Part shown: positions 1 to 64,000 of the stretch, piece after piece | Numbering within the stretch: the stretch's first letter is position 1 | Layout: each line of letters starts with the position of its first letter | From: Escherichia phage vB_EcoM-Ro121c4YLVW | Direction: 5' to 3' (one strand) | Length of the DNA stretch: 64,000 nt | Sequence record: NC_052654.1 | Made by a program: the position numbers and the translations under genes | The notes under the pieces: generated by a model | Database searches by the model: none | What the model was told of the DNA's origin: nothing | Seen by the model: only the letters and a program-made list of their open reading frames with translations

Positions 1-253
1 CAAAGTAAGGTGTTACCAATTCTAAACGCTTATTCTTAGGGTTGTATTGGTAAATATCCTCTCCCGAATATTCACTAATCTGTTTCCAACCATCTTTTGT
101 AAGATATTCCGTTTCAGCAGAAACACATCCAGCGGCACCACCATAAATCATAACTTCTGGCATTAAATCCATTGCAAGAGTCTGTTTACCTGGTTGAGCC
201 TTTACTTCAATATCTACTCCAGCTAAACTACCTGCTGCCTTTTTCTTTGCCAC
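1..253 (-). CDS. 5' part of a gene continuing beyond the window start; N-terminus has a glycine-rich GGAAG followed by C-V-S-A-E-T (Hint/intein-like block A resemblance)
   Basis: Open minus-strand frame from GTG (253-251) to window edge, SD GGAGGG 3-4 nt upstream; translation (M)AKKKAAGSLAGVDIEVKAQPGKQTLAMDLMPEVMIYGGAAGCVSAETEYLTKDGWKQISEY... Confidence 0.35.
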   Translation of the reverse strand, partial: MAKKKAAGSLAGVDIEVKAQPGKQTLAMDLMPEVMIYGGAAGCVSAETEYLTKDGWKQISEYSGEDIYQYNPKNKRLELVTPYF

Positions 254-262
254 ATTCCCTCC

Positions 263-607
263 TTATTCAGCAATAATACCTTTTTCTTGCAGTGTTTTAA
301 TATATGTTTGTAAACCTAAAACCTTTCGTCTATCTTGCTCCCAAAGAGCGTTGTTTTGAGTTTGGTTGTTAACAACTTCAGATCTACTAACCCCTTTTGC
401 AATTTGATTTTTAGTGTATGGCACAGGTGTCGATACTTTATCCATCAAATCCGAATCTGGACCTTTAACCTTTTCTATGGCTACAGCCTTACACTCATCA
501 ATAAGAACTGGGGAAACTTTTGTTGATGATGAACAACCCGTCATCATTAGGGGCAAAGCAAGACATACTGCCAGAATTAGTTTTTGCATAATTCGTTGTA
601 TCCTCAT
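263..607 (-). CDS. outer-membrane lipoprotein, candidate o-spanin (signal peptide with lipobox-like LMMTGC)
   Basis: ORF track; N-terminal hydrophobic signal ending in Cys; overlaps the 3' end of the upstream TM/coiled-coil gene as in spanin pairs; true start may be the internal Met at 589. Confidence 0.45.
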   Translation of the reverse strand: MRIQRIMQKLILAVCLALPLMMTGCSSSTKVSPVLIDECKAVAIEKVKGPDSDLMDKVSTPVPYTKNQIAKGVSRSEVVNNQTQNNALWEQDRRKVLGLQTYIKTLQEKGIIAE

Positions 608-890
608 TGATCGTTTGTTTCTTCTTCTCTAAATCTGCTTTTAATTGTGCATTGTTTTTAGACAAGTTGTTTATTTGGGTATTTAATAATGCTCTTTCTT
701 CATCTGCTCTTTTTTGAAGAACATCAAAATCCTGTTTTGCTTTTGCTTGGGCTGCTTGATATAATTGCGCTTGATAGGCAACACCATCTTTGTAGCCAGA
801 CTCATGTATCTTGTTATAAGCAAACATTCCGGCAAGAATAAGAACAACAATTAAAACAAAACCTAATACAGTTTTAGTCTTTAGATTCAT
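498..890 (-). CDS. N-terminal transmembrane + coiled-coil protein, candidate i-spanin
   Basis: ORF track; TM helix (VLGFVLIVVLILAGMF) followed by Q/A/K-rich coiled coil; overlaps the lipoprotein gene. Confidence 0.45.
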   Translation of the reverse strand: MNLKTKTVLGFVLIVVLILAGMFAYNKIHESGYKDGVAYQAQLYQAAQAKAKQDFDVLQKRADEERALLNTQINNLSKNNAQLKADLEKKKQTINEDTTNYAKTNSGSMSCFAPNDDGLFIINKSFPSSY

Positions 891-1089
891 TATCTTCTAC
901 TTCCTCATAAAATTTTATTTTAGGAAGAGAAGGGGCGTTGTTAACTATCTTCTTCACTTCCATCGGTTGAGCCTCCACTAGGATCTCTTCCCACGTCTTC
1001 TCTGTCATCATAAAGTTCTTCCTCCAAGTTCCAAGCCCGTGTGTAATCATTCTTTTTATCTTTATGATAAGAAGAACGGTTAAAATCAT
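874..1089 (-). CDS. hypothetical protein
   Basis: ORF track; co-oriented with neighbours. Confidence 0.3.
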   Translation of the reverse strand: MILTVLLIIKIKRMITHGLGTWRKNFMMTEKTWEEILVEAQPMEVKKIVNNAPSLPKIKFYEEVEDNESKD

Positions 1090-1169
1090 TTTTAACTACA
1101 AAATTGCGCATATTTTATCCTCCTCATATCTGATCTTATCACAAAAGTATATACAATTGCAAGCATTAA

Positions 1170-1203
1170 AAATAAAAAGCCCCTAACCTTTCGGAGAGGG
1201 GTG
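1170..1203 (-). terminator. intrinsic terminator (GC hairpin CCCCT..AGGGG followed by T-tract on minus strand)
   Basis: Hairpin and CTTTTTATTTTT read on minus strand immediately downstream of the 1253..1549 gene stop. Confidence 0.45.
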
Positions 1204-1252
1204 TTAAAAATAACAAGGAGGAGGGGGGCAAAGCCCCAAGAGAGGAGAGGGA

Positions 1253-1549
1253 TTAGATTACGATCTTTTTAGGAACGTCATCTGTATTCTGCACGGCAGG
1301 AGTTTCTTCTTCCATAGCTTCATAATGTTCTTCTAACCATTCTTCTACTTGCTCTTTAATAGCTTTAGCTGCTTGGAAGCGGAGAGGTTTTGCTGCATCC
1401 TTATCATTAACAAGTTCAACAATATATCGCATAGCTTCTAAATAATGCTCTGCAAATAATTCTTTTACACTTGCTTGCGCCGCATCCATTGCGTAGATCT
1501 GTTGCATTTCGGCTGTTGGTCTTCCACGACCACGTTTTAGTTTAGGCAT
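1253..1549 (-). CDS. small DNA-binding protein with AT-hook-like motif (KRGRGRP)
   Basis: ORF track; N-terminal PKLKRGRGRPTA matches the AT-hook RGRP core; rest acidic helical. Confidence 0.45.
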   Translation of the reverse strand: MPKLKRGRGRPTAEMQQIYAMDAAQASVKELFAEHYLEAMRYIVELVNDKDAAKPLRFQAAKAIKEQVEEWLEEHYEAMEEETPAVQNTDDVPKKIVI

Positions 1550-1616
1550 AATAAAATCCTCCTAAACTTTATCTTAACATATAAAAAATAATAAGTCAAG
1601 TTTTATTCAATAGATA

Positions 1617-1641
1617 GCAAAAAGCCTCCAATAAGGAGGCT
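1617..1641 (-). terminator. intrinsic terminator closing the tRNA operon (AGCCTCC-aataa-GGAGGCT hairpin + TTTTT on minus strand)
   Basis: Perfect 7-bp inverted repeat followed, on the minus strand, by a T-run; lies downstream of the last tRNA. Confidence 0.55.
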
Positions 1642-1756
1642 AGTAAATACTGTTAAGTTGAAATGCTTTATTATAATTGTGCGTTAATGAGTCGCACCCC
1701 TCCATCTTAGAAGGAACCAGGCAAGGTCTTCAAAGATACCGCTGGCAAGCGATATT

Positions 1757-1835
1757 TGGAGGCGGGAATCGGATTTGAACCGATGATCTCCAGCATATGA
1801 AACTGGCGAGGACGACCAGACTCCTCTATCCCGCT
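1757..1835 (-). tRNA. tRNA with anticodon CAU (Met or Ile2/lysidine)
   Basis: Hand fold: T-arm ATCGG-TTCAAAT-CCGAT, anticodon stem CCAGT/GCTGG, loop TTCATAT, CCA encoded; A1-C72 mismatch at acceptor end. Confidence 0.6.
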
Positions 1836-1841
1836 ATTATG

Positions 1842-1911
1842 TATCCCGTGCTGGATTCGAACCAGCATCACAATAAGCTGTGGAACTCTTATCCTGTAAG
1901 TCTAACGGGAA
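1842..1911 (-). tRNA. tRNA-like gene with non-canonical anticodon arm (4-bp stem CACA/TGTG with 6-nt loop); possible pseudo-tRNA
   Basis: Canonical T-arm GCTGG-TTCGAAT-CCAGC and 6-bp acceptor pairing, but no 5-bp stem / 7-nt loop anticodon arm can be drawn; about 70 nt. Confidence 0.35.
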
Positions 1912-1913
1912 AC

Positions 1914-1987
1914 TGGTTGTTTCGACAAGAATCGAACTTGTGTCTCACGATTATCAGTCGTGGGTTCTACCATTGAACTACGAAACA
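1914..1987 (-). tRNA. tRNA-Ile (anticodon GAU)
   Basis: Hand fold: acceptor TGTTTCG/CGAAACA, D-arm GTTC..GAAC, anticodon stem CACGA/TCGTG, loop CTGATAA, T-loop TTCGATT, CCA encoded. Confidence 0.7.
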
Positions 1988-1993
1988 TTTAAT

Positions 1994-2070
1994 TGGTCGG
2001 GACGGAGTGATTCGAACACTCGACCTCTCGCTCCCAAAGCGAGCGCACTACCAAGCTGTGCTACGTCCCG
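1994..2070 (-). tRNA. tRNA-Pro (anticodon UGG)
   Basis: Hand fold: acceptor CGGGACG/CGTCCCG, anticodon stem CTCGC/GCGAG, loop TTTGGGA, T-arm GAGTG-TTCGAAT-CACTC, CCA encoded. Confidence 0.7.
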
Positions 2071-2163
2071 TGATAACATTCTAAAGGTACACCGCAAAAG
2101 AAAGTGTTCGGCGGCTCCTCGTTTTTAACTTCACACTTAAGGTAGTGACTCACCTTTGTTATA

Positions 2164-2239
2164 TGGCTGGTCTGTCTGGATTTGAACCAAACCTACGACA
2201 GTCAAAGTGTCGTGTGCTACCGGACTACACTACAAACCA
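2164..2239 (-). tRNA. tRNA-Gln (anticodon UUG)
   Basis: Hand fold: acceptor TGGTTTG/CAGACCA, anticodon stem CGACA/TGTCG, loop CTTTGAC, T-loop TTCAAAT, CCA encoded, 76 nt. Confidence 0.65.
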
Positions 2240-2337
2240 ATAAATCATTTAATGAAGGGCAACCAGAAGAAGTGTGAGAGAAGGAGAAAACCATGAGTAA
2301 AAGAGAAAGTTTTCTGGCAACCCTTTATTAAATAATT

Positions 2338-2411
2338 TGGAGCGTTCTACGAGGATCGAACTCGTGCCGCCGACTTGGAAGGACGGAATGCTACCGCTAC
2401 ACCAAGAACGC
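2338..2411 (-). tRNA. tRNA-Gly (anticodon UCC)
   Basis: Hand fold: acceptor GCGTTCT/AGAACGC, T-arm ACGAG-TTCGATC-CTCGT, anticodon loop CTTCCAA (one T-T in stem), CCA encoded. Confidence 0.6.
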
Positions 2412-2422
2412 CATATATATTT

Positions 2423-2452
2423 ACTATACTACATTTTACTATTTGTTGTCAA
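2423..2452 (-). promoter_or_regulatory. sigma70-like promoter inside the tRNA cluster (TTGACA-N18-TATAGT on minus strand)
   Basis: Consensus -35 with near-consensus -10 read on minus strand, directly upstream of tRNA-Gly. Confidence 0.5.
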
Positions 2453-2725
2453 GACTTTTATTGATTGGGACAGTGACGAGTATCCCGTTGGGTGACTAGC
2501 CCTACGTTCGGTAAGCTAACTTAAAATAATACAAAACCAAAGTCAAATATTATTCTTCGTTGCTGTCGATGGGAGAGCCGCTTCTCATTTTGCCCCATCC
2601 AACCCTACTCCGGTCAAGTTTCGGGTGACTCTTTTTGTGATCAACACAATACTAAGAACACTGTCTTTCGAGCAGACCTTGTGCACAGGATACGACGATC
2701 AATCACAGTGCTCTTAATGTTGTGT
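2453..2725 (-). ncRNA. non-tRNA spacer inside tRNA operon; candidate stable small RNA(s)
   Basis: About 270 bp between tRNA-Thr and the internal promoter with no ORF and no T-loop motif; T4 carries non-tRNA stable RNAs in its tRNA region. Confidence 0.25.
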
Positions 2726-2800
2726 TGGTGCTCCCACACTGAATCGAACAGAGATCCACGGATTACAAAACCGTTGTAATAGCCATTATACTATAGGAGC
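2726..2800 (-). tRNA. tRNA-Thr (anticodon UGU)
   Basis: Hand fold: acceptor GCTCCTA/TGGGAGC (one G-U), anticodon stem ACGGT/TCCGT, loop TTTGTAA, T-loop TTCGATT, CCA encoded. Confidence 0.6.
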
Positions 2801-2806
2801 AATGCT

Positions 2807-2884
2807 GGGACTCGGCAGGATTCGATACCTGCAATTCCAGAAGCCTATTGGCGACTGGGGGGTTTACCTTAACTCTACAAGTCC
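2807..2884 (-). tRNA. tRNA-like gene with aberrant D/anticodon region (anticodon not assignable)
   Basis: Good acceptor pairing GGACTTG/CGAGTCC and T-arm GCAGG..CCTGC (8-nt loop TATCGAAT), but the central region (CCCCCC run) does not give a canonical anticodon arm; no CCA encoded. Confidence 0.3.
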
Positions 2885-2891
2885 ATAATTC

Positions 2892-2977
2892 TGGCGATGA
2901 GTATAGGATTCGAACCTATATTGTTCTTTCGAACACGGATTAACAGTCCGCCGCTTAAACCATTCAGCCAACTCATC
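2892..2977 (-). tRNA. type II (long variable arm) tRNA with anticodon GUU (Asn-decoding anticodon on a Tyr-like body)
   Basis: Hand fold: acceptor GATGAGT/ACTCATC, anticodon stem GCGGA/TCCGT, loop CTGTTAA, variable-arm hairpin GTTC-GAAA-GAAC, T-arm ATAGG-TTCGAAT-CCTAT, CCA encoded. Confidence 0.5.
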
Positions 2978-2983
2978 TTAATT

Positions 2984-3071
2984 TGGTGGTGAGTGATGGA
3001 GTCGAACCACCCGAATCGCAATGATAACAGATTTACAGTCTGCCCCGCTACCCCTACGGAATTAACTCACC
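2984..3071 (-). tRNA. tRNA-Tyr (anticodon GUA), type II
   Basis: Hand fold: acceptor GGTGAGT/ACTCACC, anticodon stem GCAGA/TCTGT, loop CTGTAAA, long variable arm, T-loop TTCGACT, CCA encoded. Confidence 0.6.
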
Positions 3072-3201
3072 TAAATACTAATATTTAAATTCTTTTTAAA
3101 ATAGCCAGTGTTCACACCACTAACTATGAGGTATCGGTAAAGTGGTTACCGCCACTTGCCGAAGATTTACTCTGCTAAAGTAAGCTACATTAAAAAGAAC
3201 T

Positions 3202-3287
3202 TGGCGGTAGATGTAGGACTCGAACCTACACGCCGTTTCCGACTACAGTTTAGCAAACTGTCGTGGCTACCATTTCACCAATCTACC
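3202..3287 (-). tRNA. tRNA-Ser (anticodon GCU), type II
   Basis: Hand fold: acceptor GGTAGAT/ATCTACC, anticodon stem ACAGT/ACTGT, loop TTGCTAA, long variable arm, T-arm TGTAGG-TTCGAGT-CCTACA, CCA encoded. Confidence 0.65.
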
Positions 3288-3292
3288 TAATC

Positions 3293-3383
3293 TGGCGGAA
3301 GGAGGGAGAGTCGAACTCCCAAGGCTCTTTCAAGCTCGGCGGTTTTCAAGACCGTTTTCGTCGCCACATCGATTTGCCCTTCC
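3293..3383 (-). tRNA. tRNA-Ser (anticodon UGA), type II
   Basis: Hand fold: acceptor GGAAGGG/TCCTTCC, anticodon stem CGGT/ACCG, loop CTTGAAA, long variable arm, T-arm GGGAG-TTCGACT-CTCCC, CCA encoded. Confidence 0.6.
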
Positions 3384-3617
3384 ATACTTATAATCTAACA
3401 TAAAATAATGTTTGTTGTCAATAGTTTTTTAAAACATTTTACCATGAATGGTGACTCCACCAACCCCCGTTCTCCACGAACGGTGCTCTTCGAGCATTTA
3501 TGTCTTCTAATATAACCGTGGCCTTTGTTTATAATGTCTGACATACTTGCCTCATTCTCTGCCACCATGATCAGTAGTGGGTTCAAATCACTTGAGCTAA
3601 TTCATGTTAAAATGTTC

Positions 3618-3692
3618 TGGTGTCTTTACAAGGAATCGAACCTTGACTAAGAGTTTAGAAGACTCCTGTGCTATCCATTACACCATAAAGAC
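3618..3692 (-). tRNA. tRNA-Arg (anticodon UCU)
   Basis: Hand fold: acceptor GTCTTTA/TAAAGAC, anticodon stem GGAGT/ACTCT, loop CTTCTAA, T-arm CAAGG-TTCGATT-CCTTG, CCA encoded. Confidence 0.7.
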
Positions 3693-3694
3693 TT

Positions 3695-3769
3695 TGGTGG
3701 CCCTGGCTGGTTTCGATCCAGCTACCTATCGGTTATGAGCCGACAGCTCTCCCATTGAGCTACAGGGCC
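3695..3769 (-). tRNA. tRNA with anticodon CAU (Met elongator or Ile2)
   Basis: Hand fold: acceptor GGCCCTG/CAGGGCC, D-arm GCTC-AATGGGAGA-GC, anticodon loop CTCATAA, T-arm GCTGG-ATCGAAA-CCAGC, CCA encoded. Confidence 0.65.
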
Positions 3770-4015
3770 ATAAATGTGGTAACAGAGACGCTGACGATTG
3801 TAGAGAACCGCTACATTCTCTAAGACCAAGCCCAACTTTCAGCGTAAAAGTTCTTGAGCCGAGACTATTCCTTTTCCTCTTTGGTAGCTAACCTCTGAAG
3901 AAGTAGTCTCTAACACTACCGCAGTGCAAGCCCCTCTTAACAAAAGTCAACGACCCTGTTACCACACTTGATGAACGTATCCTAACATATGAAGGATACG
4001 TTTGTCAATAGTTAT

Positions 4016-4264
4016 TTAAGCATATTCTGCTACTTCTTCACTATCTTTCTTTTCCAGAAGAGCAACAACCAAAGCTTCTGCGTTAAAAGTGTTAATTTCA
4101 AGATCCATCTCTCGCATCAGAGCCAAGAAATCAATAACTTTAACATCTTTAGTGATTACAATAGAAGTTGTACCATTGTTTTCAGATGTGTATTTTTCTG
4201 GATGGAAAAGAAAAACTGCATTGCCGTTACCATCTTCAAACACGTGTTTTTCTAATAGAGACAT
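4016..4264 (-). CDS. hypothetical protein
   Basis: ORF track, start moved to internal Met (MSLLEKH) preceded by AGGAGG. Confidence 0.45.
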   Translation of the reverse strand: MSLLEKHVFEDGNGNAVFLFHPEKYTSENNGTTSIVITKDVKVIDFLALMREMDLEINTFNAEALVVALLEKKDSEEVAEYA

Positions 4265-4272
4265 TGTTCCTC

Positions 4273-4524
4273 CTAATCTGTTAGTTGTTCGTCCTCTACC
4301 AAGTTTGACACGAGAACGTCTGTTATACATTGATGCTGATAAACCCTTTCGGGACTATCATCAAAAGCCAAACCTGTGCAAATAGAACAGAGGTCTGATT
4401 CCTTGATGACTCCATTTTTATCACGTCTGGAGTGGTTTGTCAAATGCCTATTACAAGCACGGCACCTAAAATAAAAACTATTTTGCATATATCCTTCGAA
4501 CCCCAAATGGGGAGTGATCGGCAT
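4273..4524 (-). CDS. hypothetical Cys-rich (zinc-binding?) protein
   Basis: ORF track; CxxC...CxxC pattern. Confidence 0.3.
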   Translation of the reverse strand: MPITPHLGFEGYMQNSFYFRCRACNRHLTNHSRRDKNGVIKESDLCSICTGLAFDDSPERVYQHQCITDVLVSNLVEDEQLTD

Positions 4525-4561
4525 CTCCTCACTTCTAGTTTAGCACGAAGGATATCTTAAG

Positions 4562-4747
4562 TCAACTAGGAATAATTTTATCCTTTTTGGTTTCATAACC
4601 AGTCCAATCTAAATCCTCCCAGCCTTCATCATCGTCTAACACATTGTCATCGTCATAAGATGCAATGTTATAAATAGAACGTGGATTACAAGACATACAA
4701 TCTTTAATAGGTACATGATGCCATTTGCACGGATTCTCGCTAATCAT
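4562..4747 (-). CDS. hypothetical acidic protein
   Basis: ORF track; SD GGAGGTG 5 nt upstream of ATG. Confidence 0.45.
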   Translation of the reverse strand: MISENPCKWHHVPIKDCMSCNPRSIYNIASYDDDNVLDDDEGWEDLDWTGYETKKDKIIPS

Positions 4748-4772
4748 TGCACACCTCCATTCTTGTTAAGAT

Positions 4773-4977
4773 GTTCCGTACTGTACTTCATACTGATCTA
4801 TAGATCAAGTATTATTTATAATAATTTATTATTTTATTTTTAATTGATAGAAGTTGATCTGTACGTACCAGTTCTGATACACTGTACCTGTTTGTTAGAT
4901 CTAATAATTATTTATTATTAATATTTAATAATTATTAATCTAGTACGGAGTACAGTACTTGAGTACAGAGTACTACA
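4773..4977. repeat. AT-rich divergent intergenic region flanked by GTAC-rich imperfect inverted repeats (GTACTGTAC / GTACAGTAC) with GATC palindromes
   Basis: Direct reading: ccgtactgtacttcatactg at about 4775 and gtacggagtacagtacttgagtacagagtac at about 4945 flank about 150 bp of more than 85% A+T; sits between minus- and plus-strand gene blocks. Confidence 0.5.
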
Positions 4978-5227
4978 TCAACAACCTAAAACCTTAACTC
5001 GCTGCGCTCGTTAATAGATTTCTAGGGTAGCATACTTCGAACACAAAAGTCAAGAGTTTTATTAAAATTATTTTCTGTGTGCAAAAACCTTGCTTAAACA
5101 GGTAGCAATAGTATAGCCTATAACATAAGCTTCATAAGAGGCTCGTAGAGCAAGTTCACTTACTAGGTAAGGTGATTTATCATCTTATATATAAAAAGTG
5201 CGTCAGAGACGCGTTTAGGAGGCTAGA

Positions 5228-5551
5228 ATGAGATTTACAAGACAAGAGGTAGTTGTGCTGGACGAAGCAATGACAATGATCGTCTTTTACTACGAGGATA
5301 TCTTCTGTGCAGCATATCATTTAAATGACATTCAGATCGAATGGCAGCAGATAGCATTTTTGTTGGACAAGAGTACTCATTTGGATGGCTTTGAGTATTT
5401 GGAATGGGATGGTGCAAAGGAAGTTAAAATTGTAGGGTTAAATCACGATCAGATTGTTGACATGCAATGTAAGTTGTGTCATTATCAGTTCTCAAACAAA
5501 GTCAAACTCGAAAGGCAATTGGAGGTGGTTAAAGATGATAGCACTAATTAG
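5228..5551 (+). CDS. hypothetical protein
   Basis: ORF track; SD AGGAGG upstream. Confidence 0.5.
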   Translation: MRFTRQEVVVLDEAMTMIVFYYEDIFCAAYHLNDIQIEWQQIAFLLDKSTHLDGFEYLEWDGAKEVKIVGLNHDQIVDMQCKLCHYQFSNKVKLERQLEVVKDDSTN

Positions 5552-5651
5552 TGAGAATCCAGTCCTGACAACAATTGTTCTGATTTTTGCCATGTGTGTG
5601 GTTCACGATGTTCTGGTAAGTTATTTTGACAACAAAGGAGGTAAGAAATGA
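5535..5651 (+). CDS. small membrane protein (38 aa)
   Basis: Internal Met of ORF 5454..5651 preceded by GGAGGTGG; hydrophobic helix. Confidence 0.35.
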   Translation: MIALISENPVLTTIVLIFAMCVVHDVLVSYFDNKGGKK

Positions 5652-5842
5652 AAGACGTTATTCAAATGGTATTCCGTGTAACTCTAGATGGTATACACGT
5701 TGTTAAAGGCACACAGAACTACACAGAAGCGAAAGAACACTTCTTAGAGTGGATTGATACACTGAAGACACAAGATGTGTCCTACAGCCGTGTTACGCTT
5801 ACTGGCGACCATACCCCAATCATGGAGTACGTAAAGAAATGA
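5648..5842 (+). CDS. hypothetical protein
   Basis: ORF track; SD AAGGAGG; stop/start overlap with neighbours. Confidence 0.5.
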   Translation: MKDVIQMVFRVTLDGIHVVKGTQNYTEAKEHFLEWIDTLKTQDVSYSRVTLTGDHTPIMEYVKK

Positions 5843-6078
5843 GCAACTATCCAATTACAGGCGTAACCTATTCTTGTGTAGCAAAAGGTGGTTTATATAC
5901 GGTAGTGGAATTTCCAAAACCTGCCGGAATATCTAAAGTGTTTGATCCTGTGGTTATCTATGAAGATCTTAGAACAGGTCAACGTTACTGGAGATTTGTG
6001 AATGACTTTTTAGATCGTATGGAGGTAGTAAGTGGCGAAAACACCGAAGAAGTTATCAAAGCCAAAGAACGTTACTAA
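5839..6078 (+). CDS. hypothetical protein
   Basis: ORF track; start overlaps upstream stop. Confidence 0.45.
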   Translation: MSNYPITGVTYSCVAKGGLYTVVEFPKPAGISKVFDPVVIYEDLRTGQRYWRFVNDFLDRMEVVSGENTEEVIKAKERY

Positions 6079-6385
6079 GAAACCGAAAAACGAGGTTCTC
6101 AAAGTAGCCAAATCAGTTCCTAAGAAAGATAAATTTGATACGGAGGCATTCGTCTTTGACACACCAATCGAGAAGATTGAAGAAGCGTTGCAACGTCTTG
6201 AGGAGCAGGAGGCAGATCCAATGGCTGAACCACTCACGGCAGACCAAATTTATTGGTGGGGAATATGGACTTTGCAACTACCAGAAGCAAAAAGAAGGGG
6301 AATGACTTCGGTTCCTACTTGTGCAAAAGAAGCGGCTGTGTTAGGTTTGTATGAGAAATCTAAAAAGAGGAGCAAAAAGAAATGA
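6032..6385 (+). CDS. hypothetical lysine-rich protein (GTG start)
   Basis: ORF track; GGAGG upstream of GTG; overlaps 3' end of upstream gene by 47 nt. Confidence 0.4.
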   Translation: MAKTPKKLSKPKNVTKKPKNEVLKVAKSVPKKDKFDTEAFVFDTPIEKIEEALQRLEEQEADPMAEPLTADQIYWWGIWTLQLPEAKRRGMTSVPTCAKEAAVLGLYEKSKKRSKKK

Positions 6386-6663
6386 TCAAGACTTTCCTGA
6401 AGTGTGTAAAAGCAACAGATAACGAGTGGTACTCTGGATTATTCACTGCTGGCAAGAAATACGAGATCCTCAACGGGACAGGCAAGAAGTTTTCTCTCGT
6501 TGTAAACGATGAAGGCACGAAGCAAATGGTATTTGCTGAAAGTTCTGTTTATGGTATTTTTGAAGTAGTGCAAGAAGGCTCTCCAATGATTCTGGAATAT
6601 CATGGCACTAATAAACCATATACTACTATGGATGTTATCAACAATAAGAGGAATGCAAAATGA
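6382..6663 (+). CDS. hypothetical protein
   Basis: ORF track; ATGA stop-start overlap. Confidence 0.5.
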   Translation: MIKTFLKCVKATDNEWYSGLFTAGKKYEILNGTGKKFSLVVNDEGTKQMVFAESSVYGIFEVVQEGSPMILEYHGTNKPYTTMDVINNKRNAK

Positions 6664-6842
6664 TTTTACTTTATTCCGGTAAGGCGAAATACATGCAAGG
6701 TGTTAAACGTGTAGAGGTTACTAAGACAGTAACAATCGGAAAATCTTTTATAGTTTATTATTTCATTATTAATGGGAAGGAGTATGCTGTAGCAAAAACC
6801 TTGGTTGATAATGGTAAAACGTGGAAAGTGGAGGCACTATGA
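6660..6842 (+). CDS. hypothetical protein
   Basis: ORF track; ATGA overlap. Confidence 0.45.
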   Translation: MILLYSGKAKYMQGVKRVEVTKTVTIGKSFIVYYFIINGKEYAVAKTLVDNGKTWKVEAL

Positions 6843-7045
6843 TCCCTGTAGCTGGGTGGGTGGTATTGGCAACACTTAATGGGAATGTTACTGTGGAGAC
6901 TAAAACCATCTTCAAAGCACCAGAAGATTGCTATAACTCCTTGGTAACTTGGCCTCGTGATGATGATGATAAGGCAGAGTATCAGTGTTTTTACATTGAG
7001 GGTAATCCTGTAGAATTTGAGGTTAAAGTGAAGGAGGAAAAATGA
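6839..7045 (+). CDS. hypothetical protein
   Basis: Internal Met of ORF 6821..7045 preceded by GGAGG. Confidence 0.45.
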   Translation: MIPVAGWVVLATLNGNVTVETKTIFKAPEDCYNSLVTWPRDDDDKAEYQCFYIEGNPVEFEVKVKEEK

Positions 7046-7512
7046 GAATTAAAGTAACTAAAGCTTACGATGATAACCCGAAGTTTATCTCTTTGAATAA
7101 GAGTTATGGTGTCGAAAACGGCGATGAGTTCGAGGTTATCGATCTTTTTGAGGACCACGGTTATATTGTCAAAGCCCCAATCACAGAGCAGGCTATTATC
7201 ATCTTACGCACAGAGGCTGTTGAGGTAGGTTCTGATGAGCCTCAATATGACAGCCCATACATGACAGAGTGGATCGTAGCTGTGGATGTTGGAGGTATGG
7301 TTTCTGTACTGAAGGCTCCTAATCTCCATCCTAGTTTTACAGAGAACGGTAAGACAGCTTTGGATTATGGGTTGCCAGAAGATGTTGAGAATACACCGCC
7401 AGGTATGTACCGTTGGATTTGCTCTTTCCATGAAGAGAAGGATTGGGAATCAGGGCTTGTTGATGATTGGCATTTTGAAGTGGAAAGTTCTTTTTTAATC
7501 ATGCCAGCTTAA
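7042..7512 (+). CDS. hypothetical protein
   Basis: ORF track; SD GGAGG. Confidence 0.5.
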   Translation: MRIKVTKAYDDNPKFISLNKSYGVENGDEFEVIDLFEDHGYIVKAPITEQAIIILRTEAVEVGSDEPQYDSPYMTEWIVAVDVGGMVSVLKAPNLHPSFTENGKTALDYGLPEDVENTPPGMYRWICSFHEEKDWESGLVDDWHFEVESSFLIMPA

Positions 7513-7522
7513 AGGAGGTTAT

Positions 7523-7867
7523 ATGAAAGTTTGGATAGATGATATGCGGAACCCAGCCGACTATGGACAGGAGGATGCAATTTGGTTTAAAACGTCACAA
7601 GAAGCTATGGCCTTTCTCAACGATCCTGCTAAACTGTATCGAAGAGTAACCGAGTGGTCTTTTGACAATGATTTAGGTATGGAGTCAGACCAAGATGGGT
7701 ATGATGTTTTCCTGTACCTGGAAGAACTTCTGGCGTTTGGTAAACCTTGCTTTGGTTCACCCACCATTTTCGTGCATACTTCTAATCCCGCCGCTGGGGA
7801 TAAATTCATGCTTGCAAAAGAATCTATGCTGCGTTATGGTATTAAAATGATTCGTGTGCACTACTAA
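7523..7867 (+). CDS. hypothetical protein
   Basis: ORF track; SD AGGAGG. Confidence 0.5.
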   Translation: MKVWIDDMRNPADYGQEDAIWFKTSQEAMAFLNDPAKLYRRVTEWSFDNDLGMESDQDGYDVFLYLEELLAFGKPCFGSPTIFVHTSNPAAGDKFMLAKESMLRYGIKMIRVHY

Positions 7868-7876
7868 GGAGAGAAC

Positions 7877-8020
7877 ATGCATCATTCGGTTTGGTCGGAA
7901 CAAGAAGAGGACGAAGGTTACTTTATCTACCGAGAAGAAGAGGATTGGCCCGACACAAGTAATGATCTTTTACTTCCAGACACTAGTTTTTTCGAGGATA
8001 ACTTAAGAGAGGAGGATTAG
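7877..8020 (+). CDS. small acidic hypothetical protein (about 47 aa)
   Basis: ATG after GGAGAG; fills gap between genes. Confidence 0.3.
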   Translation: MHHSVWSEQEEDEGYFIYREEEDWPDTSNDLLLPDTSFFEDNLREED

Positions 8021-8026
8021 GAAACA

Positions 8027-8383
8027 ATGAGTGGTATTGAAAACAATATTTGTTACCAACCTCTTACCTGGATGGGTGAGGGTCATTATGCGCAACGTGT
8101 TATCGTCTGTGCTGCAAATAAGTATATTTTGAATAATGGTGAAGAGTTAATTATTCCTTGTGTTCGACATGCAAATCCTGTACTATATGCACAGTTAAAC
8201 GTGTTGAAAGAAGCAGGTGTAATCAACAAAACTTTGTGCACACCAGATAATCAAGGCTTTATCGATCAGTATTACAATTGGTGGAGTCGTGCGGATGCTT
8301 ACATCATCGCGGAAAATGCTGACCAGATCGACCATGAGCGTAATGGTCACGACCATGAATTATTTAGCGAGGGATTATACTAA
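8027..8383 (+). CDS. hypothetical protein
   Basis: ORF track; SD GGAGGA. Confidence 0.5.
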   Translation: MSGIENNICYQPLTWMGEGHYAQRVIVCAANKYILNNGEELIIPCVRHANPVLYAQLNVLKEAGVINKTLCTPDNQGFIDQYYNWWSRADAYIIAENADQIDHERNGHDHELFSEGLY

Positions 8384-8934
8384 TGTTTATTACAAGCGAT
8401 TTGCATTTTATGCATAAACGTATTCGAGAGTTTGCTCCTGAATATCGTCCGTGGGAAGATATGGACCACATGACAGAAGCCTTGATCGAAGCATGGAACA
8501 AATGTGCTACTACTCCTGGTGTTAAGATGTGGCATTTGGGCGACTTCTGTTTCGGAACTGAAGAAGATACCCGTAAAATTGCTTCTCGTCTCCAAGGAGA
8601 TATCACCTACTGTGTTGGGAACCATGACTACAGCAAACACCGAGAAGTGCTTGCAGAGTATGGTGAAGTGGTGTATTATGACGAAGTGAAATATCAGAAG
8701 CTGTTCTTCGTCTTAAGTCATTACCCTATGGCCTCCTGGAATAAACAAGGTCGTGGATCAATCATGCTACACGGGCATTCCCACGGATCTTTCCCTGATG
8801 AAGCTTATGGTAAAATGTTAGATGTGGGTTGGGATGCACACGGAAAAATCTTGCATTTTGATGAGATAATTTCTATGATGAGTAAACGAGATATCGTGAC
8901 TGTAGACCATCACAAAATAATCAAAGGAGAGTAA
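8383..8934 (+). CDS. calcineurin-like metallophosphoesterase
   Basis: Motifs SDLH, GDFxFG, GNHD, GHSHG (metallophosphatase signature); ATGA overlap with upstream gene. Confidence 0.65.
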   Translation: MFITSDLHFMHKRIREFAPEYRPWEDMDHMTEALIEAWNKCATTPGVKMWHLGDFCFGTEEDTRKIASRLQGDITYCVGNHDYSKHREVLAEYGEVVYYDEVKYQKLFFVLSHYPMASWNKQGRGSIMLHGHSHGSFPDEAYGKMLDVGWDAHGKILHFDEIISMMSKRDIVTVDHHKIIKGE

Positions 8935-8935
8935 T

Positions 8936-9868
8936 GTGACTAAATTTAATTGCGACGATTTGGTTGAAAAAGGTTTAGTTCATAAGAAAACATATAAAGA
9001 AGGAGAGTATTCTGGTCTATCTGTTCTTAAGTATAAGAACAAAGTTTTCTGGGATAACTTATGGAGCATTGATTCTCGTCTTCTAGAATGTCGCGGAATC
9101 GTTGTTGATGCTGATGACAATGTTGTTATTTGGCCTTTCACTAAGATTTTTAATCGTTTTGAGAATGGCACAGATCTACCATTGGATGAACTTGTAGATG
9201 TGGTTCGTAAAGTAAATGGTTTTATGGCCTCTGTAGGTGTATATAAAGGTCAACTTATTGTATCGACAACAGGAAGCCTTGAATCAGATTTTGCAAGTAT
9301 TGCAAAGAATCGTATTGTTTCAGAGTGTGATGACATAGAACATTTCATCAAATGGACAGAGAGTGCAAAAGCAACTTTCCTTTTTGAAATCTGTGATCCT
9401 TCTGATCCGCATATTGTCGAAGAAGAACCAGGTGCATACTTAATTGGTGCCAGAATTCAAAATCCTGATGGGACAAGTTTTATGTTACCTGAAGGTGCTC
9501 TTGATGGAATTGCTTCTGTCACCAAATTTAAGCGTCCTGAAGTTCATCCAATGGTTAAGTTTTCAGATGTTGTTGAAATGTCTAAACATTGTAAACACGA
9601 AGGGTTTGTAGTTCGTGAAACAAACTATCCGTTCAACTTACTTTTAAAAATTAAATCACCACACTATCTTACTAAGAAGTTTCTTATGCGCGGTGGAGAT
9701 AAAAAGTGGGATCTGATTTGGGATAATCCAAAAAATGCCAAACAAATGGTTGACGAAGAATATTACGCTTTGTTAGAATGGATTCGAAATAATTTTACGA
9801 AGACTCAATGGGCTGCTTTAAATCAGCAAGAGCGACGTGAAAAAATCGAAAACTTTTTTGGAGGATAA
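8936..9868 (+). CDS. ligase-family nucleotidyltransferase, RNA-ligase-like (motif I KVNG, motif V EGFVVRE)
   Basis: GTG start; lysine nucleotidyltransferase motifs with Asn in place of Asp in motif I; sits between phosphoesterase and polynucleotide kinase. Confidence 0.45.
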   Translation: MTKFNCDDLVEKGLVHKKTYKEGEYSGLSVLKYKNKVFWDNLWSIDSRLLECRGIVVDADDNVVIWPFTKIFNRFENGTDLPLDELVDVVRKVNGFMASVGVYKGQLIVSTTGSLESDFASIAKNRIVSECDDIEHFIKWTESAKATFLFEICDPSDPHIVEEEPGAYLIGARIQNPDGTSFMLPEGALDGIASVTKFKRPEVHPMVKFSDVVEMSKHCKHEGFVVRETNYPFNLLLKIKSPHYLTKKFLMRGGDKKWDLIWDNPKNAKQMVDEEYYALLEWIRNNFTKTQWAALNQQERREKIENFFGG

Positions 9869-10273
9869 ATGAAACAACTTATCATTTTACGTGGCGTTTC
9901 AGGTGCTGGTAAATCTACAGTAGCAGAAATTATTTCTGAAGGTTATTGGCCTATCTGTGAGGCAGATCAATATCATTACACAGAGAGTGGTGTTTACGAT
10001 TGGAAGCCAGAAAATGTAGGTAAAGCACACGCATGGTGTCAGGGTATTGTTCGTGATGCTATGGCATCTAATCTTAACAAGATTATTGTTTCTAATACTT
10101 CAACCACAGAGAAAGAACTTAAACCTTATCTAGCTCTTGCTGAAGAGTTTGGTTATCAAGTTATCTCTTTAATTGTTGAAAATAGGCACGGTAATGATTC
10201 AATTCACGAGGTTCCACAATATATCCGTGATCAGCAAGAGAAACGTCTTCGTGGTTCACTTAAACTTCAATAA
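9869..10273 (+). CDS. P-loop polynucleotide-kinase-like protein
   Basis: Walker A GVSGAGKST at N-terminus, size and layout like the T4 Pnk kinase domain. Confidence 0.55.
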   Translation: MKQLIILRGVSGAGKSTVAEIISEGYWPICEADQYHYTESGVYDWKPENVGKAHAWCQGIVRDAMASNLNKIIVSNTSTTEKELKPYLALAEEFGYQVISLIVENRHGNDSIHEVPQYIRDQQEKRLRGSLKLQ

Positions 10274-10282
10274 GGAGAAATA

Positions 10283-10609
10283 ATGCAGATTTATACAGAT
10301 GATCGTAAATATGAGACAATTTTAGATGAAGATACTGGACGAATTACCGTTCTCCGTCACGGTGAAGAGTGGCGTGATGAAACGGGAGACAATTATATCT
10401 TGTCTCTGATTCATCTTATTGAACAAATGCGTGATGATTACGCTGAACTGCATTATGAAAATGAGGCTAATAAAGTAAAATTTGAAAATGAATTAGAAGA
10501 GAAAGAATCCGAAATGGTATATCTAAAAGAAGAGATCTCCCGTTTGGAGGAAGAGATTGATGCTCTTCAAGAAGAGATTTACGAACTCAACAACGAACTG
10601 AACGCTTAA
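10283..10609 (+). CDS. hypothetical coiled-coil protein
   Basis: ORF track; E/L-rich heptads. Confidence 0.45.
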   Translation: MQIYTDDRKYETILDEDTGRITVLRHGEEWRDETGDNYILSLIHLIEQMRDDYAELHYENEANKVKFENELEEKESEMVYLKEEISRLEEEIDALQEEIYELNNELNA

Positions 10610-10618
10610 GGAGGGATT

Positions 10619-10810
10619 ATGAAAAAAGATATCGTTGTTGTTGGTTGGCTGACTTGCCCTTGTGGTAGTAATGACATAACTGTAAACACAGAGGGTGATA
10701 AAAATTATTTATTCTACGGGGATAAAATCACTTGCAATACCTGCGGACGTGTTGGTATTATAGAAACCGATGATTGTTGTGCTTTTGAATCTTGGGATGA
10801 AGAAGAATGA
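10619..10810 (+). CDS. small zinc-ribbon protein (CPCG...CNTCG)
   Basis: ORF track; two CxxC pairs. Confidence 0.45.
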   Translation: MKKDIVVVGWLTCPCGSNDITVNTEGDKNYLFYGDKITCNTCGRVGIIETDDCCAFESWDEEE

Positions 10811-11028
10811 GTACTGCATTTTATGTTCGTAGCGGAGACGAGGATTTTCTAGCTACTTTTGATGACGGTGATCTTGAAGATATGTATGAAGATATGCTTG
10901 ACTATGCCAAAGGGCAAGGTTTCACAAGCATTGATTATATGTTGGCAACATCTACAACGTTACTCGACGCAGATTTGGATGAAGTGTGTAACAGATTGAA
11001 AATTTCAGTTTTTAAATGGGAGGACTAA
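10807..11028 (+). CDS. hypothetical acidic protein
   Basis: ORF track. Confidence 0.4.
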   Translation: MSTAFYVRSGDEDFLATFDDGDLEDMYEDMLDYAKGQGFTSIDYMLATSTTLLDADLDEVCNRLKISVFKWED

Positions 11029-12143
11029 TGCAACAAACAAATCAAACGCTGTATGGTAAAGATTCAAAAGGAAAACTTAAACAGTGGACAGTATATACAG
11101 ATGGTGCAGTTGTTACTGTAGCTCATGGAAGAGTAGGTGGAAAGATCACAGAAAAATCTTATACAGCAGAAGCAAAAAACATTGGTCGTTCCAATGAAAC
11201 AACACCGGAAGAACAAGCTGAACTTGAAGCTTTTGCCAAATGGACAAAACAGTTAAAGAATGGCTATTATAAAACAAAAGAAGAAGCTGAAAACCATGTT
11301 CCTTCCACACCAATGAAATGCCAGGATTATAAAGATTATCCTGAAAGGGTTGTGTTCCCTGGTTATGCACAATACAAACTGAACGGGTTACGTTCTATGA
11401 TTAACATGAAAGGGGAGTGTTTATCAAAAGCTGGGGAAGTGTATAACCTGCCACCTCATTGGAAAGGTATTCCAAACTTTATTAGTGAAGTTGTTGGTCA
11501 TCCTCTTGATGGTGAAGTGTTTGCTGGGTTAGGTGTCCTTAGTCTGCAACAAATTAACAGTGCTTGGAAGAAGCATAATGCAAATACACCTTTGCTGAAT
11601 TATTACGTATACGATATTCCAGTTCCAGGTCTACCGTTTGAAAAACGTGTTGATGCTCTTGCTGCTCTTAAGGCAGTAGTTGAAGATTATGGTCTTGACG
11701 AGCTTATTTGTGTAGTTCATACAGAGTATATTGAAAACCAAGAGCAGTTTGACGCTTTCTATGAAAAAGCTTTACTTGAGAAAGCTGAAGGTGTAGTATA
11801 TCGTAATGCTCACGGAGTTTACGAATTTGATAAACGTTCTTATGACGTTATTAAACGTAAGCCTCGCCACACCCTTGAAGTTAAAGTAACAAATTCAAAA
11901 AGCGATAAAAATGGCGATGGAGTGTTGACAGGTGAGATGGAAAATGGTAAAGTAGTCGAATTCTTAATGCGTAAAGATGCTCATGAGACTATCAATTATC
12001 GTAAAGCAGAGAATGCTTCTACCTTGATTAATCAGTTCGTTGAAATAGAGTATGAAGAATTTTCAGATGAAGGTATTCCAACAAAACCTGTTGGTGTTCG
12101 TATTCGAGAAATGATCCTAGGCACTTGGGAACCAGCAGAGTAA
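11016..12143 (+). CDS. ATP-dependent nucleic-acid ligase-like nucleotidyltransferase (motif I KLNGLR, III LDGEV, V EGVVYR) with N-terminal WGR-like domain
   Basis: Covalent nucleotidyltransferase motifs in correct order; motif I Asp replaced by Asn. Confidence 0.5.
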   Translation: MGGLMQQTNQTLYGKDSKGKLKQWTVYTDGAVVTVAHGRVGGKITEKSYTAEAKNIGRSNETTPEEQAELEAFAKWTKQLKNGYYKTKEEAENHVPSTPMKCQDYKDYPERVVFPGYAQYKLNGLRSMINMKGECLSKAGEVYNLPPHWKGIPNFISEVVGHPLDGEVFAGLGVLSLQQINSAWKKHNANTPLLNYYVYDIPVPGLPFEKRVDALAALKAVVEDYGLDELICVVHTEYIENQEQFDAFYEKALLEKAEGVVYRNAHGVYEFDKRSYDVIKRKPRHTLEVKVTNSKSDKNGDGVLTGEMENGKVVEFLMRKDAHETINYRKAENASTLINQFVEIEYEEFSDEGIPTKPVGVRIREMILGTWEPAE

Positions 12144-12152
12144 GGAGGAAAA

Positions 12153-12347
12153 ATGTTCTTAGCCATTTTAATCGTTTTCAGTGTACTTTCTTTTTATTGT
12201 ATGAATGCTTCGGAAAACTTTCCTAAGAATTCAAAGAAAAGAACCGTATGTGTTGTGATTGATTCATGTATGTCTGGAGTTGGGTATGCGGTAGTTTCTT
12301 GTTTCTTAGCTTATCATTGTTCAAAATACCTGGAGGCATTTTTATGA
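12153..12347 (+). CDS. small membrane protein
   Basis: ORF track; SD AGGAGG; two hydrophobic helices. Confidence 0.45.
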   Translation: MFLAILIVFSVLSFYCMNASENFPKNSKKRTVCVVIDSCMSGVGYAVVSCFLAYHCSKYLEAFL

Positions 12348-12526
12348 TAATTTTAGCAACAATTCTTATGATGCTGATAGCAATTGCTATTGTAATTCTG
12401 GCATCTTTTCCAGCGGATAAATGGTATTTCAATATTCCACGTATGCTTGTTTTCGGTTTCGCAGGAATTTACATGGGTGAGACTGTAGTAAATATTAGCA
12501 ACTTTCTAGAAAGCTATTTTAAATAA
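12344..12526 (+). CDS. small membrane protein
   Basis: Internal Met of ORF 12266..12526 after GGAGG; hydrophobic. Confidence 0.4.
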   Translation: MIILATILMMLIAIAIVILASFPADKWYFNIPRMLVFGFAGIYMGETVVNISNFLESYFK

Positions 12527-12535
12527 GGAGTTATA

Positions 12536-13261
12536 ATGATCGAGAATTTTTTTAAAGATATTAAGTTCGATACTGAATTTTTCAAAAATGCAGCGAAGCA
12601 CGTGATTGATTGGAATGCTAAAGCACGAGGTGGTGAACAACCTGAATTCACTCAAGAGCTATTTATGTCCCAAATCGGATTCGTTCGTGAAGAGCTTAAA
12701 GAGTATGAAACAGCCGCGAAAGTAAACGATCATGTAGAACTCTTGGATGCAGCAGCGGATATTTTTGTAGTATCCAGTTATCTGACCTACATGTTCTTTG
12801 GTGAAGAACATACGATGAATTTCTTGGACTATGCTGTAGGCGATGTTTTTACTCCAACTGTGTATACTGATTTTGATGCTTTGGAACAAACATTTACAGA
12901 GCCAGTTCAAATGGCACTAATGGCTGCTGGTATTATGCGTATGTCTCGTGACACTCTAATCCGTTCAAAATATCCAGAAAAGAAAGTTATTAAAGAGGTA
13001 TTGAAAAGTAATGATTCCAAGTATCCAACTAAACAACAGTTGCTGAAAACTTGGAAAACTTCGGATATCGATTCAGCCATTGCACAAGAATGCGCTGCAA
13101 TTGAAGAACGAAATGCCAATCGTCCAGAAGGGGCATACACTGGTGTTCATGCTGTTTATAATGAAAAACAGAAAGTGTATGTGTTCTTTGATGATAAAGG
13201 TAAGATCATGAAACCATCGACCTTTGTCAAACCTAATATTGCAGGTATTATTAACAAGTAA
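12536..13261 (+). CDS. MazG-like nucleotide pyrophosphohydrolase (tentative)
   Basis: All-alpha profile with E-x-x-E...D acidic motif (EELKEYE...DAAADI). Confidence 0.35.
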   Translation: MIENFFKDIKFDTEFFKNAAKHVIDWNAKARGGEQPEFTQELFMSQIGFVREELKEYETAAKVNDHVELLDAAADIFVVSSYLTYMFFGEEHTMNFLDYAVGDVFTPTVYTDFDALEQTFTEPVQMALMAAGIMRMSRDTLIRSKYPEKKVIKEVLKSNDSKYPTKQQLLKTWKTSDIDSAIAQECAAIEERNANRPEGAYTGVHAVYNEKQKVYVFFDDKGKIMKPSTFVKPNIAGIINK

Positions 13262-13317
13262 TGTTGTAAGCCGCCCTTTACGGGCGGTAATGTGAGATGT
13301 ATTAAATAGGAGGAAAC

Positions 13318-14196
13318 ATGTTTGTAAAATCTTTTAAATCCGCTCTGCCTATGGTTGTTGGTGACAATGCTTCTGTAGCATCCCTTAACAGCATTACAGA
13401 TATTCCTCTGGAATTTGTAACAGCAGAAGGCTCCCAGTCACACACTATCGGTCTTGTTCGTTTCGAAGATGACTCTAAATTTGTAAAAGAGTTTTCAGAT
13501 CTTGAACTGCTTAATGTAGGTCAATCTGTGAAGAAGGTAGATAAAAAGAAAGTTAAACGTATTCTGAATGAACGTCTAGAAGAAATGCGTCAGGACATGG
13601 AGAGCGAAGGTAAAGAGTTTTATGTCGATAAAGAAGTAGTCAAAGCAATGAAGGAAGATATTGAATTTGCACTATTGCCTGAAACAGAACCTGAAGATTT
13701 CTTTAACTATGTTGTCTTGGATAAAACTACGAATCTTCTTTATGTTCTTAATGGAAGTAAAAAGGTTGCAGAAGAGATTACTTCTTTCCTCCGTTCCGTT
13801 CTGGGGACTTTCCCTTCGGTAGGTTTTAGTGTGCACGAAGAAGCTATTGTAAAAGGTTTTGGTGAATTGCTGGAGAATCACGAAGCAGATCGTATTACTC
13901 TCGGAAATTATATCAAAATGGAGGATAGCGAGGGCGTTGTTGTTTGGAGTAAAGAATCCCTATACGAGTCTAAAGCTGTCGAACTAAAAGAAGATGGTAA
14001 AGATGTTGTTGCAATCGGTCTTGAATATGACGGTGTTGTAGATTTCGTAGTGGATAAAGAGTTTAAACTTTCTAAACTACGTTTTCCGAAATATTTTGCA
14101 GACGAAGAAGGCAGTATTGAAGCTTCAGTCCTTCTGTGCTTCAATGAGATTCGAGGTCTGATGGAAGATTTAACCAAAGCAACAATCCTTAAATAA
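13318..14196 (+). CDS. rdgC: RdgC-like recombination-associated protein
   Basis: Length about 290 aa and internal block VVLDKTTNLLYVLNGSKKVAEEITSFLRSVLG resembling E. coli RdgC (recalled, not aligned). Confidence 0.45.
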   Translation: MFVKSFKSALPMVVGDNASVASLNSITDIPLEFVTAEGSQSHTIGLVRFEDDSKFVKEFSDLELLNVGQSVKKVDKKKVKRILNERLEEMRQDMESEGKEFYVDKEVVKAMKEDIEFALLPETEPEDFFNYVVLDKTTNLLYVLNGSKKVAEEITSFLRSVLGTFPSVGFSVHEEAIVKGFGELLENHEADRITLGNYIKMEDSEGVVVWSKESLYESKAVELKEDGKDVVAIGLEYDGVVDFVVDKEFKLSKLRFPKYFADEEGSIEASVLLCFNEIRGLMEDLTKATILK

Positions 14197-14200
14197 GTTC

Positions 14201-14229
14201 TTGACTTGCGGGATTAGTTATGATATTAT
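14201..14229 (+). promoter_or_regulatory. sigma70-like promoter TTGACT-N17-TATTAT
   Basis: Direct reading; followed immediately by hairpin 14230-14258. Confidence 0.5.
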
Positions 14230-14258
14230 GCCTACCTACTTAATGAGGTAGGCTTTTT
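14230..14258 (+). terminator. hairpin CCTACCT..AGGTAGG + TTTTT (terminator/attenuator in 5' leader)
   Basis: 7-bp inverted repeat followed by T-run, then SD of next gene. Confidence 0.4.
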
Positions 14259-14268
14259 AGGAGGCGTT

Positions 14269-14478
14269 ATGAAAAAGATTCTGACAGTCGTTCTTTTAGC
14301 TTTTAGTTTCACAGTAGCAGCAGGTCAAATTACTTTAATCTTGTCTGATTCTGAAGTTAATGGCAATACAAAATATTGCTACTATTCTAACGCTAACCAA
14401 GATGAAGTTATAGCAATCCCGAAAAGTCGTCAATGTCCGTATACTAAAACATTCTCAACAGAGGATGACGATGAATAA
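14269..14478 (+). CDS. small secreted protein (signal peptide)
   Basis: ORF track; N-terminal MKKILTVVLLAFSFTVAAGQ. Confidence 0.5.
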   Translation: MKKILTVVLLAFSFTVAAGQITLILSDSEVNGNTKYCYYSNANQDEVIAIPKSRQCPYTKTFSTEDDDE

Positions 14479-14490
14479 TTAGGGGGAAAT

Positions 14491-15609
14491 ATTAGCGGTT
14501 ATATTTTAATTAAACCTGAAGATCTTCATTTATATGTCAACGAAGAAACAATAGCTGCAATTGATTATGATCAGATCGCTTTCCAAGCAGCGTCTGCATT
14601 AGAGAAAAGAACAATCATTGCGAAGCACATCCCTTCAGGTGCTCAAAAGGAATTTAAAAATAAGACAGAGTTTTGGGGTAAAAGCAAGACTAAAATTGGA
14701 GGTTGGCTAGGAGATACAAATGCAGAAAGAGCCTCCAAAAACAAACGTCCCTTCACAAAGGAAGAGTTCGAAATCATTGATAAGCAATACCCGCCAGAAG
14801 ATATCGGACACACCTTCCAAGCAGCTAAAACAAAAGTCTTAGGTATTCTAAAACATCTACGTTTAGAAAAATATTGCGGAGTTATTGGCGTAGGAAAAAC
14901 TTTCAGACACGCCTTCAAAATGCCTGTAGAATATAAGTCTGAACGATTAGATATCAAACCACTTCAGCTTTCAGAAACCAAAGATTATCTTGTGGAGTTC
15001 CACAATGGTGATGTTGTTACTGTAATAGAGGCTGATGATGAGTTAGAGAAGTATGGTTTCCAAGGTTATAAAGATTATAAAAGGACGGGTAAATTTTCTT
15101 ATATCGTAGTGTCTATAGATAAAGATAGTTTACATACTCCTAGTATCCTTTTTAATTTCTACAAAGAGGATGGAGTATTTAAAAATCCAGATATAATTCT
15201 TATTGACGAGTCTATTGGCGATATATGGATCGTAGATAAAGGTAAAAAGAAAGAAGTTAAAGGTTGGGGCAGTTACTGGTTAGCATATCAGATGCTAATG
15301 GGAGATAAAACAGATAGTATCCGACCTTATCAAGATTTTGATATTAAGTTCGGAGATATTACTTGTTTTAATCTTCTTTCAGCTTGTAAAACTCAAGCAG
15401 AACTTTTCCAAACAGTTAAAGATACTTACTACTCATGGTTCCCAGATGGTGTTAATTTTACTTCTTGGGATGGAGAAGAAGTCCATATGACAACAGATGA
15501 ATGGATAGAAACAATTTTCCAGTTGGTATACATGAAACGCTGGGATAATGACGATACAACATTTGAGAGTATGCTTCAGTCATACATCTCGCAACAGGAG
15601 GCAGAGTGA
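14491..15609 (+). CDS. rnh: RNase H / 5'-3' exonuclease (T4 rnh, FEN family), apparently starting at a non-AUG (ATT) codon
   Basis: 147 sense codons upstream of the first ATG (14920); upstream part IAAIDYDQIAFQAA resembles T4 RNase H ICLIDFSQIALSTA; H3TH-like LMGDKTDSIRPY; SD AGGGGG 4 nt before ATT 14491. Confidence 0.6.
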   Translation: MSGYILIKPEDLHLYVNEETIAAIDYDQIAFQAASALEKRTIIAKHIPSGAQKEFKNKTEFWGKSKTKIGGWLGDTNAERASKNKRPFTKEEFEIIDKQYPPEDIGHTFQAAKTKVLGILKHLRLEKYCGVIGVGKTFRHAFKMPVEYKSERLDIKPLQLSETKDYLVEFHNGDVVTVIEADDELEKYGFQGYKDYKRTGKFSYIVVSIDKDSLHTPSILFNFYKEDGVFKNPDIILIDESIGDIWIVDKGKKKEVKGWGSYWLAYQMLMGDKTDSIRPYQDFDIKFGDITCFNLLSACKTQAELFQTVKDTYYSWFPDGVNFTSWDGEEVHMTTDEWIETIFQLVYMKRWDNDDTTFESMLQSYISQQEAE

Positions 15610-16565
15610 GCAGATTAACAGAAGAGCAGAAAGCAGATATCCTTAGTATGAGTGCAGAGGGTATGTCTTCTCGAAATATTGCAGCAATTGTTTTAGGTAG
15701 CCCAACAAGAAAAAGCACAGTAAATGATTTCCTTGCACGTTTCAGTGGAAGTAAACAAGAACCCGTTAAAAAGAAACAACCAGTTATTAAAATTATTGAT
15801 GTTGAAACTGCACCAGAGATTGCATATACTTTCCGTCGATTCAAAGCCTTCATTTCTCCAGACCAGGTGATTCGCAGAGGTTATTTGTTATCCTACTCTT
15901 CTGCTGACCTGTATACTGGTGAAGTGGAAGGTAAGAACTTGTCTTCTTATCCTCTTTTCGATATTGATCATACAGATGATTGGGAGCTTTGCCAAGATCT
16001 TTGGAACCTTCTGAATGAGGCAGATGTAGTTGTGGCACACAACGGATATAAGTTTGACCGTGCATACATTAACCAACGATTTGCATATCACGATATGGCT
16101 CCTCCTTCTAATTATGTAGTCGTTGATACATTGAAGGCAGCTAAGAAACAATTTGCACTTCCTTCCAACTCCCTTAAAGAAATGGGAGCATATTTCGAAA
16201 CAGAAAGTGAAAAACTGGATAACGAGGGGTTCCCTTTATGGAAAGCATGTTGTGAAGGTGATCGTGATGCTTTTGAACGTATGCAGATTTACAATGATGG
16301 CGATGTTGTTTCACTCCGTGATTTGTATATGAAAATCCTTCCGTGGATTCCACAGCATCCTAACTTATCCGCTTATTACCCAGATGAGAAAGTCCGTTGT
16401 TCTCGTTGCGGCAGTGATCATGTTCACGTTGTTACTGGTAAGCAATACCACACTGCGGTAAGTTCTTTCGATATCATTCGTTGTGAATCTTGTGGAGGTT
16501 TGTCACGTAGTAGAGCAAACACCAGATCCAAAGATAAACGAGCAGCAACTATTATTGGAATCTAA
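15606..16565 (+). CDS. DEDD-family (DnaQ-like) 3'-5' exonuclease with C-terminal zinc finger
   Basis: Motifs IIDVETAPE (exo I) and VVAHNGYKFDRAY (exo II/III); C-terminal CSRCG...CESCGG. Confidence 0.55.
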   Translation: MSRLTEEQKADILSMSAEGMSSRNIAAIVLGSPTRKSTVNDFLARFSGSKQEPVKKKQPVIKIIDVETAPEIAYTFRRFKAFISPDQVIRRGYLLSYSSADLYTGEVEGKNLSSYPLFDIDHTDDWELCQDLWNLLNEADVVVAHNGYKFDRAYINQRFAYHDMAPPSNYVVVDTLKAAKKQFALPSNSLKEMGAYFETESEKLDNEGFPLWKACCEGDRDAFERMQIYNDGDVVSLRDLYMKILPWIPQHPNLSAYYPDEKVRCSRCGSDHVHVVTGKQYHTAVSSFDIIRCESCGGLSRSRANTRSKDKRAATIIGI

Positions 16566-16570
16566 TAATC

Positions 16571-16594
16571 AGGGAGCTTATTGCTCCCTTTTTT
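16571..16594 (+). terminator. intrinsic terminator GGGAGC-ttatt-GCTCCC + TTTTTT
   Basis: Direct reading downstream of exonuclease gene. Confidence 0.6.
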
Positions 16595-16623
16595 ATTGAC
16601 AAAAATTTGATATTAGTGTATAC
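16595..16623 (+). promoter_or_regulatory. sigma70-like promoter TTGACA-N17-TATACT
   Basis: Direct reading. Confidence 0.55.
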
Positions 16624-16651
16624 TCTGCTAACCACAATAAAAGGAGGAAAT

Positions 16652-16879
16652 ATGAGCATTACATTAACAGGTAACGAAATTTTTGAACTGTTTGAAATGT
16701 TAGGTTTGAACTATACCATCGAGAAAGACCCAGATTTACTTGATGTTGAAATAACAATTCAAGAAGATACAGCAATCTACAATAATGATGGTGATGTTAT
16801 CTATCAAGGTAGGGTAGCTTATTATACAGACTACCCAGAAGAAGGCGCAGTAGGAATTCAGGAGGAAAATTATGTCTAA
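16652..16879 (+). CDS. hypothetical protein
   Basis: Internal Met of ORF 16607..16879 preceded by AAGGAGG. Confidence 0.45.
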   Translation: MSITLTGNEIFELFEMLGLNYTIEKDPDLLDVEITIQEDTAIYNNDGDVIYQGRVAYYTDYPEEGAVGIQEENYV

Positions 16880-17273
16880 TGCTTTTGATAATCAGGTTGA
16901 CGGTGATCACTACACAAAAATGGCAATGCAACCTATTGAACTAGCTTATTTGGTTGGTGGCACACCTTGTTTTTGCAAATTGGCAAAATACGCAACACGT
17001 ATTAAAGGTGAACGTCAGATTAACCTAGATAAAGCTATTCATTGTATTGAACTAGAAAGAACCCTTATGCAAAATAACACGTATATGGTTCGTGAAAATT
17101 ACCCATCTATGACAAATGCAGCTAAACATGATCAAGCTATGCTTCTTATTGATTTCTTCACAAAAGATCCTTTAATCCGAGTGGCACTGAAACACATGTA
17201 TAACTCTTCTTATGTAGATGCAGTTGAAGCTATTAAACAACTTAAGGAACGTATTAGTGGCGAGCAATACTAA
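16872..17273 (+). CDS. hypothetical protein
   Basis: ORF track. Confidence 0.45.
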   Translation: MSNAFDNQVDGDHYTKMAMQPIELAYLVGGTPCFCKLAKYATRIKGERQINLDKAIHCIELERTLMQNNTYMVRENYPSMTNAAKHDQAMLLIDFFTKDPLIRVALKHMYNSSYVDAVEAIKQLKERISGEQY

Positions 17274-17451
17274 ACAATATGGAGCAGGAGAAGTTTATAA
17301 AATATTCAACCGAAAAGGTGATAAACTTTTACTAACTTTGACTATTCCAGAAACAATGTGCAAGGCGGGGTTAGACCGCCTTTTGTTTTTTAAACACAAT
17401 ATCCCACCAGGGGAATATACAGCTAAAAAGGTGAGCAATATTGGCAGGTGA
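17218..17451 (+). CDS. hypothetical protein (start uncertain; overlaps upstream gene)
   Basis: ORF track. Confidence 0.3.
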   Translation: MQLKLLNNLRNVLVASNTKQYGAGEVYKIFNRKGDKLLLTLTIPETMCKAGLDRLLFFKHNIPPGEYTAKKVSNIGR

Positions 17452-18016
17452 ACCAAAAATAATGTGGGGTGAAGGAACACCCTGGAAAACACAAGCTGAA
17501 TTTTATACTTATCTTAGGGGATGTTTTAGAAAAGCATGGATGAGACACCCTAATAAAATTAAGGTTATCAATGCAAGGCGTTTTAAAGTTGATCGAGTAG
17601 ATAAAGACGGCAATGTGATGATAGACAAGAAAACTGGAAAACCAAAACAAGTTTGGAATTGTGAGTGCGAAATATGTGGACATAGAGGAGGAATGAAAGA
17701 CTTCCAAGTGGATCATATTCACGCAGCAAAACAACTTCAATGTTTTGATGATATTCCTCTTTTTGTTTTCCGTTTAATCTATGTGAAAGAAGAAGATTTG
17801 CGAATGGTTTGTAAATTGTGCAACTCTATTCTTGCTTATGCAGACAAGCAAGGCATATCTTTTGAAGAAGCAAAAGCTGAAAAAGAAGCGATAGCTTTGT
17901 GTAGAGCTAAGAAAGATAAAGCGTGGCTGAAGAAGCGTAAAATAGAACCTGAAAGCACAGTAGCAAAACGCCGTAAACAAATAGTCAAAATCCTATTGCA
18001 GGAAATTGAAAGTTAG
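17441..18016 (+). CDS. HNH-family nuclease
   Basis: CECEICGH...DHIHA motif; TTG start with AAGGTGA SD. Confidence 0.45.
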   Translation: MAGEPKIMWGEGTPWKTQAEFYTYLRGCFRKAWMRHPNKIKVINARRFKVDRVDKDGNVMIDKKTGKPKQVWNCECEICGHRGGMKDFQVDHIHAAKQLQCFDDIPLFVFRLIYVKEEDLRMVCKLCNSILAYADKQGISFEEAKAEKEAIALCRAKKDKAWLKKRKIEPESTVAKRRKQIVKILLQEIES

Positions 18017-18052
18017 TATAAGATAACTATACTGAAAGAGAGAGGAGGTTTT

Positions 18053-18661
18053 ATGCAGATAGTATGTGATTGGGATTTAGTTGTGGCTCCATTAGATGTT
18101 GCTTGGTTAGAATGGTTGAATAAGATTAGTGGACTTGGTGTTAAGATAGATACATTCACAAAAAATGCAGACTATGATCTTACCAACTACTTTCCTGGTT
18201 TCAGGGAGGAGTTCAATATAGATCCTTACGGATTTCTGGATAATCCTCATCTCTATGATACAATGGGTTTTGTTCCAGGTATGCCAGATTTCTTAAAGTA
18301 TGTTTCAAGGAAAGGTAGCAATCTTTTGATCGCAAGTGTGACAAAAGGTGGTCACTTAAGTTCTAAACATAAGCATGTTTTAAGAACGTTAGATACGATT
18401 GATTTTAGCAAAGGATCTGGTAACGGCTTTTTTGCTACGAAAGAAAAATACTTATTGCCTTGTGATATAGCAATAGATGACAGGGCTGATAACCTACTAT
18501 ATTTTCCAGATGAAGTGGTTAAAATATATTTTAATACGCCTTATAAAGATAACCATCTAGAAGAACTAAAGAAAAAACCAAATGTTGTGATCACAGGTTT
18601 AGAAGATCAGTGGCTAACATGTTTGGATGTTTTTAACACTTTGAACAATTTTAAAAACTAA
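18053..18661 (+). CDS. HAD-superfamily 5'(3')-deoxyribonucleotidase-like protein
   Basis: N-terminal DxD (VCDWDLV) and C-terminal IDDR motif typical of NT5C-type nucleotidases. Confidence 0.45.
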   Translation: MQIVCDWDLVVAPLDVAWLEWLNKISGLGVKIDTFTKNADYDLTNYFPGFREEFNIDPYGFLDNPHLYDTMGFVPGMPDFLKYVSRKGSNLLIASVTKGGHLSSKHKHVLRTLDTIDFSKGSGNGFFATKEKYLLPCDIAIDDRADNLLYFPDEVVKIYFNTPYKDNHLEELKKKPNVVITGLEDQWLTCLDVFNTLNNFKN

Positions 18662-18670
18662 GGAGAAAAA

Positions 18671-19669
18671 ATGACAAAACAGATTTCGGCTAGTATTATT
18701 GCGCATTCCATCACTGAAGACGGAAAAGAGATTGTAACTTTCGAACTTGAATATCCACGTATTATTCATTCAGAACTGATGACTCACCGCCTGTTCAGTC
18801 GTAACGCTGCTTCTAGCCGTGCTATACCTGTTAAAACATTGATCGAAATGGTGCGAAATCAGCCTGCTCGTCCTTATCGTTTTGGGGCTAACCAACCTGG
18901 TATGCAGGACAAAGGTGTTGACCATGATGCTCTTATTGATGCAGGTTATACTGCTCAAGAGTGGTGGGATCTTGCCGCGCTTAGTGCAGCACGTTTTGCA
19001 GAAGAATTCTCTTTGGCAGGGTACCACAAACAAGTTGCAAACCGTCTTCTGGAACCTTTCCAACGAATTAAAACAGTTCTGACAGCAACAGAATATGAAA
19101 ATTTCTGGTGGCTACGTGATGACAAAGAAGCCGATCCTACTATCGAAGCTTTGGCTAAAGAGATGCACAAAGAGTATGAAGGATCTACACCAGAAGTGCT
19201 GAAACCAGGGCAATGGCACACACCTTATGTAGACCATTTCTATGATAGTATTGGCACAGAAGGTGACGATCATTTTGTTTTTGGTGGATACTACGTTCAA
19301 GATGAATCTGGAGAAGTTGTTGTGCTTACTTTGGAAGAAGCCAAAGCTATTTCAGCTTCGTGTTGTGCACAGGTTAGCTATCGTCGTTTAAATGCAACTA
19401 AAGATAAAGCTTTAGATATCTATGGTCGTTTGCTGACTGGGCGTAAGGTTCATGCTTCTCCGTTTGAACATCAAGCTACTCCAATGCAAGAAACATGCGA
19501 ACAATATGGAGAGAACTGTTTTGAAGATTTGTTTATCAATGCTCCTTGGGATTTTAACTCTTGGGAACCAGGTATTACCCATGTAGATCGTAATGGTAAG
19601 TTTTGGTCTGGCAATTTCAAAGGCTGGATTCAACATCGTCAACTTTTAACAAATCATACTAAATGGTGA
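18671..19669 (+). CDS. thyX: flavin-dependent thymidylate synthase ThyX
   Basis: ThyX signature RHRLFSRNAASSRA (RHRx7-8S). Confidence 0.8.
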   Translation: MTKQISASIIAHSITEDGKEIVTFELEYPRIIHSELMTHRLFSRNAASSRAIPVKTLIEMVRNQPARPYRFGANQPGMQDKGVDHDALIDAGYTAQEWWDLAALSAARFAEEFSLAGYHKQVANRLLEPFQRIKTVLTATEYENFWWLRDDKEADPTIEALAKEMHKEYEGSTPEVLKPGQWHTPYVDHFYDSIGTEGDDHFVFGGYYVQDESGEVVVLTLEEAKAISASCCAQVSYRRLNATKDKALDIYGRLLTGRKVHASPFEHQATPMQETCEQYGENCFEDLFINAPWDFNSWEPGITHVDRNGKFWSGNFKGWIQHRQLLTNHTKW

Positions 19670-19685
19670 TCTGTTTAAATAGTTA

Positions 19686-19713
19686 TTGACTTTAGTATTA
19701 GTTTTAGTATAAT
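19686..19713 (+). promoter_or_regulatory. sigma70-like promoter TTGACT-N16-TATAAT, followed by leader hairpin GGGAGGA..TCCTCCC
   Basis: Direct reading. Confidence 0.55.
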
Positions 19714-19767
19714 ATAGCACAATACTGGGAGGAGGTGAGTCCTCCCATTCAAAATGAAGGAGAAAAT

Positions 19768-20178
19768 ATGTCATTAGTAAATACTACAACTTGGGCTACC
19801 GTAAGCATGTCTACTGTAATGTCTACCCCTATCTGGAAACTAGAATCAAATAAACACAATGGCAATATCCCACACGAGAAACAAAATGCTGTTATTAGAG
19901 CGTCGCTTGTAATGCTGGGTATGGCTGAAGATTCACACTATTCTGTTGAGCGTAATGTGAATATCCGAAGCAATAACGATAAGCGAGTAGTGTTTGCAAA
20001 TACAACGCTTTTCACTTTCCCTGTTTCACCTAATTGTGGTTTTAAACGAATCTACCAAGAAAATGATATTTTTCATTTTGGTGATGAAGAATTTACAGGT
20101 TGGGGTGCGTCACATATTAAGATGGATGATTTCGGTAACTCTTATGATCCTGCGAAAGCAGATGATACTAATCAATGA
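19768..20178 (+). CDS. hypothetical protein
   Basis: Internal Met of ORF 19735..20178 preceded by GAAGGAG. Confidence 0.45.
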   Translation: MSLVNTTTWATVSMSTVMSTPIWKLESNKHNGNIPHEKQNAVIRASLVMLGMAEDSHYSVERNVNIRSNNDKRVVFANTTLFTFPVSPNCGFKRIYQENDIFHFGDEEFTGWGASHIKMDDFGNSYDPAKADDTNQ

Positions 20179-20429
20179 GAGGGACAATGACTGATAATAA
20201 ATATGAAGGCTGTGAAATCGAAGTCTATTTTGATGAAACTGTTGGTTGTAATGTAACTGTAATTCTAGACACTTCAAAACGTTTATCTCCTAAAAGACAA
20301 GAAGCAGACCGTCGAGCAAAAGCAAAAGGGTTTGATGACATAACTCATTTTGAAGGTTTTCTATATGCTAATGGACTTTTTAATGAAATGAAGTTCGGTT
20401 ATGATGTAGATGTTTTGAATATGCATTAA
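20175..20429 (+). CDS. hypothetical protein
   Basis: ORF track; ATGA overlap. Confidence 0.45.
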   Translation: MRGTMTDNKYEGCEIEVYFDETVGCNVTVILDTSKRLSPKRQEADRRAKAKGFDDITHFEGFLYANGLFNEMKFGYDVDVLNMH

Positions 20430-20445
20430 TAATAGGGAGGAGAAG

Positions 20446-22686
20446 TTGATTCGTTTTGTAACTAAATCTAACGGTAAGACAGAGGAGTTTAATCCAGAAA
20501 AACTTCGTAAGTGGTCTGAATTTGCAGCAGGTAAACTAAACTGGTCTGAAATTGAATTAGAAGCTGTGAAGCGGTGTTATGACGGTGTGTCTACACGTGA
20601 TCTGCATAAAGCAATGATTGCAGCGTGTATTGACAAGAAAACACAAGCTTACAGTGATATGGCAGGAAGACTTCTTCTGGGTATGATTTACAAACAGGCT
20701 CATGGGGGATACCACAGTATCCCTTCACTGAATACCTTTTATCATGATATGGTAGAACGTGGACATTGGGCTAAAATGGATTATACCGATGAAGAGATCA
20801 AAGAAATCGGTAAGATTGTAAAGCATAATAAAAATCTAACTTATGGTTATTCTGTTTTACGTCAGATGGTAGATAAATATCTTATTCGAGATGCAGTAAA
20901 CGATGTGGTGCATGAGTCTCCACAGTTTCTTTTCATTGGTATCGCAATGAAGGTTATGGAGATCCAACCAAAAGAACGCCGTATAGAAGATATTAAAAAA
21001 CTTTATACTTATGTTAGCGATCTTAAGATTAATCTGCCATCGCCGTATCTGACAACTCTACGAACTCCAATCAAAGGAAGTGCGTCTTGTTGTTTATTCC
21101 GTGCAGACGATACGGCAGAGTCTTTAGCCATTGCTAATTACTTAGCTCATGAGTATACGTTGAATAACGCAGGTATTGGTGTTAATCTTCAAACTCGTGC
21201 CACAGGTCAAGGTGTTAAGAATAATCGTATTATTCATGGTGGTCTTCTTCCGTATCTGAAATGGATGGAAGATAGTGTTGGAGCTTCAAAGCAAGCAAGT
21301 CGTGGAGGTAGTGCTACAGTTACCTTTACCATACTTGAACCAGACTTCGACGATCTGATTCGACTGAAGAATCCAACAACACCTATAGATAAACGAGTAG
21401 ACAAACTGGATTATTCTATTGTTGTTAACCGTTCGTTCTTGCGTCGAGCAGCTAAAAACGAAGACTGGATGTTAGTTAGTTGTGATGATGCTCCTGAACT
21501 TTATGAAGCTTTGTATAAAAGTGAAGAAGAGTTTGATGCAGTTTATGACAAAGTAAGCCGACGTCGCATTAAGAAAAAATTCGTCAAGGCTCGTGATCTT
21601 CTTACAGAGATTATTGTTCAACGTGCAGAAACAGGACGTATTTACATGTTCTTTGCTGACAACGTTAACAACCATACACCTTTCTTGGATACGGTGTATC
21701 AATCAAACCTGTGTCAAGAGATCTTCTTACCAACTAAAGCTTTCCACAGTATGCCGGATCTCTTTACTGGTGAAAATACAGAAGATCAAGAATTGGCTTT
21801 ATGTTTCTTATCTTCTATTGTTGCTGGTCGTGTATTACCTGAAGAATATGAGGATGTTGCATACTACACTGTATTGACAATTGACAACGTTATTGAAACA
21901 ATGGATTATCCATTTAAACATAACGAAATAACTGCTAAAGCACGTAGATCTATTGGTGTAGGCATTACAAACTTAGCACATTACTTGGCAAGTAATTTTG
22001 TAAATTATTCAGATGATTATGCTAAAAAATTAATGCATGAACTTGCAGAACGTCATTACTTTTGGTTGGCAAAAGCCTCTTTGCGTCTGGCTAAGGAAAA
22101 AGGTAATGCAGAATGGATCGATAAGACCAAATGGCCTCAAGGTTGGCTACCAATTGACACCTATGCTAAAGCAGTAGATAGTGTCGGTAACTTTGATCTT
22201 AAAATGGACTGGGAAGGTTTACGTGCTGAAATCATTGAACAAGGTGGTATCCGTAATAGTGTCTTGGCTGCTATTGCACCTAATGAGTCCAGCAGTTTGG
22301 TAAGCAATACTACTAACTCTCTGTACCCTGTTCGTGATACTATTATGTATAAACAAAGTCAGAAAGGTAGTGTATTATTTATTGTTCCAGACTACGAAAA
22401 ACTGAAAATGTTCTACCAATCCGCCTGGGATACTCCGGCTAAAGATCTTGCAGAAATGTATGGTATCTTTACCAAGTTTACGGACCAAGGAATTTCTTGT
22501 GATTCTTGGCTAGATTATTCTAAATTGGTAGGTGGACGTTTATCAGTGAAAGCCGAGATGCAGTTTATTCTGAATTTTGCTAGATTGGGTGGCAAGTCAT
22601 TGTATTACCTTAATAGTAGAACAAAATCAGCAGATTCTTTAGCACAAGAAGATTCTGATGGTGGTTGTGAAGCTTGCAAGATGTGA
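20446..22686 (+). CDS. nrdA: ribonucleoside-diphosphate reductase large subunit (class Ia NrdA)
   Basis: N-terminal ATP-cone, active-site NLCQEI, size 746 aa; TTG start after GGGAGGAG. Confidence 0.9.
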   Translation: MIRFVTKSNGKTEEFNPEKLRKWSEFAAGKLNWSEIELEAVKRCYDGVSTRDLHKAMIAACIDKKTQAYSDMAGRLLLGMIYKQAHGGYHSIPSLNTFYHDMVERGHWAKMDYTDEEIKEIGKIVKHNKNLTYGYSVLRQMVDKYLIRDAVNDVVHESPQFLFIGIAMKVMEIQPKERRIEDIKKLYTYVSDLKINLPSPYLTTLRTPIKGSASCCLFRADDTAESLAIANYLAHEYTLNNAGIGVNLQTRATGQGVKNNRIIHGGLLPYLKWMEDSVGASKQASRGGSATVTFTILEPDFDDLIRLKNPTTPIDKRVDKLDYSIVVNRSFLRRAAKNEDWMLVSCDDAPELYEALYKSEEEFDAVYDKVSRRRIKKKFVKARDLLTEIIVQRAETGRIYMFFADNVNNHTPFLDTVYQSNLCQEIFLPTKAFHSMPDLFTGENTEDQELALCFLSSIVAGRVLPEEYEDVAYYTVLTIDNVIETMDYPFKHNEITAKARRSIGVGITNLAHYLASNFVNYSDDYAKKLMHELAERHYFWLAKASLRLAKEKGNAEWIDKTKWPQGWLPIDTYAKAVDSVGNFDLKMDWEGLRAEIIEQGGIRNSVLAAIAPNESSSLVSNTTNSLYPVRDTIMYKQSQKGSVLFIVPDYEKLKMFYQSAWDTPAKDLAEMYGIFTKFTDQGISCDSWLDYSKLVGGRLSVKAEMQFILNFARLGGKSLYYLNSRTKSADSLAQEDSDGGCEACKM

Positions 22687-22692
22687 TGAAAC

Positions 22693-22715
22693 TAGGGGCT
22701 TCGGCCCCTTTTTAT
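22693..22715 (+). terminator. intrinsic terminator AGGGGC-TTCG-GCCCCT + TTTTT
   Basis: Direct reading; same hairpin recurs at 28862 and 40961. Confidence 0.6.
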
Positions 22716-22730
22716 TGAGGAGAATTTTAA

Positions 22731-23816
22731 ATGGCAGCAATTAATTTACACAATGAAGTTTACAAAACAGGAAAATATCCAGTATTTTTAGGGGAACAAT
22801 TAGGGATTTTTGATTCTGTTAACGTAACTTATCCAGAGATGCACAAACTCTACAAACTTCAAAAAGCACAAGATTGGGATGAGAATGAAGTCAATCTGGA
22901 TCAAACACGTAAAGATTTCGTAGCTTGTTCTAAAAACAACTATGATGTTATGATTAAAAACTTATCGTTCCAATGGGAAAATGATTCTCTTGCAAAATCA
23001 ATCATCACTTTGTTCTCTCCATTCTTGAGTAACAATGAAGCCTGTGCTATGATGATGAAGCAGAGTGAAATGGAAGTTCTCCATGCGTTAACGTATTCTG
23101 AAATAATCCGTCAATGTACTCCAGATCCAATCGAAGTCATCAATCAGATTATGATTAATGATAAAATTTTCAATCGTATGGGTATCATTGCTGATATCAT
23201 GGGTCAGTTGGAAGAAGCTGGTCATAAGTATGCTCTAGGATTGATTGAAGCTAACGATGAACTTCGACTGCTGATTCTTAAAGGGATGGTAGCCCTGATT
23301 GGATTAGAAGGTATTCAGTTTATATCTTCCTTCTCTGCTACTTTTGCTATGGCAGAACAACAACTGTTTGTTGGGGCTTGTAAACTGATCCAGAAAATTA
23401 TGCTAGATGAAATCTTGCATGTTAAGATGGATTACGCTGTAATTGATGCATTGATGCATGACCCAATTTGGCGTAAAATTTACGAAGATAATATTGAAGA
23501 GTTGACTTTGATCCTCGACACTGTTGTTGAACAAGAGGAACAGTGGTGTGACTACCTGTTTAGTGAAGGGCGTTTTATTGTAGGTCTTAACGCCGAATTG
23601 TCTAAACAGTGGGTTTATTTCAATGCTGCTCCTATTTATCGTCGATTGAAAATGAAAGCCAAGTTTAAAGCACCTAAACATAGTCCTTTAGCTTGGATGG
23701 AAAAATGGTTGAATCCTGATTTGATTCAGTCAGCAGCCCAAGAGATTCAGTTAACTAATTACAAATTGAATTCAGCTAACAAAGATCTCTCTGATGATGA
23801 GGAGCTTGACTTCTAA
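22731..23816 (+). CDS. nrdB: ribonucleoside-diphosphate reductase small subunit NrdB
   Basis: Size and position after nrdA, ferritin-like helical profile with conserved E/H ligands. Confidence 0.8.
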   Translation: MAAINLHNEVYKTGKYPVFLGEQLGIFDSVNVTYPEMHKLYKLQKAQDWDENEVNLDQTRKDFVACSKNNYDVMIKNLSFQWENDSLAKSIITLFSPFLSNNEACAMMMKQSEMEVLHALTYSEIIRQCTPDPIEVINQIMINDKIFNRMGIIADIMGQLEEAGHKYALGLIEANDELRLLILKGMVALIGLEGIQFISSFSATFAMAEQQLFVGACKLIQKIMLDEILHVKMDYAVIDALMHDPIWRKIYEDNIEELTLILDTVVEQEEQWCDYLFSEGRFIVGLNAELSKQWVYFNAAPIYRRLKMKAKFKAPKHSPLAWMEKWLNPDLIQSAAQEIQLTNYKLNSANKDLSDDEELDF

Positions 23817-24025
23817 TGATTTTGAGATGTGTTGGTATAATCGACACATTCAAAGACGTTTTTGATAAAGGGGCTTCTTATGAAGCCTCTGAAATGAAGA
23901 ATGGTTTTTGTGATGTATTCGGTAAACGCCTGAAGAAAAACGGCGATCCTTGGCTAGGAGTTATGTCTTGTGGTCATATTATTGTAAATGGTGTTGCCAA
24001 ATTTGAAATAATTAAGGAGGAATAG
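23816..24025 (+). CDS. hypothetical protein
   Basis: ORF track; ATGA overlap with nrdB stop. Confidence 0.4.
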   Translation: MILRCVGIIDTFKDVFDKGASYEASEMKNGFCDVFGKRLKKNGDPWLGVMSCGHIIVNGVAKFEIIKEE

Positions 24026-24177
24026 TGGCTGAAAAACTTATTTTTTGTCCTGTGTGCGGTGGGACGGGACAGATGGAAGTGGAAATTATGGTAACATTTC
24101 CTTGCCTGAATTGTCATGGTGAGGGGCGAGTAGTAGTCTTTGAAAAAGAAGGGTTGGAGGTAGAAGATGGAGAGTGA
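24025..24177 (+). CDS. small zinc-ribbon protein (CPVCGG...CLNCHG)
   Basis: GTG after AAGGAGG; two CxxC pairs. Confidence 0.35.
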   Translation: MAEKLIFCPVCGGTGQMEVEIMVTFPCLNCHGEGRVVVFEKEGLEVEDGE

Positions 24178-24331
24178 AAAAGAGTATGTCCGCATTCCAC
24201 GAGAATTAACAGATCACATTGCAGAAGCAATAGCTTTCGAAGCTAGATGTTGTGGAGGTATTGCTTACGATATTTATGAAGCAATTATTAAAGCTGCTCA
24301 AGAAGAGGAGGAGATGAATAATGGGTATTGA
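24167..24331 (+). CDS. small hypothetical protein
   Basis: ATG after GGAGGT; overlaps neighbours at both ends. Confidence 0.3.
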   Translation: MESEKEYVRIPRELTDHIAEAIAFEARCCGGIAYDIYEAIIKAAQEEEEMNNGY

Positions 24332-24647
24332 TATCGAATGGCGTATGTTACAGGGTGCACCATATGATAAATGGAAAGAAATATTTGGAGACGACCCACA
24401 AGTTGAAGACCAGTTCGATGGGGACTTTAATTGGTTTCTCTGCGAAGGTTTGGGCTTGGAAAACATTTCCCCGTGGTACGATGCAGATCCTGAAGATTGT
24501 GTCTTCGGTGTCAAGCTGTGTAGCGGCTGTGGTGCTTGTGCCATAGACCTCACAAGCTTAAATAAAAAAGCGAATGAGATCTATTTTGAACTGCTTAATA
24601 AGTATAATATTGAAACTGAAACATTAGTATCACAAAACGTCTGGTAA
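24321..24647 (+). CDS. hypothetical Cys-containing protein
   Basis: ORF track. Confidence 0.45.
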   Translation: MGIDIEWRMLQGAPYDKWKEIFGDDPQVEDQFDGDFNWFLCEGLGLENISPWYDADPEDCVFGVKLCSGCGACAIDLTSLNKKANEIYFELLNKYNIETETLVSQNVW

Positions 24648-24656
24648 GGAGAACTG

Positions 24657-25649
24657 ATGCGCTATCTGGTAACAGGTGGTCTTGGTTTTATTGGGAGTGC
24701 CGTGGTGCGCTCTCTTTGTCAAGATCCTAATAACGAAGTTTTTGTCGTTGATAAGATGAGCTATGCAGCAGATATTGAGAATGTAGGCGATATCACTCAC
24801 GTTAAACTAAGCATGACAGATTTGGCAAACGAAGCCCAAGTAAAAAGTTTAGTAGTAGAGTGCAATCCCGATTTCATCATTCACTTAGCGGCAGAGAGTC
24901 ATGTGGATAATTCTATCAAGAATCCACGAGTTTTCATCGACTCCAATATTATTGGTACATACAATTTATTGGAAGCTGCAAGGCTCCTCCCAAAGAATAA
25001 ACTGAAGATGTTCGTACACGTCTCCACAGACGAAGTGTACGGCGATATGGCAGACTCTGGCGTTCCCTTTACCGAAGAGACAGCTTATGCCCCTTCAAGC
25101 CCATACAGTGCGTCTAAGGCAGCATCTGACCATCTTGTGAAAGCTTGGCACCGTACCTACGATTTGCCTGTTGTGATAACCAACTGCTCCAATAACTTTG
25201 GACCTTATCAACATCCAGAAAAGCTGATCCCAAAAATCATCACAAGTATTTTGACGAATAAAGAGATTCCGGTGTATGGTAAAGGCGATCAGGTGCGAGA
25301 CTGGCTTTTTGTTGAGGATCATGCGAGAGCTATTCTTCAAGTGGCAACAGGTGGAGAACCAGGCCAAACGTATAACGTTGGAACACGTAATCCCAAAACC
25401 AATATGGAGATCATCTATATGGTTTGTGACTACATGGATGCTGTACATCCAGAAGCAGGAACCTACCCTTCTTCCAACTTGATAACTTTTGTTGAAGATC
25501 GTAAAGGACATGACTTGCGTTATGAAATCAATCCTTCTAAGATAGAGTCTGAACTGGGTTGGAGTGCAAACTCTACATTTGAACAAGATCTCTACTCAAC
25601 GATTGAATGGTACTTAAACAACCCTCAATGGTGGAGTGAGAAGATTTAA
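24657..25649 (+). CDS. rmlB: dTDP-glucose 4,6-dehydratase
   Basis: Rossmann GGLGFIGS, catalytic YxxxK (YSASK), SDR-extended family length. Confidence 0.85.
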
Positions 25650-25657
25650 GGAGGGCT

Positions 25658-26536
25658 ATGAAAGGTATTATTTTGGCTGGAGGAAGTGGAACCCGCCTTC
25701 ATCCGGTAACACGCAGCGTGAGCAAGCAATTGCTCCCTGTGTATGACAAACCCATGATCTACTACCCTTTATCGGTATTGATGTTGGCTGACATTAAGGA
25801 TATCTTAATCATCACCACACCAGGCGATCAGGAAGACTTTGAGTATCTTCTCGGAGATGGGTCTATGTTTGGGATAAAACTCACTTACGCAATCCAATCC
25901 GAGCCACGAGGTCTTGCGGACGCTTTCATCATCGGTAAAGATTTTATCGGAGAAGACTCTGTTGCTCTTATTTTAGGTGACAACCTATTCTTCGGACAAA
26001 GCTTTGGTAAACTACTGATTAACGCCAGTGAGATGGTAGATGTTTGGGGCGGAGCTTGTATCTTCGGGTATTTGGTGAAAGATCCTGAACGATTCGGTGT
26101 GGTTGAATTTGGGAGTAATCGTCAAGCTATTTCTATTGAAGAGAAACCTGAAAATCCTAAATCAGATTACGCTGTCACAGGTTTGTATTTCTATGATAAC
26201 TCTGTTGTTCAACGTGCATTAGAAGTAACCCCTTCCGCGCGTGGAGAACTGGAGATCACAGATATCAATCGCAGCTACCTCGAAGACAGGAAGTTACAAG
26301 TGGAAGTTCTCGGACGAGGATTTACTTGGCTTGACACAGGAACACACGCCAGTCTGATGGAAGCTGGTCAATTCGTGCAGACTATTGAGAACCGGCAAGG
26401 ATTGAAGATTGCGTGCCTGGAAGAAATTGCTTTCAAAAAAGGGTGGATTTCTTTAGAGACTTTGGTGTATCATGGAAACTCACTGAAGAAAACAGAATAC
26501 GGGCAATACCTACTCAAATTAGCGGAGAGAAAATGA
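25658..26536 (+). CDS. rmlA: glucose-1-phosphate thymidylyltransferase
   Basis: N-terminal [16 protein letters not shown] nucleotidyltransferase signature; 292 aa. Confidence 0.85.
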
Positions 26537-27099
26537 AAGTAGAAAAAACAAAAATTGAAGGTGCGGTAATTATCAAACCAGACGTTTATAAAGATGATCG
26601 TGGTTTCTTTTTAGAAACATATAATGAACAAAAATACGAAGATATTATTGGTAGACAAACTTTCGTTCAAGATAACATGTCTAAATCAAACTTCGGTGTT
26701 TTGCGAGGAATGCACTTTCAAACAAATAATCCGCAAGGTAAGCTTGTTCGTTGTGTAAGTGGGGAAGTATTGGATTTCGCTGTAGACCTACGTAAAGATA
26801 GTCCTACTTACGGTGCTTGGGACGGTGTTGTTCTTCGTGCACGACACCATACACAGTTCTGGCTTCCACCTGGTTTGGCACATGGTTTTATAGTGTTGAG
26901 TATGGATGCTATCTTCGAATACAAATGCACAACTCCATACGACCCTTCCAGCGAACAAAGTTTACGTTGGGATGATCCTGATATAGGGATTGATTGGGGC
27001 TTCGATATGATTTTTGACGAAGATTTTAAACCTATCTTATCAACAAAAGATGCAATGGCTAAGTCTTTTCAACAGCTACGTAGCGAGGGTGTATGCTAA
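26533..27099 (+). CDS. rmlC: dTDP-4-dehydrorhamnose 3,5-epimerase
   Basis: Cupin-type RmlC (about 188 aa) beginning [14 protein letters not shown]; ATGA overlap with rmlA. Confidence 0.8.
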
Positions 27100-27935
27100 C
27101 ATATCTGGTATTGGGCGGTAATGGACAACTGGGACAAGCTTTACGTAAAGTGGCTCCTTCAAATGTATCTTTAATTTATCCTAAAGAACGTGTAGATATT
27201 ACAAATTTTGAAGCTGTGCGAAACGCTATTGTTGAAGATTATGTAGATGGTGTTATTAATTGCGCTGCTTATACGGCTGTAGATAAAGCAGAACATGATT
27301 TTGCTACTGCTTTGGCTGTTAATTCCTACGGCCCTGCAAACATTGCAGCAGTGTGCAGTAAACTTAAAATTGATTTTGTGCATATTTCTACAGACTATAT
27401 TTTTAATTACTCTCATCCTATTTTTGAAGATACTACACCTAACCCAATAAACAATTATGGGTATACGAAAGAACTTGGTGAAAAAATGGTGCGAGGAGTT
27501 AACCCAAATGCATATATTATTCGAACAGCCTCGGTATATAGCGAATTTGGAAATAACTTTCTAAAAACCATGTTGTCTCGCTATAATGATGGACAACGTG
27601 ATTTTATTATTGTTGCTGATCAGTTCTCTTGTCCAACATATGCTCCAGATTTAGCAGAAGCTATTTTTGAAGTATTAAAAACAGGTTGGTCAAGGTCTGT
27701 TAAGACTTACCATTTTGCAGGAAGCCATCTTATTTCTTGGGCGGAGTTTGCGGAAAAGATCTTGACACAGATGCCAGAACCTGTTAAGATATCGGCGGTA
27801 TCAGCTTCAACCTATAATGCTCCAGCAGCACGTCCGGTGAAGTCACAATTAGTAACCAGTCACTATCTTACAAAATCAGATTTAAATAAAGGTATTGAAC
27901 GGTCTTTAGCAGTATTACTTAATAAGGAGAGGTAA
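27093..27935 (+). CDS. rmlD: dTDP-4-dehydrorhamnose reductase
   Basis: Rossmann LVLGGNGQLG; completes the B-A-C-D operon. Confidence 0.75.
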   Translation: MLTYLVLGGNGQLGQALRKVAPSNVSLIYPKERVDITNFEAVRNAIVEDYVDGVINCAAYTAVDKAEHDFATALAVNSYGPANIAAVCSKLKIDFVHISTDYIFNYSHPIFEDTTPNPINNYGYTKELGEKMVRGVNPNAYIIRTASVYSEFGNNFLKTMLSRYNDGQRDFIIVADQFSCPTYAPDLAEAIFEVLKTGWSRSVKTYHFAGSHLISWAEFAEKILTQMPEPVKISAVSASTYNAPAARPVKSQLVTSHYLTKSDLNKGIERSLAVLLNKER

Positions 27936-28195
27936 TGGAATTTGTAATTTTTGGTAAACCTAACTGTCAATTTTGCGAAATGTCAAAACAACTATTAACC
28001 ATGCGCAATAAACAGTTTGAATATTTAAGTCTTGACCAAGACTACGATTTAGAATCAATGACTAAAACAGTTGTTGATCTTACCGGAGTTCCTCCACGCA
28101 CATTTCCACAAATTCTGTCTGAAGTGAACGGGGAGGTAACATACGTAGGCGGTTTTACCGAACTGCGTGATCTCATGGCTCAAATTGCGGAGTAA
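27935..28195 (+). CDS. glutaredoxin/NrdH-like thioredoxin-fold protein (CQFC)
   Basis: CxxC after beta-strand near N-terminus; 86 aa. Confidence 0.55.
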   Translation: MEFVIFGKPNCQFCEMSKQLLTMRNKQFEYLSLDQDYDLESMTKTVVDLTGVPPRTFPQILSEVNGEVTYVGGFTELRDLMAQIAE

Positions 28196-28199
28196 CACT

Positions 28200-28349
28200 T
28201 ATGAAAAGTAAACAGAAACGTAAGATCTTTTCTCGTGCTTTGGCAAATGAGCTGAAGTCCAACATAAAGAAAACGAAACCAAAACGTGAAACTTCTCCAG
28301 AACATCTGTTGTTTAATGAGTTGGATCACGGAGTAGGAGACGACGAATA
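28200..28349 (+). CDS. small basic hypothetical protein
   Basis: Short ORF filling gap. Confidence 0.25.
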
Positions 28350-28357
28350 GGAAGTAA

Positions 28358-28858
28358 ATGGCTAAAGTAGTAGATGAGTTTGATATGCTACGAGTCGATG
28401 AAGGACTGAAGCTTACTGTTTATCAAGACCATCTTGGTTATTGGACAGTCGGCATAGGACACCTTCTGACTAAAATAAAAGATAAAGCAAAGGCTATTCA
28501 AATCTTAGATAATCTCCTTGGTCGTAAGACCAATGGAGTTATCACAGAAAAAGAAGCCCGTCAAATCTTTGCTGACGATGTTGCAAAAGTGAAGAGAGAC
28601 ATAAAAAACAGTGCTATCTTATCACCAATCTATGATAAGGTGAGTGATACTCGTAAATTGGGAATAATCAACATGGTTTTCCAGTTGGGGTTAAAAGGTG
28701 CTGAAGGGTTTAAAAATAGCTTGACTTTAATCAGCAATGCATATTATACTCAAGCAGGTAAAAACATGCGTAAAAGCCGATGGTATAGCCAGACGCCAAA
28801 CCGTGCTGAACGAGTAATTAAAGTTCTGACTTCTGGAACTTTAGATGCTTACAACTAA
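28358..28858 (+). CDS. e: T4-type lysozyme (endolysin, gene e homolog)
   Basis: EMLRVDEGLKLTVYQD..GYWTVGIGHLLTK matches T4 lysozyme catalytic region (Glu, Asp, Thr). Confidence 0.9.
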   Translation: MAKVVDEFDMLRVDEGLKLTVYQDHLGYWTVGIGHLLTKIKDKAKAIQILDNLLGRKTNGVITEKEARQIFADDVAKVKRDIKNSAILSPIYDKVSDTRKLGIINMVFQLGLKGAEGFKNSLTLISNAYYTQAGKNMRKSRWYSQTPNRAERVIKVLTSGTLDAYN

Positions 28859-28860
28859 TA

Positions 28861-28880
28861 AAGGGGCTTCGGCCCCTTCT
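28861..28880 (+). terminator. hairpin AGGGGC-TTCG-GCCCCT
   Basis: Direct reading. Confidence 0.45.
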
Positions 28881-28895
28881 AAAAGGAGTGCTACT

Positions 28896-29654
28896 ATGGG
28901 AAATAAAACCGCAGCTAAAACACAACGGCAGAAACTGGCTAATTCAGCAAAGATTGAAAGCCGTTATGCAGCAAAAGCGGTAGGTAATGACGATTACCGT
29001 TTAGATGAATTTATGCCTGAAGGGGACCAAAATAAGATTGTTCAAAGCATGATTTGGAATGATCTGACTGTTGTAAATGCTCCGGCAGGGACTGGTAAAA
29101 CCTCTGTTGCTTTATGGAAAGCTTTGCAGATGCTTCGTTCAGGAGACTTCCGTAAACTACTTTTTATCAAGAACCCTACTGAAGTCGGAGATGACCAGAT
29201 TGGTTTCTTGTCTGGGGATAAAACAGATAAACTAGCAGCACACTATGAATCTACAAAACGTATTTTCCAGCAATTCATGACAGCCAACAAATTGGAAAAC
29301 GATATTGGATCAGGTAAGATCGAATTGAATATTCCTAACTATTTGTTGGGGGCTACCCTGGATAATACAATCGTCATTATTGACGAAGCACAACTCATGT
29401 CAACAGAAACACTTAAACTTCTTATTGAACGTGCAGGTATTAATACGCATGTTATTGTATTAGGCGATGTTCGCCAGACATATGCAATTAAAAAACGTAG
29501 CAATGGTCTGCATCAAATTTTGGAACTTTTATATCCAGAAAATGAAGAAGGTGTTCGTGAGCCAATTGTAGATTTTATTGGATACGTTGAACTGACAACG
29601 GACGATAATAAACGTGGACGTTTGTCTAAACTGATTACTGAAGTGTTTATTTAA
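28896..29654 (+). CDS. phoH: PhoH-like ATPase
   Basis: Walker A NAPAGTGKTS; start moved to Met after AAAAGGAG. Confidence 0.75.
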   Translation: MGNKTAAKTQRQKLANSAKIESRYAAKAVGNDDYRLDEFMPEGDQNKIVQSMIWNDLTVVNAPAGTGKTSVALWKALQMLRSGDFRKLLFIKNPTEVGDDQIGFLSGDKTDKLAAHYESTKRIFQQFMTANKLENDIGSGKIELNIPNYLLGATLDNTIVIIDEAQLMSTETLKLLIERAGINTHVIVLGDVRQTYAIKKRSNGLHQILELLYPENEEGVREPIVDFIGYVELTTDDNKRGRLSKLITEVFI

Positions 29655-29686
29655 TAATGTGGCAGGGAAGCCATTTATAAGGAGGA

Positions 29687-30190
29687 TTGATGGGTGTAGC
29701 AACAATAGCTATCGGAAGAAGCGGTATAGATGAGTGCTATCAAACGGGACTCGTAAAACCTAACGAATTTCGTCAAATTTGTGTAAACCATATTGAAAAA
29801 GAGATTGCTCTTACTTTAGAGAATATGACCCTCCGAGATAAACTGGAAATGTTTAAATGTTGGTGTCTAGGAGAAGATTGGCTTTTAAACCATTTTCAAG
29901 AACTTTCTGATAGTAAAGAAAGCTTGTTTGATTGTATAATAGGAATAGCTGGCTCCGATCCTAGCCTTCTGCACATAACAGAAGAAGAGGCGAAGTTACT
30001 GTTCTTAAGTAATTTGTTTAATAAGAAAGCACTGCTTGTTCGTGATTGTAGTGATCTTCTTAATAACCCGCTCGCAACGTCTGATCAAATTTTTGTTGAC
30101 AAAGAGACACTACGTGCGATAGAATACATCTGCAAATATGTGAATGGCGGGAAAGCGGTTCTTAAAACATTAACAGAGGAGGAAGAATAG
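29687..30190 (+). CDS. hypothetical protein
   Basis: ORF track. Confidence 0.45.
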   Translation: MMGVATIAIGRSGIDECYQTGLVKPNEFRQICVNHIEKEIALTLENMTLRDKLEMFKCWCLGEDWLLNHFQELSDSKESLFDCIIGIAGSDPSLLHITEEEAKLLFLSNLFNKKALLVRDCSDLLNNPLATSDQIFVDKETLRAIEYICKYVNGGKAVLKTLTEEEE

Positions 30191-30882
30191 TGACGACAAT
30201 TATTGCAACCAAAAATAAGATTTTGAGTGACGGTAAGGTAACTTTTGGTGGACGTGTAGATTCTATTAATTTCAAAAAGGTCCGAAAAATTGGAGATTAC
30301 CTTGTAGGTGGTGCTGGTCGTCTGACCTCCGTGCTTTCTTTCTTTCAATGGTTTGAACAAAATCTACAGTGCGAAGCAGCACGTGATGCTGTCCCTGGTT
30401 TGATGATTCACTCTGATCCAGATAAAGAAGATGAAGAGTTTATTGCACTTGTTGTTCATCCAGACGGACGTATTTTCCTGCACGAAGGTAATAACCCAAC
30501 ACGTGCATATCCGATTGATGAAGAATATTATGCGGTAGGAAGCGGGTCAGACTTTGCTTTAGCTGCTCTTGATGCAGGGGCAACACCAGAACAGGCTATG
30601 GAAGTAGCTAAAAAGCGAGATGCTTTTTCTGGTGGTGAAACATTTATTGAAGAACAAGACGAGATTATTGAATTAACAGATGATGATTTAGAAAACTTCT
30701 CCAAAGAAGAATTGATCAATCTTTTGAAATTCGGTAATCCCTACGGTGAAGAAGAACCTCGTAACGTGGCAGGTAACGAGGCGGATACTGAAGAAAAATC
30801 TGTTGCAGAAAACAACTTGACTTCTAAATCTGAAAATATTAATCTCGTAAATGTGGCGGATTTCGAAGGAACCGCTATTTAA
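30190..30882 (+). CDS. HslV-like Ntn-hydrolase peptidase
   Basis: N-terminal MTTIIAT (Thr nucleophile after Met), GG and AVGSGSDFALAA blocks; acidic C-terminal extension. Confidence 0.5.
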   Translation: MTTIIATKNKILSDGKVTFGGRVDSINFKKVRKIGDYLVGGAGRLTSVLSFFQWFEQNLQCEAARDAVPGLMIHSDPDKEDEEFIALVVHPDGRIFLHEGNNPTRAYPIDEEYYAVGSGSDFALAALDAGATPEQAMEVAKKRDAFSGGETFIEEQDEIIELTDDDLENFSKEELINLLKFGNPYGEEEPRNVAGNEADTEEKSVAENNLTSKSENINLVNVADFEGTAI

Positions 30883-30887
30883 CAAAC

Positions 30888-30908
30888 TGCCCCTTCGGGG
30901 GCATTTCT
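30888..30908 (+). terminator. intrinsic terminator GCCCC-TTCG-GGGGC + TTTCTT
   Basis: Direct reading. Confidence 0.5.
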
Positions 30909-30927
30909 TAAACATAGGAGATTAATA

Positions 30928-31362
30928 ATGTTACAAGTTCCTGCTAAGTTTGTTGAAGGCGCTATCCACTCTTACCGTCAAACATGTAAGAGGGCAAGAA
31001 ACTGTTTAGATGGTCTGGTGGCAAAAACCTATACTGTTGAAAAGAAGAAACGTTGGTTTGGCAAAGATGTTTACGAAGTTAATATTTTTGGTGAACATAA
31101 ACTAAACCACGATACTCCTGAAAACATGTTAGAAATATTTCTAAGAGATGACAAAATATCTCCTATGGATTACCAACTTTTAAAATTTTATGATTCTTCT
31201 TTGGCTATTGATAAGTTTGTTGAAGATATTCTGTCTAGAAAAACAGATAAAAACACTTATCCTCTAGAGGCTGATCAAATAGGATTATTAAACGAGATTT
31301 CATCCTTTAAAGAGTTGGATAATATTACAAAAGAGGAGATTTTAGATGGCATTAGATTATGA
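30928..31362 (+). CDS. hypothetical protein
   Basis: ORF track. Confidence 0.45.
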   Translation: MLQVPAKFVEGAIHSYRQTCKRARNCLDGLVAKTYTVEKKKRWFGKDVYEVNIFGEHKLNHDTPENMLEIFLRDDKISPMDYQLLKFYDSSLAIDKFVEDILSRKTDKNTYPLEADQIGLLNEISSFKELDNITKEEILDGIRL

Positions 31363-31855
31363 TCGCCCAACGAGCGATTATTATCCGACACCGCAAAAAG
31401 CAATCAATAGTTTGTTTAGTGTTATAGATTTCAAAAATCTAAAGGAAGAAGGTTGGGTTTTTGCAGAACCTTGCAGAGGTGAAGCTGAAGCGATTTATCG
31501 CCATTTTCCTGAAGGTTCAGAATATTGCGAACTTGAAGAAGGTAAAGATTATTTTAGTCATGAATGGGAAAATCGTCCCGACATTATAATCACAAATCCT
31601 CCATTTAAGTTAGCAATGGAGTTCTTGGAAAAGAGCTTAAAAGAGGCGGATGTTTGTATTTATCTTCTTCGGTTGGGCTTCTTGGAGTCAAAGAAACGAC
31701 GAGAGTTCCATCAAAAGAATCCACCAACAAACCTTATAGTCCTTTCAGAACGGCCTTCGTTTGTTGCAGGTGGAACAGATAAGACAGCATACGCTTGGTA
31801 TGTATACGACCCAAAGAATCGTTTGGGCCTCTCTCAACCATTTTATTTTGTTTAA
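31346..31855 (+). CDS. phage Dam-type N6-adenine DNA methyltransferase (small, NPPF motif)
   Basis: IIITNPPF catalytic motif in about 170-aa protein. Confidence 0.5.
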   Translation: MALDYDRPTSDYYPTPQKAINSLFSVIDFKNLKEEGWVFAEPCRGEAEAIYRHFPEGSEYCELEEGKDYFSHEWENRPDIIITNPPFKLAMEFLEKSLKEADVCIYLLRLGFLESKKRREFHQKNPPTNLIVLSERPSFVAGGTDKTAYAWYVYDPKNRLGLSQPFYFV

Positions 31856-31867
31856 GGAGTGTGAACT

Positions 31868-32104
31868 ATGGGTAAACTAATTATGACAGTGGCTATTGAT
31901 TTTGATGAAGTAGATGAAAGCCTCAACCTTTCACTTTCTACTGACGTAGATGGCGAAATGGATAATATTGAAGCAGCTACTGCTCTTTTCTTCAAAAAAG
32001 CCATTGAAGTTTATGCCGAACATGCTGCAAATCAGGCAGTAGATTACGGTGGTATCGTGCGAGCTTTAGTTCACTCTACCGAGGGCAATGACTGGGAAGA
32101 TTAA
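31868..32104 (+). CDS. hypothetical acidic protein
   Basis: ORF track. Confidence 0.4.
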   Translation: MGKLIMTVAIDFDEVDESLNLSLSTDVDGEMDNIEAATALFFKKAIEVYAEHAANQAVDYGGIVRALVHSTEGNDWED

Positions 32105-32307
32105 TGGCTTACAATTATTACTGCATTTATGCACATGAAAAGAAAAAAGGTGACACTGGGACTAACGTTTATGCAGAGTCCGAATCTCATGCAAAAGAGA
32201 TTGGTGCTATCCTTTTATCACGCTGGACTGGAAATAATTACAGTGCAGAAGATATGTTTGCAGAAGTGGATTCTAGTATCCAAGAAGACAACATAACAAC
32301 TACGTGA
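32104..32307 (+). CDS. hypothetical protein
   Basis: ORF track. Confidence 0.4.
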   Translation: MAYNYYCIYAHEKKKGDTGTNVYAESESHAKEIGAILLSRWTGNNYSAEDMFAEVDSSIQEDNITTT

Positions 32308-32352
32308 TATACTTATACTCCCTTTTCGGAGGGAGTATTTTAAGGAGGGATT

Positions 32353-32547
32353 ATGCAGAGCGGAGAAGAACTTTTAGAGAAACAATTCTCAACGCGTCAA
32401 CAAGCTTTAAGTTATATGGTTTTTCTAAGCAATCTTGATGTGAATGAGATACTTTTACGGCGCGAAGGTAATTTCTGGAGCGTTAAATATCATGCAACAA
32501 GGTCTGTAATCTACCTGGAAGAGGCGGAATTCTCTTTGGTAGAATGA
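32353..32547 (+). CDS. hypothetical protein
   Basis: ORF track; SD AAGGAGGG. Confidence 0.45.
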   Translation: MQSGEELLEKQFSTRQQALSYMVFLSNLDVNEILLRREGNFWSVKYHATRSVIYLEEAEFSLVE

Positions 32548-33134
32548 TCCGAGGAGTAGTTATGCGTTCAACTTTCACTGGCAAAATAAATGCTGGTTTG
32601 ATTTTTACAGCAGTAAGCATTCTTAGCAAAAAGTTTAAAGTTGTTAACTTACCTGTGTGTGTCGATTTCGATCATGTTTTTGATCCTTCGAACCCCACTC
32701 GTTGCATAGTAAGGAGTAATGTTGAAAACCCAACAGAAAATCTTTTTTATGTAACAAAACCATCTCAAAGCATACTTAACCAGGTTGAGGCGAAATTGAT
32801 ACCTAACGGTAAATATTACTCCTTTTTACCTTGTAAGTCGGTTGAAGTAGAGAATAGCAATACTTTCGCTAATAACTTGTCTGTATTCGTTTTCTTTGTT
32901 TCACAGGAAGACGAAACAGATGAAATGGTAGCAACAGTGAGATCACTTTATGACTCTTTAGGGGTTGTTTATAGTCAACAGGTGTGCGAAAATAATAAAT
33001 CCTGTGTAGATTTCATTATCAACGGTATTTGTGTTTGTAGAGTAGAATCTTTTTGGCTGCACGATACATATGTGACTGTAGCAGAGGTTATATCTGAACC
33101 AAGATTTAGTCATGCGGTTTCGTTAATAATTTGA
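32544..33134 (+). CDS. hypothetical protein
   Basis: ORF track. Confidence 0.45.
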   Translation: MIRGVVMRSTFTGKINAGLIFTAVSILSKKFKVVNLPVCVDFDHVFDPSNPTRCIVRSNVENPTENLFYVTKPSQSILNQVEAKLIPNGKYYSFLPCKSVEVENSNTFANNLSVFVFFVSQEDETDEMVATVRSLYDSLGVVYSQQVCENNKSCVDFIINGICVCRVESFWLHDTYVTVAEVISEPRFSHAVSLII

Positions 33135-33144
33135 GGAGGAAGGA

Positions 33145-33474
33145 ATGGAAATTACTACAGAACAAGCCCTTATCGACGAGGGTCGTAAAATCTTAGAAAA
33201 GTATTTAGGGGAGATTCATAAAACCCCTGGCTATTTGGGTTGGAGAATTGTTGAAGCTGTAGATTTCCTTCCTCGTAACAGTAAAAGCGTCGAAATGCGA
33301 TCTCTTTTCTTATTAGTAAAGGTGGACGGGGATACACCTTTTAAAGATGCCGCAGAACATATTGAAAAAGTTGAAGAGAAAGCTTATGCAGAATTTGCCG
33401 ATCTTGTTTTAGAACAAGAGATTGAAGGAAAGGTGAATATTTTTATTTTCTTAGATTTTGAGGAGGATAAGTGA
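33145..33474 (+). CDS. hypothetical protein
   Basis: ORF track. Confidence 0.45.
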   Translation: MEITTEQALIDEGRKILEKYLGEIHKTPGYLGWRIVEAVDFLPRNSKSVEMRSLFLLVKVDGDTPFKDAAEHIEKVEEKAYAEFADLVLEQEIEGKVNIFIFLDFEEDK

Positions 33475-34214
33475 TCATACACAGAGAAATTACTGTTAAA
33501 AGCGATCAAGATCTTTTTATAATTGGAGATCTACACGGTTGTTATAATTTGTATGAAAAAGGAAAGGCAAAGTTAGGTATCCGAGATACAGATGTGGTTG
33601 TATCTCTAGGAGATCTTACTGACCGTGGAAAGCAAAACTTTCGTTGTGTTTTAGAATTTACTCGTAAACACAATCGCTACGCTATTCGTGGCAATCATGA
33701 AGACATGATGATTAAAGGTATGCTGGAAGGAGATCGTAGCTACTACGAGTGTTGGTATCAAAATGGAGGATATACGGTCTTTGAAGAATGTGGTGAAGAA
33801 GGAGCTACAGCCTTAGCAATGATGACAGAAGATTTACCTGTTGTTCTCATTGTTAACTACAGAGGCATGAAACTTGCGTTTATTCATGGTGGGTATCCAT
33901 CTTCTTTGGAATATCTCCCTGTAACAGATATTCCAGAATACATTTCGAAGATGACAAAAACACAGGAAAACCGTTTTGCTGAAGCACTTATGTGGGACAG
34001 AGATATGGTAGACTGTGCTAAAGAGGGAATGAAACTTCCTGTTGTGATGGGTGTGGATTATGTGTTTCATGGACACTCTTATGTAAAAACACCTATTATC
34101 AATGCGAATCGTGTTTATATGGATACTGGATCTGTGTTCAATAATAACTTAACATTTGCTTATTTCGATATGGACGGTGGTCTTCAATTTTATTCAACTC
34201 TTGAGGAGGATTAA
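33471..34214 (+). CDS. PPP-family Ser/Thr protein phosphatase (lambda-phosphatase-like)
   Basis: GDLHG, GDLTDRG, GNHE metallophosphatase motifs. Confidence 0.7.
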   Translation: MIIHREITVKSDQDLFIIGDLHGCYNLYEKGKAKLGIRDTDVVVSLGDLTDRGKQNFRCVLEFTRKHNRYAIRGNHEDMMIKGMLEGDRSYYECWYQNGGYTVFEECGEEGATALAMMTEDLPVVLIVNYRGMKLAFIHGGYPSSLEYLPVTDIPEYISKMTKTQENRFAEALMWDRDMVDCAKEGMKLPVVMGVDYVFHGHSYVKTPIINANRVYMDTGSVFNNNLTFAYFDMDGGLQFYSTLEED

Positions 34215-34522
34215 TGTATAAGATTACAATTATTCAAAGTGTAGGTAATATCCGTAAAGAAGTTATCTTAGAAACAGAAGATGTTAATCTTGTTCGTGAG
34301 ATTGTTCTTAAGGAAGATAACCTGCAAGCTGTAGAATCAGATGCACCGAATCTTATGGTGGATCAAGAATATTCTGAACTTCGTCGTATTTTTGAAGAGA
34401 TTCAGAAGAAAGAAACACAACCTACCATAAAACCTTTTGGCCCTTATGATCCGAGCAATCCTAGCAGTCCTTGGATCATGAGAAATACGGAACCCTATAC
34501 ACCTTTTGAAATTACTTGTTGA
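34214..34522 (+). CDS. hypothetical protein
   Basis: ORF track. Confidence 0.4.
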   Translation: MYKITIIQSVGNIRKEVILETEDVNLVREIVLKEDNLQAVESDAPNLMVDQEYSELRRIFEEIQKKETQPTIKPFGPYDPSNPSSPWIMRNTEPYTPFEITC

Positions 34523-34529
34523 GGTGATT

Positions 34530-35111
34530 ATGGCAGAACTGTTCTATACGGGAGTTGGAAGTAGAGACATATCCGAAGAAGAGTGGGCTTTGATGGTAGG
34601 CATAGGGAAATGGCTTTCAAACCTTGGGTTTAAATTAAGGTCTGGGAAGGCAGAGGGTAGTGATTCTGCTTTTGAAACAGGTGTCCAAGAGTCTGAAAAT
34701 CCTACTAACAAGGAGATTTATGTTCCTTGGGAAAATTTCAAAGGTAATCAGATTCCAGGGGATGTTATTGTTCTTGCAAAACCAGATACAATGAACTATG
34801 CTATCTCTGTGCAATGGATCAAAGATGTTCACCCAGCCTATGAAAAGCTTAAGCAGGGTGCTAGAAAATTGCACCAACGTAATGTGCATCAAGTGTTAGG
34901 TAGAGATTTGGAGAATCCTGCTCCATCATGTTTCTTGTTGGCTTGTGCTAATACTGATAAACATGGAGATGCAAAAGGTGGAACAGCTACGGCTTGGAAG
35001 ATAGCTAAAGCCAATAATGTTCCTTGTTTAAACATTCGTGGGAAAACAAAACAAGAGATTTACGATTTTCTACGACCTTTGGTAATGAGGGCAATAACAA
35101 GTGATTCCTAA
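34530..35111 (+). CDS. Rossmann-like SLOG/DprA-like nucleotide-binding protein (tentative)
   Basis: GVGSR...SGKAEGSD glycine-rich pattern; start moved to Met after GAGGTG. Confidence 0.3.
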   Translation: MAELFYTGVGSRDISEEEWALMVGIGKWLSNLGFKLRSGKAEGSDSAFETGVQESENPTNKEIYVPWENFKGNQIPGDVIVLAKPDTMNYAISVQWIKDVHPAYEKLKQGARKLHQRNVHQVLGRDLENPAPSCFLLACANTDKHGDAKGGTATAWKIAKANNVPCLNIRGKTKQEIYDFLRPLVMRAITSDS

Positions 35112-35613
35112 ACGTAAACGTGGTGAACAAAGAACAAACTTGGCAGAAATCTTAGATTACAACATGGTTAATGATGTGACAAAAGAAATTCTGCCTGTTG
35201 TAGAAGATATTCTTCAAAGAGGGTTACGATTCTGCTCGGATCGGGTGCATTTCATGTGGACACATAAAAGTGACTCCGCTTTGAATTTCTATCCTTTGGA
35301 TTATACTCTGAACAATACAGAGATGAAAGATATCAACAAATACTTAATGGGATATAAAGATATAACCGAAACCGTTCTTGGAGAATTGGCAGAAATCTTG
35401 GCTAACGATATCCTTAGAAATATTAATAAGGCTCTTGACAGAAGCCCAGCAGGAGTAGTAGTATCTTTTGCTGTGCCAGATATGGTTAAATATGAGTCTA
35501 CAATACCTAATAAAGCTTATGCCTTTCTTCGGAGAGACGTTCGTGGAAATGTGTTGGAGATGGAGTCAAACTACAAGATTGAGGAGGTTTTATGGCAGAG
35601 TTCGGATCAGTAA
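35101..35613 (+). CDS. hypothetical protein (GTG start)
   Basis: ORF track. Confidence 0.4.
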   Translation: MIPKRKRGEQRTNLAEILDYNMVNDVTKEILPVVEDILQRGLRFCSDRVHFMWTHKSDSALNFYPLDYTLNNTEMKDINKYLMGYKDITETVLGELAEILANDILRNINKALDRSPAGVVVSFAVPDMVKYESTIPNKAYAFLRRDVRGNVLEMESNYKIEEVLWQSSDQ

Positions 35614-35882
35614 CAAGTTTTGAAAGTAACTTCGTTACCGCTTGGGAAGCTTGGGATGAAATGGGTGTTGGGGAACTTTATTTTTACAATGTAACACTAC
35701 GTCCAGAGTATGCTTACCTGGTACCAGAAGGAACAGTTCAAATTGGCATGTATCTGTCTTCTCAAGACGGTGTTGTTCAATTTGAGTTTTATTCAAACAC
35801 AACGGACAACGAATTTACATATCGTGCATTTCATGTCAACATGTCTTTAGGAGAGGAGAAATTTTATGACGACCAAGTTTAA
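35592..35882 (+). CDS. hypothetical protein
   Basis: ORF track. Confidence 0.4.
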   Translation: MAEFGSVTSFESNFVTAWEAWDEMGVGELYFYNVTLRPEYAYLVPEGTVQIGMYLSSQDGVVQFEFYSNTTDNEFTYRAFHVNMSLGEEKFYDDQV

Positions 35883-36063
35883 AACAGTAGAAGAAGCCGT
35901 AAAAGCAGCTTATGAGGCTTTAGCGGAAGCAGAGCAGTTAGCAGATGAGACTGGTAAAGGTTTCCGTTTCTCCCCTGAATATGGGATGGGTGGCTATTAT
36001 GATCCAGAAGATGAAAATGAGAATACTGGAACAAATTGGCATCCATCTTCTTTAAGTTGTTAA
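35866..36063 (+). CDS. small protein, C-terminal W-H-P-S-S-L-S-C family member 1
   Basis: ORF track; shares C-terminal WxSSxC tail with two downstream genes. Confidence 0.45.
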   Translation: MTTKFKTVEEAVKAAYEALAEAEQLADETGKGFRFSPEYGMGGYYDPEDENENTGTNWHPSSLSC

Positions 36064-36074
36064 TAGGAGGTAGA

Positions 36075-36350
36075 GTGGGAATCGAAGATATCAAAGGTTA
36101 TAAGGCGCATACTGACGATAAGATTGGCAAGGTTAACGCTATTAAAGATGCAGAAGAGCGTTTAGGTTTAATCTTCAAAGCTTTAGAGGAAGAGTATTGT
36201 GAAGCATATCATGGGTCTTTTGACGGCACAGAAAAAGAATTAGGTCTTGCATACGAACGTATTGATCAAATCCGTTGTGCTATTAGACATTTAAAAGAAG
36301 CTAGTATGTGGGCTTGTCGTTCAGTTTTCCAACCAGAGGAGAAATACTAA
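36075..36350 (+). CDS. hypothetical protein (GTG start)
   Basis: GTG after AGGAGG within ORF 36036..36350. Confidence 0.4.
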   Translation: MGIEDIKGYKAHTDDKIGKVNAIKDAEERLGLIFKALEEEYCEAYHGSFDGTEKELGLAYERIDQIRCAIRHLKEASMWACRSVFQPEEKY

Positions 36351-36568
36351 TGAGTGATCGTAATGTTGAAGAATTAACTGAAAAAGCCCAAGCTATTATG
36401 GCTTTAGTGGACGAACTTACAAAAGAAGCTGAAGATGCTGGTTTTGGTCTTAGTTTAGAAAATGACGCAATCTGTTTTGAAGATTGGCAATCCTCTTCTT
36501 GTTATGGTGAAGGTGATGATGGTTTCGTCGTTAATTCTCAAGGTGTTTGGCACAGTAGTAGCTGTTAA
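36350..36568 (+). CDS. small protein, C-terminal W-H-S-S-S-C family member 2
   Basis: Internal Met after GAGGAG. Confidence 0.45.
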   Translation: MSDRNVEELTEKAQAIMALVDELTKEAEDAGFGLSLENDAICFEDWQSSSCYGEGDDGFVVNSQGVWHSSSC

Positions 36569-36577
36569 GGAGAGATT

Positions 36578-36850
36578 GTGGAGTCTGAAGGCGAACTGCT
36601 GATAAAAAAGAAAGTTAAAGAGATGGAACAAGCACAAAGAAAGTTTCGTAAGGAGATTGAAGAACTTTGTGAACAGTTTCAGGAACAAGCTTGGATAGGT
36701 GACTACGGTAACGGAGAAACTTATTACCCTACAGGAACGCCAGCCGCAGATCACTATATTGATTTCATTTGTGAAGATTATGGTGTAGAGTTGGATGAAA
36801 ATGGTTTAACCACAAGAGGTGTTTGGATCTCTTCTTCCTCAATGTGTTAG
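36578..36850 (+). CDS. small protein, C-terminal W-I-S-S-S-S-M-C family member 3
   Basis: ORF track; GTG start after AAGGAGAG. Confidence 0.45.
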   Translation: MESEGELLIKKKVKEMEQAQRKFRKEIEELCEQFQEQAWIGDYGNGETYYPTGTPAADHYIDFICEDYGVELDENGLTTRGVWISSSSMC

Positions 36851-36858
36851 TAAATAAT

Positions 36859-36881
36859 AACCCGCTTCGGCGGGTTTTTTA
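36859..36881 (+). terminator. intrinsic terminator ACCCGC-TTCG-GCGGGT + TTTTTT
   Basis: Direct reading. Confidence 0.6.
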
Positions 36882-36910
36882 TTGACAGGAATCTGGAAGC
36901 TTGATAAACT
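36882..36910 (+). promoter_or_regulatory. sigma70-like promoter TTGACA-N17-TAAACT
   Basis: Direct reading. Confidence 0.45.
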
Positions 36911-36940
36911 TAACCTATCAACCAATAGAGGAGAAATATT

Positions 36941-37882
36941 ATGGTGTTAATTGGTAGCCGTGCATTGCAAATTCATGCTATGGACATGGGAAAAGACTTG
37001 TATCGCCCTTGTGTAGATTTAGATTACCTGTGTACAGAACAAGAGTGGGAAGAATTATCAAAAATGTTCTCTCAAGAGGAGTTTGTTGAACTTGTAGAAC
37101 GTAAAGGAAACAAAGGCCATGTCAAAATGATAGCTGGTGCACATTTGGAATACGATATTGCTTCTCAAGGAGATAGCACAGAAGCTTTGATTAGTTATTG
37201 TGAAGATTCTGATGATGTTCGTCGAACTTACGCTGGACATGTTGTTGCTCCTTTAGATGTGCTCTACCTTCTTAAAATGAGTCATCGTTTTAAAAAGGAT
37301 AGTCCTCACTTCTTTAAAACTATGAAAGATATTCATTTCATGCGGTCACTGGGCGCAAAGATCCCAGAAAATCTTAAGAGTATTTATGAGTTGCGTGAGA
37401 AAGAAACATACACTTACTCTCATCCGAACTTAAACGTAAAAAGTAAAGACTTTTTTAAAGGTGATGAGGTTCCGTATGTTTATGATCATGATTCTATCCA
37501 TGAAGCAATCGCGGTAATGGATGCTCCGGCATATAAATCTTATATGAAAGATGGAAGTGAAGTTATGACCAGCAAAGAAAAGTTTTTTGCTCAACCAAAA
37601 CATGTGCGCCTGTTAGGTGTTTATGAAGAAGCGTGTGTTTTGGCTTTGGAACGTTCACAAATTCCTTTCGGTGGAGAGATCGGAGGTCCAACCCCTAAGC
37701 AAAGTTTTATAATGGCTTTATCTAAAGTCTGCACATCCATCACTAGTGGTTGGTTTAGGGAATATGCTTGGGAAAACTTTTATGTTGTTATTAAGCTATA
37801 TGAAAACATGGGCGAAAACGACTATGTTGAACGTTTTAAAGCTAATCAACATGTAGTAAAGCCTTTTGAAGGAGGTTATTAA
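36941..37882 (+). CDS. hypothetical protein (313 aa)
   Basis: ORF track. Confidence 0.5.
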   Translation: MVLIGSRALQIHAMDMGKDLYRPCVDLDYLCTEQEWEELSKMFSQEEFVELVERKGNKGHVKMIAGAHLEYDIASQGDSTEALISYCEDSDDVRRTYAGHVVAPLDVLYLLKMSHRFKKDSPHFFKTMKDIHFMRSLGAKIPENLKSIYELREKETYTYSHPNLNVKSKDFFKGDEVPYVYDHDSIHEAIAVMDAPAYKSYMKDGSEVMTSKEKFFAQPKHVRLLGVYEEACVLALERSQIPFGGEIGGPTPKQSFIMALSKVCTSITSGWFREYAWENFYVVIKLYENMGENDYVERFKANQHVVKPFEGGY

Positions 37883-37883
37883 T

Positions 37884-38279
37884 ATGTGTGGATATCTTTC
37901 AGAAAGTTATTTCAAAGTGACGCACGAGGATTTAGAAAAAGCACGATTGAAACTGACAGCTATTATTGAATACTCTAATACTGTTGATCACAGATTAAAG
38001 ACTACTAAAGTATCTGTTCCTTGTTGGTTAGGTTTACGGCATAAAATAATGTCTCAACATGACCATGTTGTTCGAGAGATGCATGGTTGGTGTTGGTTTC
38101 ACGATGTGGCTCTGCATTTTGGTTATATTACAGAAGAAGAGCATAGATTCTGTGAACTAACATATCGTATTCCAACCCTTCACGATTTAGATTTGTGGAA
38201 GAAAGCAAACGAGATTTTTCTTACAGAAAGTGATTGGCGTAAAGTTATGGCTTGTCTTGAATGGAGGGGTAATGAGTAA
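37884..38279 (+). CDS. hypothetical protein
   Basis: Internal Met of ORF 37866..38279 after GGAGG. Confidence 0.45.
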   Translation: MCGYLSESYFKVTHEDLEKARLKLTAIIEYSNTVDHRLKTTKVSVPCWLGLRHKIMSQHDHVVREMHGWCWFHDVALHFGYITEEEHRFCELTYRIPTLHDLDLWKKANEIFLTESDWRKVMACLEWRGNE

Positions 38280-38955
38280 AACAGTTTTGTCTATGTTTGA
38301 CGGATCTGGGATCATGGTGTTACGTTATGCCGAAGCAGGTCACAAGTGTTTTTGTGTAAACGCTGATGAAGGGGATCACGGTAAATACGAGGTTAGGATG
38401 GAGCACCCAAACATAACCTATGTGAATGCCTGGATAGATTCTACATTCAACCCTGAAGATCATGGGATACCTAAACCCGATATTATTTTTGGATTTCCAC
38501 CTTGCACTATGTTAGCAGGTAGTGGTAGCAAACACGAACGCAGCACAGAGGAATTGGATGAAGCTTTAGCTAATATTCGTGTAGTGGAAGCTTTGGGTAA
38601 CAAATATAATGTTCCTTGGATGATTGAGAACCCAGTAGGTAAACTTTCAACCTTATGGCGTAAACCCGATTTTTACTTTGATCCTTATGAGTATGGTGGG
38701 TATTTGTTTGAAGAGGAAGGAAGCTTTCATCCTAAAATGCCTACCCGTGATGGGTATACAAAGAAAACTTGTATTTGGCACGGCAATGGTTTTGTTCAAC
38801 CAGTGAAGAAACCAGTAGATCATATAGGCTGCTTCTGGGGTTGGAAAAGCTTAGGTGGAGCTAGTGCAAAAACAAAACAACTTAGATCACTAACCGCACG
38901 TGGTTTTGCTCGTGCAGTGTTTTTGTCTAACAATCTTCTAGATAAGGAGAAATAA
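38272..38955 (+). CDS. C5-cytosine-methyltransferase-like SAM-dependent enzyme (tentative)
   Basis: Motif order FDGSG (I), GFPPC (IV, PC), ENP (VI-like), R-rich C-terminus; short for a complete Dcm. Confidence 0.4.
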   Translation: MSKTVLSMFDGSGIMVLRYAEAGHKCFCVNADEGDHGKYEVRMEHPNITYVNAWIDSTFNPEDHGIPKPDIIFGFPPCTMLAGSGSKHERSTEELDEALANIRVVEALGNKYNVPWMIENPVGKLSTLWRKPDFYFDPYEYGGYLFEEEGSFHPKMPTRDGYTKKTCIWHGNGFVQPVKKPVDHIGCFWGWKSLGGASAKTKQLRSLTARGFARAVFLSNNLLDKEK

Positions 38956-39608
38956 TGTTAAATTCAAAACCAGTGGTTGCTTATCAAGTAGATCGTAATG
39001 ATGGTGAAGGAAGTGTTGTTATTTTCAGTACACACGGTCTTGAGGCTCGTCGAAAAGGTGCATATCGTTTAGAATGTGAGTTTGAAGACTGCACAAGCCA
39101 CCGTGTCAAACAATTCGATCAATATGCTGATAAAGGCTTCGTCCCTATCAAAGCGTTACTGGAAGATGGTTGGTGGGTATATTCTGCTTTTGATTACTCA
39201 AAACTGGAGGAGTCAGCTTCGTGCGCCTCCGAGATCGAATATGATGATTACTATGACACTCTATACCTTCCAGAATGGCTTGTCTTTTCTCCTGATGAGA
39301 GAAGTGTCTGGAAAACGTGGGAAGAAATGGAGAGACATGCGTATAGCATCAATGAAGCTTTAGATCGTAAAACTTGGTTTATTGAGGCAGTAAAGGCGGC
39401 ATACCCCCAATTCTCATTCTGTGATTTCACTGGCGGCCCAGGATACATTACACATACAGCCTCTTTTGAGTTTCCTGGTTCACGTTATAAGGGTAATGTT
39501 TATTGGGACTGGGATGAAAATAAACAACCTTCGGCTCAAGACTTCCGTTGCTATGTTTGTCAAGGCGATCAAGAAGCCCTTGACAAATACCTACAAAATC
39601 TGGTATAG
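38955..39608 (+). CDS. hypothetical protein
   Basis: ORF track. Confidence 0.45.
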   Translation: MLNSKPVVAYQVDRNDGEGSVVIFSTHGLEARRKGAYRLECEFEDCTSHRVKQFDQYADKGFVPIKALLEDGWWVYSAFDYSKLEESASCASEIEYDDYYDTLYLPEWLVFSPDERSVWKTWEEMERHAYSINEALDRKTWFIEAVKAAYPQFSFCDFTGGPGYITHTASFEFPGSRYKGNVYWDWDENKQPSAQDFRCYVCQGDQEALDKYLQNLV

Positions 39609-39624
39609 TGCCAGCATCTGAACA

Positions 39625-39653
39625 AAGCCTCCTGTTTCAGGGGGCTTTTCTTT
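39625..39653 (+). terminator. intrinsic terminator AGCCTCCTG-tttc-AGGGGGCT + TTTTCTTTT
   Basis: Direct reading. Confidence 0.55.
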
Positions 39654-39666
39654 TATAGGAGGGAAT

Positions 39667-40152
39667 ATGTTTCAAGTAAATGTCAATGTGCATAATAGTT
39701 ACTCTGATTGTGAAACGTGTGGCTATAATTCATCTAATGTTATTCGTATTAGTGGCGATTTAGGAGAAGCTTCTTTTGGAGAAGAAGCAAGTTGCTTTAG
39801 TGGTATGGATGCAGAATGGAATGATATTGCACATTGGTTAGTGAGCAAACTAAAAGAAAAAGAGAAACCATTTCCTACTCTGCTTGATCGTTCTCTTGTG
39901 GAAGATGCAGGTAAAGCATATGCAGACTATGCGTATGCAGACGGGAAATATTTGGAAGATGATAAGGCTAACCATTTGCTTTATGTTTACTATGAAGCTG
40001 AATCTGCCTACGATAATTATTACAGCATGTCTAACATCCTACGTCTGTTTGCAGAGTTTGATATTTATTTCGAAGTAGAATTTTCAGAAGATGATACTTA
40101 CGAGTACAATTCTTATGATCCATTTGAGGAGGAAGAATGCCAAGACGAGTGA
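39667..40152 (+). CDS. hypothetical acidic protein
   Basis: ORF track. Confidence 0.45.
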   Translation: MFQVNVNVHNSYSDCETCGYNSSNVIRISGDLGEASFGEEASCFSGMDAEWNDIAHWLVSKLKEKEKPFPTLLDRSLVEDAGKAYADYAYADGKYLEDDKANHLLYVYYEAESAYDNYYSMSNILRLFAEFDIYFEVEFSEDDTYEYNSYDPFEEEECQDE

Positions 40153-40952
40153 TTTTTGTAAGCGGTGCAGGTTTAAGTGCAGACAGTGGGATTCGAACAT
40201 TTAGAACAGACACAGATAGTGGTCGTGCTTTATGGGAAGAATATGATTTAGAAGAGGTCTGCGATATTGGAGCTTTCCAAGCAGGTTATCGTGTTAGAAC
40301 ATCTCCAGATCTTCCAGTGGTCGGTGGTGTAGACGAGAACGGTATGGATTTGTATGCCAAAACACACGAATTTTATAACAAAAGACGTGTTGAGCTTAAA
40401 GATGTACAACCTAATGCTGCACATATTCAAATAGCAAAGTGGTTTAAGGAATATCCTAACCAAATAGTAAACTTGACAACAAACGTTGATGATCTACTAG
40501 AGCGAGCAGGTGTAGACAGAGATTCTGTTATTCACGTACACGGATATCTTCCTGAAGTAGTTTACCGTATGCATCCCGGAGATTACAAAACACTGGTAGA
40601 TATTGGTTACAATAGTATAAACATAGATGATTATAACTGGGTGAAGCCTAATGTTGTATTTTTTGGTGAGGCTGCACCTTTGTATGCAGATATGGCTCAC
40701 TTGTTCGATACTTTGACCATGCAAGATTTGGTTGTAGTAGTAGGATGTTCAAACCAAGTTATCAATTTTAATTGGGAATTATTTCCTGCACTTAGTATGG
40801 GTACAAAAATGGTTGTAGTTAACCCTGGAGTTAATTACGAAGAAACACTTCTCTATGAAGATCGTGGAGTTTTTGTTTACCGAGAAAAAGCTGCAACAGC
40901 CTTCAGCAATGAAGGTTTCATTAAAATGGTCGAAGACCACTTAAACAAATAA
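40137..40952 (+). CDS. Sir2-family (sirtuin-like) NAD-dependent protein
   Basis: N-terminal FVSGAGLSADSGIRTFR matches sirtuin NAD-binding signature; VHVHGYL catalytic His region. Confidence 0.65.
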   Translation: MPRRVIFVSGAGLSADSGIRTFRTDTDSGRALWEEYDLEEVCDIGAFQAGYRVRTSPDLPVVGGVDENGMDLYAKTHEFYNKRRVELKDVQPNAAHIQIAKWFKEYPNQIVNLTTNVDDLLERAGVDRDSVIHVHGYLPEVVYRMHPGDYKTLVDIGYNSINIDDYNWVKPNVVFFGEAAPLYADMAHLFDTLTMQDLVVVVGCSNQVINFNWELFPALSMGTKMVVVNPGVNYEETLLYEDRGVFVYREKAATAFSNEGFIKMVEDHLNK

Positions 40953-40960
40953 ACCACTCA

Positions 40961-40983
40961 AGGGGCTTCGGCCCCTTTCTTAT
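40961..40983 (+). terminator. intrinsic terminator AGGGGC-TTCG-GCCCCT + TTTCTT
   Basis: Direct reading. Confidence 0.55.
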
Positions 40984-40995
40984 TAGGAGAATAAA

Positions 40996-41268
40996 ATGAC
41001 TGAAGAAATCCGTGATTACTACCTTGCACATTACGTTTACTACTTTGCCAATGCTACACAAAAAGGGGAAGGTAATCTTTACTTGGCAACAGGACATGGA
41101 ACAGGCGTTAGGAAATCAAATATTGATAATGCCTTGGCTCAAGTGGCTGCGGGGCTAGAAGATAAACTTCAAACACCTGTAGTTGTAGTGATGCAAAATA
41201 TAAATTACCTAGCAAGTTGTACTGAAACCGAATTTAACGCGTCTGAGACGCAATCTAACGAAGAATAA
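40996..41268 (+). CDS. hypothetical protein
   Basis: ORF track; SD AGGAGAA. Confidence 0.45.
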   Translation: MTEEIRDYYLAHYVYYFANATQKGEGNLYLATGHGTGVRKSNIDNALAQVAAGLEDKLQTPVVVVMQNINYLASCTETEFNASETQSNEE

Positions 41269-41282
41269 AACAAAGGCACCCA

Positions 41283-41312
41283 AGTGGGTGCCTTTTCTAT
41301 TTTAGAGCGTCT
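41283..41312. terminator. bidirectional terminator between convergent gene blocks (GGCACCC-aagt-GGGTGCC flanked by T/A runs)
   Basis: Direct reading. Confidence 0.55.
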
Positions 41313-41337
41313 CTGTTCGATTTAGGTGGGTTCTAGC

Positions 41338-41568
41338 TTACTTGTGTAGTGCTCTCTCGTATAACTCAATGATCAATTCATCCTCTACTGTAATACGCGC
41401 CATTTGATCCGTCTTAAGTATTGTTGGTTGGTAGTGGTGCATTTCACTATTGATACTACAATCCCATTCGTCATAACCTAAATACTCTCCTACATGGACC
41501 TTAACCATAAAGGGAAACGGGTTATCTACCAAAAATGCCATACAACCTTCTTCGATTTTATTTAACAC
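41338..41568 (-). CDS. hypothetical protein
   Basis: ORF track. Confidence 0.4.
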   Translation of the reverse strand: MLNKIEEGCMAFLVDNPFPFMVKVHVGEYLGYDEWDCSINSEMHHYQPTILKTDQMARITVEDELIIELYERALHK

Positions 41569-41596
41569 ACGACCTCCTATTGCTACAGATATGAAA

Positions 41597-41620
41597 AAAC
41601 CCGCCGAAGCGGGTTCTATT
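41597..41620 (-). terminator. intrinsic terminator ACCCGC-TTCG-GCGGGT + TTTTTT (minus strand), flanked by 10-bp direct repeat ctattgctac
   Basis: Direct reading. Confidence 0.5.
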
Positions 41621-41659
41621 GCTACGATAGGATCACTATCCTATAGTATTGTTTCTGTG

Positions 41660-41941
41660 TCAAGCCTTAGCGTAGAAAAACTTCTCATATTCAGATTTTG
41701 TTACGATTGTGGGGCAATCTTTTGTTCCATCCTCGATAACAGGGGCTTCTACCATTCTGGTGTTGAATAAGCAATAAGTTCCACGCATGTAAATACCCAG
41801 TTTTGTTTCTACGATGTGCTCTTTACTTACGCTTGAAAACTTAATCTCACCATCGGAGTCTCTTATAGCAATAAGCGCATGTTCGGGCCAATCTTTTCCT
41901 TTTGCTCCTAAAGCATTATACAATTCTTGAACGAGTTCCAT
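41660..41941 (-). CDS. hypothetical protein
   Basis: ORF track. Confidence 0.4.
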   Translation of the reverse strand: MELVQELYNALGAKGKDWPEHALIAIRDSDGEIKFSSVSKEHIVETKLGIYMRGTYCLFNTRMVEAPVIEDGTKDCPTIVTKSEYEKFFYAKA

Positions 41942-41953
41942 ATGACCTCCTTA

Positions 41954-42127
41954 TTAAATAACAAATTTTTCTTCTTCTGGCTTATCGTAATCTGGAGAAT
42001 AAACATGTGCGGGATTAAAACCTTTAAAATTTCCGCGACCTTTACGTGGACAGTTGAATGTGCGAGCTTGATGATCCCCAAAAGATTTCCCACAATGCAT
42101 ACATTTAAAATCAGTGCGTTTAGTCAT
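41954..42127 (-). CDS. small zinc-finger protein
   Basis: Internal Met (MTKRTDFKCMHCG) after AAGGAG; CxxC...C motif. Confidence 0.4.
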   Translation of the reverse strand: MTKRTDFKCMHCGKSFGDHQARTFNCPRKGRGNFKGFNPAHVYSPDYDKPEEEKFVI

Positions 42128-42182
42128 GCCATATCTCCTTTTAAAAGGCTGCACCTATTGAAGATGCAGCTTTGATAGATTA

Positions 42183-42284
42183 TTTAGATGAGTCTAAAAT
42201 GTCTTTTACTTTTGCCGTGATAACGTCTTGATATTTGTTAATAAGATAGCCTACAACTACACCTACGATAAATGAAACCATTAT
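42183..42284 (-). CDS. small membrane peptide (about 33 aa)
   Basis: ATG after AAGGAGAAATA; single hydrophobic helix. Confidence 0.25.
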
Positions 42285-42290
42285 TTCTCC

Positions 42291-42899
42291 TTATTTAAGT
42301 GGTGAGAGAACAATCTCTCGGTTTTTTAAGAACCAAAGCACGTCATCTTGATCATAGTCTGATCCCTCTGTAGTAGAATTTTTGATAGAATCAAAAAACC
42401 AACGAGGTATACCAAAACAACTTCCAGATGACTGCATGTCTTTCTGCGACATTTTAAATGTGATTGGAAAATCACAATTATCAATCTCTCGGATATCTGC
42501 TGAAGATAAGATTGTAACTTCAACCAGTTCGTCGTTAGATGTAGTATCGTTGTCTTCCTGAATAATGTCAAATGCTTTTTGCACATCTTTTGCATCTAAT
42601 GTTAAACCTGTGGCTTTCTGAAAAGCCGAAACAAAAATTAGAGCTTCTTCAGAGCAAGGGGCTTCCAGCAAATGAGCCATAATAGGTGACAAGCAAATGT
42701 TAAGATCTTTGTCATACCAACGAACAATCCACACAGGCGTTGCTCCGTTTTGTTTGTCACGAGCCAAAATTGTAACGTGCTGACCTTCTTCTGGTATATG
42801 ATACAAACCAGAAAAACCAGGACCTGTAGTAGATTTTTTGACACGCGCTACGTGTCCAACTTCTAAAGGATCTTTACCATCCCAAATCTTCTCTTCCAT
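42291..42899 (-). CDS. hypothetical protein (202 aa)
   Basis: ORF track. Confidence 0.45.
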   Translation of the reverse strand: MEEKIWDGKDPLEVGHVARVKKSTTGPGFSGLYHIPEEGQHVTILARDKQNGATPVWIVRWYDKDLNICLSPIMAHLLEAPCSEEALIFVSAFQKATGLTLDAKDVQKAFDIIQEDNDTTSNDELVEVTILSSADIREIDNCDFPITFKMSQKDMQSSGSCFGIPRWFFDSIKNSTTEGSDYDQDDVLWFLKNREIVLSPLK

Positions 42900-42907
42900 A
42901 TAACCTC

Positions 42908-43171
42908 CTAAATAACATCTTTGAAATAGTGAATCACTTCAATATTATGGTACAAAGTGCTTCGCTCTTTTGTGTACTCTGTTTTAGTAACAAACACTTT
43001 TGCAATACCGTACTTATGCGCTGGTAGGCTTGGATTGGTTTGCATAATTTCTTTCACTACACTTATAGTTTCGTGCTCGGATTCCCAATAAGTGAAGTAA
43101 CCCTCACCATCAACGATTAAAGACTCGTTTTCAAGATCTACAAAACAGAAAAATATTGACGGATGGCTCAT
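42908..43171 (-). CDS. hypothetical protein
   Basis: ORF track. Confidence 0.4.
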   Translation of the reverse strand: MSHPSIFFCFVDLENESLIVDGEGYFTYWESEHETISVVKEIMQTNPSLPAHKYGIAKVFVTKTEYTKERSTLYHNIEVIHYFKDVI

Positions 43172-43335
43172 TCTTTTTCTTCAACCTTCCTCAAAGCTTT
43201 TTGATCGAATATGGCGTGTTGCAATTCCCCGTTTTCATCGAACCAAGTTACTTTACAAGATTCACCATAACTTTCTATTACTGTCATTTGTTTGTTTGCA
43301 CCTTTAAGGCAAACCACATCACCTACTTGCATCAT
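43168..43335 (-). CDS. small hypothetical protein (about 55 aa)
   Basis: ATGA stop-start coupling at both ends. Confidence 0.3.
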   Translation of the reverse strand: MMQVGDVVCLKGANKQMTVIESYGESCKVTWFDENGELQHAIFDQKALRKVEEKE

Positions 43336-43781
43336 GATTGAGTTCCTTTTTGTTTTTCAATAGCTGCACGAATTTCTGCTAAAGGTTCTGCTACCAAGTC
43401 TTCAACTTCTTGGATTTGTTCATTCATCACATCACGAACCATTTGAATACGCTCTTCAAGGGAAACAGCAAGTTCATCTGCATAAGCCATATTAAGAACG
43501 TGGTAGAAATTTTCTTGTGCACTTAAAGCACCAGATAACAAATAATCCTGATCTTCCTCTGGTAAAAGCATGTGTTGCTCATATTCAGCAAAAGTGTTTT
43601 TGTTAATCTCAAGCAAAGCACCCATCATAACATCATACTGATAATCTTTATGACCAGGGTTGTTTAAAATAACATCTTCAAAAATATTAAGAAGAATCTT
43701 AGTAACAAAAGCATTGTTTTCGGCACCTTCCATCTGACGGATTACCGTGATTACTTCTTTTTCTTTAGCGTTTTGGCTCAT
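43332..43781 (-). CDS. hypothetical protein
   Basis: ORF track. Confidence 0.45.
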   Translation of the reverse strand: MSQNAKEKEVITVIRQMEGAENNAFVTKILLNIFEDVILNNPGHKDYQYDVMMGALLEINKNTFAEYEQHMLLPEEDQDYLLSGALSAQENFYHVLNMAYADELAVSLEERIQMVRDVMNEQIQEVEDLVAEPLAEIRAAIEKQKGTQS

Positions 43782-43971
43782 AGTGTTTCTCCTCTGATTC
43801 TATTTGGATATAACCTGTGGTTTTGCACGGGTTACACTCGTAAATTTGACCTACGTCCGCCATAACATATCCTGCACCACCACAATAGGGGCAAGGCATA
43901 GGAGGACAAGGTATGGACGTAGTGATTGTTACGACATTATCAATTTCCAACATTTTCGCCATTACTACCAT
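43765..43971 (-). CDS. small zinc-ribbon protein
   Basis: ORF track; CPYCGG...CNPCK. Confidence 0.4.
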   Translation of the reverse strand: MVVMAKMLEIDNVVTITTSIPCPPMPCPYCGGAGYVMADVGQIYECNPCKTTGYIQIESEEKHYEPKR

Positions 43972-44213
43972 TCCGCTATTAACGTCAAACCAAGTGCATC
44001 GTTAAAACGCTCAACATTTGAGTATAGGTATGGAGGGGTTATTTGCTCTAAAATTTGTGCTGCTTCCACTTGGTGTTCTATGTTTTGAGAAGTTCGGGCA
44101 TAAACTAAGACACCCATTTTATTCAAAATAAAAACAGAATCAGACCCATCCAGCTTATCAACGGCTGCATACATTTTAGTCATATTTTCTCCTGGATTAC
44201 CATTCAGCAACAA
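43965..44213 (-). CDS. hypothetical protein
   Basis: ORF track. Confidence 0.4.
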   Translation of the reverse strand: MLLNGNPGENMTKMYAAVDKLDGSDSVFILNKMGVLVYARTSQNIEHQVEAAQILEQITPPYLYSNVERFNDALGLTLIAEW

Positions 44214-44412
44214 GACTAGGATTCATAGCAAAAGCTTTGAAAGTTGTTATGTCATGACTAACATTAAAACTAACACCTTTTACTTTCTCTAGTATTTGAA
44301 CTTTTGTCTCTCCGTCCCACGGTAGGATGATAACACCATCTCCTGTGATCAACCACCAATGGTTCTCTCCATCTCGTGAATCTTTTGCTTTGTATAGAAA
44401 ATTGGAACTCAT
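44197..44412 (-). CDS. hypothetical protein
   Basis: ORF track; SD AGGAGGAAG. Confidence 0.45.
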   Translation of the reverse strand: MSSNFLYKAKDSRDGENHWWLITGDGVIILPWDGETKVQILEKVKGVSFNVSHDITTFKAFAMNPSLVAEW

Positions 44413-44450
44413 TCTTCCTCCTGTTCGGTATTATTCACCTGTGAGACACA

Positions 44451-44479
44451 ATGTAACACAAGCTTTGTGAGTTTGTCAA
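44451..44479 (-). promoter_or_regulatory. sigma70-like promoter TTGACA-N17-TTACAT (minus strand)
   Basis: Direct reading within 360-bp intergenic region with short direct repeats (TTGATAGGT x2, ACTATAGG x2). Confidence 0.4.
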
Positions 44480-44772
44480 GGATCTAATTACATTCTACAG
44501 AAGAAGAGGGTTAATAACTATAGGAATAGTCTTACTATAGGTGCAATACTAGTTAAGACTTAGATTGATAGGTAAGACTTATCTTAAACAGATAATTGAT
44601 AGGTGAATCAGCATTGACTTTTTCAAAAAAATATGGTACCCTAAACATATGTTTACGAGCGATAGCGAGTAGTAGATTTCTATATAATAATGTTTCATGT
44701 TACTCACGATAGTGAGGTATGAAACGTAAGTGAAGGTAGATAAACTATGATCATCTATCTACCATCTATTAA

Positions 44773-44982
44773 TCAGTATAGATCCAATGTTAGACTAACA
44801 GTTATCCAACAAACAATAACAGTCCATATAACAAGTAATGATCTACAAACTACATCCCATTCAAATACATTGTATGTTAACCATTCTCCCATCACAACAC
44901 AAGAACCTAACCAACATCCAACAATAACTATAATCCAATAAAAGAATCCTACAGTAGAGTATATAGCAAAAGCTTTTAACAT
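44773..44982 (-). CDS. small membrane protein
   Basis: ORF track; SD GGAGGAAAG; two TM helices. Confidence 0.45.
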   Translation of the reverse strand: MLKAFAIYSTVGFFYWIIVIVGCWLGSCVVMGEWLTYNVFEWDVVCRSLLVIWTVIVCWITVSLTLDLY

Positions 44983-45395
44983 CTTTCCTCCAGAAGTTGT
45001 TCAACAGTTTGACGAGTATGATTGTCCCAGTAAACCTTAGTGAAGTCAAGAGTCCCTTGTTCGTTTCTCTTAGTTTCGAAGAAGTATCCGCCTTCTCTTT
45101 CTACTCTGTCTCTAATGTGCTCTATAAGGTGCTTTTTACAAGATGCTGATAAACAATAGTCATACTCCCCACGAAGCAATGCTATAGCTGCAAGCCTGTT
45201 ATCACCAACTTGAGATATTGTCCAAGAAAGCATACTACCTTTTATACCTAAAGGTGTTTGTCGAATGGAATATCCACCATGCCGACTGATAGAAATTATG
45301 GCAAGTGGTTCTCCTGTTAGGGATCTTCCTAATGCACCTTCTGTTGGACTTCCTTCAATAACACGTTTGAAAAAAGCTTTGATCTTACCTAACAT
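44976..45395 (-). CDS. hypothetical protein
   Basis: ORF track. Confidence 0.45.
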   Translation of the reverse strand: MLGKIKAFFKRVIEGSPTEGALGRSLTGEPLAIISISRHGGYSIRQTPLGIKGSMLSWTISQVGDNRLAAIALLRGEYDYCLSASCKKHLIEHIRDRVEREGGYFFETKRNEQGTLDFTKVYWDNHTRQTVEQLLEERC

Positions 45396-45413
45396 AAGTC
45401 CCCCTTAAAAACT

Positions 45414-45548
45414 TACTTGTTTAAAGTATCTCTTACTTGTTCTGCTTGACGTTTAGTAATAAAAGTCCCAACCGAAACGTTAAATTCATTGACTACAGAG
45501 AACGATCCATCACGATTCTCACGAATATTAAACAATTTCTTACTCATT
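45414..45548 (-). CDS. small hypothetical protein (about 44 aa)
   Basis: ATG after GGAGGTAGAA. Confidence 0.25.
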
Positions 45549-45743
45549 TCTACCTCCTTCGATGCTTTGTGCCGTACCATCCCAAGCCATTAGAATATTT
45601 GCCAATAGTTCACGAGGCTCTTTAAACCAAACTTCCATTTCATCAAGAATCTCGTCCGTGTCGTAAGTATAACCTGGAACACCAAGTTCGCATTTCTTAA
45701 GATAGCTTTCTAACCAGCGGTGATAATTCTTAACCCCATTCAT
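45540..45743 (-). CDS. hypothetical protein
   Basis: ORF track. Confidence 0.4.
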   Translation of the reverse strand: MNGVKNYHRWLESYLKKCELGVPGYTYDTDEILDEMEVWFKEPRELLANILMAWDGTAQSIEGGRNE

Positions 45744-46068
45744 ACTGTGCTACCTTTTCTTTTACCCAATCTACACGATCTTTATCATAATGTTGAGTGC
45801 CAAGGAAAAGACCATTGTGGAAACTTTCCTCACCGAAAGGATAAATCGGATCTAAACCATCTTCTTCAAATAACATTTTTAGTCTCTGTGATGTAGATTT
45901 CTTAGTTTCTGAGTTGTAGTTTGTGGTTATAAGCCAATCTTCCAAACAACGACACAAACCTTGACGAGAATCCCAAGGAAAAACACAATCTCCGACAGGA
46001 GCTTGTTCAGCCCATTTCAACCAGCCTTTAAAAAAGTTATACAGTATGTAGTCTTCAGTGTAATACAT
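45730..46068 (-). CDS. paralogous family A member (GLCxCL / PF(N,G) / R-x-x-WVKDR motifs)
   Basis: Start moved to Met after AAGGAGGAG; shares motifs with five other ORFs in this block. Confidence 0.5.
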   Translation of the reverse strand: MYYTEDYILYNFFKGWLKWAEQAPVGDCVFPWDSRQGLCRCLEDWLITTNYNSETKKSTSQRLKMLFEEDGLDPIYPFGEESFHNGLFLGTQHYDKDRVDWVKEKVAQYEWG

Positions 46069-46119
46069 TATCTCCTCCTTTACGTATACAATAACACCCC
46101 GAAGAACGGGGTGCAACTG

Positions 46120-46731
46120 TTATTTAATCTGTTTGAAAATTTCGTTTGGAACGGTACCGTTTAAAATACCTTCTACGATCTCCTGTGCAGACGTGTAAGA
46201 GAGTCCAAAAGAAGCTACGCCTAAAATTGCCTCCTTCAAAGGATCTGGCAGGGGTTCAAAATTACCTGCAACAAAGCCACCTGCACAAGCAGCGCCTTCA
46301 TCATCCCAGAAAACAACTGCTACATCGTTACCATGCGAAGTTGTGCGATGTGCAATAACTTCAACTTCTGTTCCTTCTTTAGGAACAGAATAAGAACTGT
46401 CCCAAGAATATCTTTCCAAATCAGGAACAAAGATAACCTTTTCACCTACTGGCGGCAGTTCACAACGATAATACCAAGAATTTTTTTCGTTCATTGTTTT
46501 ATTTTCCTCCACGTCTTCAAAAGTAACGATCCAATCGTAGCCGTAAGAAAACGGATATTTTAGATCTAAAGAATAAGTTTGACCTAGATCGTCCTCAACA
46601 AGAACCATCCTGTCAAAGTTTGCGATGTTAGGATTATGTTTAATGATAGGGTATGTTTCCCCTACAGTAAATTGCCCCAAATGGTAAAGTTCATCTCTCC
46701 AAGTAATTTGGATATGAGTGCATTGAATCAT
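46120..46731 (-). CDS. hypothetical protein (203 aa)
   Basis: ORF track. Confidence 0.45.
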   Translation of the reverse strand: MIQCTHIQITWRDELYHLGQFTVGETYPIIKHNPNIANFDRMVLVEDDLGQTYSLDLKYPFSYGYDWIVTFEDVEENKTMNEKNSWYYRCELPPVGEKVIFVPDLERYSWDSSYSVPKEGTEVEVIAHRTTSHGNDVAVVFWDDEGAACAGGFVAGNFEPLPDPLKEAILGVASFGLSYTSAQEIVEGILNGTVPNEIFKQIK

Positions 46732-46735
46732 AAAA

Positions 46736-47008
46736 TCACCCCCAAGAAATATTTATATATCTTACAATGTTTGCACTGTCTAAAGCCATGTTTGCACCAC
46801 ACCCACGCTCGCGCCAGTAACTAACAATACCTTCACAGATACTCTCTTGTATCTTCTTATCACTTGGCATTTCTAGTATAAGACTTGGATTGTGGATGTT
46901 TATGTTATAATATCCTTCCTCTGCGGCTTGAGCTACCAATTTACTTACTTTTTCAAAGTACGGGGAATTAGTGGCATCTGCCATTGTTTTTAAGGTTTGT
47001 CTATCCAT
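46736..47008 (-). CDS. hypothetical protein
   Basis: ORF track. Confidence 0.4.
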   Translation of the reverse strand: MDRQTLKTMADATNSPYFEKVSKLVAQAAEEGYYNINIHNPSLILEMPSDKKIQESICEGIVSYWRERGCGANMALDSANIVRYINISWG

Positions 47009-47373
47009 TATTCTGCCTCATCATAGAAGAAATCCAACTCTTGTTCCAGTTGTTTAACTCGATCCTTAACCCACTGTACACGTTTTTCATTAAACATGCA
47101 ACGTTTTTCCTTACACTCTTGCTCAAAAGATTTTGCTGTGTTAAACGGGAAAGTTGTATCTAAACCAGCATTTTCAAAACTGGCTAATTGCATACCATAA
47201 ACAGAATATGCTAAAGAATGATCGGCTCGAAATTCATCACTTATATACATACGTAGACCTCGGCATAAGCCAACATCAGCGTAACCACTTTCTCGTGGAA
47301 AGAGACGGAGGTGTTCTAACCAATTATTATAGAAATCTAAAAGAATCCTCTTACACTTCAAATCAATTGTCAT
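47008..47373 (-). CDS. paralogous family A member
   Basis: Start moved to Met after GAAGGAGAAAC; motifs FYNNWL, GLCRGL, FPFN, VQWVKDRV. Confidence 0.5.
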   Translation of the reverse strand: MTIDLKCKRILLDFYNNWLEHLRLFPRESGYADVGLCRGLRMYISDEFRADHSLAYSVYGMQLASFENAGLDTTFPFNTAKSFEQECKEKRCMFNEKRVQWVKDRVKQLEQELDFFYDEAE

Positions 47374-47773
47374 AAAAAGTTTCTCCTTCATCGAACAAGT
47401 TGGCAAGATTGTTCACCGCAATTTGGGTGGAAAGAAGACAACTGTTTGCAGACACATAAGCACGGGCTATTTTGTAAACATAAGCTTTCGTATTGCAATC
47501 TTCTAAAATCGGAAGACTTTCATCGATAGCATCTATAACACTAAACATTACATCTAAAACTTTAATGGTGAGTGTTGTATTTGTATCTTCGTAACCTTTT
47601 TCAATCCGACCTGAATAGAAAGTATAGTCCTCAACAGTTCGTCGTTTAAATTGGCGCATAAAATCAGAACCATCTGTAGCAGAATTGAACAAATTTTCAA
47701 AAAATACCTCCCATCCGGCAAAAAGGGCTGACAGCATGATTAAGTGGTCTACAGATTCATTTTCTTGTTTCAT
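47363..47773 (-). CDS. hypothetical protein
   Basis: ORF track. Confidence 0.4.
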   Translation of the reverse strand: MKQENESVDHLIMLSALFAGWEVFFENLFNSATDGSDFMRQFKRRTVEDYTFYSGRIEKGYEDTNTTLTIKVLDVMFSVIDAIDESLPILEDCNTKAYVYKIARAYVSANSCLLSTQIAVNNLANLFDEGETFYDN

Positions 47774-47781
47774 ATCCTCTC

Positions 47782-48459
47782 CTATTTAATGTTCAATCTA
47801 GCACACAAGCGAGAAACAGTTTTAGCATCCCACTTACCACCACGTGCTGTTGCGATTTTCTTACTATTGAATTTTTCAGCAATAGTTTTGTAAGGTGTAT
47901 TTAAATCTCTAAGGATCTCCAAGCGTTCACGGAATGTCTCTGCAAAAGCGTCTGCTTTAACAGAATTGTATTCCATTTTTCCTTTTCTACGTGCAGCGGC
48001 AGTTTTAGGATTAGCACTGCCTAATAAAACACCTTTGCTTTTTGCTACAGCAAGACCCTTTTTAATACGATCAGCAATACCTCTGACTTCTTGTTCAGCC
48101 AGAACAGACAGAAGCTGTATAACCATTTTATCTGCATCTGGCATGATGGCTATCTTAACATCGATCATTTCTAGAAGAGTTGCTACGGAGGCGTTGTTAC
48201 GACCCAAGCGGTCAACTTTAGCTACCAATAAAGTTGCTCCGGTAGCTTTACACATTTCAACCGCTTTGACCAGTTCCTTACGTTGCTTCCAATCGCCCTT
48301 ACCCGAATAGTATTCAGAAAATTGACCAATAACTTCAGCATCAGGCACAGAGTCTAAGAAGTAACGGATATCGTTCTCTTGGCTCTCCATACCATATTGT
48401 GCCTCACCTTTTTTCTGTTTAGAAAGACGACTGTAAACAACAAACTTTTTCATAACCAC
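47782..48459 (-). CDS. small serine recombinase (resolvase/invertase family)
   Basis: N-terminal VYSRLSKQKK (catalytic Ser region), LLVAKVDRLGRN, C-terminal HTH-like basic tail; 225 aa. Confidence 0.7.
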   Translation of the reverse strand: MVMKKFVVYSRLSKQKKGEAQYGMESQENDIRYFLDSVPDAEVIGQFSEYYSGKGDWKQRKELVKAVEMCKATGATLLVAKVDRLGRNNASVATLLEMIDVKIAIMPDADKMVIQLLSVLAEQEVRGIADRIKKGLAVAKSKGVLLGSANPKTAAARRKGKMEYNSVKADAFAETFRERLEILRDLNTPYKTIAEKFNSKKIATARGGKWDAKTVSRLCARLNIK

Positions 48460-48482
48460 TCCTAAACCATTGCTGTATTCTC

Positions 48483-48511
48483 ACTTTACAAAACGAATAA
48501 ACACTTGTCAA
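48483..48511 (-). promoter_or_regulatory. sigma70-like promoter TTGACA-N17-TAAAGT driving the recombinase gene
   Basis: Direct reading on minus strand. Confidence 0.45.
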
Positions 48512-48523
48512 GGTATTTATTAT

Positions 48524-48736
48524 TTACAGCCATTCTACTTTTAAGCAGTATTCTTCGACATGTTGTTTACGCTTGTTTTTGTCTATGTAAGTGTATTCAA
48601 CAAATGTCCCAAGATAATCCTTGTCCACATTGTGTTGGCTATTAATTGGACATTTAGTACGACAAACCCGTTGCCACTGACGAAGAATTACGGCTTTGTT
48701 TTTAGGATCAAAGGGATGAGGGTAATGTGCCTTCAT
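48524..48736 (-). CDS. hypothetical protein
   Basis: ORF track. Confidence 0.4.
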   Translation of the reverse strand: MKAHYPHPFDPKNKAVILRQWQRVCRTKCPINSQHNVDKDYLGTFVEYTYIDKNKRKQHVEEYCLKVEWL

Positions 48737-49060
48737 TCACGCCTCCTGTTTTAGTCGAAAAATATTTTGAATAACTAGAGATGTATAGTTATCACTTAGT
48801 CCCATAAGTTCTACTTCCAAGTTTCGAATATCTTCCACCGTAGGAGGATATGTTGGTAAAAATGCTTGAGCATTGCCAGATCCGACCTCATTGCTGTAAG
48901 CAGTTGTAAAATTGTAAGATACAAAACATGAAACACCTTTTTGTCGGTACCCGATTAATCGACGAATACACCAGATAAGAGCCAAACCTATGAGAACACC
49001 TCCTAAACCAGCCAACAAGAAGGATAAGTTCATAATAGCTTCGTTAACAACTGCTTGCAT
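48737..49060 (-). CDS. membrane protein
   Basis: ORF track; TM helix. Confidence 0.4.
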   Translation of the reverse strand: MQAVVNEAIMNLSFLLAGLGGVLIGLALIWCIRRLIGYRQKGVSCFVSYNFTTAYSNEVGSGNAQAFLPTYPPTVEDIRNLEVELMGLSDNYTSLVIQNIFRLKQEA

Positions 49061-49070
49061 TCTTTTCTCC

Positions 49071-49418
49071 TTAGTTATGTAAACCCAAATGTGCTACAAC
49101 TTCTCTACGATAAGATAACTGCATAGCGATTTTATAGCCAGGATGAAAACCATTTACATCAATGTCATCAAACCAAACCTCAAACGAACCGTGCTTAAGG
49201 GTCATTAAGTTGATATACCATTCGATAGTATAATGATCGTTAGCAATACCTTCGATGTAAAACTCTCGGCAACAATGAGATAAATCTTCACTTGTTTCAC
49301 GTTTCCAGTCTTTGATAGCACCCTTCTCTTTAGCTTTATTCAGAATGTGGATCAGGTCTTCAACTTGCATATTCTCTCCTTTAGTTCCAACTAATAACGA
49401 TGTGTTTGATAATCCCAA
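49071..49418 (-). CDS. hypothetical protein
   Basis: ORF track. Confidence 0.4.
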   Translation of the reverse strand: MGLSNTSLLVGTKGENMQVEDLIHILNKAKEKGAIKDWKRETSEDLSHCCREFYIEGIANDHYTIEWYINLMTLKHGSFEVWFDDIDVNGFHPGYKIAMQLSYRREVVAHLGLHN

Positions 49419-49935
49419 AAATACTGTGCTCTGCGGTTGCCAATGTTACATCCAAACCTTTTGCACGTAGCATTGTAGCTACAACATTTGCCCCTCTTTT
49501 CTGTTCACTTATCTGTTCATAAGAAGAAGGGTTATTGCACAAACCAAAACTGGAAGGTTCAAAGTATTTTTCAAACTTCCCTTGTTCTGCACAATCTTCA
49601 ATCTCTAATAGAACGGCGTCTACCATTTCAGTAAAATGGGAATTTGCTTGCAGTGCTTTATTACGCAGTTTATCACGTAAACTTCCCGTAGATTCTTCCT
49701 GCTCTTCTGTCTGTCCATCTTCACAGAAAGGATGAAGTTCAGCCCAGTCCCAAGCATCTCCTTCTAAAGCAAATGGAGTGTTGTAATTGAAGAAAGTGCA
49801 GCGCGGATATTCCCCGTTGAAAGAATCTTTCAGCAGAATATATTTCTTACCGTTTGCATGGAAGAGTTCTCCTTTGATAACCTTACCTACAAGGATATCA
49901 CTGTTAGTGGAACGGGTGCAAATAAATTTTTTCAT
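49381..49935 (-). CDS. hypothetical protein
   Basis: ORF track. Confidence 0.4.
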   Translation of the reverse strand: MKKFICTRSTNSDILVGKVIKGELFHANGKKYILLKDSFNGEYPRCTFFNYNTPFALEGDAWDWAELHPFCEDGQTEEQEESTGSLRDKLRNKALQANSHFTEMVDAVLLEIEDCAEQGKFEKYFEPSSFGLCNNPSSYEQISEQKRGANVVATMLRAKGLDVTLATAEHSIFGIIKHIVISWN

Positions 49936-49997
49936 GATTTTCTCCTCTTTGTTTCGATGAGATGATTATGACAAAGACAGATCCTTCTGTCAACTAT

Positions 49998-50219
49998 TTA
50001 TTTCCATTCCCCTTGGTGTTCTTTGATCTCATAAGAGTAGTATTCGAACATGCTCATACAAACCACACCAGACATTTCTAAACAAAGAGGTTTACTATTA
50101 TAAAAGGCACTTATCATTCTTCCAGCTTTATCTGCTGACTCTTTAGTATCACATCCGCAAACTGTTCTCACCCAAGGATTAGGGCCATCATACTTAAGAC
50201 GCACAATCCACATGATCAT
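49998..50219 (-). CDS. hypothetical protein
   Basis: ORF track. Confidence 0.4.
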   Translation of the reverse strand: MIMWIVRLKYDGPNPWVRTVCGCDTKESADKAGRMISAFYNSKPLCLEMSGVVCMSMFEYYSYEIKEHQGEWK

Positions 50220-50443
50220 TCTTCCATCTCAAACCATTCAGGGAACACTTTGCGGAAGACCCGCGTGTTTTCTAAGAGAAATTCCAACTCTTTTTCCAAA
50301 TCTGCGTTCCAACCGTTTATTTTAACACGGATTGCCAATGCACTTGCACGGCGACTCAATTCTTGACAGATTGGATCACGCAGAACTATTGAGTCATAAA
50401 ACTGACAAACAGCCTCAAGTTCATACCAGTTATAATCCGACAT
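50216..50443 (-). CDS. hypothetical protein
   Basis: ORF track. Confidence 0.4.
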   Translation of the reverse strand: MSDYNWYELEAVCQFYDSIVLRDPICQELSRRASALAIRVKINGWNADLEKELEFLLENTRVFRKVFPEWFEMEE

Positions 50444-50769
50444 TATTCATCCTCCTCTGCAATACGATCTCTTACCCAATTAATCCTGTCCACGTTCAGG
50501 TGACATACCTCTGCATCTGATTCTAAGATATATGCATCGTAGTTCTCATTGAAAGGGAGTGCTTGACTCAACCCTTTGTGGTAAAACTGTGCGTGCATTT
50601 CATCTGACAAGATTGTTATAATGGGGTTGTAATTACCTCTGTGCACATAATCGAACAAGTTGGCACACAAACCACAATCCCGCCGAAAAGGTTTACCATC
50701 AGGAGCACCAACATCAATCCATGCTAGATAAATTTTATAAAACTCCATCAACCTTGTGCTTGTTTTCAT
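50443..50769 (-). CDS. paralogous family A member
   Basis: SD GAGGTGG; motifs FYKIYLAWI, GLCANL, LPFN, INWVRDRI. Confidence 0.5.
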   Translation of the reverse strand: MKTSTRLMEFYKIYLAWIDVGAPDGKPFRRDCGLCANLFDYVHRGNYNPIITILSDEMHAQFYHKGLSQALPFNENYDAYILESDAEVCHLNVDRINWVRDRIAEEDE

Positions 50770-51007
50770 TTAGCCACCTCGTTAGTTTTTCTTGCTCTTT
50801 GTTTGCGCGTTCTAAGCTTCTGAACTTTAAACAGAGGGAACGAGAATCCCTACCCATGCACAAGCTTTCATCTAAGCTGTGCTCCCCAACCAACCAAAGA
50901 GAGTATGTTTGAACATCTAACCCATAGTTTCTGTCTTTCCATAATCTCACCCCAAGAACATCAAAAGGAGCTTCCGCGACTAAAGAAAGAAACCGATCTT
51001 TATTCAT
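50735..51007 (-). CDS. hypothetical protein
   Basis: ORF track. Confidence 0.35.
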   Translation of the reverse strand: MNKDRFLSLVAEAPFDVLGVRLWKDRNYGLDVQTYSLWLVGEHSLDESLCMGRDSRSLCLKFRSLERANKEQEKLTRWLNENKHKVDGVL

Positions 51008-51069
51008 ATTACACCACCTTGCTCACGTTGATAATGTATGTATACCATACATAAAATAAATGTCAAGGC

Positions 51070-51270
51070 TTATCGACACAGATAGTTGTAACGATCTGCT
51101 TTATCCTCGGCTTCAGCAAAGTCAGCAATCAAGGAAGTTTTGAGTTCTTCCAACTCTTTCACCCAAGAGTCGTAATCGTTCTGTGTTTCTCCAATAGTTT
51201 GGAGAAAACAATCGTCGTAGCCAATAGACATGGCTAACTCGATAATACGTTCCAGTTTTTCTTCCATCAC
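51070..51270 (-). CDS. hypothetical protein
   Basis: ORF track. Confidence 0.4.
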   Translation of the reverse strand: MMEEKLERIIELAMSIGYDDCFLQTIGETQNDYDSWVKELEELKTSLIADFAEAEDKADRYNYLCR

Positions 51271-51629
51271 TTCTCTCCTTCTACAGACTTCTGTTTAACA
51301 TAAAAGTAAGCACCACGAGCAAGATACAAATCATGTTCAATATCGCTCACAGGAAAACCATCTGGATTTTTAAAACCGTCTTCTACAGCCAAAATGAGAG
51401 ATCGTAAACTGATAGCTAACAACTCCATTTGATCTTGTAGTTTTCTATTTTCTGCATAAAGGTTTTTGCATTTTTGTTCTGCATTTTTCCATTGTTCTAA
51501 TGCATGATCATAGTTTCGCATAAGGATAGCTTTTTCTTGTTCACGTTTAAAAGTTTCTTCACAAATGAAACCCGTGCCTAAACCAGTTTCTTCATCTTTG
51601 ACAAACACTTCAACAAAATCTTTAGACAT
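51267..51629 (-). CDS. hypothetical coiled-coil protein
   Basis: Start moved to internal Met after AGGAGATAAT. Confidence 0.4.
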   Translation of the reverse strand: MSKDFVEVFVKDEETGLGTGFICEETFKREQEKAILMRNYDHALEQWKNAEQKCKNLYAENRKLQDQMELLAISLRSLILAVEDGFKNPDGFPVSDIEHDLYLARGAYFYVKQKSVEGEK

Positions 51630-51630
51630 A

Positions 51631-51894
51631 TTATCTCCTATTTGCTTTTGGATACTCCCAACCCTCTGGGAGATCTTCTTTACACATCCACTCAAAAGGC
51701 CAGCGACAATAACTGTGCCACTTTCCATCGAGATACAAGCAATCTTCATCCACTGGTCCACAAGGGTTGATAACTACAACACACCCTTTTGCTCGCCAAT
51801 ATTGAACTATTTCAGGGTAAAAACAAGAAACGTCGGTCCACTCCCAAATACGTTCATCATTCAAACGGTATGCTGCTGGCAATGTCTCTTTCAT
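51631..51894 (-). CDS. Cys/Trp-rich hypothetical protein
   Basis: ORF track. Confidence 0.4.
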   Translation of the reverse strand: MKETLPAAYRLNDERIWEWTDVSCFYPEIVQYWRAKGCVVVINPCGPVDEDCLYLDGKWHSYCRWPFEWMCKEDLPEGWEYPKANRR

Positions 51895-51898
51895 ATTA

Positions 51899-52345
51899 TT
51901 AAACCTCTGTCAAAGAGAAACGCCAATCCTTACTACTACCTACACCAAGGAAGATATAGTCTCCGGTACTAACGGAATATCTCCAAGCGGGAATCCAATC
52001 AGGAATCTCTGGCTTATGGCTGTAGCCATAACGCTCGCCACTCGAATCTGTTGCAATATAATTAACAAATTCAGGAACCTCTAAAGTTTCACCTTGATAC
52101 TCTACACGCTTGAAGCCATCTTCCACTTCTTTCTCACCTTCTACCAGAAGGGCAAGAAATTTGATGTGAGGGCAAGTGAAATCTTGTCCTGGATAACGTG
52201 AACGGATATCTGTTAACAATGCGACTACAGCATCCGATAACTCTTTATAATCCTCATATCTTACAAATGTGCCTTCTGTCGGATCATCAGGACACAAACG
52301 CCAAACATCGTTGCAGTTTACAGCGTAATGTCTCATTTTAGTCAT
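51899..52345 (-). CDS. hypothetical protein
   Basis: ORF track. Confidence 0.45.
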   Translation of the reverse strand: MTKMRHYAVNCNDVWRLCPDDPTEGTFVRYEDYKELSDAVVALLTDIRSRYPGQDFTCPHIKFLALLVEGEKEVEDGFKRVEYQGETLEVPEFVNYIATDSSGERYGYSHKPEIPDWIPAWRYSVSTGDYIFLGVGSSKDWRFSLTEV

Positions 52346-52354
52346 AAATCCCCC

Positions 52355-52753
52355 TTATCGTTGCGTACAATCAGCTTCTAGAGTAAGAACATTCGTTATT
52401 GTTTTATCATTTTTTAGAAATGCAAACCAAGCCAAAGTGTCTCGATACTCTGTGCGCATCATTACTACTTCAGTAGTGCCAATAAATTGTTGTGAACCGT
52501 ACATAGCACTACCATCTTTACTTTTTTCTCCTGTGTATTGCAGAATGCCACTCATCAAAGCACCACCTGAATTTTTAAGGATAAAGGAGTTATCTTTATT
52601 AATGACAACAGAAGCCATTTTCTTAGGACCAGAAATCACTTCACCTTTCAGATTTTTAACAACCACATCTGACACACACTCATAAACTTGAGACGCATTT
52701 GCTGTTCCAAGTGATGCAACGAGTAGCAATAAACCTACAATGATCTTTTTCAT
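52355..52753 (-). CDS. secreted protein (signal peptide)
   Basis: ORF track; N-terminal MKKIIVGLLLLVASLGTANA. Confidence 0.45.
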   Translation of the reverse strand: MKKIIVGLLLLVASLGTANASQVYECVSDVVVKNLKGEVISGPKKMASVVINKDNSFILKNSGGALMSGILQYTGEKSKDGSAMYGSQQFIGTTEVVMMRTEYRDTLAWFAFLKNDKTITNVLTLEADCTQR

Positions 52754-52848
52754 ATAAACTCTCCTCTTTATTTACCCGACGCGCCCCTGTTGGGCGGAAA
52801 GGGTTGTACGCAAAATTTTTAGCTCCAATCGTCGGGTGTCCCGACTCC

Positions 52849-53055
52849 TTACGCTTTTAATGTTTTAACAGAATGACAAGCTTTGCAAACCATAACCGGA
52901 ACAAGTTCATCTCCATTATCCGCATAAATCACTGTTTTCTTCATTCTGCCACCGCATGAACAATACTCTGTATGATCCGCAGGAATATTAAATATTCCGT
53001 AATCACTTTCATACTGTTTCTTACATATGGACACTGCTTTCGTAAAACAAGACAT
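52849..53055 (-). CDS. small zinc-ribbon protein
   Basis: ORF track; CxC...CxxC. Confidence 0.4.
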   Translation of the reverse strand: MSCFTKAVSICKKQYESDYGIFNIPADHTEYCSCGGRMKKTVIYADNGDELVPVMVCKACHSVKTLKA

Positions 53056-53057
53056 GC

Positions 53058-53279
53058 CTACTCCGCAAGAACCTTCACTTCGTCAGAGAAGAATACGTAA
53101 TCACAACCTTCCCAAACATCTTCTTCAAACCACTCCCATCCCTCGACTTTGGACATTTCTTCTATCGTAACAAAGAATGTTGTCATATCCTCACTAACAA
53201 GATGTGCTTCAACAACAAAAGGAATCTGAACATTCTCAAAACCAACATAACCCAATACATCACAAACTCTAATTTTCAT
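53058..53279 (-). CDS. paralogous family B member (MKIR..., W-x-W-F-E-E, DYVFF)
   Basis: ORF track; similar to 56571..56792. Confidence 0.45.
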   Translation of the reverse strand: MKIRVCDVLGYVGFENVQIPFVVEAHLVSEDMTTFFVTIEEMSKVEGWEWFEEDVWEGCDYVFFSDEVKVLAE

Positions 53280-53280
53280 A

Positions 53281-53481
53281 TTATGCTCCTTTGTAGATTA
53301 TGTTGGTGCGTTCACACTCTGCCACCAGCAAGCGATTAGCAATGTTGTCCATAGGAACATCAATCTCTACGCTCCAAGCGTTGATATACACTTCTTCAAT
53401 CTTTGCTCCAAGCATTTGTGCGATCAGAGCAACAGCGCCAGCATACTCAAGTTTAATCTCAATTACCATTTTGCACCTCAA
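53281..53481 (-). CDS. hypothetical protein
   Basis: ORF track. Confidence 0.4.
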   Translation of the reverse strand: MRCKMVIEIKLEYAGAVALIAQMLGAKIEEVYINAWSVEIDVPMDNIANRLLVAECERTNIIYKGA

Positions 53482-53483
53482 GG

Positions 53484-53720
53484 TTATTTGTCTTGCTTGT
53501 ATCTTACAAGGCGATCACACTCCAGGTCAAGAAATTTCTCCGCATTTCGTTCATGTTTGAGCACAATACATTGTTCTTTCCAGTCTGTAGCTCTTTGCTG
53601 CGCTGCTCCTGGGTCAAAATCCCAAAGCCATGCCGCGAAAAGAACAACCATAACAATTACCAAGAAACTAAACACTATTGGCATTGCACATCCTCCTGTG
53701 TAGCATGATCTTTTACCCAT
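53484..53720 (-). CDS. small membrane protein
   Basis: ORF track; TM helix. Confidence 0.4.
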   Translation of the reverse strand: MGKRSCYTGGCAMPIVFSFLVIVMVVLFAAWLWDFDPGAAQQRATDWKEQCIVLKHERNAEKFLDLECDRLVRYKQDK

Positions 53721-53989
53721 TTTATACGGGCAGCATTCAAATGCAATAGCCCGTTTCTTTGTGCAAAATCATATTTAAACCAGTCTCCGTCATCAAACGG
53801 GTATTCTTCAGACAATCCTGCTTCTCGAAATTGCATTTGCATTTCATAATTTAGGTCATCATAACCACCAGACCAAAGATAGAGGCAACTGCACAAACCT
53901 TTATCGTGCCAGAAAGGATTATTATCTGGAGCACCAGCTAACAGCCAATTATGATAGGCTTGATAAAATTCTTTAAGTTCTTCTGACAT
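53675..53989 (-). CDS. paralogous family A member
   Basis: SD AGGGGG; motifs FYQAYHNWL, GLCSCL, YPFD, IKWVKDH. Confidence 0.5.
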   Translation of the reverse strand: MSEELKEFYQAYHNWLLAGAPDNNPFWHDKGLCSCLYLWSGGYDDLNYEMQMQFREAGLSEEYPFDDGDWFKYDFAQRNGLLHLNAARIKWVKDHATQEDVQCQ

Positions 53990-54187
53990 TTAACCCCCTG
54001 TGTACAGTGTTGAAAGATACACAGCAAAAGCATTCTCGGCTGTTTTAACCTCCTCTTCAAGATCTTCACGCTCTGCTGGCGTTAGCGCATTTCGCACAGC
54101 AGCGTCTGCTTCTCGGATTTTTCTTACTAAACGTGAAACATCTTTCAGTTGTTGAAAAGTAGCCATAATCTTCCTCCTTTTAGTCAA
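53990..54187 (-). CDS. hypothetical protein
   Basis: ORF track. Confidence 0.4.
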   Translation of the reverse strand: MTKRRKIMATFQQLKDVSRLVRKIREADAAVRNALTPAEREDLEEEVKTAENAFAVYLSTLYTGG

Positions 54188-54479
54188 ACCAGTTGTATTC
54201 GGAAGGGTAACGAGCGTAGTTTGGCTTGTACCCCAGTCTTTTCATCTTAACAGACATACGAGTGAAGCCAAAGGTTGTTTTGCCCTTAGACATAAACTTC
54301 TTCCCACTCTTCATTGGCTTCTTAGGGTTTTTGATCGTCTGGTGTAACGCTCGCGCAAGCCACAAAGTGTATGCGCTCGGCACTTGATTAACTTTCATCT
54401 TGTTACCTTTCATCGAAACCTCCTCAGTGAACTTCGTGCCAAGTGCCAAACTCTTCTGCTGATACTTTAGGAACGGCAT
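54180..54479 (-). CDS. hypothetical basic protein
   Basis: ORF track. Confidence 0.4.
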   Translation of the reverse strand: MPFLKYQQKSLALGTKFTEEVSMKGNKMKVNQVPSAYTLWLARALHQTIKNPKKPMKSGKKFMSKGKTTFGFTRMSVKMKRLGYKPNYARYPSEYNWFD

Positions 54480-54651
54480 GAGTTTCTCGGTATTTGTTTA
54501 AAGCTTTCTCAATGGCTGTAGCAAAAACATCTTGTGATTTATAAGGCATATAATAAGAGCGTCCCATGTATGCCACTGCATCACGTAATTCTTCTGCTTG
54601 CTCTTGTGTAACTGTCAATGTGATAGTAACCATTATTTCACCTCCGACCAA
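54424..54651 (-). CDS. hypothetical protein
   Basis: ORF track. Confidence 0.35.
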   Translation of the reverse strand: MVGGEIMVTITLTVTQEQAEELRDAVAYMGRSYYMPYKSQDVFATAIEKALNKYRETHAVPKVSAEEFGTWHEVH

Positions 54652-54932
54652 TCAATAGTGATCCACTCGTATGCCCCGTTCAGATCCATTTCTTTATAAA
54701 CAATAAGCCCACGCTCACGAAGAATTGCTACTGCTTCATCCATCCACTTCACCTGATTGTAGATCTCCCCTGGGTGGGTAGGGGAATTATCCAGACCAAA
54801 ATCAGATGGCGTGAAATTTCTTGAAGAGTTTCCCGCTCGTGCTTCAGCAAAACATGTCTCGATCACTTCTTCAACAGGGAAGTTGAAGGAAGCTTCTTTT
54901 GCAATACGGCGTAACTGTTCGGTCAGATTCAT
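54633..54932 (-). CDS. hypothetical protein
   Basis: ORF track. Confidence 0.4.
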   Translation of the reverse strand: MNLTEQLRRIAKEASFNFPVEEVIETCFAEARAGNSSRNFTPSDFGLDNSPTHPGEIYNQVKWMDEAVAILRERGLIVYKEMDLNGAYEWITIDWSEVK

Positions 54933-54959
54933 TTTATTCTCCTTTCGTTGTGCGAAACA

Positions 54960-55397
54960 TTACAGCAGATCTAATGCTTTCAACTCTTCTTTCAATGATT
55001 CAGGCAGGTCACATTCAATGTCAATCAGAGATAACAAGTGACCAACAATGCCTTCCAGATGTTGATACTCACTATAACTTATAAATTCAGAATTGTAAAC
55101 AGAAACATCCTTAGTTTCTTTCACAACTTCCCCCGCAGACACGCACATAAAAAAGTTACGCTCTCCGCGAGCTAACAATATCTCCCAACTTCTGAACGGA
55201 TACTGTCCAGCTTCAATAATATCTCCGCTGTCCAATAAGGTCAATGAGCAAACAGACCCTGATTCACTAACATCTTCGACGCGGAAACAAGACCCTTCAA
55301 TCAAAGCTGCCATTTTGAAATTTTCATCAGAGATCATAGAGAAAGCTTCACATGCAGCTTTGCTTTTGAAACAGTAAACAGCATTAATTTTAAACAT
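54960..55397 (-). CDS. hypothetical protein
   Basis: ORF track. Confidence 0.45.
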   Translation of the reverse strand: MFKINAVYCFKSKAACEAFSMISDENFKMAALIEGSCFRVEDVSESGSVCSLTLLDSGDIIEAGQYPFRSWEILLARGERNFFMCVSAGEVVKETKDVSVYNSEFISYSEYQHLEGIVGHLLSLIDIECDLPESLKEELKALDLL

Positions 55398-55409
55398 AAC
55401 ATTCTCCTT

Positions 55410-55868
55410 TTAAACAAAAGATACGCCGATGGTAGCAACAACCAAACGTTTATAAACTTCAACCTCTTCTGTAGGATTAGCCATTTTATGCTCCGCTGCT
55501 TCTTTCAAAGCTTCTTCATAATTTTGAGATCCAGAAATACAGGTGTCACCAGTCATTACAACATACCACTCTTCTTTTGTTGTATCAACAGGTTCTTCTT
55601 GGGGTTTTCCACGACCACCACGAACACCACCGTCAACAAAATAATCTATATGAGCAGAATTGATTATGTAACGATCCCCATCACCAGCAGTGATAATACC
55701 ATCTCTCATACCTATTACAACCATTGACAAGATATTACCATTTGCATCAGTGCTCAACACCTCGAAAAAATTCTCTCCAATGATAGCCGCAATACTGTTA
55801 TCAAAGGTAGAATATAGTCGCATATAATCCTCATCCTGGAAACGGTAGACATGACCTTCTTTAAACAT
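55410..55868 (-). CDS. hypothetical protein
   Basis: ORF track. Confidence 0.45.
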   Translation of the reverse strand: MFKEGHVYRFQDEDYMRLYSTFDNSIAAIIGENFFEVLSTDANGNILSMVVIGMRDGIITAGDGDRYIINSAHIDYFVDGGVRGGRGKPQEEPVDTTKEEWYVVMTGDTCISGSQNYEEALKEAAEHKMANPTEEVEVYKRLVVATIGVSFV

Positions 55869-56322
55869 TGCTCTCTCCTCCTAGTTCATCATACCATTTC
55901 AAAGCGTCTTTTGGAAGCATACCAAAATCTTCTTTTAGCTCTTTTTCAATCTCTTCTTGCATTTCCATCAGCATTTTCAATTGACGGACTTTTTTGTGCA
56001 TAGCCACATTCCTTTCATTAAGGTTTGTCACTACATTATTTGCACGACTCGGTGGAAACGACAAAGGTTTCACGGGAAGATAATCTTCGATATTATCTAG
56101 TGCGTTACGAAAATTATGATCCAAGAAACGCACATCTACACGATTGTAATCGGCAGCTACAACAGTGAACACTTTAAACGGCACATTGGATAAAGTATGT
56201 TGCACACAGACAGTACCCATATTACCTTCAATTTTACTGGTAACTTCCAGCACACCTGTATGAGCACTAACATAATCGTGAACACATTGCACATAGGCTG
56301 CCAGTATAGTGAATTGTCTCAT
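55861..56322 (-). CDS. hypothetical protein
   Basis: ORF track. Confidence 0.45.
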   Translation of the reverse strand: MRQFTILAAYVQCVHDYVSAHTGVLEVTSKIEGNMGTVCVQHTLSNVPFKVFTVVAADYNRVDVRFLDHNFRNALDNIEDYLPVKPLSFPPSRANNVVTNLNERNVAMHKKVRQLKMLMEMQEEIEKELKEDFGMLPKDALKWYDELGGESNV

Positions 56323-56567
56323 TTTCTACCTCCCCATAATGCTAACATTTTATTGAAAATGGAAACGCGTCGTGCGCGAGATGCCATATCATAATTCATT
56401 CTTTCCGTCTCTGCAAGAAATTGATCTACGGTAATCAACGCTTTTGTCTTCTCTTTCAGAGTTTGCATATTCATCCATTCACATTCAGAGTACCAATTAT
56501 CGAAATACAAACTATCGAGAAGATCCATTGCTGCTTCATTCTGTTGTGGTGTGATCATTGCACACAA
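56319..56567 (-). CDS. hypothetical protein
   Basis: ORF track. Confidence 0.4.
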   Translation of the reverse strand: MCAMITPQQNEAAMDLLDSLYFDNWYSECEWMNMQTLKEKTKALITVDQFLAETERMNYDMASRARRVSIFNKMLALWGGRK

Positions 56568-56570
56568 CCC

Positions 56571-56792
56571 TTAATAGACAATTTCATATTCGTGAGGAAA
56601 GAAAACATAATCTTCCCCTTCTCGTGCATCTATCTCGTCCCAAAACCATTCCTGCACTTCCATCATCTTCGAGAATCGCACATGAGCAAGCCCACTGTAT
56701 TCCACCGTAGCTTCCAACACAAGTGGGAATTTTGCACGGGTAAGTCCTTTATAACCACCATCATTCTCAATACGAATTTTCATGCGTTTCAT
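56571..56792 (-). CDS. paralogous family B member
   Basis: ORF 56571..56801 with probable start at second Met; MKIRIENDGG...VQEWFWDEID...DYVFF. Confidence 0.45.
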   Translation of the reverse strand: MKRMKIRIENDGGYKGLTRAKFPLVLEATVEYSGLAHVRFSKMMEVQEWFWDEIDAREGEDYVFFPHEYEIVY

Positions 56793-56793
56793 G

Positions 56794-57003
56794 TTATGCA
56801 TCCTTCAGACCCTTAATAAAGTAACGACCAACCGGATTCCCTCGGAAGTATTCGTTAATGAAATCGATAACACACGTTTCACTGCCTGTCACAACGGACG
56901 GCTTAAAGTTTTGGAATTCTACAGCTACACGGCTGGCTTTAGCCAGTGCTTGCACACGTGTAGGATCAGTCAAGAACATTGTGACAGTTTTCAAATTCTT
57001 CAT
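56794..57003 (-). CDS. hypothetical protein
   Basis: ORF track. Confidence 0.4.
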   Translation of the reverse strand: MKNLKTVTMFLTDPTRVQALAKASRVAVEFQNFKPSVVTGSETCVIDFINEYFRGNPVGRYFIKGLKDA

Positions 57004-57052
57004 TTCATCTCCTCATTGGCTATCTGCTATGTCATCCATTATACAAACATCT

Positions 57053-57436
57053 TTATTCAATGCAAGCATTATTTGCATCTTCAATGCGATCTTTCACCCA
57101 TTGCACACGAAACTTGTTGGTATGACACGCTAAAGCTATACACTCTGAAAGGTAATCCATGCAATCTGCATTGAACGGAAGATTGTAGTCCAGCCCTGCA
57201 CATGTAAATTGTTTCCTCATTTCATATTTCAAACGGTCTAACAAATGATCACGCCATCTTCTATCTTCTTCTCTAGTTGTCTCACCAACAAAATCATCTA
57301 CATAGTCTACCAGACAACCACATAAGCCACTCGTTGTGCGATTCATTGCAGGATAGTTGGCAATCCATGCTTTATAGAAGCGAAGCAATGTTGCACTACT
57401 CAACGGAATACTATTTGTCATTTTTCTCTCCTTCAT
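57053..57436 (-). CDS. paralogous family A member
   Basis: SD AAGGAGAG; motifs FYKAWI, GLCGCL, LPFN, VQWVKDRI. Confidence 0.5.
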   Translation of the reverse strand: MKERKMTNSIPLSSATLLRFYKAWIANYPAMNRTTSGLCGCLVDYVDDFVGETTREEDRRWRDHLLDRLKYEMRKQFTCAGLDYNLPFNADCMDYLSECIALACHTNKFRVQWVKDRIEDANNACIE

Positions 57437-57755
57437 AATCTTGAATTCTATCTAGCACCCATTGTATACGATGTTTGTTTTTATGGCAAATATGTTTTTT
57501 ATGTTCGAAGGTGTATTCCTCATAACCACCTTCATTAAACGGGAAATTGTAATCCAATCCTGCACCAATAAACTGTGATTTCATCTCCTGTTGTAGACGA
57601 GGTAACAGTTCATCAGGATATGTTCCCTCTACATACTTAATCAAACATATGCACAAACCACTCGTTGTGTGACCTTCTACCTCACCAGCAAGCCAAGCTT
57701 TGTAAAACTTCATTAGACGTAAACTGCTCAACGGAACATTTTTACTCTTTTGCAT
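57411..57755 (-). CDS. paralogous family A member
   Basis: SD GAGGAGA; motifs FYKAWL, GLCICL, FPFN, IQWVLDRI. Confidence 0.5.
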   Translation of the reverse strand: MQKSKNVPLSSLRLMKFYKAWLAGEVEGHTTSGLCICLIKYVEGTYPDELLPRLQQEMKSQFIGAGLDYNFPFNEGGYEEYTFEHKKHICHKNKHRIQWVLDRIQDYEGEKNDK

Positions 57756-57759
57756 GACA

Positions 57760-59270
57760 ATCTCCTCTCATCGTTAGCCATCTTTCATGGCAATCATCAA
57801 TCACCAACATCATACGATCAATCTTAGGGAATTACAATCGAATTATCATAGGGGATTCCTATCAATTATCCCATATATACCGATTATTTTTGACACCCCA
57901 CTCTTGTATAAAAAGTAACCCAAAATATCTACGGGGAGAGATTATTTCGGGACACCCTGTTTCATAGCAATCATGGCAAGAATATCTAATAGAATCAATA
58001 TGATATGGCAAAAATCATGGCGCATACGTAAGAAGTGCTTAACGCGAATTTTCGGGCCGTCAGGTCCACGCAGCGACAATTCCCAAATATCATGCGAATG
58101 AGAATAATTATCATTCGTATTCAATGACTTATGCAAGGCTCATGCCAACATAGCGACAAGGTGGGCCACTTGATTATAAATCACACAAACACTTATTTAT
58201 CAATGGTTTGGCAACTTCATCATATGACGGAACAATGTCAACTGATCCCGCTCATGACAAGCAGACTATTATTTATATGAGAATGATTATTATTTAAACG
58301 TTTATTAACATATAAACTAAAATAAATCAAGAATTTTCTGATTTTATTTACGTTTAAGAGAAGGTGCTCAACATATCGCTACGCGATAGTATTCGCCCCC
58401 AAAAGATTAGCCTTTATTTTCTTGTATGTTTATACACTGCGTGTACATCTATGTGCACACTATGCAACCTGTCGCTATTCGCTCATGTTGCTACGTGCAA
58501 TTATTCATCTTGCTAATGATTTCATATTGTAACTATTACAATGACTATTGTTATTGCGCTAATGTTATGATCTTGGTAATTACATATAATGCTAATAATA
58601 AGCCAGCGCAATAAGTGTAAGCGTCATTACGCTTGCAATTATTGCAAGCTACGCAGTAACAAGAAATAACCGTCACCGATGGTTATGATTGTTGGGGTGT
58701 AGTTGGCTTATTATTAGCTCGCTATGTGTCCGGCATAGCGTGCTAATGATGACTCTGTGAATGATTCGTTTTGTAATGATTTCATTCAGGCACTATTTTG
58801 CTAATAGTTATTATTTTAATGGTTTCGTTTGTTATTGTTCGTTAGTTGGTTGTTTTGTCGTGTTATCGTTATCTTGCTTAGTATTCATCATGGTTTGATT
58901 GTTTGTCATTATCAATCATCTTGCTATTATTCCTTTGATTATGATTAGTTTGCTTATTGTTTTAGGTTGTTGGTTGGTTAGTTGTTGCGAACTATTATCA
59001 ACATTATAGTTATGCACTTATATTGCATAGATAAACATGGATAGATGATAATGGTTATCATTGCACCAGAAAGGAGGTAAAAGGGTGTTTTTGATGGTTT
59101 GTTGTTGGTTGTTGATCGATTTTAACCGCTTTAAATGGCTCTCTAACAGCCTGTTACCCTGGGAGGTATGGTTATTCATTTAATGGTTGATTAGCTTGAT
59201 ACCACTATTTATTCAGTTTTGTTCTGTGTCGGTTTTCCATAGGCGGAATCTATCAACATTGTTCGGGCAA
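57760..59270. repeat. 1.5-kb non-coding, repeat-rich region (GCTAAT-type short direct repeats, palindromes, G+T-skewed tract)
   Basis: No credible ORF; repeated gctaatg / gtaatgatttcat / ttgttattg motifs; palindromes aagcgtcattacgctt and cttgcaattattgcaag; long GT-rich tract 58800-59000. Confidence 0.5.
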
Positions 59271-59297
59271 AAAGAAAGGGCGCTTGGTGCGCCCCTT
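59271..59297 (-). terminator. intrinsic terminator GGGCGC-ttggt-GCGCCC + TTTCTTT (minus strand)
   Basis: Direct reading. Confidence 0.55.
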
Positions 59298-59310
59298 GTT
59301 TTGTTGTCGA

Positions 59311-59730
59311 TTATAACGCTTCATAGATTGAGTAGATCCGGTTTGCCAGGTCATTACGAAAGCGGAATTTTTCATCACGTTTAATCATCAGATCCTTAAA
59401 ACCGCATTCTTTCAAGGCTTCATTAACTTTATGGCGGCAAACGTTCATATTATCCTGCGCGTCACCAATAAACTTATTACTGTGATGCATTGCTTTGATC
59501 TCTTCCTCTAATACCAGGGCAACTACACGGACCGGATCAAGCTGATATGCGGTAACATCCATGCGGCATTGTAAACGGCTTTTAACATCGTTTACAGGAT
59601 ACACTGCAACCTCTTCCCCGTCAACGTTCACGATAACCAATTTACCATCGATTTCGAAGCCTTTGGCGGCGCTACCGTGACAAAAAGCGTTATCGAAGGA
59701 GTAAGCTGGATTATTTGATTTAATGTTCAT
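59311..59730 (-). CDS. hypothetical protein
   Basis: ORF track; own promoter and terminator. Confidence 0.5.
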   Translation of the reverse strand: MNIKSNNPAYSFDNAFCHGSAAKGFEIDGKLVIVNVDGEEVAVYPVNDVKSRLQCRMDVTAYQLDPVRVVALVLEEEIKAMHHSNKFIGDAQDNMNVCRHKVNEALKECGFKDLMIKRDEKFRFRNDLANRIYSIYEAL

Positions 59731-59775
59731 GATGTTGTCCTTTGTTTCGTTTCGTTGTTTGCTGCCAGTAAGTTA

Positions 59776-59804
59776 AATATAATATAACGCCGATCCCCTG
59801 TCAA
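59776..59804 (-). promoter_or_regulatory. sigma70-like promoter TTGACA-N17-TATATT (minus strand)
   Basis: Direct reading. Confidence 0.55.
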
Positions 59805-59837
59805 TAGGGGATAGCGCATTATTTACATTTCTTTACG

Positions 59838-59865
59838 TTAAAGGGCGCTTAGTGCGCCCTTGTAT
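59838..59865 (-). terminator. hairpin GGGCGC-ttagt-GCGCCC (terminator between monocistronic units)
   Basis: Direct reading. Confidence 0.45.
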
Positions 59866-59869
59866 AATC

Positions 59870-60238
59870 TTACTTTGTGCTGTTGTAAACGTTATCGCGT
59901 TCAACCATCAGGGCAAGGCGGATCAGTTGATCAGTTGTATCGCTTAAGCTTTTAGGCCATGTTTTACTGTTCCAGCTATCAAGATTAGATTGAATATATG
60001 TATCAATGGCTTGATCCATGTTGTCAAACAAGTTTTCTTCTAAGCTCTCGGCTGTTTCACACTGGAAAGCATTAGCCACACTATTAATCAGTAAGCAAGC
60101 CAGTAAATCAGCGTTACGCCAATTTTTACGGATAGTTTCATCTGTCAGATAACCAACGAGATTAACCTTTGCGCCAGTGGTGGACGTTGCGATCACTTCT
60201 TGCGCTTTTTCAACTGCTTTAATTGCTGATTTGCTCAT
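59870..60238 (-). CDS. hypothetical protein
   Basis: ORF 59870..60316 with start moved to Met after AGAGGAAAATAAA; upstream part overlaps promoter. Confidence 0.45.
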   Translation of the reverse strand: MSKSAIKAVEKAQEVIATSTTGAKVNLVGYLTDETIRKNWRNADLLACLLINSVANAFQCETAESLEENLFDNMDQAIDTYIQSNLDSWNSKTWPKSLSDTTDQLIRLALMVERDNVYNSTK

Positions 60239-60287
60239 TTTATTTTCCTCTTTGTGGGCTTGCTGTATTGCTTGCCCTACGAGATAA

Positions 60288-60316
60288 ATAATAATATAAG
60301 GGTGATCCGGTGTCAA
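60288..60316 (-). promoter_or_regulatory. sigma70-like promoter TTGACA-N17-TATTAT (minus strand)
   Basis: Direct reading. Confidence 0.55.
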
Positions 60317-60490
60317 TAGGTAGAATTGTAAAGATTCGATAGTTTATCTCTTTGATGTTTTGTTGTTTGATAGGTGTTAGCTATCAATATATAGCGGGGT
60401 CGTCCGGTGATTATCTTCCCTGTTGCCAGTGCCGCCCGTTCAATAAGCATAACAAAAAACAGGACAAAAACAAGCCCTGTTTTGTAAAGA

Positions 60491-60694
60491 TTAGATGATC
60501 TGCATATCCTCCACGATAATTTCTAATTTCCAAACAAGATGATCTAAGCTCCCTGATAAAAATGATTCCGATACATAACCGCCATCGGATACCGTAGCAA
60601 GGATCTCGCCATTTGCTTGCTCTTTGATTTGAACATCCAGGCGGTTAGCCTTTGCTTTATTCAGGACGGCGATCAGGCGGTTAGCTGTAGTCAT
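60491..60694 (-). CDS. hypothetical protein
   Basis: ORF 60491..60745; first 17 codons are translation of the leader hairpin repeat, so start moved to internal Met. Confidence 0.4.
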   Translation of the reverse strand: MTTANRLIAVLNKAKANRLDVQIKEQANGEILATVSDGGYVSESFLSGSLDHLVWKLEIIVEDMQII

Positions 60695-60699
60695 GGTGT

Positions 60700-60728
60700 T
60701 TCCTTCCAGTGGTGAGCGGCACCATTGC
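60700..60728 (-). repeat. GC-rich 5'-leader hairpin repeat (GTAGGGCGGCAATGGTGCCGCTCAC family), copy 1
   Basis: Near-identical copies at about 62040, 63285 and 63650, each 10-30 nt upstream of a minus-strand start codon. Confidence 0.55.
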
Positions 60729-60777
60729 CGCCCTACAAAACACATCTTACACTATCCGGCACATTGTGCAAGCTATT

Positions 60778-60969
60778 TTAAATCTTATCGCCAATATAAT
60801 CTGATCTGTTCTTCTCTGTCATGCGCTTTAATAATTCTTGCATATTGCTTATAGCTTGCAAGGTGTCTTCTTCCAGACTTGAATCAACATAATCAGGATC
60901 ATTCTTCACCTTGCTATAGTTGTGATAGCGTAACGCTGCTAATACCTTTCTAACTTGTTCCACGTTCAT
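60778..60969 (-). CDS. hypothetical protein
   Basis: ORF track. Confidence 0.4.
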   Translation of the reverse strand: MNVEQVRKVLAALRYHNYSKVKNDPDYVDSSLEEDTLQAISNMQELLKRMTEKNRSDYIGDKI

Positions 60970-61115
60970 AATGTACCCTTAAAATAGTGTGCCGATGGAA
61001 GATAGCAGGTCACTAACAACTAAAACCAGATCTACTATCACATATCTAATCAGGAAGGGGATAAGCGCCAGCGTCGCTACTATGATCCCCATTGTGATGA
61101 TCACCTTTCTCATCG

Positions 61116-61400
61116 TTAGCGGCTTACGTAGGCTTTACCGTTTACGGTCATCGGTATGGCTTCAAGGTCTGGATCTTCCTTAAGGTCGCGTGCAAGCTCA
61201 CCGCAGCGGATACCCTCGAATCCGTGATATTCTGTTACACCGTCGTTAAATGTTTTAGCGGCAAGGCATAGGCGATAATTAACGCCGATCCGGTTTATTG
61301 CGTTGATATCGGTTAGCGTGATGGATTCTGGCAACTCATTAGCCAGTACAGGCGCGTTAATACCAACAACCAGGGCAACTACTGCGATCATCTTTTTCAT
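61116..61400 (-). CDS. secreted protein (signal peptide)
   Basis: ORF track; MKKMIAVVALVVGINAPVLA. Confidence 0.45.
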   Translation of the reverse strand: MKKMIAVVALVVGINAPVLANELPESITLTDINAINRIGVNYRLCLAAKTFNDGVTEYHGFEGIRCGELARDLKEDPDLEAIPMTVNGKAYVSR

Positions 61401-61454
61401 GTGTCTATCCTCTTCCTATTGCGTTTAATGGGGCGTTACCGCCCCGCTTATGGT

Positions 61455-61691
61455 TTATTGATTGATGTTATGATGAAAGTTATTTTCTTCAATAGCTTTT
61501 AAAATAAAAGCCGTGATCGCTTTCGTGTCTACTTGTTCGAACGTATCAGAATAAGCCCAATAATAATCATCCCCTACTTTCGGCGGGTAAACCTGGACAA
61601 GGAGATCGCCACCTGGTTGATCTATAAGCTCAACATGCAAGCCGGATGATTCAGCGGTTTTAACGGCGTTTAATACTGTTGCAATACTCAT
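61455..61691 (-). CDS. hypothetical protein
   Basis: ORF track. Confidence 0.4.
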   Translation of the reverse strand: MSIATVLNAVKTAESSGLHVELIDQPGGDLLVQVYPPKVGDDYYWAYSDTFEQVDTKAITAFILKAIEENNFHHNINQ

Positions 61692-61735
61692 AATCTTTCC
61701 CTTTCTGATGTGGGGCGTTGCCGCCCCTTTGTTGA

Positions 61736-62035
61736 TTAGATCGCTGTTTCCAGTAGTTCGGCTAACGTCTTACCGCCTGATAGTTGGTCTAACGTTTGCT
61801 CTTCTGGCAAGAAATTAGCTGATATTAATCCGACTTGATTTCCTTTGTGCCAATTAGCTTGACGGATGATTCCATCCTTTAAAGATTTTACCGCCATTGT
61901 GCAACCGTCGCCAAATGATTCATTTTTATGATCCATTACTTCATAAGCGCCCAGCTTGCTGCTGTTAGGCACCATTAATGCGAATACATCACCAACAACC
62001 AGTTTTTCTACGGTAACAATAGCGATAGTTTCCAT
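61736..62035 (-). CDS. hypothetical protein
   Basis: ORF track. Confidence 0.4.
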   Translation of the reverse strand: METIAIVTVEKLVVGDVFALMVPNSSKLGAYEVMDHKNESFGDGCTMAVKSLKDGIIRQANWHKGNQVGLISANFLPEEQTLDQLSGGKTLAELLETAI

Positions 62036-62116
62036 TTTACTTTCCTCATTATCGGCGGCACCATTGCCGCCCTACGTGGTAAATATTAGCACACTGGCGA
62101 TCTGTGTCAATACTTT

Positions 62117-62503
62117 TTATTCAATATAAATCAAATTATCTTCACCAATGTAAGCCGACACGTTCGGCATAAACTTAGCTGCATTGGTTAGGCGGTTCGC
62201 CGTGTTAGTGGTGTATATTTCAGGGCGATCCCAAAAGCCTACGCCGTGACTGTTACGGGTAAAATGTAAATCATTCCCGATCTGGTTGGCTGTTGCGCCG
62301 TCGCTCATTGCCTCAGAGATAGCGGCATTATTGGCATCACAAAACGCCGCCACGTCACGTATGATCCGCTGATGGGCTTGATCTGAAAATTCATAATCAG
62401 TCATGTCATCTATAAAATTACCTTCATGATCCCTTGCGGATTCAGCAAAAATAAAGGCTTCTTTATAACCGTTGATGATTTCAATAATGATTTCTGTTTT
62501 CAT
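62117..62503 (-). CDS. hypothetical protein
   Basis: ORF track. Confidence 0.45.
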   Translation of the reverse strand: MKTEIIIEIINGYKEAFIFAESARDHEGNFIDDMTDYEFSDQAHQRIIRDVAAFCDANNAAISEAMSDGATANQIGNDLHFTRNSHGVGFWDRPEIYTTNTANRLTNAAKFMPNVSAYIGEDNLIYIE

Positions 62504-62724
62504 GCTGTACGCTCGACAATAATAATGGTTTGCGGTATCTCGTTTTCTACTACTAATAAGGCTTTTTTCTGCGTGATAGATATTTTAACACGTTGTAAAG
62601 TAGCGGTAAAATCTTTCATTTCATTATGCGCGGATTTAGTGCAATGCCAGATCTCAGGCTTACCTATTTGCAAGCCGCGTAAAAATTCTGTTTTACCTGT
62701 CTTATTCGTGATCATTTGATTCAC
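62500..62724 (-). CDS. hypothetical protein
   Basis: ORF track; ATGA overlap. Confidence 0.4.
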   Translation of the reverse strand: MNQMITNKTGKTEFLRGLQIGKPEIWHCTKSAHNEMKDFTATLQRVKISITQKKALLVVENEIPQTIIIVERTA

Positions 62725-62902
62725 CTTAACCGATACCGTGGGAAGATAGGATCATATTAGCCATAGTTGCAACCACTCCAACCGATAACGCCAGGCCCAC
62801 TATTACAACCGTGAAAATTTTCTCTAACATGATTCTACCCTCATTAATGGGCGTTGCCTTATTGCCCCGCCCTACGAAATACATTCTATCAGATAACAAA
62901 TT

Positions 62903-63049
62903 ATCGTCAAGATTTATTTTTTACTTCCCAAACGGAAAATTCGCTGCCTGTTGGGATCATCTTTTTAATCTTGTTTGCTGCCGCTACCAGGTCAACGGCT
63001 TGCACTGTAATAATATAACCAATTGTCGAGGCTGTTGCGTTGAAAGTTT
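62903..63049 (-). CDS. small hypothetical protein (about 48 aa)
   Basis: Minus-strand ATG downstream of hairpin GGCGGGA-TTAA-TCCCGCC. Confidence 0.25.
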
Positions 63050-63097
63050 TCATTATATTACCCTTTAATACAGGCGGGATTAATCCCGCCTTGTTGA

Positions 63098-63268
63098 TTA
63101 CTCTTCATCGTCGCCGTTATAGTATTCAATGCCATTTTCATCGGTTACGGTGATGTTAACGCCACCGATAGCAACACGATCACGGGCAAACGTCATGGCT
63201 TCATTTAAATCTTCAGACCAAAAAATATTGTGACCTTTGCGCGATACATAAAACATAGTCGGGATCAT
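63098..63268 (-). CDS. hypothetical protein
   Basis: ORF 63098..63352 with start moved to internal Met (upstream codons are the hairpin repeat). Confidence 0.35.
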   Translation of the reverse strand: MIPTMFYVSRKGHNIFWSEDLNEAMTFARDRVAIGGVNITVTDENGIEYYNGDDEE

Positions 63269-63353
63269 GATTTGTTTCTCTTCTGTTGTGAGCGGTGGAC
63301 CATTCCGCCGCCCTATGTGGTAAACTTTACTACGTTGTTTGCGTGCTGTCAAA

Positions 63354-63638
63354 TTATTTTTTAATGTTTTGCCCTACAAAATTAATCATTTCCTTAAGCT
63401 GTCTCTCTGTCATGATCGTACCTGGTAACTCTTCTTTAATTTCTTCCGGTAAATAAATATTACCGCGCCAGGTTAACAAACAACCGTTTTGATCTTCGCA
63501 GATAGAATAGGAAAACATCCACTCGCAATCATTTTCAAGCTCCCAAAAACACAAAAAGTCTTCTTTCCCTAAGTTTTCAACGGTTAAACATAATCCGCGA
63601 CGTGCTGCATAATTAGTTAGGCTTTTTGTGATTTTCAT
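63354..63638 (-). CDS. hypothetical protein
   Basis: ORF 63354..63689 with start moved to internal Met (MKITKSL). Confidence 0.4.
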   Translation of the reverse strand: MKITKSLTNYAARRGLCLTVENLGKEDFLCFWELENDCEWMFSYSICEDQNGCLLTWRGNIYLPEEIKEELPGTIMTERQLKEMINFVGQNIKK

Positions 63639-63717
63639 GATTTTTCTCTCTTCTTGTGAGCGGCACCATTGCCGCCCTACAAGATACATATTACCAGACT
63701 AAGCCGACTTGTCAAAC

Positions 63718-63828
63718 TATTTTTTCTTTTTCTTTGCTTCCAACCGTCTAAGGTTACGGCTTGACTTATTGCGCAAGGCGCTTAGATCGTCGTACCCTTT
63801 CCATGCTTGCATATCTTTCGGATTCATG
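63718..63828 (-). CDS. small basic hypothetical protein (about 36 aa)
   Basis: ATG after AAGGGGATAAC. Confidence 0.2.
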
Positions 63829-63840
63829 TTATCCCCTTAC

Positions 63841-63957
63841 TTGTTAGCCGGATTATATGCCAGGACCGCGCCGCTTGCTTTCACGCTTTCCGCTTCATAG
63901 TTGCGCAGATCGTTTTCTGTAAGGTTGAGCGCGATCACTTCCTCGATCTCAACGTCA
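63841..63957 (-). CDS. small hypothetical protein, may extend beyond the window
   Basis: Minus-strand ORF at window edge. Confidence 0.2.
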
Positions 63958-64000
63958 GCGGCAAGGGCGATCTCTTTGATAATGTCTGCTGTTTTCATAG

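Follow-up and report, generated by a model that had tools for sequence, protein, structure and literature searches.

Promoter-coupled leader hairpins in the early ORFan array of a Phapecoctavirus coliphage as candidate 5' stabilisers of early mRNAs

The window analysed here, 64,000 nucleotides of Escherichia phage vB_EcoM-Ro121c4YLVW (NC_052654.1), is part of a Phapecoctavirus genome, a phAPEC8-like myovirus for which the best match is Phapecoctavirus Schickermooser with 94% identity. The segment from 59 to 64 kb is a portion of the early ORFan array and is transcribed from the minus strand. The compositional shift that the initial annotation had described for this block is real, though small: the GC fraction is 0.40-0.44 compared with about 0.35-0.41 in the adjoining DNA, and the AT skew is -0.11 to -0.18 compared with about 0. 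All ten early proteins scanned (10/10) fell into PHROG families of unknown function.

Six hairpin units, each part of a cassette that also contains a promoter, are closely stacked on a single strand of this block (Table 1, cassettes A to F). The sequence GTAGGGCGGCAATGGTGCCGCTCAC occurs exactly in cassettes A and E and, with its 3' end mismatched at 3 positions, in cassette D; shuffling predicts 0 matches. The element of cassette B is a longer-stem variant, ATAGGGCGGCGGAATGGTCCACCGCTCAC, and cassettes C and F carry GTAGGGCGGGGCAATAAGGCAACGCCC and GTAGGGCAAGC...GCAAGCCCAC, respectively. Of the initial annotation's account of four near-identical elements, the elements themselves all stand; the total is six, the copies in cassettes C and F being absent from that account, and the copy near 63285 is the longer-stem variant. 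The peptides MCFVGRQWCRS and MYLVGRQWCRS at the N-termini of two predicted reading frames were correctly recognized as translated repeat and precede the true start codons, which are at 60694 and 63638.

Table 1. Promoters, hairpins and terminators in the early ORFan block, with positions in the 64,000-nucleotide window
Feature	Position	Strand	Description
Cassette A	63636..63715	-	-35 TTGACA 63715-63710; -10 TAATAT 63693-63688; 7-nt discriminator; predicted +1 G 63680; purine-rich SD; ATG 63638; gene end 63354
Cassette A hairpin	63680-63656	-	GGGCGGCA/AUGG/UGCCGCUC; stem lengthened by G1:C25 and U2:A24
Cassette B	63266..63352	-	-35 TTGACA 63352-63347; -10 TAAAGT, last nt 63324; predicted +1 A 63316; ATG 63268; gene end 63098
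Cassette B hairpin	63316-63288	-	GGGCGGCGGA/AUGG/UCCACCGCUC; single C-A mismatch
Cassette C	62828..62910	-	-35 TTGACG 62910-62905; -10 TAGAAT, last nt 62883; predicted +1 G 62875; ATG 62830; gene product a small membrane-like protein
Cassette C hairpin	62875-62847	-	GGGCG..GC/AAUAAG/GC..CGCCC
Cassette D	62033..62110	-	-35 TTGACA 62110-62105; -10 TAATAT, last nt 62083; predicted +1 G 62075; ATG 62035
Cassette D hairpin	62075-62051	-	GGCGGCA/AUGG/UGCCGCC
Cassette E	60692..60771	-	-35 TTGCAC 60771-60766; 16-nt spacer; -10 TAAGAT 60749-60744; predicted +1 G 60736; ATG 60694; gene end 60491
Cassette E hairpin	60736-60712	-	same sequence as cassette A hairpin
Cassette F	60236..60316	-	-35 TTGACA 60316-60311; -10 TATTAT, last nt 60288; predicted +1 G 60280; ATG 60238
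Cassette F hairpin	60280-60254	-	GGGC..GC/AAUACA/GC..GCCC; interrupted, weaker, -10.5 kcal/mol
Promoter-less leader hairpin	63072..63091	-	GGCGGGA/UUAA/UCCCGCC; after stop codon; 19 nt to ATG 63053
Promoter-less intercistronic hairpin	61712..61727	-	GGGGCG/GCAA/CGCCCC, GNRA loop; 20 nt to ATG 61691
Promoter-less intercistronic hairpin	61429..61446	-	GGGGCG/GUAA/CGCCCC, GNRA loop; 29 nt to ATG 61400
Seventh sigma-70-like promoter	59776..59804	-	TTGACA-N17-TATATT; MFE 0; internal contrast
Intrinsic-terminator-like hairpin and T-tract	60456..60483	-	downstream of cassette E gene
Hairpin, then TTT only	59843..59859	-	GGGCGC/ACUAA/GCGCCC; downstream of cassette F gene
Strong intrinsic terminator	59275..59297	-	GGGGCGC/ACCAA/GCGCCC, then CTTTTTG; ends early array

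Three related hairpins lack a promoter. They had been reported before and all exist, but their coordinates were 10-20 nt off and their sequences were given in plus-strand sense. The hairpin at 63072..63091 scores 19 bits against a covariance model of the cassette hairpins, and the gene behind it has a full promoter and hairpin in phage DrSchubert. A hairpin like the one at 61429..61446 lies downstream of a promoter in phage PaulScherrer, and the one at 61712..61727 has no U-tract on the sense strand. When the 64-kb window was searched with the covariance model, matches were confined to 60.2-63.7 kb; the cassettes are restricted to the early ORFan array. The promoters and GGGCGC hairpin terminators previously ascribed to the block are both present. 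The seventh promoter, at 59776..59804, is the sole promoter of the block without a leader hairpin. The hairpin at 59843..59859 is probably a weak terminator, and a sense-strand terminator scan did not place any cassette hairpin among the terminators that it listed.

The order of parts within the cassette is regular. An A-rich UP-like tract is followed by near-consensus sigma-70 -35 and -10 elements, a 7-nt AT-rich discriminator, R-U-A and then a stem-loop of 8-10 bp whose 5' arm is rich in G and whose 3' arm is rich in C; after a further 10 nt or so come the SD and the AUG start codon of a single small ORFan. In all six window units the hexamer TAnnnT is located exactly 7 nt upstream of the motif [G/A]TAGGGC..., with TTGACA, TTGACG or TTGCAC as the -35 element at a spacer of 16-17 nt and with A-rich 5' flanks. 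The same cassette type occurs in phAPEC8-like, phi92-like and rV5-like myoviruses, and 73 of the 74 RTAGGG(CGG|GCG) sites found in relatives have a -10 hexamer 6-7 nt upstream (spacing exactly 7 in 64; a -35 element as well in 68). The stem begins 9-11 nt past the -10 hexamer in 73/74 sites, and the hairpin occupies +4..+24 relative to its own promoter in as many. Given this fixed coupling, the primary transcript is predicted to start with the hairpin, which would make up its first ~25 nt, with 0-3 unpaired 5' nucleotides expected from promoter geometry. The ATG is found at +41 to +49 in the window units. The distance from stem end to ATG is 17-23 nt in most promoter-linked units of the relatives and 19-29 nt in the promoter-less copies, in agreement with the 10-30 nt given originally. 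The single hairpin of about 25 nt leaves both SD and AUG unpaired in most units when the full leader is folded. The T fraction 3' of the stem averages 0.17 and reaches 50% or more in 3 of the 74 units, which bears out the lack of a U-tract noted initially. The hairpin is not an obligatory part of such promoters, because besides the seventh promoter of the block some orthologous promoters in KpS8 and WPEC1 keep GTAGGGC without it; in Klebsiella phage KpS8 this is the ortholog of the cassette F promoter.

The nine elements fold with MFE values of -10.5 to -15.7 kcal/mol and z scores of -2.2 to -5.2 relative to dinucleotide-shuffled sequences; for the cassette hairpins the ranges are -10.5 to -15.1 kcal/mol and -2.2 to -4.6. 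Of the block's seven strong promoters, six are followed by a hairpin of -10 kcal/mol or lower within +1..+32, whereas 1.5% of the 32-mers in the window reach this value (binomial P about 9e-11). Compensatory base changes, for which the initial annotation had suggested aligning all copies, were sought in 72 unique leaders with 57 distinct stems, a sample in which relatedness and gene conversion among copies weaken the covariation test. In MAFFT alignment A1, 83.8% of cells were paired as compared with 75.5% in shuffles (0/500 reached it), and with 37-55% when the partners were slid, and 43 cells were changed on both sides as compared with 19 in shuffles (0/500). Three of the five covariation measures exceeded the shuffles; the other two, both-side-change pairs (72/500) and further pair types (123/500), stayed within the shuffle range, and RNAalifold returned no consensus for the MAFFT alignment. 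Three phages have the same promoter and the same gene with three different hairpins, and early promoters of Justusliebigvirus and Vequintavirus carry other GC-rich hairpins (AAAGGCGGG, ACAGGCGGG, CGGGCC) at the same position. Taken at the level of sequence, these comparisons show pairing conserved through changes of stem sequence. The stems contain 16 G:U pairs compared with 5 C-A 1x1 mismatches and no A-C, and the 5' arm is composed of G 281, A 82, C 76 and T 5. Within Phapecoctavirus the 5' arm TAGGGCGG hardly changes, and the variation is in the distal stem and in the loop; loops start with AA, frequently as AAURGU. The leader motif recurs at more than 20 genes in each genome, and the cassette hairpin had no match in Rfam.

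A comparison with Schickermooser links the cassettes to changes in gene content. Three Schickermooser-specific insertions each comprise a single gene and a single cassette. At these insertions the alignment blocks overlap by 65, 66 and 17 nt with the overlaps falling on the cassette, and all three gene indel junctions lie within a cassette. The promoter half of cassette C matches Schickermooser unit L001:9124 and its hairpin-plus-gene half unit L001:9399; in cassette D the promoter matches unit L001:10199 and the leader plus gene unit L001:10471. Crossovers cluster at both edges of the hairpin. Judged from the alignments, promoter, hairpin and gene modules are reassorted between genomes, more than 10 of which show it, and this accounts for the cassette-by-cassette differences in early gene content between near-identical phages.

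What known arrangement does this resemble? Promoter-early stem-loop (PeSL) cassettes have been described in the T4-like phages RB49/phi1, PST/T4 and nt-1/KVP40 (Arbiol et al. 2010, PMC2839356; Comeau et al. 2014, PMC4122927). They share with the present units a repeated intergenic AT-rich tract, a near-consensus sigma-70 early promoter, a stem-loop made of a G-run, a loop and a C-run, an SD and a start codon; both are concentrated among small ORFans, both bound indels between close relatives, and their modules shuffle. The cassette is PeSL-like, a variant of a known arrangement and no new kind of regulator. The PeSL stem-loop, however, lies mostly between -35 and -10 or over the -10 and has been interpreted as terminating the unit before it (PMC2839356), whereas here it occupies a fixed place past the -10 hexamer, so that its own promoter transcribes it, and has no U-tract behind it. 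This shift of place alters the likely job of the stem-loop from a terminator to an mRNA 5' cap-like hairpin. The carriers also differ, being Stephanstirmvirinae and Vequintavirinae instead of the T4-like group, so that promoter-plus-stem-loop cassettes are now known from another large group of virulent coliphages as well, the relatives of phAPEC8, phi92 and rV5, many of which are phage-therapy candidates.

We consider it somewhat better than an even chance that these elements form the 5' transcribed portion of an expression cassette of ~85 nt, repeated from one early gene to the next, in which the hairpin stabilises the mRNA and the repeats recombine. Host RNA polymerase would initiate at the purine 8 nt past the -10 hexamer. 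Initiation there would give each early mRNA a base-paired 5' end, and the hairpin could then shield these short mRNAs from RppH/RNase E 5'-end-dependent decay. On read-through or polycistronic RNA it may insulate the downstream ribosome-binding site and block decay, a role that would also explain the promoter-less copies, whose distance to the ATG is similar; these copies are 5'-terminal only if the RNA is processed. The hairpin is thus most likely a stabiliser and an insulator. At the DNA level, the conserved repeat flanks TAGGGCGG and CCGCTCAC-AGAAGAGA would act as homology patches, at which recombination could delete, insert or swap single-gene cassettes as in the PeSLs of T4-like phages; the repeats probably give a foothold for gene swaps between related phages.

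Two precedents lend themselves to comparison. A stem-loop in the ompA 5' UTR with few unpaired 5' nucleotides reportedly stabilises E. coli mRNA, as described by Emory, Bouvet and Belasco in 1992. Like ompA and engineered hairpins, the leaders have a stable hairpin 0-3 nt from where the mRNA is predicted to begin, located ahead of the ribosome-binding site and not including it; unlike them, the 5' end here is a predicted one, a shared sequence is present on more than 20 mRNAs per genome, and the element also occurs promoter-less between cistrons. Tuerk and co-workers are said to have found, in 1988, stable intercistronic hairpins with UUCG or GNRA tetraloops in phage T4 mRNAs. The short GC stems with GCAA and GUAA tetraloops at 61.7 and 61.4 kb, which have no U-tract, are similar, but most copies here are tied to promoters and have AUGG, UAG or UGG loops. 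The cassette would offer a compact natural part consisting of a strong promoter, a 5' hairpin with a putative stabilising effect and a ribosome-binding site.

The initial annotation had proposed RNA-level leader hairpins and not terminators, which agrees with the missing U-tract, the structure kept through sequence change and the position downstream of their own promoters. Among the three functions that it offered, a stability element fits best. A translational operator is unlikely: a T4 RegA-type operator or a RegB site needs overlap with the SD or start codon, and the hairpin ends 17-23 nt before the ATG with both mostly unpaired. An RNase processing site of the RNase III type is likewise unlikely, since it needs a duplex of about 20 bp (about two helical turns) and the stems have just 8-10 bp. 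An HK022 put-type antitermination RNA, which needs two stem-loops and about 70 nt, was rejected in view of the single short hairpin, and an intrinsic (Rho-independent) terminator in view of the U-tract it needs directly after the hairpin.

A PeSL-type attenuator or terminator, which would stop or damp transcription from the upstream cassette and leave each gene on its own promoter alone, is unlikely. The stems have the PeSL form of G-run, loop and C-run (PMC4122927), the cassettes follow each other closely on one strand, and an RB49/phi1 PeSL stem-loop inserted between promoter and lacZ lowered expression about as much as rrnB T1 (PMC2839356). However, the T-poor 3' flanks described above speak against it, genuine T-tract terminators occur separately in the block, and efficient termination at +4..+24 would cut short the very transcripts that the cassette promoter starts.

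It is also unlikely that the conserved 5'-RUAGGGCGG stem-loop serves as a specific RNA tag or operator. In that reading a protein of the phage or the host, be it a chaperone, a nuclease adaptor or a RegA-like repressor, would bind it and control all early mRNAs together, for instance by shutting them off at the early-to-middle switch. The near-invariance of TAGGGCGG amid variable distal stems and loops could reflect sequence-specific recognition instead of mere structure, and the AA-initial loops and the large number of genes carrying the motif are in line with this. Yet the sister genera keep the hairpin and not the motif, the hairpin overlaps neither SD nor AUG, and concerted evolution of recombining repeats can explain the invariance; a candidate RNA-binding protein was not found among 20 early proteins scanned.

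Rather improbable is a repeat that persists solely by promoting cassette exchange, whether homologous, by template switch or site-specific, with no role in RNA. Every indel junction against Schickermooser falls in a cassette, the modules reassort, and PeSL mini-circles provide a precedent (PMC2839356). Homology, however, needs no hairpin, no fixed register to the -10 hexamer and no fixed distance to the AUG, and pairing survives stem replacement even in genera with unrelated stems.

More of a long shot is a dedicated recognition tag in the RUAGGGCGG hairpin. It might be an integron attC-like single-strand recombination site at which virulent myoviruses exchange single-gene cassettes in a site-specific way, or it might flag early phage mRNAs as "self", so that a host RNase E boosted by the phage leaves them intact. 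T4 Srd has been reported to stimulate RNase E on host mRNA, and a probable Srd homologue has been reported in rV5 (PMC3606486).

A DNA operator, with the inverted repeat over +1..+25 as the site of a phage repressor that silences early promoters, is very improbable. A palindrome across +1 is the classic operator position and is present at every early promoter, but the half-sites GGGCGG/CCGCYC lie 8 to 12 nt apart and the inner stems differ, which is incompatible with one rigid dimer. The excess of G:U pairs over C-A mismatches and the strong strand asymmetry of the arms indicate sense-strand RNA, and promoter-less copies exist.

The phAPEC8 GenBank record (JX561091) already marks the 20-mer GTAGGGCGGCAATGGTGCCG at the same loci as a "putative promoter determined with PHIRE", chosen as an over-represented intergenic motif. 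A phage-specific promoter can practically be set aside, as the motif directly follows a near-consensus sigma-70 promoter, from which it keeps a constant distance, and only 17-23 nt separate it from the ATG, a start downstream of the 20-mer would land in the SD or the ORF, and published accounts give no phage RNA polymerase in rV5-like phages: transcription in rV5 may proceed without modification of the host polymerase (PMC3606486), and an RNA polymerase gene is absent from CB7 (PMC7344957). By its sequence context the 20-mer is a leader downstream of the actual sigma-70 promoter, which corrects the PHIRE mis-annotation as well as the spurious N-terminal extensions of the reading frames.

The repeats that the initial annotation had placed in the 59-64 kb block were confirmed. 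The 25-mer GTAGGGCGGCAATGGTGCCGCTCAC, which found no match in shuffled sequence, is exact at two of the sites and carries three 3' mismatches at a third, and the fourth is a variant with a longer stem. Two further copies had been overlooked, and the three "related hairpins" are real. All nine elements fold with energies of -10.5 to -15.7 kcal/mol (z -2.2 to -5.2), and within the 64-kb window a covariance model built from relatives confines the element to 60.2-63.7 kb. The peptides MCFVGRQWCRS and MYLVGRQWCRS are, as proposed, the translated repeat and lie upstream of the true starts. The promoters and GGGCGC terminators ascribed to the block are present, and its compositional shift exists but is slight.

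Coordinates of the leader hairpins and of matching elements in other records
Feature	Record	Position	Strand	Remark
25-mer, exact (units E and A)	NC_052654.1	60736-60712, 63680-63656	-	0 matches in shuffles
25-mer copy (unit D)	NC_052654.1	62075-62051	-	three 3' mismatches
Longer-stem variant (unit B)	NC_052654.1	63316-63288	-	initially placed at 63285
Further copies (units C and F)	NC_052654.1	62875-62847, 60280-60254	-	overlooked initially
Related hairpins without own promoter	NC_052654.1	63091-63072, 61727-61712, 61446-61429	-	
Hairpin 20-mer annotated as PHIRE promoter	phAPEC8, L021 (JX561091)	556-575, 937-956, 1787-1806, 3202-3221		
Single-gene units absent from the window	Schickermooser, L001	9138-9351, 10253-10456, 12256-12549		
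Matches in unrelated viral contigs	L002/L003/L012	about 7038, 4778, 712		
Match in unrelated viral contig	L010	225		
Matches in unrelated viral contig	L004	12690, 12804	-	-10 hexamer ends 2603 in reverse-complement coordinates

A fixed register between hairpin and promoter had escaped the initial annotation. Each of the six units of the window joins a promoter, a GC-rich leader hairpin, an SD and the ATG of one small gene. The promoters are near-consensus sigma-70, with a TTGACA-like -35 element, a 16-17 nt spacer, TAnnnT and an A-rich upstream flank, and in all six [G/A]TAGGGC starts exactly 7 nt past the -10 hexamer. The seventh base after the -10 hexamer is a pyrimidine and the eighth a purine, and by the known preference of E. 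coli RNA polymerase transcription is expected to start at that purine, so the hairpin is predicted to make up about the first 25 nt of the transcript. The pairs G1:C25 and U2:A24 lengthen the stem in the canonical copy, leaving no predicted free 5' nucleotide. The hairpin is borne by six of the seven strong promoters of the block, against a background of 1.5% of window 32-mers (P about 9e-11), and phage Schickermooser has 20 such units within about 11 kb. In 73 of 74 RTAGGG(CGG/GCG) sites from Phapecoctavirus and Justusliebigvirus loci a -10 hexamer precedes the motif by 6-7 nt (by exactly 7 in 64 of them), and 68 sites have a -35 element as well. Orthologues of the window promoter at 60316 in Klebsiella phage KpS8 (L022, 9040) and in WPEC1 (L023, about 15731) retain GTAGGGC where the start is predicted, without the hairpin; the start-site sequence and the hairpin are thus separable.

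The pairing of the stem has been maintained through sequence change. Among 72 unique leaders there are 57 distinct stems; the distal stem varies with compensation (GCA/UGC, GGAA/UUCC, GGCGGA/UCCACC, GGGGCG/CGCCCC), and the basal pair may be G:C, G:U or A:U. At orthologous loci, three phages that share both promoter and gene have a different hairpin each. GC-rich hairpins of other sequence also follow early promoters in Justusliebigvirus (PaulScherrer) and in Vequintavirus (DrSchubert, rV5-like), in the same place. RNAalifold on the gapped MAFFT alignment returned no consensus structure, so the helix was checked by pair counts, and the covariance model was built. The counts were made for the named 8-bp helix in 65 leaders aligned with MAFFT, with 500 shuffles and slid partners as controls. 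Pairs were formed in 83.8% of cells, as compared with 75.5% in shuffles (0/500 reach the observed value) and 37-55% for slid partners, and both sides had changed in 43 cells as compared with 19 in shuffles (0/500), where the cells are not independent events because the leader copies are related and exchange sequence. In this compensatory-change test on aligned copies, of the kind suggested in the initial annotation, two of five covariation measures did not exceed the shuffles. Covariation of the terminal pair (G1:C25 versus A1:U25) gave a mixed picture by eye and was dropped. G:U pairs outnumber C-A mismatches by 16 to 5 and the 5' arm is nearly always the purine-rich one, and both observations favour RNA of the sense strand over duplex DNA.

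The interpretation first given to the hairpins, as RNA-level regulators rather than terminators, is partly supported. A translational operator that masks the SD was rejected: the stem ends 17-23 nt ahead of the ATG, and in folds of the full leader the SD is mostly unpaired. An RNase processing site, taken as a site for RNase III, was rejected too, the stems being just 8-10 bp long. The argument against intrinsic terminators holds. The T fraction after the stem is 0.17, and 50% T is reached by only 3 of 74 units; genuine T-tract terminators were found elsewhere in the block; and a terminator at +4 to +24 of its own promoter would abort its own transcript. An operator for a simple dimeric repressor was discarded on the spacing of the conserved half-sites, which runs from 8 to 12 nt. 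A known Rfam family was dismissed as well: with E values up to 1 allowed, 58-64 kb yielded just a chance snoRNA match, outside the elements.

The three related hairpins we read as leader hairpins that resemble the promoter-linked copies in geometry and have no promoter of their own. Their distance to the ATG (19-29 nt) overlaps the 17-23 nt of the promoter-linked copies. The hairpin at 63.08 kb scores 19 bits against the covariance model of the cassette, and the gene that follows it has a full promoter and hairpin in DrSchubert; GGGGCG-GNRA-CGCCCC hairpins, as at 61.4 and 61.7 kb, stand downstream of promoters in PaulScherrer. In polycistronic RNA such hairpins might act as decay barriers and RBS insulators. 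A shared TAATCAACAA(A) precedes the 63.08 and 61.72 kb hairpins on the sense strand (63072-63100 and 61712-61745). On the plus strand all three have T-rich tails and were scanned as terminator-like, and they could block antisense transcription.

At the DNA level the cassettes are reassorted as modules. The window lacks three single-gene units of Schickermooser, and the alignment blocks flanking them overlap by 65, 66 and 17 nt, every overlap falling on a cassette. Unit C combines the promoter of one Schickermooser unit with hairpin and gene from the unit after it, as do units D and F. Comparison of more than ten genomes showed the same promoter with another hairpin and gene, the same hairpin and gene with other promoters, and replacement of the hairpin only. 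In phAPEC8, the promoter of one unit is swapped for another hairpin. In a metagenomic relative (L007, IMGVR_UViG_3300010279_000001, about 6630, minus strand) the element is shortened to GTAGGGCGGCC and fused directly to the SD of the next gene (MKTFNATA), a deletion with its breakpoint inside the hairpin. The same pattern of junctions and reassortment is known from the PeSL cassettes of T4-like phages (PMC2839356, PMC4122927), which resemble the unit at the genome level. However, the PeSL stem-loop lies inside the promoter, unlike that of the window, and the cassettes described here belong to a different phage group.

The most likely mechanism is a 5'-terminal hairpin that would stabilise early mRNA, with the repeats providing homology for recombination. 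Host RNA polymerase would start at the purine, the nascent RNA would fold into the hairpin at its 5' terminus, and the hairpin may then guard the short early mRNAs against 5'-end-dependent decay (RppH, RNase E). Stem-loops of the ompA type shield mRNA from such decay, and 5' stabiliser hairpins are the putative counterpart of the unit at the RNA level. The hairpins would also fit a scheme of "protect self, degrade host", a lead whose only sources are a remark on a probable Srd homologue in rV5 (PMC3606486) and the report that T4 Srd stimulates RNase E on host mRNA (PMC4980113). In a search for an Srd-like or RNA-binding protein, ten early proteins of the window and ten from the divergent early promoter region of Schickermooser all fell into PHROG families of unknown function, none annotated as Srd.

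The exact variant is present 451 times in 134 phage records, each of which belongs to this phage group or is labelled with another host. Only phAPEC8 has it annotated, as a "putative promoter determined with PHIRE" directly after a "host dependent promoter determined with MEME". The repeat has thus been noticed before, as a promoter; this is a mislabel, since the real sigma-70 promoter immediately precedes the 20-mer, and later annotations may inherit the label. Published accounts of these phages describe clustered sigma-70 early promoters and not the hairpin, and we found no paper reporting the cassette in them. The literature on Phapecoctavirus, rV5-like phages and PVP-SE1 yielded no relevant transcription or start-site data. 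In a few unrelated viral contigs, TTGACA, a -10 hexamer and 7 nt are followed by GTAGGGCGG, with a hairpin beginning at GGG. The promoter-plus-RTAGGGCGG pattern scanned for specifies about 17.5 bases, for which roughly ten chance matches are expected, and these contigs were set aside as support; the matches may nevertheless go beyond chance, because some contigs carry a hairpin at the same place and hairpins were outside the search pattern.

The 59-64 kb block, a series of small minus-strand ORFs, matches Phapecoctavirus genomes (phAPEC8-like myoviruses, Stephanstirmvirinae), with 255 matching phage records in all. Schickermooser is the best match (94% identity across the entire 5 kb), and its counterpart is the distal portion of a long rightward early unit closed by a strong terminator. 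Directly past the terminator ending the early array, 57900-59250 is an AT-rich stretch of ~1.3 kb with CAACAA-rich runs and no convincing ORF. A repeat scan of the ORF-poor 57.7-59.35 kb gave just weak two-copy repeats, direct and inverted; the rV5 genome map also shows a "non-coding" box (PMC3606486). Two neighbouring, overlapping minus-strand ORFs of 127 and 114 aa (57053-57436 and 57411-57755) look like paralogues, with the common pattern LSS..L..FYKAW...TSGLC.CL..YV...LDYN.PFN. Ten tRNA genes (Met, Ile, Pro, Gln, Gly, Thr, Asn, Ser, Arg, Met) are clustered at 1757-3769 on the minus strand. Three "Campylobacter phage" records, MG065635, MG065658 and MG065662 (C12, C7, A142), are 85-96% identical to E. 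coli rV5/phAPEC8-type DNA, and their host label may be wrong.
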